From NCBI GenBank assembly GCA_027021705.1, contig JALUTT010000175.1, positions 1 to 21,925 on the forward strand: a DNA stretch of 21,925 nt, given 5' to 3'. Source of the stretch: Anaerolineae bacterium (GTDB lineage: Bacteria > Chloroflexota > Anaerolineae > S140-20). This document shows, piece after piece, positions 1 through 21,925 of this stretch (within the stretch, counting starts at the first letter, position 1; each line of letters starts with the position of its first letter). The notes beneath the pieces were generated by a model. That model was not told the origin of the DNA and did not search any database. It saw only the letters and a list, made by a program, of their open reading frames with translations. Made by a program: the position numbers and the translations under genes.

Positions 1-110
1 CGGAGCAGGAAGAGATAGTTGTCCCGAGTGCGGAAAATGGGTTGCCGATTGGCACCCCGGTTATAGATGTGGTAGTAGTGCCCCTGGACGAACTTGACTT
101 TGCGGGCCAT
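1..110 (-). CDS. REP-associated tyrosine transposase (RAYT)/IS200-like Y1 HUH transposase, 5' part only (runs off window)
   Basis: Not in the ORF track. Manual translation from ATG at 110 gives MARKVKFVQGHYYHIYNRGANRQPIFRTRDNYLFLLR. YYHIYNRGxNRQxIF is the typical N-terminus of Y1_Tnp/RAYT proteins. Strong SD (AGGAGG) just upstream, and a REP-like palindrome lies next to it. Confidence 0.85.
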   Translation of the reverse strand, partial: MARKVKFVQGHYYHIYNRGANRQPIFRTRDNYLFLL

Positions 111-129
111 ATCGCCTCCTTTAGGTGGT

Positions 130-162
130 AGGTGCGACGCACCTCCAAGGTGCGTCGCACCT
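130..162. repeat. REP-like palindrome, copy 1
   Basis: AGGTGCGACGCACCT-CCA-AGGTGCGTCGCACCT is a perfect 15-bp inverted repeat. Each arm is itself a 7-1-7 palindrome. GTAG at 128-131 overlaps its left end. It lies between the kinase stop codon and the RAYT start. Confidence 0.85.
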
Positions 163-167
163 TTTCC

Positions 168-2186
168 TCAGAGAGAAGACGTGGGCGACAGGCAGCACCG
201 AAACCCGCTGCTGCCGATCCGGTAGTCGGGATTGATCCTGATGCGATACGCGGAACGCACCCAATTCCGAAGATAGTACCACGAGCCGCCCCGCAGCACG
301 CGGTAGGTCTCGCCAAATTCAGTCCGTTGACAAGTGGTATGGGGATAGCCCTTGTACCAATCGGCGCACCATTCCCAGACGTTGCCGGCCATGTCGGCGC
401 AGCCGTAGGGGCTGTCGCCGGCCGGGCTGTAGGCTCCCACCGGCGTGGTGCGTGCCTGCCCTCCCCAGCCCTTTTTGCTCATTTCCCTCCACCACTTGTC
501 CCATTCGTCGTAGGTTCGCAGCGCCCGCCCGGCCCACTGTTCGGCGCTGTTGCACTTGCTGCTGGCCCACTTGTTCCCCCAGGGGTACAGCCGCCCGTCC
601 GTACCCCGGGCTGCCTTTTCCCACTCGGCCTCGGTGGGCAGGCGCAGGCCCGCCCATTCGCAGTAGGCCACAGCATCTTCCCAGCTGACCAGCACCACCG
701 GGTGATCCCCCAATCCCTGCGGGGGGCGCTTCCTTCTCCGGTCCCAGTTGTAGGGTCTGGCCCATTCGTATTCCTTGGGGTCCAGGTAGGGCACCCGGTG
801 GTCGGTCTCCTGGACGAAGCGGGCGTACTGGGCCTGGGTCACCGGGTAGCGGCCGATGTAGTAGGCCGGGAGGTCCACAGTGTGTTGAGGGGTGGCGTCC
901 ATATACCACTCTAGTTTTCCGCCGAATTCCTCGTGCCACCGTCTGGCCTCCTCCTCGCTGATGCCCATCGGGAACTCGCCGGCGGGGACCAGGCAGAACT
1001 CCATCCCCGCCTTTTTCCACCATACCCGCTCCGGGGGTTGGGGCAGGGCCAGCAGGTCGGTCAGGTTCTCCGGCGTGGCGATGACCAGGCCGGAGGGAGT
1101 GCGCTCCAGCCGGGCCAGGGCCAGGATCTCCTGGGCGCGGCTGTCCTCTTCCAATTCCAGCCACGCCTCGGCGGCCCGGCGGGCCTCTTCCCAGTGACCT
1201 CCCTCCACCGCCTGTTCCGCCTGCCGGCGCAGTTCGGCCAATCTCTGCGCCCGCGCCTCCTGCCTCCTTGCTTCCTCGAAGCGATGAACTATCTTGACGT
1301 GCTCCGGCTTCGCCTCCTGCCCCCTGCGTCTTGCTTCCTCTTCCTCCCGCTTCTTGCGCCTTGCCTCCTCCTCCAACGCCTCGGCCATCTCCTGGGCGCT
1401 CTCGAACCGCTCTTCCGGCTCGCGGGCCAGGGCGCGGGCCAACACCTCGACCAGCCAGTCGGGCACATCCGGTCGCAGGTCGCGCAGCCCCTTGCGGTGG
1501 CGCTGCGCTTTCTTGTAGGGTGTGCCGGTCAGCATCTCGAAAAGCACGCAGCCCACGGCAAAGAGGTCAGCCTGGGGCCAGAGGTAAGGCTCGCCCCGCG
1601 CCTGTTCCGGGGCCATATAGAGGGGCGTGCCGGGCGGCAGCCGTTCGGTCAGGGTGCGCAGGCTCTCCTCGCTCACCTGGGCCACGCCAAAGTCGGCCAG
1701 TTTGACCTGTCCCTTTTGGGTCAGCAGGATGTTGGAGGGCTTGATGTCGCGGTGGACAATGTCCCAGGGGTGCTCGTGCACCACCGTCAGAGCGTCCAGC
1801 ACCTGGCGGGTGATCCGGAGCACCTCCTCGATGGGCAGCGGCCCTTTCTCCTTGAGATAGTCGCGCAGGCTGGCGCCGTCCACGTACTCCATCACCAGGT
1901 AGTAGGCCTCTCCCTGGGCCAGCAGTTCGTAGACGTGGACGATGTGGAGGTGGTTGAACTGGGCCTGCACCCGCGCTTCCCGCTCGAAGCGGCGGCGGTA
2001 GTCGTCGAAGGCGGTGGTGGAGAGTTTGGGGTTGGCCGGGGAAAGTTCTTTGATGGCCACGGGTCGCTGCAAGCGAATGTCGTAGGCCCGGTAAACGTAG
2101 CCAAAGGCTCCCTCACCGATGAGGGATTCGATGCGATACTTGCCGCCGATGAGTGTGCCGGGGGAGAGGGTGAATGGCTTGGGCAT
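168..2186 (-). CDS. Ser/Thr protein kinase fused to a coiled-coil/TPR-like linker and a C-terminal FGE-sulfatase (SUMF1-like, C-type lectin fold) domain, 672 aa
   Basis: Hanks kinase motifs GEGAFG, VAIKE, HRDIKPSN, DFG and YMAPE. FGE motifs F.MG, P.H.V, Y.VT..QY, PV..VSW.DA.AYC.W, RLPTEAEWEKAARG, DMAGNVWEW and RGGSW...GFR. Start moved from 2300 to the ATG at 2186, which has an AAGGAG SD. Confidence 0.92.
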   Translation of the reverse strand: MPKPFTLSPGTLIGGKYRIESLIGEGAFGYVYRAYDIRLQRPVAIKELSPANPKLSTTAFDDYRRRFEREARVQAQFNHLHIVHVYELLAQGEAYYLVMEYVDGASLRDYLKEKGPLPIEEVLRITRQVLDALTVVHEHPWDIVHRDIKPSNILLTQKGQVKLADFGVAQVSEESLRTLTERLPPGTPLYMAPEQARGEPYLWPQADLFAVGCVLFEMLTGTPYKKAQRHRKGLRDLRPDVPDWLVEVLARALAREPEERFESAQEMAEALEEEARRKKREEEEARRRGQEAKPEHVKIVHRFEEARRQEARAQRLAELRRQAEQAVEGGHWEEARRAAEAWLELEEDSRAQEILALARLERTPSGLVIATPENLTDLLALPQPPERVWWKKAGMEFCLVPAGEFPMGISEEEARRWHEEFGGKLEWYMDATPQHTVDLPAYYIGRYPVTQAQYARFVQETDHRVPYLDPKEYEWARPYNWDRRRKRPPQGLGDHPVVLVSWEDAVAYCEWAGLRLPTEAEWEKAARGTDGRLYPWGNKWASSKCNSAEQWAGRALRTYDEWDKWWREMSKKGWGGQARTTPVGAYSPAGDSPYGCADMAGNVWEWCADWYKGYPHTTCQRTEFGETYRVLRGGSWYYLRNWVRSAYRIRINPDYRIGSSGFRCCLSPTSSL
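198..293 (-). other. Putative DGR variable region (VR) at the 3' end of the FGE/CLec domain
   Basis: RGGSW-YYLRNWVRSAYRIRINPDYRIGSS-GFR. The positions that are Asn (AAY) in typical DGR template repeats are NNY codons here (TAC TAT CTT AAT TAT ATC ATC AAT TAC ATC GGC AGC AGC). No template repeat or reverse transcriptase is in the window. Confidence 0.55.
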
Positions 2187-2251
2187 GGTGACTCCTTGGG
2201 CGTCAGATGTAACTATCCAGATGCAACGCGCTTTGGCGGTGCACAGGTGCC

Positions 2252-2284
2252 AGGTGCGACGCACTTTCAAAGTGCGTCGCACCT
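2252..2284. repeat. REP-like palindrome, copy 2
   Basis: AGGTGCGACGCACTTTCAAAGTGCGTCGCACCT matches copy 1 at 30/33 positions. The differences include a compensatory C-G to T-A pair. It overlaps the trypsin gene stop codon by 1 nt. Confidence 0.85.
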
Positions 2285-3102
2285 TATAGTTCATGACCAC
2301 AGTTGCGGCAGCGGCGGGCGTCGGCGGGCGATTCCAGGCGGCAGCGGGGGCAGACGACGGTGGGGGAGGTAGAGGCGTAGACAGGGGGCAGTCCGCCCTC
2401 TGACGGCCCTGATGGCGCGACGTTCACCACGTTGCCATCGCCGGTGATGATGATATTCCCCTCGGCGTTCCCGCCGATCTGGACGCTCCGCGCGTCGGAG
2501 GCGGGCGGTGGTTCAATTGGCTGGGAAACAGACAGGAGAGTTATCTCCGGCCACACCTCCTTCAACAATGCCGCCGGGATGCAGAAGGCGGCACGGACGC
2601 CGGAGGCCTGCTCGGCGCTCACCACCATCCCCACCACGCCGTGGACCTCGTCGTCCCACACCGGCCCCCCGCTGAAGCCGGGCCGGACGAAGTAGCCGGT
2701 GCCTTGGACGTCCTCGATTTGGAGCCAGCCGGCGTCGCCGATGGGGGCACGCAGCACGCCGGAGGCCCAAACGCCGCTCGGGTGGCCCGTCGGGAAGCCG
2801 AAGGCGCGGAAGGGGTGGCCCCAGGTTGTCTGGGGGGTCACCAGCCGGACTGGCTCCGCATCGGGCGGCGGGGCCTCCTCCGACCGCAGGACGGCCACGT
2901 CCCGTTGCGGGTCCCTGTGGACGACCCGGGCGAGGCGCTTGCGGCCTGGGGCGAGGAAGGGCCAGTCCAGCGCGACTTCGGTCGCCTCGCCGACCACGTG
3001 GTGGCAGGTGAGGATGGTGTCGGGCGCGGCCAGGAACCCCGCACCCACCACCCCGCCGGCCAGGCTGTAGATGCGGACGATGGCCTTCTCAAGGGCGAGC
3101 AT
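2284..3102 (-). CDS. Trypsin-like serine peptidase (Trypsin_2 type) with G/N/I/V-rich motif and C-terminal zinc ribbon, 272 aa
   Basis: Catalytic triad contexts LTCHH, RDVAVL and PGFSGGPV. C-terminal CPRC-x10-CRNC. GGAGG SD upstream. No signal peptide apparent. Confidence 0.88.
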   Translation of the reverse strand: MLALEKAIVRIYSLAGGVVGAGFLAAPDTILTCHHVVGEATEVALDWPFLAPGRKRLARVVHRDPQRDVAVLRSEEAPPPDAEPVRLVTPQTTWGHPFRAFGFPTGHPSGVWASGVLRAPIGDAGWLQIEDVQGTGYFVRPGFSGGPVWDDEVHGVVGMVVSAEQASGVRAAFCIPAALLKEVWPEITLLSVSQPIEPPPASDARSVQIGGNAEGNIIITGDGNVVNVAPSGPSEGGLPPVYASTSPTVVCPRCRLESPADARRCRNCGHEL

Positions 3103-3138
3103 AGGTTACCTCCGCTCCGTTTCGGGGAGGACGGCGCT

Positions 3139-3954
3139 CTATCCTACCCCGCACCTCACCACCTTCCACACCATCTCCTGCGTCAAGAGCCCCGGGTCTG
3201 CTCCCGGCCCCAGGAAGGGGCGCACGTCGTCCGCCACCCGATCCCAAGGCACCTCCTGCAGCCTCTCACACACCGCCTCCCGCCACGTCCTCTCCGTCAG
3301 CCTCGAACCGGTCCAGCCCGTCTGCCGAAGCGCGTTGTTGAGTAGGGTCAGATTGGGGGGAGGCCACCCGGGATCGCTCAGGTACCAGACCAGGTCGTAG
3401 AGGTCGCGCCCCTTCAGGTAGGGCCGCTGCAGGATAGCGTGCAGCTTCCCGGCCAGGAGCGAGGCCCGGTCGTGGTGCTGCAGGTGCAGCGTCACGTACC
3501 GTCGCACGACCGTCGTCTCCAACCCGGCTCCGGCCGGCGGGTTCGTATCCACCTCGACCTTGACCGCCAGCACTTCGTCCCGATGGGGGGAGAGGCCCAA
3601 TTCGTAGAGCAGCCCTGGGAAACGGATGAAGGCGCTGTGCACTACCTTCCGGTCGTTGACCTTGAAGGACAGGACGTACCCCTCGGCGGTCAACTCGGCT
3701 TCGATAGCCCGCAGGTAGGCGCGGAAGTCATATTGCTCCCGTGCCCGCTCCAGGGCGAAATCCAAGTCTTCCGAATACCGTGCACTGCCGTGGAGGAACC
3801 GCAGGGCGGTGCCGCCGTGAAAAGCCAGCGGCACCATCGCCCCGGCCCGCTGCATCGCCCCCAGGATGCGGGCCTGGAGGTACTCCCGCACCGCGTTGCG
3901 GGCCAACAGCGGCGTAGGTGCAGTACGGACCAACTCGGCCAAGTACTCCTTCAT
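3139..3954 (-). CDS. abiEii: Type IV toxin-antitoxin toxin, AbiEii/AbiGii-family nucleotidyltransferase
   Basis: FHGGTALR...RYSEDLDF, GKLHA and KGRDLYDL motifs. ATGA overlap with the upstream antitoxin. Confidence 0.9.
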   Translation of the reverse strand: MKEYLAELVRTAPTPLLARNAVREYLQARILGAMQRAGAMVPLAFHGGTALRFLHGSARYSEDLDFALERAREQYDFRAYLRAIEAELTAEGYVLSFKVNDRKVVHSAFIRFPGLLYELGLSPHRDEVLAVKVEVDTNPPAGAGLETTVVRRYVTLHLQHHDRASLLAGKLHAILQRPYLKGRDLYDLVWYLSDPGWPPPNLTLLNNALRQTGWTGSRLTERTWREAVCERLQEVPWDRVADDVRPFLGPGADPGLLTQEMVWKVVRCGVG

Positions 3955-4592
3955 AACAACCGGTACTCCTCCGCCTCGGCGCGGGCCAGGTCGGCGATCC
4001 GCTCTGCTGCCCGCGCCACCTTGGGCCGGTTGAACCTCTCGGCCATCCGGCGCAGCGCGTCCAGGTCGAGCCGGTCCAGGTTCTGCAGCCGCAGCTCCTG
4101 CAGGTACCCCGGCGCGTCACCCCCCGGCGTCAGGTAGACCAGGTCGAGCAGCGCCTTCTCCGGCGTAGCGACGAAGGCCGACTGGCCCGCCCCCAGGTCG
4201 AGCAGCCGGTAGCCGAAGAAGAGGGTGGGCCGGATGTGGCGGAAGACGAAAGCGCCCAGAGGGGTCTCCCAGAGGCCCGGCCGGGCGGTGGTCACGCTGG
4301 TGACGGTGGGAACGTACTCGGGGATGAGGCCGTAGTGGGCCAGCGCGGATTGGAGGCTGACGTAGGAGCCACGGGAGAGCCGGTTGGCGACGAGGAAGGG
4401 ATGGGGTTTGACCTTCCGGTAGGGCAAGGCAAGGGCGTAGAGGCCGCGACGGAGCTGGACGATCCGCCCGGCACGCACCCAGCGGGAGAGCTGGCGGCGC
4501 ACGTGGCGGGGGTCAACGCCCCCGGCCAGGAGAAGGCCCGTCTCGAAGACCGGCTCATCGCCGACAATGCGGAGCAGTTGCTCGAAAGTCAT
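3951..4592 (-). CDS. abiEi: Type IV toxin-antitoxin antitoxin, AbiEi-family transcriptional regulator
   Basis: N-terminal wHTH (LSRWVRAGRIVQLRRGLY), SYVSLQSALAHYGLIPE and ATPEKALLDLVY motifs. Start placed at ATG 4592 (MTFEQLL) instead of the ORF-track GTG at 4637. Confidence 0.88.
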   Translation of the reverse strand: MTFEQLLRIVGDEPVFETGLLLAGGVDPRHVRRQLSRWVRAGRIVQLRRGLYALALPYRKVKPHPFLVANRLSRGSYVSLQSALAHYGLIPEYVPTVTSVTTARPGLWETPLGAFVFRHIRPTLFFGYRLLDLGAGQSAFVATPEKALLDLVYLTPGGDAPGYLQELRLQNLDRLDLDALRRMAERFNRPKVARAAERIADLARAEAEEYRLL

Positions 4593-4598
4593 ATCATT

Positions 4599-4627
4599 AT
4601 GATGCCATAGATGGCAAATTCCCGCAA
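4599..4627 (-). promoter_or_regulatory. Candidate leaderless sigma70 promoter of abiE, overlapped by an inverted-repeat operator
   Basis: Minus strand reads TTGCGG-17 nt-(TGg)CATCAT-6 nt-ATG with no SD. Palindrome TGCCAT-AG-ATGGCA at 4603-4616. A second candidate, TTGTGA-16-TACAAT, lies at 4693-4720. Confidence 0.45.
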
Positions 4628-4761
4628 CCAAATTCACCGAAACGCGGAGGGGCGAAACGGCGAAAACGGGTCGGCGTCCTCTTGCCTATTCCATTGTACT
4701 CAATCCTGACCTTTTCACAAGGGGGCTGGGGGGGTAGAATCACTGAGACGGGGAATAAGCC

Positions 4762-4992
4762 AACGAATGGTCAACGAATAAACGAATAGGCCACCCGTGG
4801 ATTCGTTCATTCGTTCCCCCATTCGTTTATTCGTTCCTTCATTCGTTGACCCGTCTATTCGTTCCCTCATTCGTTGACCACATTCGTTGCCCATCCATTC
4901 GTTGATTCGTTGATTCGTTGATTCGTTCATTCGTTCATTCGTTGACTCGTTCATTCGTTTATTCGTTCCCTCATTCGTTGACCCCATCCGTT
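4762..4992. repeat. AACGAAT/ATTCGTT heptamer array in inverted arrangement
   Basis: 3 copies of AACGAAT (4762-4787), then 17 exact ATTCGTT copies plus 2 variants (4801-4992) with 1-9 nt spacers. It overlaps the last codons and stop of the 4971-8276 gene. Confidence 0.95.
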
Positions 4993-7900
4993 GACCTCAT
5001 TTCAAGGCGCACCGGCAAGGGGAGGGCGTCGGTGCCGTCGGGGGCGACCAGCCGTTGGCCGCTGTCGGGGTCGTAGAGCCCCGCGCTCAGCGTGTAAACG
5101 CCCGCCGGCAACGCCCCCGGCAGCTCCAGCACCCGCTCGTCCACCACCACCTCCCCCGGCAACCACCCCGTCGTCGGGCGCATCCACCCCGCCGGCACCC
5201 CATCCGACTGGGCCACCATCTCCCCCCCAGGCCCCCGCAGGTGCAGGAAGACGTGATAGCTCCGCTCCATCTCCGCCTCCGCCCGCCAGACCAGCGTCAC
5301 CGTCAGCACCCCGCCGGGCTCCAACGCCACCACCGGCCCCTCCATCGGCGTCAAGTTCGCCCCCAGCAGCGTCGCCCGCCCTCCCAGCGTCACCCCCACA
5401 GGCAGGGCCGGCGGCGGGGCCTCCCACACCCGCGCCGGCGCGTGCAGGGTCAGCTTCCCCCAGGAGAGGGCGGCCCCGTCGGGAAGGACGAGCCGCCAGG
5501 TGTAGGCGCCGTCGGCGAGGCCGGCGGGGAGGCGGAGCAGGCGCTGGGCGCGCCAGAGACCGGCGGGGAGAACGGGCAGGGTGATGGGCCAGGAGGCGGC
5601 GACCTCCCCCGCGTCGTCCACCAACCGGAGGGGCACCGCCTGCTGCGCTCCTGCCTGCGCCCCCTCGGGCGGAGACCAGAAGAGGGTGACGAGGGCGGGG
5701 TCGCCGGGGGCGGCCTCGGCGCGGTCCACGGCGGCTCCCCAGAAGCAGGGGCGGTCGGGGGGTGGCGGGGTGCACGCCTCCAGCCGGTAGGGCATCGCCA
5801 CCGCTGCCGGGTCCCAGGGCCGGCGAGGGGGCGTCACCCGCACTTGGCCCAGGGTCAGCGTGGGGGCGGCCGGCTGCCCGGCCTCGTTCAACAGGCTGAG
5901 GGGGGCCAGCGTCTCCTGGTCGAAGACGGTCAGCACCAGGTCGTAGGTGCCCGGCGGCGTGCCCGGCAGAAGCTCCACCTCGTGGCTGTCCAGAGCGTAG
6001 CGGTCGGGAGGCCAGCCGGGCGTGGGGGGGTAGTCCTGGTAGCCCCGGGGCCGCCAGCTCTGCTTGGGGCTCCAGAAGAGCCCCTCGGGGCCTCGGACGG
6101 TGACCGAGGTCCGGTAGGGGCGGCCGGGGGGGGCGTAGGCCCGCCAGTAGAGGTCCAGGCGCAGGAGGCCGTCGGCCGGCACCTCCGCCGCGCTCCGGTC
6201 GTAGCCCAGGAGGAGCATGCCGTCGGCGAAGGAGCGCTCCAGCGGCACCTGGACGCCGGGCAGCCGTCCGTCGGCCCCCAGGCGGGGGTGGCGGAAGGGC
6301 GTCGCCCTCCGGTCCACCACCAGGAGCTTGAAGGCGAGGAGCAGGAGGCCCAGGAGGAGGTAGGGGCGCAGGTCCGGGCCGGACCGGTCCGCCTTTGGAG
6401 AGGCCGATGGCCCGCCCCCCGGCCGCTCCACGGCGACGGCGACGATCAGCAGGGCCAGGCTGAGCAGGGAGACGTAGGCGACGGCCCGGCGCAGGGGGGT
6501 GGGGCCGAAGGCGACCTCCAGGGTGTGGCGGCCGGCGGGCACCGGGAAGGCGATGAGGCCCGTGGGATCGGTGGGCTCGATGGGCACCGGCTCCCCGTCC
6601 ACCGTCACCCGCCAGCCGGGGAAGTAGAAGGCCAGGTAGCGGGCGGTGAAGGGAACCGGGCTCTCCACGACGAGGCGGGCCCGGTTGGGGCCGTAGTCGG
6701 CCTGGAGCAGGGCCGCCCCCTGGGGCAGGCTGCCCTCGTCGAAGCGGCGGATGGGCCGCTCCCCGGCGGCGTACTGGGCCTCCAAGGGGGAGCCGGCGGG
6801 CCGCTCCTTCACCCAGACCGGGAAGTAGCTCCCCTCGGGGTCCACCCCCACCAACCGGGTCCGGTGCTCGTAGGCGAAGAGGTCGTTGATGGTGGGGTTG
6901 GGCGCAGCCGGGCAGTAGCCGAAGGGCGGGTAGGTGAGGGGGAGCGCGGCCAGGATGGGGAGGGCGAGGAGGAGGAGGCGGGGGGCAAATTGCGAAGTGC
7001 GGATTGCAGATTGCAAATTGCGCAAATGGCGAATTGCGAATTGCAATCGGTCGGCGGTCGGCGGTCGGTCGTCGGCCGTCGGCCATCGGCCATCGGCCAA
7101 GGGGCCGGCCAGGAGCGCCAGGGGGAGCGCGGCCCGGCCCAGGAAGCGCCAGGGGAACTGGACGAAGGCGAGCAGGGGGAAGGCTTCCCACACCGGCAGG
7201 GAACTGCGGGTGCTCATCCAGACCATCACGACGGCGGAGAGGGCGAAGAAGAGCAAAAGCGCCCGGCGCTGCCGATCCTGCCGGCGGCGCAGCCCGACCA
7301 CCAGCCCCAGCGCCGCCAGCCCCACCTGGACCAGCCCCAGCTCGACGCGCATCGGCGGGTTCATCAGGCTGGTATCGAAGGCACGGGGCGGGGCCAGCGC
7401 CTCGCCCAGGGTGACGAAGTTGTAGTGAAAGTCGTTGTTGCGGGTGGTGCGGGAGAGGTGGAGCTGGACGTACCCCTTCTCCAGCACGGCCGGCGCCCAG
7501 AAGAAGGCGGTCAGCCCCATCCCCAGGAGGAGGGCGAGCAGCGGACGGCGCAGGGCGGATAGCGCATAGGCGATGGCCGTCGGCAGTCCGCTCTCGGTGT
7601 CCGGTGGTCGGCCGTCGGCCGTCGGCGGTCGGTAAAAGAGCCCGACGACGAGGACGAAGAGGCCCAGGAAGGGGGCGAAGAGGAGCGTCGAGATGTTGTG
7701 GGTGAGGGCGAGGAGGGCCAGGGAGCCGGCGCTGAGGAGGAAGGCCCACCGGGAGGGGGTGACGAGCAGCCGGTAGAAGGCCCACAGGACGAAGGGGAGG
7801 AGGGCCAGGGCGACGGACTCGGGCTGGTTGCCCCGCAGCAGCGCGTCGAGGAACTGGTAGGGGGCGTAGGCGTAGGCGATGGCCGTCAGCAGGCCGGCCT

Positions 7901-8276
7901 CGGGGCCGAAGAGGTCGCGCCCCAGCAGGTAGGCCCCCAGGGCCGCCCCCAGGAAGCTCAGGACGTAAAGGGCGTTGAGGGCGACGGGCAGCGGCATCCC
8001 CAGCAGGAAGAGCAGCTCGCCCAGGTAGTAGGAAACCGCCCCCCGGTAGTTGAAGAAGGGGTAGCCGTAGCCGAAGGCCAGGTCGGGCAGCCAGCGGGTG
8101 AAGGGCATCCCCTGGCGCAGGGCCTCGCGCATAGCGACGATGCGGAAGTAGTGCAGCGCCCCATCGTGGCTGCACGGGCTTGCCGTCCGCAGCAGCGGCC
8201 AGAGGGCAACCAGCATCAGGACGAAGAGGACCAACAGAGGGAGCAGCCGTCGCAGGACAGGGCGTTGAACGGTCAT
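4971..8276 (-). CDS. Polytopic membrane protein, PTPS-related/YfhO-like GT-C-type glycosyltransferase with C-terminal Ig-like repeats, 1101 aa
   Basis: N-terminal HDGALHYFRI...RWLPDLAFGYGYPFFNY, many TM segments, QFPWRFL, and YfhO-like YFPGWRVTVDG. Three L.W...GLY-type beta domains follow. The real start is ATG 8276, overlapping the upstream stop (ATGA). The ORF-track extension to 8657 is shadow sequence. Confidence 0.8.
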   Translation of the reverse strand: MTVQRPVLRRLLPLLVLFVLMLVALWPLLRTASPCSHDGALHYFRIVAMREALRQGMPFTRWLPDLAFGYGYPFFNYRGAVSYYLGELLFLLGMPLPVALNALYVLSFLGAALGAYLLGRDLFGPEAGLLTAIAYAYAPYQFLDALLRGNQPESVALALLPFVLWAFYRLLVTPSRWAFLLSAGSLALLALTHNISTLLFAPFLGLFVLVVGLFYRPPTADGRPPDTESGLPTAIAYALSALRRPLLALLLGMGLTAFFWAPAVLEKGYVQLHLSRTTRNNDFHYNFVTLGEALAPPRAFDTSLMNPPMRVELGLVQVGLAALGLVVGLRRRQDRQRRALLLFFALSAVVMVWMSTRSSLPVWEAFPLLAFVQFPWRFLGRAALPLALLAGPLADGRWPTADDRPPTADRLQFAIRHLRNLQSAIRTSQFAPRLLLLALPILAALPLTYPPFGYCPAAPNPTINDLFAYEHRTRLVGVDPEGSYFPVWVKERPAGSPLEAQYAAGERPIRRFDEGSLPQGAALLQADYGPNRARLVVESPVPFTARYLAFYFPGWRVTVDGEPVPIEPTDPTGLIAFPVPAGRHTLEVAFGPTPLRRAVAYVSLLSLALLIVAVAVERPGGGPSASPKADRSGPDLRPYLLLGLLLLAFKLLVVDRRATPFRHPRLGADGRLPGVQVPLERSFADGMLLLGYDRSAAEVPADGLLRLDLYWRAYAPPGRPYRTSVTVRGPEGLFWSPKQSWRPRGYQDYPPTPGWPPDRYALDSHEVELLPGTPPGTYDLVLTVFDQETLAPLSLLNEAGQPAAPTLTLGQVRVTPPRRPWDPAAVAMPYRLEACTPPPPDRPCFWGAAVDRAEAAPGDPALVTLFWSPPEGAQAGAQQAVPLRLVDDAGEVAASWPITLPVLPAGLWRAQRLLRLPAGLADGAYTWRLVLPDGAALSWGKLTLHAPARVWEAPPPALPVGVTLGGRATLLGANLTPMEGPVVALEPGGVLTVTLVWRAEAEMERSYHVFLHLRGPGGEMVAQSDGVPAGWMRPTTGWLPGEVVVDERVLELPGALPAGVYTLSAGLYDPDSGQRLVAPDGTDALPLPVRLEMRSTDGVNE
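6987..7096. repeat. Two abutting in-frame heptamer tracts inside the CDS
   Basis: 8 units like GAATTGC (6987-7044), then 7 units like CGGTCGG/CCATCGG (7048-7096). They encode RWPTADDRPPTADRLQFAIRHLRNLQSAIRTSQF between TM helices. Confidence 0.9.
7555..7632. repeat. Degenerate in-frame heptamer tract inside the CDS
   Basis: 8 units like CCGTCGG (7577-7632), preceded by GCGGATA/GCGCATA units. They encode RPPTADGRPPDTESGLPTAIAYALSA. Confidence 0.75.
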
Positions 8277-11200
8277 CGGACCAGCACCTCCGTCTCCAGG
8301 AGCACCCGGTCGTCGGGCAGCCGGCAGCCCTGGGCATCGGTGACGGGGAGGCGGGCGCCGCTCTCGGCGTCGTAGAGCCCCACCGCCAGCCGGTAGCGGC
8401 CCGGCGGGGCATCGGTCGCCACCGACAGCCGGTAGCCGTCCACGATCACCTGGCCGGGAGCCCAACTGGTGGTGGGGTCGGCCCCCCGGTTCGGCAGCCG
8501 GTCCACCTGGCCGTAGAGCCGCCCGTCCGGCCCCAGCAGGTGGACGAAGACGGTGTAGCTCAGCGCCGTCGGCCCCTCCGCCTGCCAGACCAAGGTCAGC
8601 GTGAGGGTCCCGCCGGGAGCCACCGTCGTCGGGGCGAGGTCGTACCCCCGCAGCCACACCCGGTCACCCAGCCGCAGGTCGAGGAGGTGGCCGATCTCGG
8701 CGGGCAGGTCGAAGCGCCGGGGGCGGGGCTCCAGGCGGAGGTGGGCGATGGGCCGGGGGCGGCAGGGCTCCCCCGGCGCGGAAGCCCCCACGGCCAGGGT
8801 ATAGTCGCCCGGCGGGAGGACCGGATCGGCCCAGAGGTCGTAGCGCCCCTCGACCAACTCCCCCGCCCGCCAGCGGCCCGTCGGGTAGGGGCTAAGGGGC
8901 TGCGTCTGGGTCAGGCGGGGGCTCCCCGCCCCATCCAGCCACTGCCAGCAGAGCCGGTAGTCGGCCTCCGGCGGCCCGGCGGCCTGCCAGAGGAGGCGCA
9001 GGGTGAAGCGGTCGCCGGAGCGGAGTGTTTCCGGCGGCGGGGCCAGGCCGAGGAGGCGCAGGGGGCCGAAGGCGATCCCCTCCAGCCGCCGGGGGATCGT
9101 CGCCGCCTCGGGAGCGGGGGGCCGGGCCGGCGGCTCGACGGTGACGGAGCCCAGGGGCCAGCGCACCCCGGCGAAGCTCCCGTCGTCCCGCCAAACGCCC
9201 AGCCGCGCCCCGTCCGCCCCGTAGAGGCTGAGGGTGACGGTGTAGGTTCCCGGCGGGAGGGCGGCCGGCGGCCGCAGGGGTGGGGCCAGGAGGTCGTATC
9301 CGACGCCCGGCTCCCAGGCCGAGGCCGGAACCCCCGTCGCGCTCACCAGCGGCCCCTCGCCCTCCGCCCAGCGGTGGCGCCGGGCATCCTCCAGGGCCAG
9401 GTGCAGGCGGTACGCCCCCACCCCCGGCTGAGGGAGCCGCCAGCGCAGGGTGACCTCGAGGGCGTCGGGCCAGGCGACGACCGCCGGCGCGACGACCGCG
9501 CCACCCAACAGGAGGGCGGGCGGGGCGCTGCCCTGGAAGCGGGCCTCCCAGGCCGGGGGATCGGGCAGGGCGCGGGGCAGGGGGAAGCGGGAGAGGGCGG
9601 CGCCGGCGACGACGACCCGCTCCGTCGGAGGGCCGTCGGCCTCCAGCAGCCGCCGAAGCCAGGCGGCGGTGACGGGCGAGGCGACGGGCGGGTAGGGCCG
9701 GCGCACCTCCTGCTCTGGGGCGACGAGCCAGAGCGCGTCGTGGCCGGCGGTGACCTCCCGGAGCCAGCGGGCCAGGGCGACCGGATCGGCGGCGGGGGGC
9801 GGGGTGAGCACGACGGGGGCCGCCTCCGGAGAGGTCCCCGAGGGCGTTCCCAGATTGTGGCGGGCCAAGGGGGTCTCGGCCACCAGGAGGACGAGGTCGT
9901 TGGGGCCGAGGAGGCGGCCCAGGGCCTCGGCCTGGGCCTCGACGGCACCGTTGGCGTAGACGGTCGCCATCGGCAGCCCCCGCCAGCGCAGCGTCGTCAC
10001 CGGCTCCCAGCCGGGGCCGGGGGAAGCGCCCAGGGCGTAGTCGGCCAGGGGGGCCGTCTCCTCGTTCAAGGGGAGCGCGGTGCCGACGAAGGAGGCGGCA
10101 AGGGGGGGCACCGCCGTCGTCGCCACGGTCAGCGCCGGGGCCTGGGGGAGCCCGTTCAGCCAGCGGGCCGCCATCCCCATCCCCTCGCCCCAGCCCAGGG
10201 GCAGCAGCCGGCGGGCGACCCAGGGGCCGCCCAGGAGCGGGTTGGCGTAGAGCAGCGGATAGGGGAGGGCGAGGAGGGCCAGGGCCACCTGGACGCCCAC
10301 CGCCGCCTTCCCCTTCCACCGCCATCGGACGGCCTCCGCTCCCCCCAGCCCCAGCCCCGCCAGCAGGGCCAGCGGGGGGAAGACGGGCAGCAGGTAGCGG
10401 TCGTGCTTCTTGCCCGCCAGGGTGACGAAGAGGGTGAAGCCAACAACGAAGGTGAGCAAAGCCAGCCGGTGGAAGCGGTCCGTTCCCCCCCGGCGGACCA
10501 AGGCGGGCAGGGCCAGGGCCGCGCCCAGCAGCGTCACCGGCGAGGCGCGGAAGAGGAGCACCAGGGGGTAGAAGGCCGGCCCCGGGTCGAAGGTCTGGCG
10601 GCCCAGGAAGAAGATGGGGCGCAGCGCCCCGGCGACGTGGCGGCCGGCGATGCCGAAGATGGTTCCCAGCGTCCCCAGCGGGTCCACCCACATCGCCGGA
10701 TAGAGGGCGACGAAGAGCCCCCCTGCCGCCAGCCCCCAGAGGGCCAGCAGCGCCAGGAGCCGGACCTGGGGGAGCCGTCCGGTCAGCCAGGCCACCCCGC
10801 CCAGGAGGAGGACGAGGGGGGCCAGGAAGAGCCCCGGCGACTTGGTCAGCGCGGCCAGCGCCGCCAGCCCCCCGGCCACGACCGCCCACCGGTAGGGCGT
10901 GCCCCCCTCCGCCCGGTGGGTCGCCCCCTCCAGGGCCAGGAGGAAGGCGAGCAGGGAGAGGGTCATCGCCGTCGCCAGGAGGGCGTCCAGGTGGAGCAGC
11001 CCGGAGTGGCCGAGGAGGAAGGGGTCGAAGGCGAGCAGGAGGGTGGCGAGGAGGGCGACCGACCGGCCCCACAGCCGCCGGGCCAGCCGGTAGAGGGCCA
11101 GCAGCCCGAGGGTCGTGACCAGGGCGACGAGGAGGCGGCCGGCGGGGAGGAAGAAGGCCAGGTGTTGGAAGGCCGCCCCGTTCTCCGGGGCCAGCCAGGC

Positions 11201-11506
11201 CAGCCGCCGGACCGCGTCCAGGTGGGTCGCGCCGGCGGTCGGGTTCAGCCAGCGGCGCAGGGCCACCCCCACCGCCCCCAGGGCCATCGTCGTCACGCCG
11301 GGGTGGCCGGTGCGAGGGACGGCGGCCCAGTCGCCCGCGGCCAGGGCGTCGCCGAAGCGGACGGCCCGGTAGACCCAGGCAGGCTCATCGGGCGTCACGT
11401 AGCGACCCAGGGCGGTCAGCCGCAGGAGGAAGGCCACCAGCCCCAGGGCGAGCCACCCCCGCCTCCCGCCTCCCGCAACACGCAACACGCCCCACGCATC
11501 ACGCAT
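8273..11506 (-). CDS. GT-C fold glycosyltransferase (GT39/ArnT/PMT-like) with C-terminal Ig-like repeats, about 1077 aa
   Basis: DE motif after the first TM (YVTPDEPAW), GHPGVTTM, ALTKSPG and KKHDRYLLP, many TM helices, and the same C-terminal repeat domain as the downstream gene. Start placed at ATG 11506, just after the upstream stop at 11526. Confidence 0.82.
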   Translation of the reverse strand: MRDAWGVLRVAGGGRRGWLALGLVAFLLRLTALGRYVTPDEPAWVYRAVRFGDALAAGDWAAVPRTGHPGVTTMALGAVGVALRRWLNPTAGATHLDAVRRLAWLAPENGAAFQHLAFFLPAGRLLVALVTTLGLLALYRLARRLWGRSVALLATLLLAFDPFLLGHSGLLHLDALLATAMTLSLLAFLLALEGATHRAEGGTPYRWAVVAGGLAALAALTKSPGLFLAPLVLLLGGVAWLTGRLPQVRLLALLALWGLAAGGLFVALYPAMWVDPLGTLGTIFGIAGRHVAGALRPIFFLGRQTFDPGPAFYPLVLLFRASPVTLLGAALALPALVRRGGTDRFHRLALLTFVVGFTLFVTLAGKKHDRYLLPVFPPLALLAGLGLGGAEAVRWRWKGKAAVGVQVALALLALPYPLLYANPLLGGPWVARRLLPLGWGEGMGMAARWLNGLPQAPALTVATTAVPPLAASFVGTALPLNEETAPLADYALGASPGPGWEPVTTLRWRGLPMATVYANGAVEAQAEALGRLLGPNDLVLLVAETPLARHNLGTPSGTSPEAAPVVLTPPPAADPVALARWLREVTAGHDALWLVAPEQEVRRPYPPVASPVTAAWLRRLLEADGPPTERVVVAGAALSRFPLPRALPDPPAWEARFQGSAPPALLLGGAVVAPAVVAWPDALEVTLRWRLPQPGVGAYRLHLALEDARRHRWAEGEGPLVSATGVPASAWEPGVGYDLLAPPLRPPAALPPGTYTVTLSLYGADGARLGVWRDDGSFAGVRWPLGSVTVEPPARPPAPEAATIPRRLEGIAFGPLRLLGLAPPPETLRSGDRFTLRLLWQAAGPPEADYRLCWQWLDGAGSPRLTQTQPLSPYPTGRWRAGELVEGRYDLWADPVLPPGDYTLAVGASAPGEPCRPRPIAHLRLEPRPRRFDLPAEIGHLLDLRLGDRVWLRGYDLAPTTVAPGGTLTLTLVWQAEGPTALSYTVFVHLLGPDGRLYGQVDRLPNRGADPTTSWAPGQVIVDGYRLSVATDAPPGRYRLAVGLYDAESGARLPVTDAQGCRLPDDRVLLETEVLVR

Positions 11507-11508
11507 CA
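11460..11508. repeat. Heptamer tract over the start of the GT39-like gene
   Basis: CGCCTCC x2, CGCAACA x2, CGCCCCA, CGCATCA x2 in exact 7-nt register. The presumed ATG lies within the last unit. Confidence 0.75.
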
Positions 11509-11525
11509 CAGAGCAGCCCCCCGTC

Positions 11526-13178
11526 TCACCCCAGGTAGCCCAGAGCCCGCAACCGCGCCTCCACCTCGGCGGCGTCTTCGTCGGAGAGGGCTTCCACCTC
11601 CCCCGACGGAGGGCCGCCCCGGTCGGTGGGGCGGATGCGCACGGGATGGGCCAACCGGTAGGCCGGGTCGAAGGTCTCCTCCAGGACCCGCCCGTCCATG
11701 TCGTCGGGCACGGGGAGGCCGGCCAGGTGCAAGATGGTCGGGGCCAGGTCGGTGATCTGGGGGGCGCGGGGAACGGCACCCGGTCGGAAGGGCGGTCCGT
11801 AGCCGATGAAGACCCCTTCGCTGCGGTGGCAGCCCGAATCGCCCCGGATCTGGCGGGTGATGAGGCGGTGGTCGGTGGCGAAGAGGGGGAAGGCGATGCA
11901 GCGGTAGCCGTCCATCACCAGGTGCAGGTCGGGGCCGTAGCGGGCGTAGGGGCCGTGGGCCGCCTCCTCGCCCAGGATGATCCGGTCCACCAGAGGCCGC
12001 CCCGTCTCCGGGTGGCGCAGGGTCTGCAGGACCTCGATGACCTCCCGGCGCACCCGCTCGTACTCCGCCCCCGGCTCGACGATGCCGTAGGGCTCCCGGT
12101 CCTTGCGGTTGATGTAGACCTGCCCCACGTGGCCCATAGCGTAGGCGACGGTGCGGGACCAGTCCACGTCGTCGAAGGAGAGGAACTTGCCCACCACCCG
12201 GTTGCGGACCCGCTTGGAGACCCGCTGGGTGAGGTTCTGAAGGCCCAGCACCTCCAACGCCCGGTAGACGGTGGCGGGGGTGAGGCCGGCGTGGAAGAGG
12301 GCCGCCTTGAGGCGGGTCCAGGGGTTGCCCTTGAGGCGCAGCAGCCCGTGCCGGAGGAGGAGGAGGTTCAGGTTGACGACGTAGTGCAGCGGCCCGAAGC
12401 CGTGGTCCGACATCACGATGACGGCGGTGTCGGGGCCGGCCGCTTCCATCAGCTCACCGATGGCCGCGTCCACCTGCTGATAGGCCCGGAGCAGCCCCGG
12501 CCCGAAACGGGCCGCCCGCTCCGGCCGGTGGCGGGGGTGGTCGGGGTCTATGAACTTCCAGAAGGCGTGCTGGAGGTTGTCCAGGGCGATGAAGTGGACC
12601 ATCAGCACGTCCCAGGGGTGGTCCTGCATCAGCCGCAGGGCGTAGCGGCGGCGCGTCTCGATCAGGTTCAGCAGGTCGGCCAGGTAGGTCTCCTCGTTCC
12701 CCTCTTTGTACTGGATGCGGGGGGCGACGCGATAAGGCCCCAGTTCCCGCCGGTAGGGGGTCAGGAGGTCGGGTGGGTAGGTGATGGTGCCGCTGGAGGG
12801 GGAGAGGAGGCCGGTGATCATAAAGCCGTTGAGGGGGCGCGGGGGGTAGGTGACGGGAACGTTGATGACGCCGACCCGCCGGCCCGCCTCTGAGAGGATC
12901 TGCCAGAGGGTGGGGGCGCGGATAGCGGTGGCGTTGACCAGGTCGAAATCCCCCTGGACGGGCCGGATGAAGTCGAAGACGCCGTGCTTGCCCGGGTTCT
13001 TGCCCGTCATAAACGAGGGCCAGGCCGGTGAGGTGACGGGCGGGAGTGTCGAGCGCAGGTCGCCGTGGACGCCCTGGGCCATCAGCCGGGCCAGGTGGGG
13101 GAGCTCGCCCGCCTCCGCCCAGGGTCGGATCAGCGTAAAGGTTGCCCCATCCAGGCCGAAGATCAGCACCCTCATCAT
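11526..13178 (-). CDS. Alkaline phosphatase superfamily protein (type I phosphodiesterase/nucleotide pyrophosphatase-like)
   Basis: IFGLDGAT, STLPPVTSPAWPSFMTGKNPGKHGVFDF, MSDHGFG, SGCHR and C-terminal RLRALGY. ATGA overlap with the upstream GT2. Confidence 0.9.
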   Translation of the reverse strand: MMRVLIFGLDGATFTLIRPWAEAGELPHLARLMAQGVHGDLRSTLPPVTSPAWPSFMTGKNPGKHGVFDFIRPVQGDFDLVNATAIRAPTLWQILSEAGRRVGVINVPVTYPPRPLNGFMITGLLSPSSGTITYPPDLLTPYRRELGPYRVAPRIQYKEGNEETYLADLLNLIETRRRYALRLMQDHPWDVLMVHFIALDNLQHAFWKFIDPDHPRHRPERAARFGPGLLRAYQQVDAAIGELMEAAGPDTAVIVMSDHGFGPLHYVVNLNLLLLRHGLLRLKGNPWTRLKAALFHAGLTPATVYRALEVLGLQNLTQRVSKRVRNRVVGKFLSFDDVDWSRTVAYAMGHVGQVYINRKDREPYGIVEPGAEYERVRREVIEVLQTLRHPETGRPLVDRIILGEEAAHGPYARYGPDLHLVMDGYRCIAFPLFATDHRLITRQIRGDSGCHRSEGVFIGYGPPFRPGAVPRAPQITDLAPTILHLAGLPVPDDMDGRVLEETFDPAYRLAHPVRIRPTDRGGPPSGEVEALSDEDAAEVEARLRALGYLG

Positions 13179-14236
13179 CCGCCCCCTCTCACAGCCACCT
13201 GCTCCTCCGACGCTGATGCCCGCTCCGCCTCGCCCACCAGAACGTCCCGAATGTAGTAGATGGGTTTGCCCTGGGTCTCGTGGTAGGTGCGGATAATCAG
13301 CTCGCCCAGCAGCCCCATCACGATGAACTGGACGCCGACGAAGATGAGGAGCACGGCCAACATCAGCAGGGGGCGATCGCCGATCTTGTAGCGGTAGCCG
13401 TGGATCACCTTGAGGGAGGTGAGGTAGAGGCCGACGAGGGTTCCCAGGCCGGCGGCTCCGAACCCCAGGAGCCCGAAGAGCTGCATCGGACGGGCCGAGT
13501 AGCTGAGCAGGAAGCTGACCGTCAGCAGGTCCAGGATGACGCGGATGGTGCGGGAGAGGCCGTACTTGCTCCGGCCCTGGGTGCGGGAGCGGTGGTTGAC
13601 GGGGAGCTCGGCGATCCGCACCCCGTAGCGGCTGGCCAGGGCGGGGATGAAGCGGTGGAGCTCGCCGTAGAGGTGGACGTTCTTCACCACGTCGGCCCGG
13701 TAGGCTTTGAGGGAGCAGCCGTAGTCGTGCAGCCGGACGTCGGTGGCCTCGGAGATGAGCCGGTTGGCGATGATGCTGGGCAGGCGGCGGGTGAAGAAGG
13801 GGTCCTTGCGGTGCAGCCGCCAGCCGCTGACAATGTCGTAGCCTTCTTCCAGCTTCTCCACCAGCCGGGGGATATCGGCGGGGTCGTTCTGCCCGTCGGC
13901 GTCCATCGTGACGACGACCTCCCCCTGGGCCAGGTCGAAGCCGGCGGCGAAGGCGGCCGTCTGGCCGAAGTTGCGGCGCAGGCGGATGACCTTCAGGTGG
14001 GGCTCCAGGGCCTGCAGGCGGCGCAGCACCGCCACACTCCCGTCGGTGCTCCCGTCGTCCACGGCCAGGACCTCGTAGGGCACGCCCCAGCCGGCCAGAA
14101 CCTGGTGGAGCTCCTCGATCACGCCGGGGAGGGCGGCTTCCTCGTTGTAGACGGGCAGGACGACGGAGAGGTAGGGGGGCGCGGCCAACGTCTCAGGCCC
14201 ATTGGAGGCTTGGAGGTCCGATCTGTAGGCACTCAT
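13175..14236 (-). CDS. Glycosyltransferase family 2 (DPM1/ArnC/GtrB-like polyprenyl-phosphate glycosyltransferase)
   Basis: SVVLPVYNEE, VDDGSTD, RNFGQTAA, MDADGQNDP, DYGCSLKAY and ELHRFIP, with two C-terminal TM helices. GAGGAG SD. Confidence 0.93.
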   Translation of the reverse strand: MSAYRSDLQASNGPETLAAPPYLSVVLPVYNEEAALPGVIEELHQVLAGWGVPYEVLAVDDGSTDGSVAVLRRLQALEPHLKVIRLRRNFGQTAAFAAGFDLAQGEVVVTMDADGQNDPADIPRLVEKLEEGYDIVSGWRLHRKDPFFTRRLPSIIANRLISEATDVRLHDYGCSLKAYRADVVKNVHLYGELHRFIPALASRYGVRIAELPVNHRSRTQGRSKYGLSRTIRVILDLLTVSFLLSYSARPMQLFGLLGFGAAGLGTLVGLYLTSLKVIHGYRYKIGDRPLLMLAVLLIFVGVQFIVMGLLGELIIRTYHETQGKPIYYIRDVLVGEAERASASEEQVAVRGGG

Positions 14237-14274
14237 AACTCCTCGTAAAGTCTCTTCCGGTCCAGGGCCGGGGG

Positions 14275-14303
14275 ATTATAACACGGCCCCACAGGGACGG
14301 CAA
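14275..14303 (-). promoter_or_regulatory. Sigma70-type promoter of the glycosylation operon
   Basis: TTGCCG-17 nt-TATAAT with an extended -10 TG, about 40 nt upstream of the GT2 ATG. Confidence 0.75.
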
Positions 14304-14377
14304 GGGGGCGGAGCGCGGTGATTACCCACAAGCGAGCGAGAGCGCTGTGGCCGCTGCGCCTGGGTGGTCCGTAGCAG

Positions 14378-14454
14378 GCCGTCCACGAATTTCTCACCAA
14401 TGCACGAATGAGGCGGTCCTTAATGCGTGTATTCGTGCCCCATTCGTGGACGGC
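14378..14454. repeat. Palindromic CACGAAT/ATTCGTG element
   Basis: 13-bp perfect outer inverted repeat GCCGTCCACGAAT/ATTCGTGGACGGC, with inner pair GCACGAAT/ATTCGTGC. It has the same ACGAAT core as the 4762-4992 array. Confidence 0.8.
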
Positions 14455-14570
14455 TAGTCTCCCTATCTCATCACCGGGGCGGAGTGGCGGTCTGGTGATT
14501 CCCCATAAGTCCCCGTTGAAAGGGGAATTCCGGCCTCTGGGGAGGCCGTCCGCTCCCCCGGCCTAGGCGA

Positions 14571-15590
14571 TCACCGAGAGGAGCGGTGGGTCTCTTGCTG
14601 GGAGAAGAGGAACTGCTCCGAGGAGGGTCCGTGGCCCTGGAAGACATCCAGCAGAGGGACGTCGGGATCGGCCACCACCCAGACCTTCCCCGGCAGGACC
14701 TGCACTTCGATCTCCTGCACCCCGGCGGTGATGGGCTCCCCGTCGGTGTGGATGGGCACAGGCACGTCGGTCTGCACGACCATGCGGCGGAAGCGGTCGA
14801 GGAGGATAGCCGGGTCGTAGATGTGCTCCCCCTTGATGGCCTTGGGGAGCAGGCGGAGGATGCCCGGGCGGCTCAGCGCCTTGGCGAACCCCACGTCGAG
14901 CTGGCCGTCGTCCACCTCGGCGAAGGGGGTGAGCCAGAAGCCGCCGCCGGTGCGCCGTCCGTTGCCTACGGTGATGAGCAGCATCCGCCCCTCCCGCGCC
15001 TTCCCGTCCCAGCGCACCCGGATGTAGGGCTGGACGTAGCGGTAGAGGGCCCGAAAGACGGCCACCAGGTAGATGAGGAAGCCTCGGCAACGGGAGATCC
15101 TGCGGCTCTCCAGGCTGACCTGGGCCTCGAAGCCGATGCCACAGTTGTTCACGAAGTAGCGCCCCCCCTGGTTGACGCCGCTCAGGCCGGGGCTCTGGAC
15201 GAGACCGGCGTCCAGCAGGCGACGCCGGTCCTGCAGCAGATGCTCCACCATCCCTTCCAGGTCGCGGGGGATGCGCAGGACTTCAGCCAGGTCGTTGCCG
15301 GAGCCAACGGGGAAGATGCCCATCGGGAGGGTCGTCCCGTTGGTGGCAGCCCGGCAGAGCCCGTTGGCGACCTCGTTGACGGTGCCATCTCCGCCGACGG
15401 CGACAATGGCCCGGTAGCGGCCGCTGCGGGCGGCCTCGTAGGCCAGGGCGATGCCATGCCCCGGCTCCTCGGTCCTGACCACCTCGTAATCCACCTGCCG
15501 CGCCTTGAGCACGGCTTCGAGGCGGGGCCAGGTCTTATTCGCCCCCCAGCGGTCGGCATAGGGATTGAGCACGAGGAAGTAGTCGGCCAT
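14571..15590 (-). CDS. Diacylglycerol kinase family lipid kinase (YegS/Rv2252/BmrU)
   Basis: LNP, GGDGTVNEVANG, PVGSGNDLA, GGGF and DDGQLDV/HTDGE motifs. Start at ATG 15590 with an AAGGAGG SD. TATAAT on the minus strand at 15707-15712. Confidence 0.92.
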   Translation of the reverse strand: MADYFLVLNPYADRWGANKTWPRLEAVLKARQVDYEVVRTEEPGHGIALAYEAARSGRYRAIVAVGGDGTVNEVANGLCRAATNGTTLPMGIFPVGSGNDLAEVLRIPRDLEGMVEHLLQDRRRLLDAGLVQSPGLSGVNQGGRYFVNNCGIGFEAQVSLESRRISRCRGFLIYLVAVFRALYRYVQPYIRVRWDGKAREGRMLLITVGNGRRTGGGFWLTPFAEVDDGQLDVGFAKALSRPGILRLLPKAIKGEHIYDPAILLDRFRRMVVQTDVPVPIHTDGEPITAGVQEIEVQVLPGKVWVVADPDVPLLDVFQGHGPSSEQFLFSQQETHRSSR

Positions 15591-15787
15591 CCTCTCCTCC
15601 TTTCTCCGCTCCAAGGTCTCCGACGCTGGGCACGTCAGCGCCCTCTTGGCGCCCCAGGGAACCCTGGGAACGCCGAGGGGTTCTGCTCGCTTGCTCCGGG
15701 ACCCCAATTATACCCGGAGGGGCGGTCTTGCGCCAGTTGTCAGCCCCAGTCCGCAGTCCCCAGCTCGGCTCACCAGCACCTCACCAG

Positions 15788-15909
15788 ACGGATTGGGATC
15801 AACCGCTTACGGAGTGGGCGTCTCCCATCCACCCCATCCGTTCTCAAATCCGCCGACAGCTATCCGCTCCCAAACGGATGGCCATCAACAGATCAGGAGA
15901 GCGACGGAG
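15788..15909. repeat. Degenerate ACGGAT/ATCCGY interspersed repeat cluster
   Basis: ACGGAT, ACGGAG, then ATCCAC, ATCCGT, ATCCGC, ATCCGC, then ACGGAT, ACAGAT, ACGGAG within about 120 bp of intergenic DNA. Confidence 0.5.
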
Positions 15910-15920
15910 AAGAATGCCCC

Positions 15921-15968
15921 CATAGAAAGAACACCGAGGGCCGGAGAAGCTTTCTCCGGCCCTCGGTG
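15921..15968 (-). terminator. Likely intrinsic terminator of the hydrogenase operon
   Basis: Perfect 17-bp stem CACCGAGGGCCGGAGAA-GCT-TTCTCCGGCCCTCGGTG (15932-15968), followed on the minus strand by TTCTTTCT, about 50 nt after the alpha-subunit stop. Confidence 0.75.
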
Positions 15969-16022
15969 CCTCAGTACCTCAGCACCTCGGTGCCCTCAGG
16001 GCCTCAGCACCTCGGTGCCTCA
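15961..16022. repeat. Octamer tract CCTCRGYR
   Basis: CCTCGGTG CCTCAGTA CCTCAGCA CCTCGGTG c CCTCAGGG CCTCAGCA CCTCGGTG CCTCA. The first unit is part of the terminator stem and the last supplies the TGA stop of the hydrogenase large subunit. Confidence 0.85.
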
Positions 16023-17333
16023 CTCCCCCCGGCGCACCCGCATCTTCAGGAAGTGGGTGGCGCAGGAGATGCAGGGATCGTAGTTGCGGATCAACTGCTC
16101 GCAGCGCCAGGTAGCATCCTCCAGGGGCAACTCCAGCACCGTCGGCACGAAGGCCCACAGATCGTCCTCCATCCGCTTCAGGTTCTGGGAGGTCGGCGGG
16201 ATGATCCGGGCCTCCTGGATCAGCCCCTCGTCGTCCAGCCGGTAGCGGTGGTAGAGCATCCCTCGGGGCGCTTCGGTGATGTGGCACCCCTCGCCCGCCC
16301 GAGGCGACACCGGCACGCGGCTGGGCACCGGCTCCTCGTAGCCCTCGATGAGCTGCAGCGCCTCCTCGAAGGCGTGGACCAACTCCAGCGACCGGGCGAC
16401 GATGCTCACGAAGGGGTTGTTGTTGGGGAAGGGGATGTCCAACCGCTCCATCGCCTCCTGGGCCTTCGGCGAGAGCTTCTCCCGGTTCAGGTTCACCCGG
16501 GCCAGCGGCCCCACCTGGTAGCTGCCCCCATCCACCCGCCGGGCGTGGAGGGCGTTGGAGTGGGCCACGTGCTCCTCGACGAAGTGCTCCTCGAAGGCTT
16601 CCATCGGGATCTCTAGCCCCCGAGAGGAGACCACCCGTCCCTCGTTCATCGGGTACTCGTCCGGGTGGGAGAGGGCGACGAACTCGTAGTCGGCGGTGAA
16701 GTCGGGGAAGGGGAGGCTGGCCGTCCAGGCCACCGTCTCCAGAGCCGCCTCCAGCCCCCACTCCAGGTCCTCCTTGAGTTTCAGCAGCTCCCGCCGGCGC
16801 GGGGCCCGGTAGAAGCCCCCCACGCAGGGGGAAACAGGATGGATCTCCCGCCCGCCGATGAGGGCCAGGAGCTCGTTGCCGATCTTCTTCATCCGCAGCC
16901 CCCGCTCGACCACGGGCCGCAGATCCGGCTCGGCGGCCATCGAGATGGCGCTCTCGTAGCCCAGGAAGTCGGGGGCGTGGAGCAGGTAGACGTGGAGGGC
17001 GTGGCTCTCGATCCACTCGGCGCAGTAGAGCAGGCGGCGCAGCGCCCGGATGGCCGGCGTGGTGGTGACCCCCAGCGCCTTCTCCAGGGCGTGGGCCGAG
17101 CTCATCTGGTAGGCCACGGGGCAGATGCCGCAGATGCGGGCGGTGATGTCAGGAGCATCCTGGAAGCCGCGCCCCCGCAGGAAGGCCTCGAAGAAGCGGG
17201 GCGGCTCGAAGATGCGCAGCTCCAGGTGGGTGATCCGACCATCCTCCACCACAATGTCCAGCGCCCCCTCGCCCTCCACCCGGGCCAGGTAGTCCACCTT
17301 GATCTGCTTGACCGTCTCCGTCGCCCTCGTCAT
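16020..17333 (-). CDS. hydA: Group 3b [NiFe]-hydrogenase (sulfhydrogenase) large/alpha subunit
   Basis: ARVEGEG, L1 motif RICGICP and L2 motif DPCISCATH with a short cleavable C-terminal extension. Operon order is beta-gamma-delta-alpha. Confidence 0.95.
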
Positions 17334-18145
17334 CGGCGCACCTCCTCGAACTGGTCACTGGCCACCCGGAAGGCCTCGGCGTACCCGGTGAAGCCCCGGA
17401 AGAGGCGGACGATCTCCCCGGAGGAGGCCCCCAGGTCCTGGAAGCGCCGGCCCAGCACCTCGGCGTTGGGCGCTTCCATCGGGCCGTAGCAGCCGTAGCA
17501 GCCCCGGTTGTAGGCCGGGCAGATGGCCCCACAGCCCGCCTGGGTGACCGGCCCCAGACAGGGGATGCCCTGGGCGACCATCACGCAGACGGTTCCCCGG
17601 CGCTTGCACTCCAAGCAGACGCTGTGGGTCGGCACGCGGGGCTGCCGCCCGATGAGCAGCGCCGTGATCAGGTCCAGAAGCTGGGCCTTGTTGATGGGAC
17701 ACCCCCGCAGCTCGAAGTCCACCGTGACGTGGTCGCTGATGGGGGTGGAGGTCTCCAGGGTGTCAATGTAGGCGGGCGTGGCGTAGACAAGGCGGACGAA
17801 CTCATCCACATCCCGCCAGTTCCGCAGCGCCTGGATGCCACCGGCCGTGGCGCAAGCCCCGATGGTCACCAGGAACCGGGACTGCCGCCGCACCTCCTGG
17901 ATCCGCTCGGCCTCCTCGGGCGTGGTGATGGAGCCCTCGACCAGGGTGACGTCGTAGGGACCCTCCAGCATCTGCCGCCGGGCCTCGACGAAGTAGGCGA
18001 TCTCCACCTCGCCGGCCACGGCCAGCAGCTCGTCCTCGGCATCCAGCAGGGAGAGCTGGCAGCCATCGCAGGAGGCGAACTTGAAGACCGCCAGCCGGGG
18101 CTTTCGCCGCTCCTCCGCATTCTCGTTCGCTCTTCGCTCGCTCAT
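17330..18145 (-). CDS. hydD: Group 3b [NiFe]-hydrogenase small/delta subunit
   Basis: [44 protein letters not shown] and CYGCYG. Start at ATG 18145 (TGATG overlap, GGAGG SD). Confidence 0.92.
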
Positions 18146-19020
18146 CAGAAGTCCTCCACACCGAAGAAGGGTTCGACCTGGGCGTAGGAGAAGACCGGCC
18201 CCTCCTTGCAGACGAAGGTCGGCCCAAACTGGCAGTGGCCGCAGAAGCCCACGCCACACTTCATATTGCGCTCCATCGAGATGTAGATCCGCTCCTGGGG
18301 GATCCGGCGGGCCAGGGCCTCATAGATGACGAAGCGCATCATAATCTCCGGGCCGCAGGTCAGCACCGTCGTCCGCTTCGGGTCCAGCCGGATGTGGTAG
18401 AAGAGCATCGGCACGACGCCGACGTGGCCCTTCCAGCGGGCATCGGCACGGTCCACCGTGGTGTGGACCTGGATGTCGTGGGCCTCCCAGGCCTCGAACT
18501 CGTCGGTGTACAGCATATCGGCCGGCGTCCGAGCCCCGTAGAGGAGGATGACCCGCCCGAAGTCGGCCCGATGCCGGATGACGTCGTAGATCACGGGGCG
18601 CAGGGGGGCCAGCCCGATCCCGCCGGTGACGATGCAGAGGTCCTGCCCCCGCAGCCGCTCCAGAGGCCAGGCGCTGCCGTAGGGGCCGCGCACCCCGATC
18701 ACGTCGCCCACCTGGAGCCGGCTGATGGCCCGGGTGACGTTGCCGGCGTAGCGGATGGTGTGGCCCATCCGCCCCGGCTCCCCGGGATCGGAGCTGATGG
18801 AAATGGGCACCTCGCCGATGCCGGGCAGGTAGAGCATGTTGAACTGGCCGGGGCGGAAGCGGTAACGCTGCTGCAGCGCCTCATCCTCAAAGACGAGGGT
18901 GTAGGTGGTGATGGCGTAGGCTTCCTCTTTGATCTCCACCACGCGGGCGGGGTAGGGGAGCATCGGCCCGACCTCTCCCACCGGTGATGTCGCCGTAGAT
19001 GCTGTCGTCTGTGCAATCAT
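18145..19020 (-). CDS. hydG: Group 3b [NiFe]-hydrogenase gamma subunit (FAD/NAD(P)-binding, 2Fe-2S)
   Basis: [28 protein letters not shown] and [15 protein letters not shown]...CKEGPVF. Start at ATG 19020, overlapping the beta stop. Confidence 0.92.
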
Positions 19021-20141
19021 TTCGCGCCCTCCGTTCGGATGGCGTTCACCTCTTCCGTGATGTCTATCCCCACCGGGCACCAGGTGATGCAGCGCCCGCA
19101 GCCCACGCAGCCCGAGACGCCGAACTGGTCAATCCACGAGGCCAGCTTGTGGGTGAGCCACTGACGGTAGCGGGAGCGGGTGGCGGGCCGGATGTTGCCC
19201 CCGTGGACGTGGGAGAACTCCAGGCTGAAGCAGGAATCCCAGACCCGCACGCGCCCCGTCTTCTGCCCCGTCAGGTCGCTCACCTCGACCACGTCGCTGC
19301 AGAAGCAGGTGGGGCAGACCTGGGTGCAGTTGGTGCAGGAGAGGCAGCGCTGCGCCACCTCATCCCAGCGGGGGTGCTCCAGGTTCTGGTAGAGCAGGTT
19401 GGGCAGGTCCGACGTCTCCATCCGGCGGCCCATCCGCTGCTCCGCCTCGGCCATCGCCTGGCGAGCCGCTTGCAACTCGAAGGCACCGGCCGGTCGCCAG
19501 TCCAGGCCGGCCAGGACCTGTCGGCCCACCTCGGAGCCGACTTCCACCAGGAAGACCTCCTCCAGTTCGGTAAGGGCCAGGTCGAAGCCAGGACCGACCC
19601 GGGGGCCTGTGCGCATCGAGGCGCAGAAGCAGGTTCCGCCGGGCTCCGTGCAGTTCACCGCCAGGATGAACGCGCCCTGGCGACAGGCCTTGTAGTGGGG
19701 CTCCTGGTAAGGGCCGCCCAGGAAGACCCGGTCCTGGACGGCAATGGCCTGGAGTTCGCAGGCCCGCACACCGATGAAGGCGTAGCGAGGGGTCTCCTCG
19801 GAAGGGGCCGCCACCTTGAAGGTGCCGTTCCGCCGCTCGACGGAGAAGAGGGTCATGACGGGCGGGTAGAGGTACTTCTTCCAGGAGTGCGGCCCGACCA
19901 CGTAGCCGAAGTAGGCCCCGTCGTCGCGGCGCCGCAGGCGGTAGGTCCCCGCCTCCTGCTCATCCCCCCAGCCGATAGGGAGGTCGTCCACGCCCTCGAT
20001 CTCGTCGTAGATGATGGCCCCTTCGCCCAACGTCGGCCCGACCAGGGTGTAGCCCATCCCCCGCAGGGCGTCGAAGATGCCCTGGAGGTCCTCCTTGGGA
20101 ATGCTGACGTAAGCACCGAGCATAGGCGCTGTGTCGGTCAT
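19017..20141 (-). CDS. hydB: Group 3b [NiFe]-hydrogenase beta subunit (4Fe-4S dicluster)
   Basis: GVRACEL, NC...[27 protein letters not shown] and [26 protein letters not shown]. Confidence 0.93.
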
Positions 20142-20159
20142 CGTTCCTCCTTTGCGGAC

Positions 20160-20633
20160 CTATCCTTCGCCGCCTGGGGCGAAAACGTCCAGGAGCTGCA
20201 TGCGGGTGGCCTTCAGCCGGTCGGCGATCACCTCGGCCACGCGCCAGAGGATGGCGTATCCCAGATCGTGGTCCGCCTGACAGGCCTCCCGCAGTTGGGT
20301 CGCGTTGATGGCGATGGCCCGGACGGGGGTGACCGCCCGACCGCTGGCCGTCTTGCGCCGGGGTGGGAAGATGGAAGACCAGCCCAACAGTTGGCCCGGC
20401 CCCACCGTGAGGACGGTCACCCGCCCCCGGCCCGGCACGTGGATCTCGACGGCGACCCGTCCCTCCTGGATCAGGTAGACCACGTCGCCCATATCCCCTT
20501 CCCGGAAGATGGTCTCTCCCTCCGCGAAGGAGACCTCCGTGGCCATCGAGGCCAGCTTCTCCAGGTGGCGAGGCTCCAGGTCCCGGGTGAACTCCATCGC
20601 CTGAAGCGCCTGCAGCACGCTTTCCGTTGCCAT
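20160..20633 (-). CDS. Stand-alone cyclic nucleotide-binding domain protein (Crp/Fnr-like sensor domain, no HTH), 157 aa
   Basis: IFREGD..D.VYLI.EGRV and GPGQLLGWSS motifs, ending RLKATRMQLLDVF. Start at ATG 20633 with an AAGGAGG SD. Confidence 0.88.
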   Translation of the reverse strand: MATESVLQALQAMEFTRDLEPRHLEKLASMATEVSFAEGETIFREGDMGDVVYLIQEGRVAVEIHVPGRGRVTVLTVGPGQLLGWSSIFPPRRKTASGRAVTPVRAIAINATQLREACQADHDLGYAILWRVAEVIADRLKATRMQLLDVFAPGGEG

Positions 20634-20681
20634 AGGGTGCTCCTCCTTCCACGCTTCTATCGGGCTTCCGTCACGATAGCT

Positions 20682-20697
20682 TGTGACACTTGTCACA
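20682..20697. promoter_or_regulatory. TGTGA-N6-TCACA operator (Crp-family or Rex-like)
   Basis: TGTGACA-CT-TGTCACA is a perfect 7-bp inverted repeat about 50 nt upstream of the first hydrogenase-operon gene. It abuts a minus-strand TATTAT (20697-20702). Confidence 0.7.
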
Positions 20698-20788
20698 TAA
20701 TACCGGAAAAGGGGCCGGCTTTCCCAGTGTCATTCGTCCTGAAGGCACGGGAGGTTCGTCACTTGCGATGGGAGCAGCGGCCTACTTC

Positions 20789-20817
20789 AGGATACCCCAT
20801 AAAGGAGCAAAAGTCAA
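20789..20817 (-). promoter_or_regulatory. Sigma70-type promoter candidate for the hydrogenase operon
   Basis: TTGACT-17 nt-TATCCT on the minus strand. Confidence 0.55.
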
Positions 20818-21182
20818 CAAGCAGAAAGGCCAGGTTGGCAACCCAACTCAGGAGGGCCTCCGCCGTCCGGTGCAGCGGGTTTATGGCCCGACCGTAGCAC
20901 ACGGCCTGGGGCCACATCTGGGCGGCGACCTCGGCCCGGCGTCGGTGCGTCTCGACGAGGGCCTCGCCCTCCCCTCCTCGGCGACTCGCGCGGGCTCTCT
21001 GTCTCCTGTCTATGGATACGCACCGAGGAGGGACTTGGGTTCGGTGAAGTGCCGTCTCTTGGGGTGGGCAATCACCCGACCCAGCCGCGAGCGTATCGAG
21101 TTGGGGACCTACAGGTCGCCGAAATGGGCTCTGGGCTTCGTAAAATGGTCGAAAAAGGGGGGGGAGCTTGCCCATAATGAAT

Positions 21183-21219
21183 TTGAGCCAACCCGCGAAA
21201 TAGGGTACAATGTACCCTA
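21183..21219 (+). promoter_or_regulatory. Sigma70-type promoter with a 19-bp palindromic operator over the -10 box
   Basis: TTGAGC-17 nt-TACAAT (21183-21211) and TAGGGTACA-A-TGTACCCTA (21201-21219). Confidence 0.65.
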
Positions 21220-21246
21220 CTCTCTTTCACCGCGAGGTTGGCTCCT

Positions 21247-21925
21247 ATGCATTGTACTACAAAACCCCCGATTGTTCAACTGATCCAGCTTCGTCTGCAC
21301 GCCCTGGTGGTGCTCAGCCTTCTTGTCCTGGCCGTCCTCGGCTCCATGCCTGAAAGCCAGGCGGGCTGGCTCACCTGCCCGCCCCAGGTGGTGGTGGTTC
21401 CAGGAGGCCAACGGTATGGGCGACGCCATAGCCCGAGGTGTGACGGCGTCCATCCCGGTGCCGGCCGGTGGTCTCTGTCTCACACCTGGCATATCCCCCT
21501 TCTGCGCAGCCTGTTGCTGGGAGGCTTGTGGCATCTCAGCGGCCAGGAGGGGCCGGCCTGGGTGAGCCTGATCCCCTGGGTGCAGTGGCTGTGGCAAGGT
21601 GGGGGGCGGTGGTGGCCCTGGCTGCTTCATCAGCCCGAATGGCAGGCGGTGCGCTGGCTGCTGGGGCAGGGGCAGCCCCTGGCAATCGCCGCCCTGGCCG
21701 GGCTGAGCTTGGGGGCGCTGCTGAGGGGCGAGGTGGTGACCTTCCCCCTGCCGGCGATGGGGAAGGGGGGTGGAGGCCCCGGCCTCTGGACGATGGGGCT
21801 GGGCTGCGCCCTCTGTGGTCAGGAAGAGCCGTGGGTCGAGGTGGTGCGGGAAGAGGACGGGAGCTACAGGGCCACCCTCTGCGGCCACTTCACCCTTTCG
21901 GTCAGGGGAGACCATCCCTTTCGGA
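21247..21925 (+). CDS. Hypothetical protein, 5' part (hydrophobic, Trp-rich N-terminus, CxxC), runs off window
   Basis: Not in the ORF track. The frame is open for 226 codons from ATG 21247 to the window end (MHCTTKPPIVQLIQLRLHALVVLSLLVLAVLG...GCALCGQEEPWVEVVREEDGSYRATLCGHFTLSVRGDHPFR). Codon use is CTG/GTG-rich, with a GAGG SD and a promoter upstream. Confidence 0.7.
   Translation, partial: MHCTTKPPIVQLIQLRLHALVVLSLLVLAVLGSMPESQAGWLTCPPQVVVVPGGQRYGRRHSPRCDGVHPGAGRWSLSHTWHIPLLRSLLLGGLWHLSGQEGPAWVSLIPWVQWLWQGGGRWWPWLLHQPEWQAVRWLLGQGQPLAIAALAGLSLGALLRGEVVTFPLPAMGKGGGGPGLWTMGLGCALCGQEEPWVEVVREEDGSYRATLCGHFTLSVRGDHPFR
21251..21279 (-). promoter_or_regulatory. Antisense sigma70-type promoter inside the first codons of the 21247 ORF
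   Basis: TTGAAC-17 nt-TACAAT on the minus strand. Confidence 0.55.

Follow-up and report, generated by a model that had tools for sequence, protein, structure and literature searches.

The question raised by this locus is whether the C-terminal tail of a predicted Ser/Thr kinase has been rewritten by a retroelement of the DGR type. In such systems the RNA of a template repeat (TR) is copied into cDNA, random bases being inserted wherever the template has an adenine, and this cDNA replaces a variable region (VR) of the target gene. The window analysed here (the whole stretch of 21,925 nucleotides from an Anaerolineae bacterium, contig JALUTT010000175.1) carries the kinase gene at one end, and the contig stops only 167 nt beyond the kinase stop codon. 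The original prediction read the gene as a remote DGR target, diversified in trans by a template and a reverse transcriptase (RT) encoded elsewhere in the genome and followed by a hairpin belonging to the system. Hypervariability among orthologues, codon-restricted residues and template homology support a DGR-type VR on the FGE/C-lectin module that this Ser/Thr kinase carries, while the writing in trans and the role of the hairpin found no such support. We consider it highly likely, from the sequence comparisons given below, that positions 207–278, lying within a repeat-homologous block of about 170–307, are a DGR-written VR on a soluble Hanks-type Ser/Thr-kinase/FGE-lectin protein.

The gene, its domains and its upstream neighbour are as follows.
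168–2186, minus strand: gene for a Ser/Thr kinase, a coiled-coil linker and an FGE/C-lectin module (ATG at 2186, stop codon at 168–170, 672 aa)
1404–2138, minus strand: protein kinase domain (residues 55–299 of the 710-aa ORF; Pfam PF00069 Pkinase, 5.4e-51, 173.9 bits)
195–998, minus strand: FGE-sulfatase (C-type-lectin fold) domain (residues 435–702; Pfam PF03781, 5.7e-60, 203.5 bits)
207–278, minus strand: hypervariable core of the VR, codons 675–698, YYLRNWVRSAYRIRINPDYRIGSS, delimited by orthologue comparison
2284–3102, minus strand: upstream neighbour, a trypsin-like peptidase with a C-terminal zinc ribbon (Pfam Trypsin_2, 1.3e-20)

The longest ORF of the kinase gene extends from 168 to 2300 (710 aa), but translation probably begins at the ATG at 2186, given that the orthologues P0001 and P0003 start with MPKPFTL; the extension up to 2300 overlaps a repeat. 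The VAIK, HRD, DFG and APE motifs are intact at residues 43, 145, 165 and 192 (672-aa numbering), and together with the Pkinase match they identify the predicted product as a Hanks-type Ser/Thr protein kinase. Neither a membrane-span-like stretch (highest 19-residue hydropathy 1.22) nor a signal segment was found in the kinase-lectin protein. The fold of the lectin module was assigned from sequence matches: it is the same domain as that of CalU17 (7ml6, 2.6e-49) and of FGEs (5nxl, 2.1e-28; FGEs such as 5nxl and 1y1e, about 1e-26 to 1e-28), and its C-terminal 100 residues, VR included, match the variable protein of Treponema denticola (2y3c, 1.1e-11). The variable residues 675–698 lie inside the FGE domain and end 12 codons before the stop.

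The 24 codons between GGSW and GFR read exactly as they had been quoted in the original prediction. Codons ending in C or T (NNY) make up 18 of these 24 as compared with 339 of the other 686 codons (Fisher p=0.02); the encoded amino acids alone lead one to expect 17.2, and 6.3% of all 24-codon windows across the kinase gene contain at least 18. The caveat voiced at the outset, that Tyr, Asn and Ile codons end in C or T anyway, was therefore well placed, and we rejected NNY codon bias as evidence of a DGR, since it vanishes after amino-acid correction. What survives is the claimed excess of T-ending codons, which account for 6 of the 24 codons in the tail and 43 of 686 elsewhere (p=0.004); from the encoded residues one would expect 2.05 in the tail. 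The thirteen predicted NNY sites are all present (675, 676, 677, 679, 685, 687, 689, 690, 693 and 695–698), every one being NNC or NNT.

Comparison with orthologues at the protein level gave a sharper picture. The closest of them, P0001, shares 12 of 24 residues inside 675–698 and 606 of 627 (96.7%) outside (Fisher p=6e-11), and columns with at least six residue types number 13 of 24 inside the VR as against 12 of 287 elsewhere in residues 396–710, so that variation among close relatives appears confined to the VR. Since these strains, about 97% identical elsewhere, differ at half of the VR residues, the comparison indicates that the VR was rewritten recently. For the codon test we chose the 13 columns that are both hypervariable among orthologues and of the NNY kind. 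The residues K, E, Q, M and W were absent there (0 of 169 residues), whereas they made up 54 of 155 residues at the 12 most variable outside columns; counted by residue types, the figures were 0 of 93 and 21 of 78 at the control columns. Column 692 is restricted to D/G/V, which fits GNC; column 694 holds R/L/Q and one T, which fits CNG; and column 688 holds R/W/G, one K and one A, which fits NGG, the four odd residues at these three columns coming from more distant orthologues. At the protein level, changes therefore appear restricted to template-adenine sites, with the third base fixed.

Searches for DNA close enough to extend this comparison to nucleotides gave a best match of 51% identity in the genome contig collection and, among the matches listed in a metagenome scan, the window's own contig and relatives of 58–64%. 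The IUPAC scaffold pattern of the VR had 0 matches in genome contigs and 0 in viral contigs. One protein search for short template-encoded pseudo-ORFs or further VR fragments gave two unrelated matches, and a second search for short VR-like proteins gave a best match of 63% among proteins of 82–263 aa. A paralogous pair of FGE genes with similar tails on another contig (C178) was set aside: the pair has no template, and its 41 differences are spread over the three codon positions (17/11/13) in a way that resembles ordinary divergence.

The pattern of variable codons has a counterpart in related genomes. Five loci carry TR/VR pairs in related FGE genes with at least 80% A-specific mismatches, which also served as a positive control of the method, and their translated templates read GGSWNN..RSA(N/Y)R.N.NNPDN.NNNNGFR. 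Templates lying beside the DGR RTs of class-level relatives align to the VR of the window over 98–105 nt, those of L213–L220 at positions 198–302, and they carry AAC AAC AAT ... AAC AGG AAC AAC ... at its variable codons. The AAC, AAT and AGG codons of proven Chloroflexota templates fall on the same codons as the variable ones of the window; AAT and AGG in the templates of relatives explain why codon 677 is a T-ending CTT and codon 688 an AGG. A template of this kind would turn AAC/AAT, AGG, GAC and CAG codons into NNC/NNT, NGG, GNC and CNG, respectively, in the kinase VR. DGR RTs were found in 9 of the 40 relatives searched, one of them a same-family genome (E<=1e-25). Relatives carry NACHT-FGE targets next to their DGR RT, that is, in cis, and several VRs per template occur.

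The genome bin of the window, which comprises 183 contigs and is 94.9% complete, was searched for the corresponding parts. For a template repeat, blastn over the VR returned no match in the bin, and in an ungapped scan in which a mismatch was tolerated solely at an adenine of the partner sequence, the best non-self stretch had 46 other mismatches in 143; the six-frame translation of the bin held no Asn-rich lectin-type tail. The search for a DGR-type RT in the bin yielded a single RVT_1 gene (contig C85), which adjoins cas1. Four DGR RT queries (L094, L108, L113 and L135), which match each other at 1e-33 to 1e-120, matched in the bin only this cas1-linked gene, at 27–33% identity, and a search for DGR RTs in the bin (G000) at E<=1e-25 gave zero matches. 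A 34-residue RT match on contig C62 was dismissed as the tail of an unrelated gene. Six PF05635 (Avd-type) genes are present, all at least 7 kb from contig ends and none on C85; this family is common outside DGRs. Neither a cognate template nor a DGR-clade RT was thus found in the 94.9%-complete bin, and the proposal of a template and RT elsewhere in the genome found no support there: the 183 contigs hold neither, the only RT stands beside cas1, and the contig itself ends shortly after the gene.

The kinase gene is flanked on both sides by copies of a repeat, the downstream one being the hairpin of the original prediction, and on the downstream side by the start of a further gene.
1–110, minus strand: beginning (36 codons) of a predicted Y1 (IS200/RAYT-like) transposase gene that the contig end truncates, with AGGAGG at 115–120
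130–162: perfect palindrome with a 15-bp stem and a 3-nt loop, a copy of a dispersed REP-like repeat (DNA fold)
2252–2284: second copy of the palindrome, in the gap that separates the kinase gene from the trypsin-like peptidase gene (sequence copy)

A strong hairpin does start 5 nt after the TGA (168–170), as had been stated, with -20.8 kcal/mol as DNA (z=-8.2; 0 of 200 shuffles equal). In Bordetella phage, an IMH and a GC-rich hairpin or cruciform are reported to lie just downstream of the VR. The presence of a hairpin after the stop thus holds, but its reading as a DGR feature is not supported: the same palindrome occurs upstream of the gene, at five other loci of the genome and beside a Y1-transposase start. 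Paired copies occur at seven loci in total, the 15-mer of the palindrome has 27 matches in the genome at two mismatches or fewer, and depth over positions 101–150 of the window was 372–908 in four community runs. By its sequence and distribution the hairpin appears to be a REP-like repeat of a generic kind, adjacent to a putative Y1-transposase gene, and not a DGR-specific element, although it may have a role in retrohoming. It resembles REP elements and their RAYT (Y1) transposases in being an intergenic, dispersed, perfect palindrome adjoining a Y1-transposase gene, and differs in that the bin holds only about seven paired copies and the transposase gene is cut after 36 codons. The 36-codon fragment itself matched no Pfam family, and a protein-atlas lead was weak (Y1_Tnp at 0.81); its best full-length relative, 192 aa long, is 76% identical over 37 aa and carries Pfam Y1_Tnp (2.2e-13). 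Nothing was found that ties the fragment to either of the two further Y1_Tnp genes in the genome.

Community contigs contain a second copy of the VR block.
170–307, minus strand: full block that recurs as a template-like copy in Logan contigs of runs X1 and X2 and also aligns to the templates of relatives

This copy is known from difference counts and a partial mismatch table; parts of the window that no contig covered in runs X3 and X4 were left out as evidence. It differs from the VR at 14 places in X1 record 3 (window 176–281), at 15 in X2 record 8 (176–299) and at 17 in X1 record 4 (170–307). These counts over nested intervals compare with 15–16 differences that we predicted for a template by our own count. 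In a record of 1470 nt the homology ends at 299 and is followed by 491 unlike letters; record 3 continues beyond the copy with 178 unlike letters and not with the last codons and stop of the window, while record 4 matches down to 170. Downstream of the copy, after 178 nt and a hairpin, comes the start of a Y1-transposase gene that is identical to the start following the VR. Run X1, the likely source run, showed a single VR haplotype at a depth of 65.5 and template-like contigs at 9 and 6, and the latter therefore do not occur once in each genome of the dominant strain. In run X2, depth was 7.7 for the template-like contig and 10.1 for the P0001-type kinase contig. The six differences displayed for this copy are without exception 'to A' when read on the coding strand, in a sample biased to places with a full share in some run. 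A second VR would yield the same six. Of the 28 places tallied at a 10% share in X1 along the entire 1500-base stretch, only 12 are changes to T on the plus strand, so that at most 12 of the 14 differences of record 3 can be 'to A'.

That a DGR wrote the VR seems to us very probable. An ordinary FGE tail rich in Tyr, Asn, Ile and Ser, varied by diversifying selection or recombination without any retroelement, would agree with the fully compositional NNY excess (17.2 expected, 18 seen), with a bin lacking TR and RT, and with the C178 paralogues, whose similar tails diverge at all codon positions. Selection, however, would not bar K, E, Q, M and W from 13 columns that each admit six to nine other residue types, nor does it account for the D/G/V-only and R/W/G-type columns, for the exact coincidence of the variable columns with the A-codons of proven templates or for a threefold excess of T-ending codons over expectation, and we hold this explanation to be highly improbable. 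The community copy is a separate matter, as it might be no template but the VR of another target gene served by the same template. Homology limited to about 170–307 suits a VR equally well, the cis targets of relatives are NACHT-FGE proteins with several VRs per template, and not all differences of record 3 can be 'to A'. Two independent VRs, on the other hand, should differ at about 20 or more of some 31 sites by our estimate, as compared with the 14–17 seen; the counts nest across two samples as they would for one invariant sequence, and record 3 runs into unlike letters where a VR should give the last codons and the stop. A second VR is on this evidence rather unlikely.

Whether the DGR still acts on the gene is more evenly balanced. 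The tail may be a fossil or orphan VR, written by a DGR of the lineage and frozen after the dominant strain lost the cassette, the template-like contigs then belonging to a rarer co-resident strain; the loss could have come about, for instance, through recombination of REP-like hairpins on either side of such regions. The empty bin speaks for this account, as do the single deep haplotype beside shallow template-like contigs in X1 and the similar depths of the two contigs in X2, as if another strain carried both. Against it stand a scaffold that is intact and in frame, a number of differences from the template-like copy that fits a cognate template, and the recent writing suggested by the P0001 comparison; moreover, rare variants do not show in contigs, and the bin is not complete: it is split into 183 contigs, and the one with the VR ends 167 nt after the stop. 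We give a frozen tail somewhat less than an even chance, and a cassette still serving the kinase gene in at least part of the population an even one. A more speculative version, which we think improbable, would make the cassette a module that varies within the population and has REP-like hairpins and Y1 (RAYT-type) transposase genes at its borders, where recombination or transposase action switches hypermutation off in most cells and keeps it in a minority; the hairpin on the VR side might then double as a retrohoming cruciform.

Ser/Thr-kinase/CLec variable proteins, both DGR-internal and remote, have been described in cyanobacteria; the authors propose that they tune ligand or substrate recognition in signalling, note that cruciforms may be involved at remote targets, and call a variable protein remote if its VR shows homology to a DGR variable protein encoded in the same genome (Vallota-Eastman et al., 2020; PMC7517822). 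The protein of the window is like them in having an N-terminal Hanks-type kinase, a C-terminal CLec and a VR at the 3' end, and their paralogues are dispersed from the cassette; it differs in its phylum, Chloroflexota, and in an assembled genome with neither cassette nor template. In a further study, DGR-diversified STAND-NTPase/kinase-CLec proteins of multicellular bacteria are described as 'putative antigen sensors', filamentous Chloroflexi belonging to the same RT clade (bioRxiv 10.1101/2023.09.22.558884). They share with our protein a cytoplasmic signalling domain, a DGR-varied FGE-type CLec and a trypsin-like peptidase encoded nearby, while here the signalling domain is a kinase and not a STAND NTPase, and the bin has no RT or template. 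The kinase gene would add a Chloroflexota case to the growing class of intracellular signalling proteins with retroelement-rewritten sensor tips, most descriptions of which have so far come from cyanobacteria and a purple sulfur bacterium. The case further indicates that a DGR target can be recognized from orthologue hypervariability alone when the bin has lost the template and enzyme or failed to assemble them. Since the target and the template-like copy differ in depth, one may ask whether only part of a natural population carries the mutator.

TvpA of T. denticola (2y3c), an FGE-type CLec and DGR variable protein, appears from its sequence match to belong to the same fold family as the lectin module of the kinase. 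TvpA is said to be a surface lipoprotein served by a nearby cassette, unlike the present protein, which has no signal or membrane segment and carries a kinase. Conflict systems described elsewhere are a further point of comparison, next to the DGR-varied STAND-NTPase/kinase-CLec sensors. In the alignment with 5nxl, the first Cys of the enzyme's C..C pair, which we take to be the catalytic cysteines of FGE, aligns with Tyr676, a hypervariable residue, and the second belongs to an insertion that the kinase-lectin protein does not have; the predicted module thus lacks the conserved cysteine pair that a catalytic FGE has between GGSW and GFR. Such a module would act as a binding surface, and its varied face may sense a ligand inside the cell and set the output of the kinase, possibly together with the trypsin-like peptidase, whose gene lies just upstream and suggests a partner by its neighbourhood.

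The gene studied ends, on the minus strand, in an FGE-type C-lectin (CLec) module containing a 24-codon core (codons 675–698, window 207–278) that the original prediction took for the variable region (VR) of a diversity-generating retroelement (DGR). The features concerned are:

2300..168, minus strand: kinase-FGE ORF, 710 aa
within this ORF, minus strand: protein-kinase domain (Pfam 5.4e-51)
residues 435–702 of this ORF, minus strand: C-terminal FGE-sulfatase domain (Pfam 5.7e-60)
2252–2284: second copy of the palindrome, immediately following the stop codon of the peptidase gene upstream
2284–3102, minus strand: trypsin-like peptidase with zinc ribbon, directly upstream of the kinase-FGE gene
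within 2284–4637 (a stretch that includes the peptidase), minus strand: AbiEii and AbiEi genes, a toxin-antitoxin pair, upstream of the peptidase gene
1–110, minus strand: first part of a gene for a Y1 (IS200/RAYT-like) transposase, ATG at 110, AGGAGG (ribosome-binding site) at 115–120, cut by the contig end
contig C85 of the genome bin, 82697–84766 (fetched locus L009, 1228–3297): reverse transcriptase (RT) of 307 aa with cas1 immediately after

Because orthologues begin at MPKPFTL, the likely start codon is the ATG at 2186, which would give a 672-aa protein. Pfam and sequence matches gave the architecture, a kinase to which a lectin-fold module is joined at the C-terminus. The kinase domain carries the VAIK, HRD, DFG and APE motifs and the hydropathy maximum over any 19-residue window is 1.22, so an active Hanks-type kinase that is soluble is the prediction for this protein. 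The FGE domain matched CalU17 (2.6e-49), true FGEs (about 1e-26 to 1e-28) and the Treponema variable protein 2y3c (1.1e-11). When aligned with the FGE 5nxl, one Cys of its C..C pair, which we take to be the catalytic residues, falls opposite the hypervariable Tyr676, while the other lies within an insertion absent from our protein; as judged from these alignments, the module is not an enzyme.

The stretch from GGSW to GFR has all 24 codons as first reported. Codons ending in C or T made up 18 of the 24, as compared with 49.4% in the remainder of the gene (p=0.02). The amino acids alone lead to an expectation of 17.2 NNY codons, and 6.3% of the gene's 24-codon windows match the observed count, so the caveat attached to the prediction, that Tyr, Asn and Ile codons end in C or T anyway, was justified and the NNY count by itself is no proof. 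The excess of T-ending codons was confirmed (6/24 vs 6.3% elsewhere, 2.05 expected, p=0.004).

Querying the database with the FGE part returned close orthologues of the same kinase-FGE build, with identities from 92% down to 59% over that part, and 12 orthologues were aligned with the window's protein for a protein-level comparison. Identity to the closest of them, P0001, was 12/24 in residues 675–698 vs 606/627 (96.7%) outside (Fisher p=6e-11; this and the following orthologue p-values are overstated, the sequences being related). Columns with at least six residue types numbered 13 of 24 in the core and 12 of 287 outside it (within residues 396–710), and mean column entropy was 1.84 in the core vs 0.64 outside. 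The 13 hypervariable columns have NNC or NNT codons in the window. K, E, Q, M and W are the five amino acids beyond the reach of an NNY codon; they accounted for 0 of 169 residues at these columns vs 54 of 155 at the 12 columns that vary most outside the core (p=1.5e-20), and for 0 of 93 vs 21 of 78 distinct residue types (p=1.3e-8), the residue pattern itself being qualitative. Column 692 (GAC) held D, G and V only, column 694 (CGG) R, L, Q and one T, column 688 (AGG) R, W, G, one K and one A, and column 680 (TGG) W, R, G, one M and one E, the odd residues belonging to more distant orthologues. These repertoires look as expected from random change of one or two bases with the third base fixed, and the comparison shows a tip rewritten between near-identical strains, with sites and repertoires typical of adenine-specific mutagenic retrohoming.

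Fetched loci of at least 1500 nt were compared with themselves for direct repeats in which at least 80% of the mismatches are A in one copy. Classic pairs of template repeat and VR were found at five distant FGE-gene loci (L094, L108, L113, L135 and L176; 79–135 nt, 12–26 mismatches), with in-frame templates such as GGSWNNDNTDNFRCANRNNNKPDNRNNNNGFR and GGSWNNNPQNCRSAYRNYNNPDNANNNNGFR, whose Asn codons coincide with the window's variable columns. A search with the RT of one distant locus found DGR-type RTs in 9 of the 40 related genomes (three of them belong to the same family, and one of these three has such an RT), and the templates adjoining six of these RTs align to the window's VR over 98–105 nt. 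There, AAC AAC AAT ... AAC AGG AAC AAC ... AAC AAC AAC stands opposite the window's TAC TAT CTT ... ATC AGG ATC AAT ... GGC AGC AGC, and the AAT and AGG codons explain the T-ending CTT at 677 and the R/W/G column 688. Taken together, the variability of residues 675–698, the missing K/E/Q/M/W and the alignment of relatives' templates uphold the prediction of a DGR-written VR at this C-terminus. The kind of system is already known: PMC7517822 describes cyanobacterial DGR targets of kinase-CLec type, some of them remote, the RT clade diversifying such sensors includes Chloroflexi according to bioRxiv 10.1101/2023.09.22.558884, and the window's gene is a further member. In three of the relatives the target adjoining the DGR is a NACHT-FGE or TPR-NACHT-FGE protein. 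The distant loci share a conserved sequence, about 60 nt long and translating as PFALLSFYP..., that lies after each VR and again ahead of the RT ORF (L094 3082–3144, 6286–6348 and 8480–8540; in L135 after both VRs). These elements probably use it for target recognition; the window's VR is followed by nothing resembling it.

A template and RT encoded elsewhere and acting in trans had also been predicted, and neither was found in the bin (183 contigs, 94.9% complete; the window is contig C175). With window 150–420 as query, blastn returned just short matches to conserved motifs of paralogues; a scan for A-only mismatches left 46 other mismatches in 143 at its best window, and no frame of the bin holds an Asn-rich lectin-type tail. 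The sole RVT_1 gene, on C85, has a motif of the QG...SP type, and with cas1 (Pfam 1e-88) immediately behind it the bin's only RT is a CRISPR-associated one. Four DGR RT queries, which find each other at 1e-33 to 1e-120, matched only this gene in the bin (27–33% identity), and a search of all contigs with the RT of one distant locus found no DGR-type RT. Six Avd-like genes are present, none on C85 and all at least 7 kb from contig ends. As the searches of this genome yielded neither a template nor a DGR-type RT, the region was classed as a DGR-written (orphan or remote) VR and not as a complete DGR. Two further FGE-domain genes on contig C178 (17501–17785 and 20940–21191, minus strand) have similar tails, GGSF......VRCACR....PD......GFRLVVARSL, which differ at all three codon positions (41/144 nt) and for which the bin has no template; these genes may be plain paralogues, or DGR targets that decayed long ago.

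Part of window 1–1500 is contained in 12 hydrothermal-vent runs, of which X1 is the likely source, and assembled contigs of four runs were aligned to it. In X1, window 98–1500 is matched exactly by a contig of 2183 nt (depth 65.5), and two others carry a second copy of window 176–281 (depth 9, 14 differences) and of 170–307 (depth 6, 17 differences). Run X2 has a 1470-nt contig (depth 7.7) with a second copy of window 176–299 (15 differences), besides a 2110-nt contig of orthologue P0001 (depth 10.1). In gene direction, the 1470-nt record opens with 491 letters unlike the kinase gene and continues with the second copy; 178 further unlike letters separate this from a copy of the hairpin that lacks 7 nt, after which come window 121..1 without difference and 510 more letters. 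The window's codons and the relatives' templates predict 15–16 differences between VR and template; 14, 15 and 17 over widening intervals fit such a template and also fit one invariant sequence in two samples. On the coding strand each of the six tabulated differences (211, 214, 235, 241, 263 and 275) is a change to A, a biased sample, as the table lists only full-share places in some run, i.e. where the second copy equals the VR of P0001. The copy might instead be the VR of another target: over the whole stretch in X1 only 12 of 28 tallied places change to T on the plus strand, so some of the depth-9 contig's 14 differences cannot be to A. The copies' depth in X1 (15 in total vs 65.5) means less than one per dominant genome. 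We therefore describe the second copy as template-like.

In the proposed working, which follows the published DGR mechanism, the RT would copy a template RNA and place random bases opposite its adenines, the cDNA would then replace window ~170–307, and the varied surface might bind a cytoplasmic ligand and set kinase activity or substrate choice, a role of the kind that PMC7517822 proposes for cyanobacterial kinase-CLec proteins. Alternatively, the surface might be an intracellular antigen sensor, as bioRxiv 10.1101/2023.09.22.558884 proposes for STAND/kinase-CLec proteins with nearby trypsin-like peptidases; the peptidase here may act together with the kinase-lectin sensor. The neighbourhood (2284–4637, minus strand) has a defence-like look, the peptidase being preceded by the AbiEii/AbiEi pair, and the remainder of the window holds genes of glycosyltransferase, phosphodiesterase and hydrogenase type.

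The hairpin first reported after the stop is real (130–162, 5 nt after the stop; 15-bp stem, 3-nt loop; −20.8 kcal/mol as DNA, z=−8.2). It is a perfect 33-nt palindrome made of a pair of palindromic 15-mers 18 nt apart. Paired copies occur at five other bin loci (C52:12722, C105:219, C117:75218, C131:4248 and C137:11287), whose contigs hold no FGE paralogue. Depth over window 101–150 was 372–908 in four runs, indicating a repeat that is high-copy in the vent community; within the bin it is dispersed and low-copy. As a dispersed palindrome adjoining a Y1-transposase gene, the hairpin is best read as a REP-like repeat, which may or may not also help retrohoming. The cut gene's 37 residues share 76% identity with the N-terminus of a relative's 192-aa Y1_Tnp (IS200/RAYT-like) protein. 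An identical 21,925-nt contig is present in a metagenome collection, so the sequence truly stops at position 1; since the same 121 letters (window 121..1) also follow the template-like copy in public contigs, this gene or its repeat may cause the assembly break. In one relative's genome (G012, contig C75), about 1.5 kb separates a DGR RT (3722–4738) from a Y1-transposase homologue (6225–6329; 40% identity over 35 aa), a closeness that may be chance.
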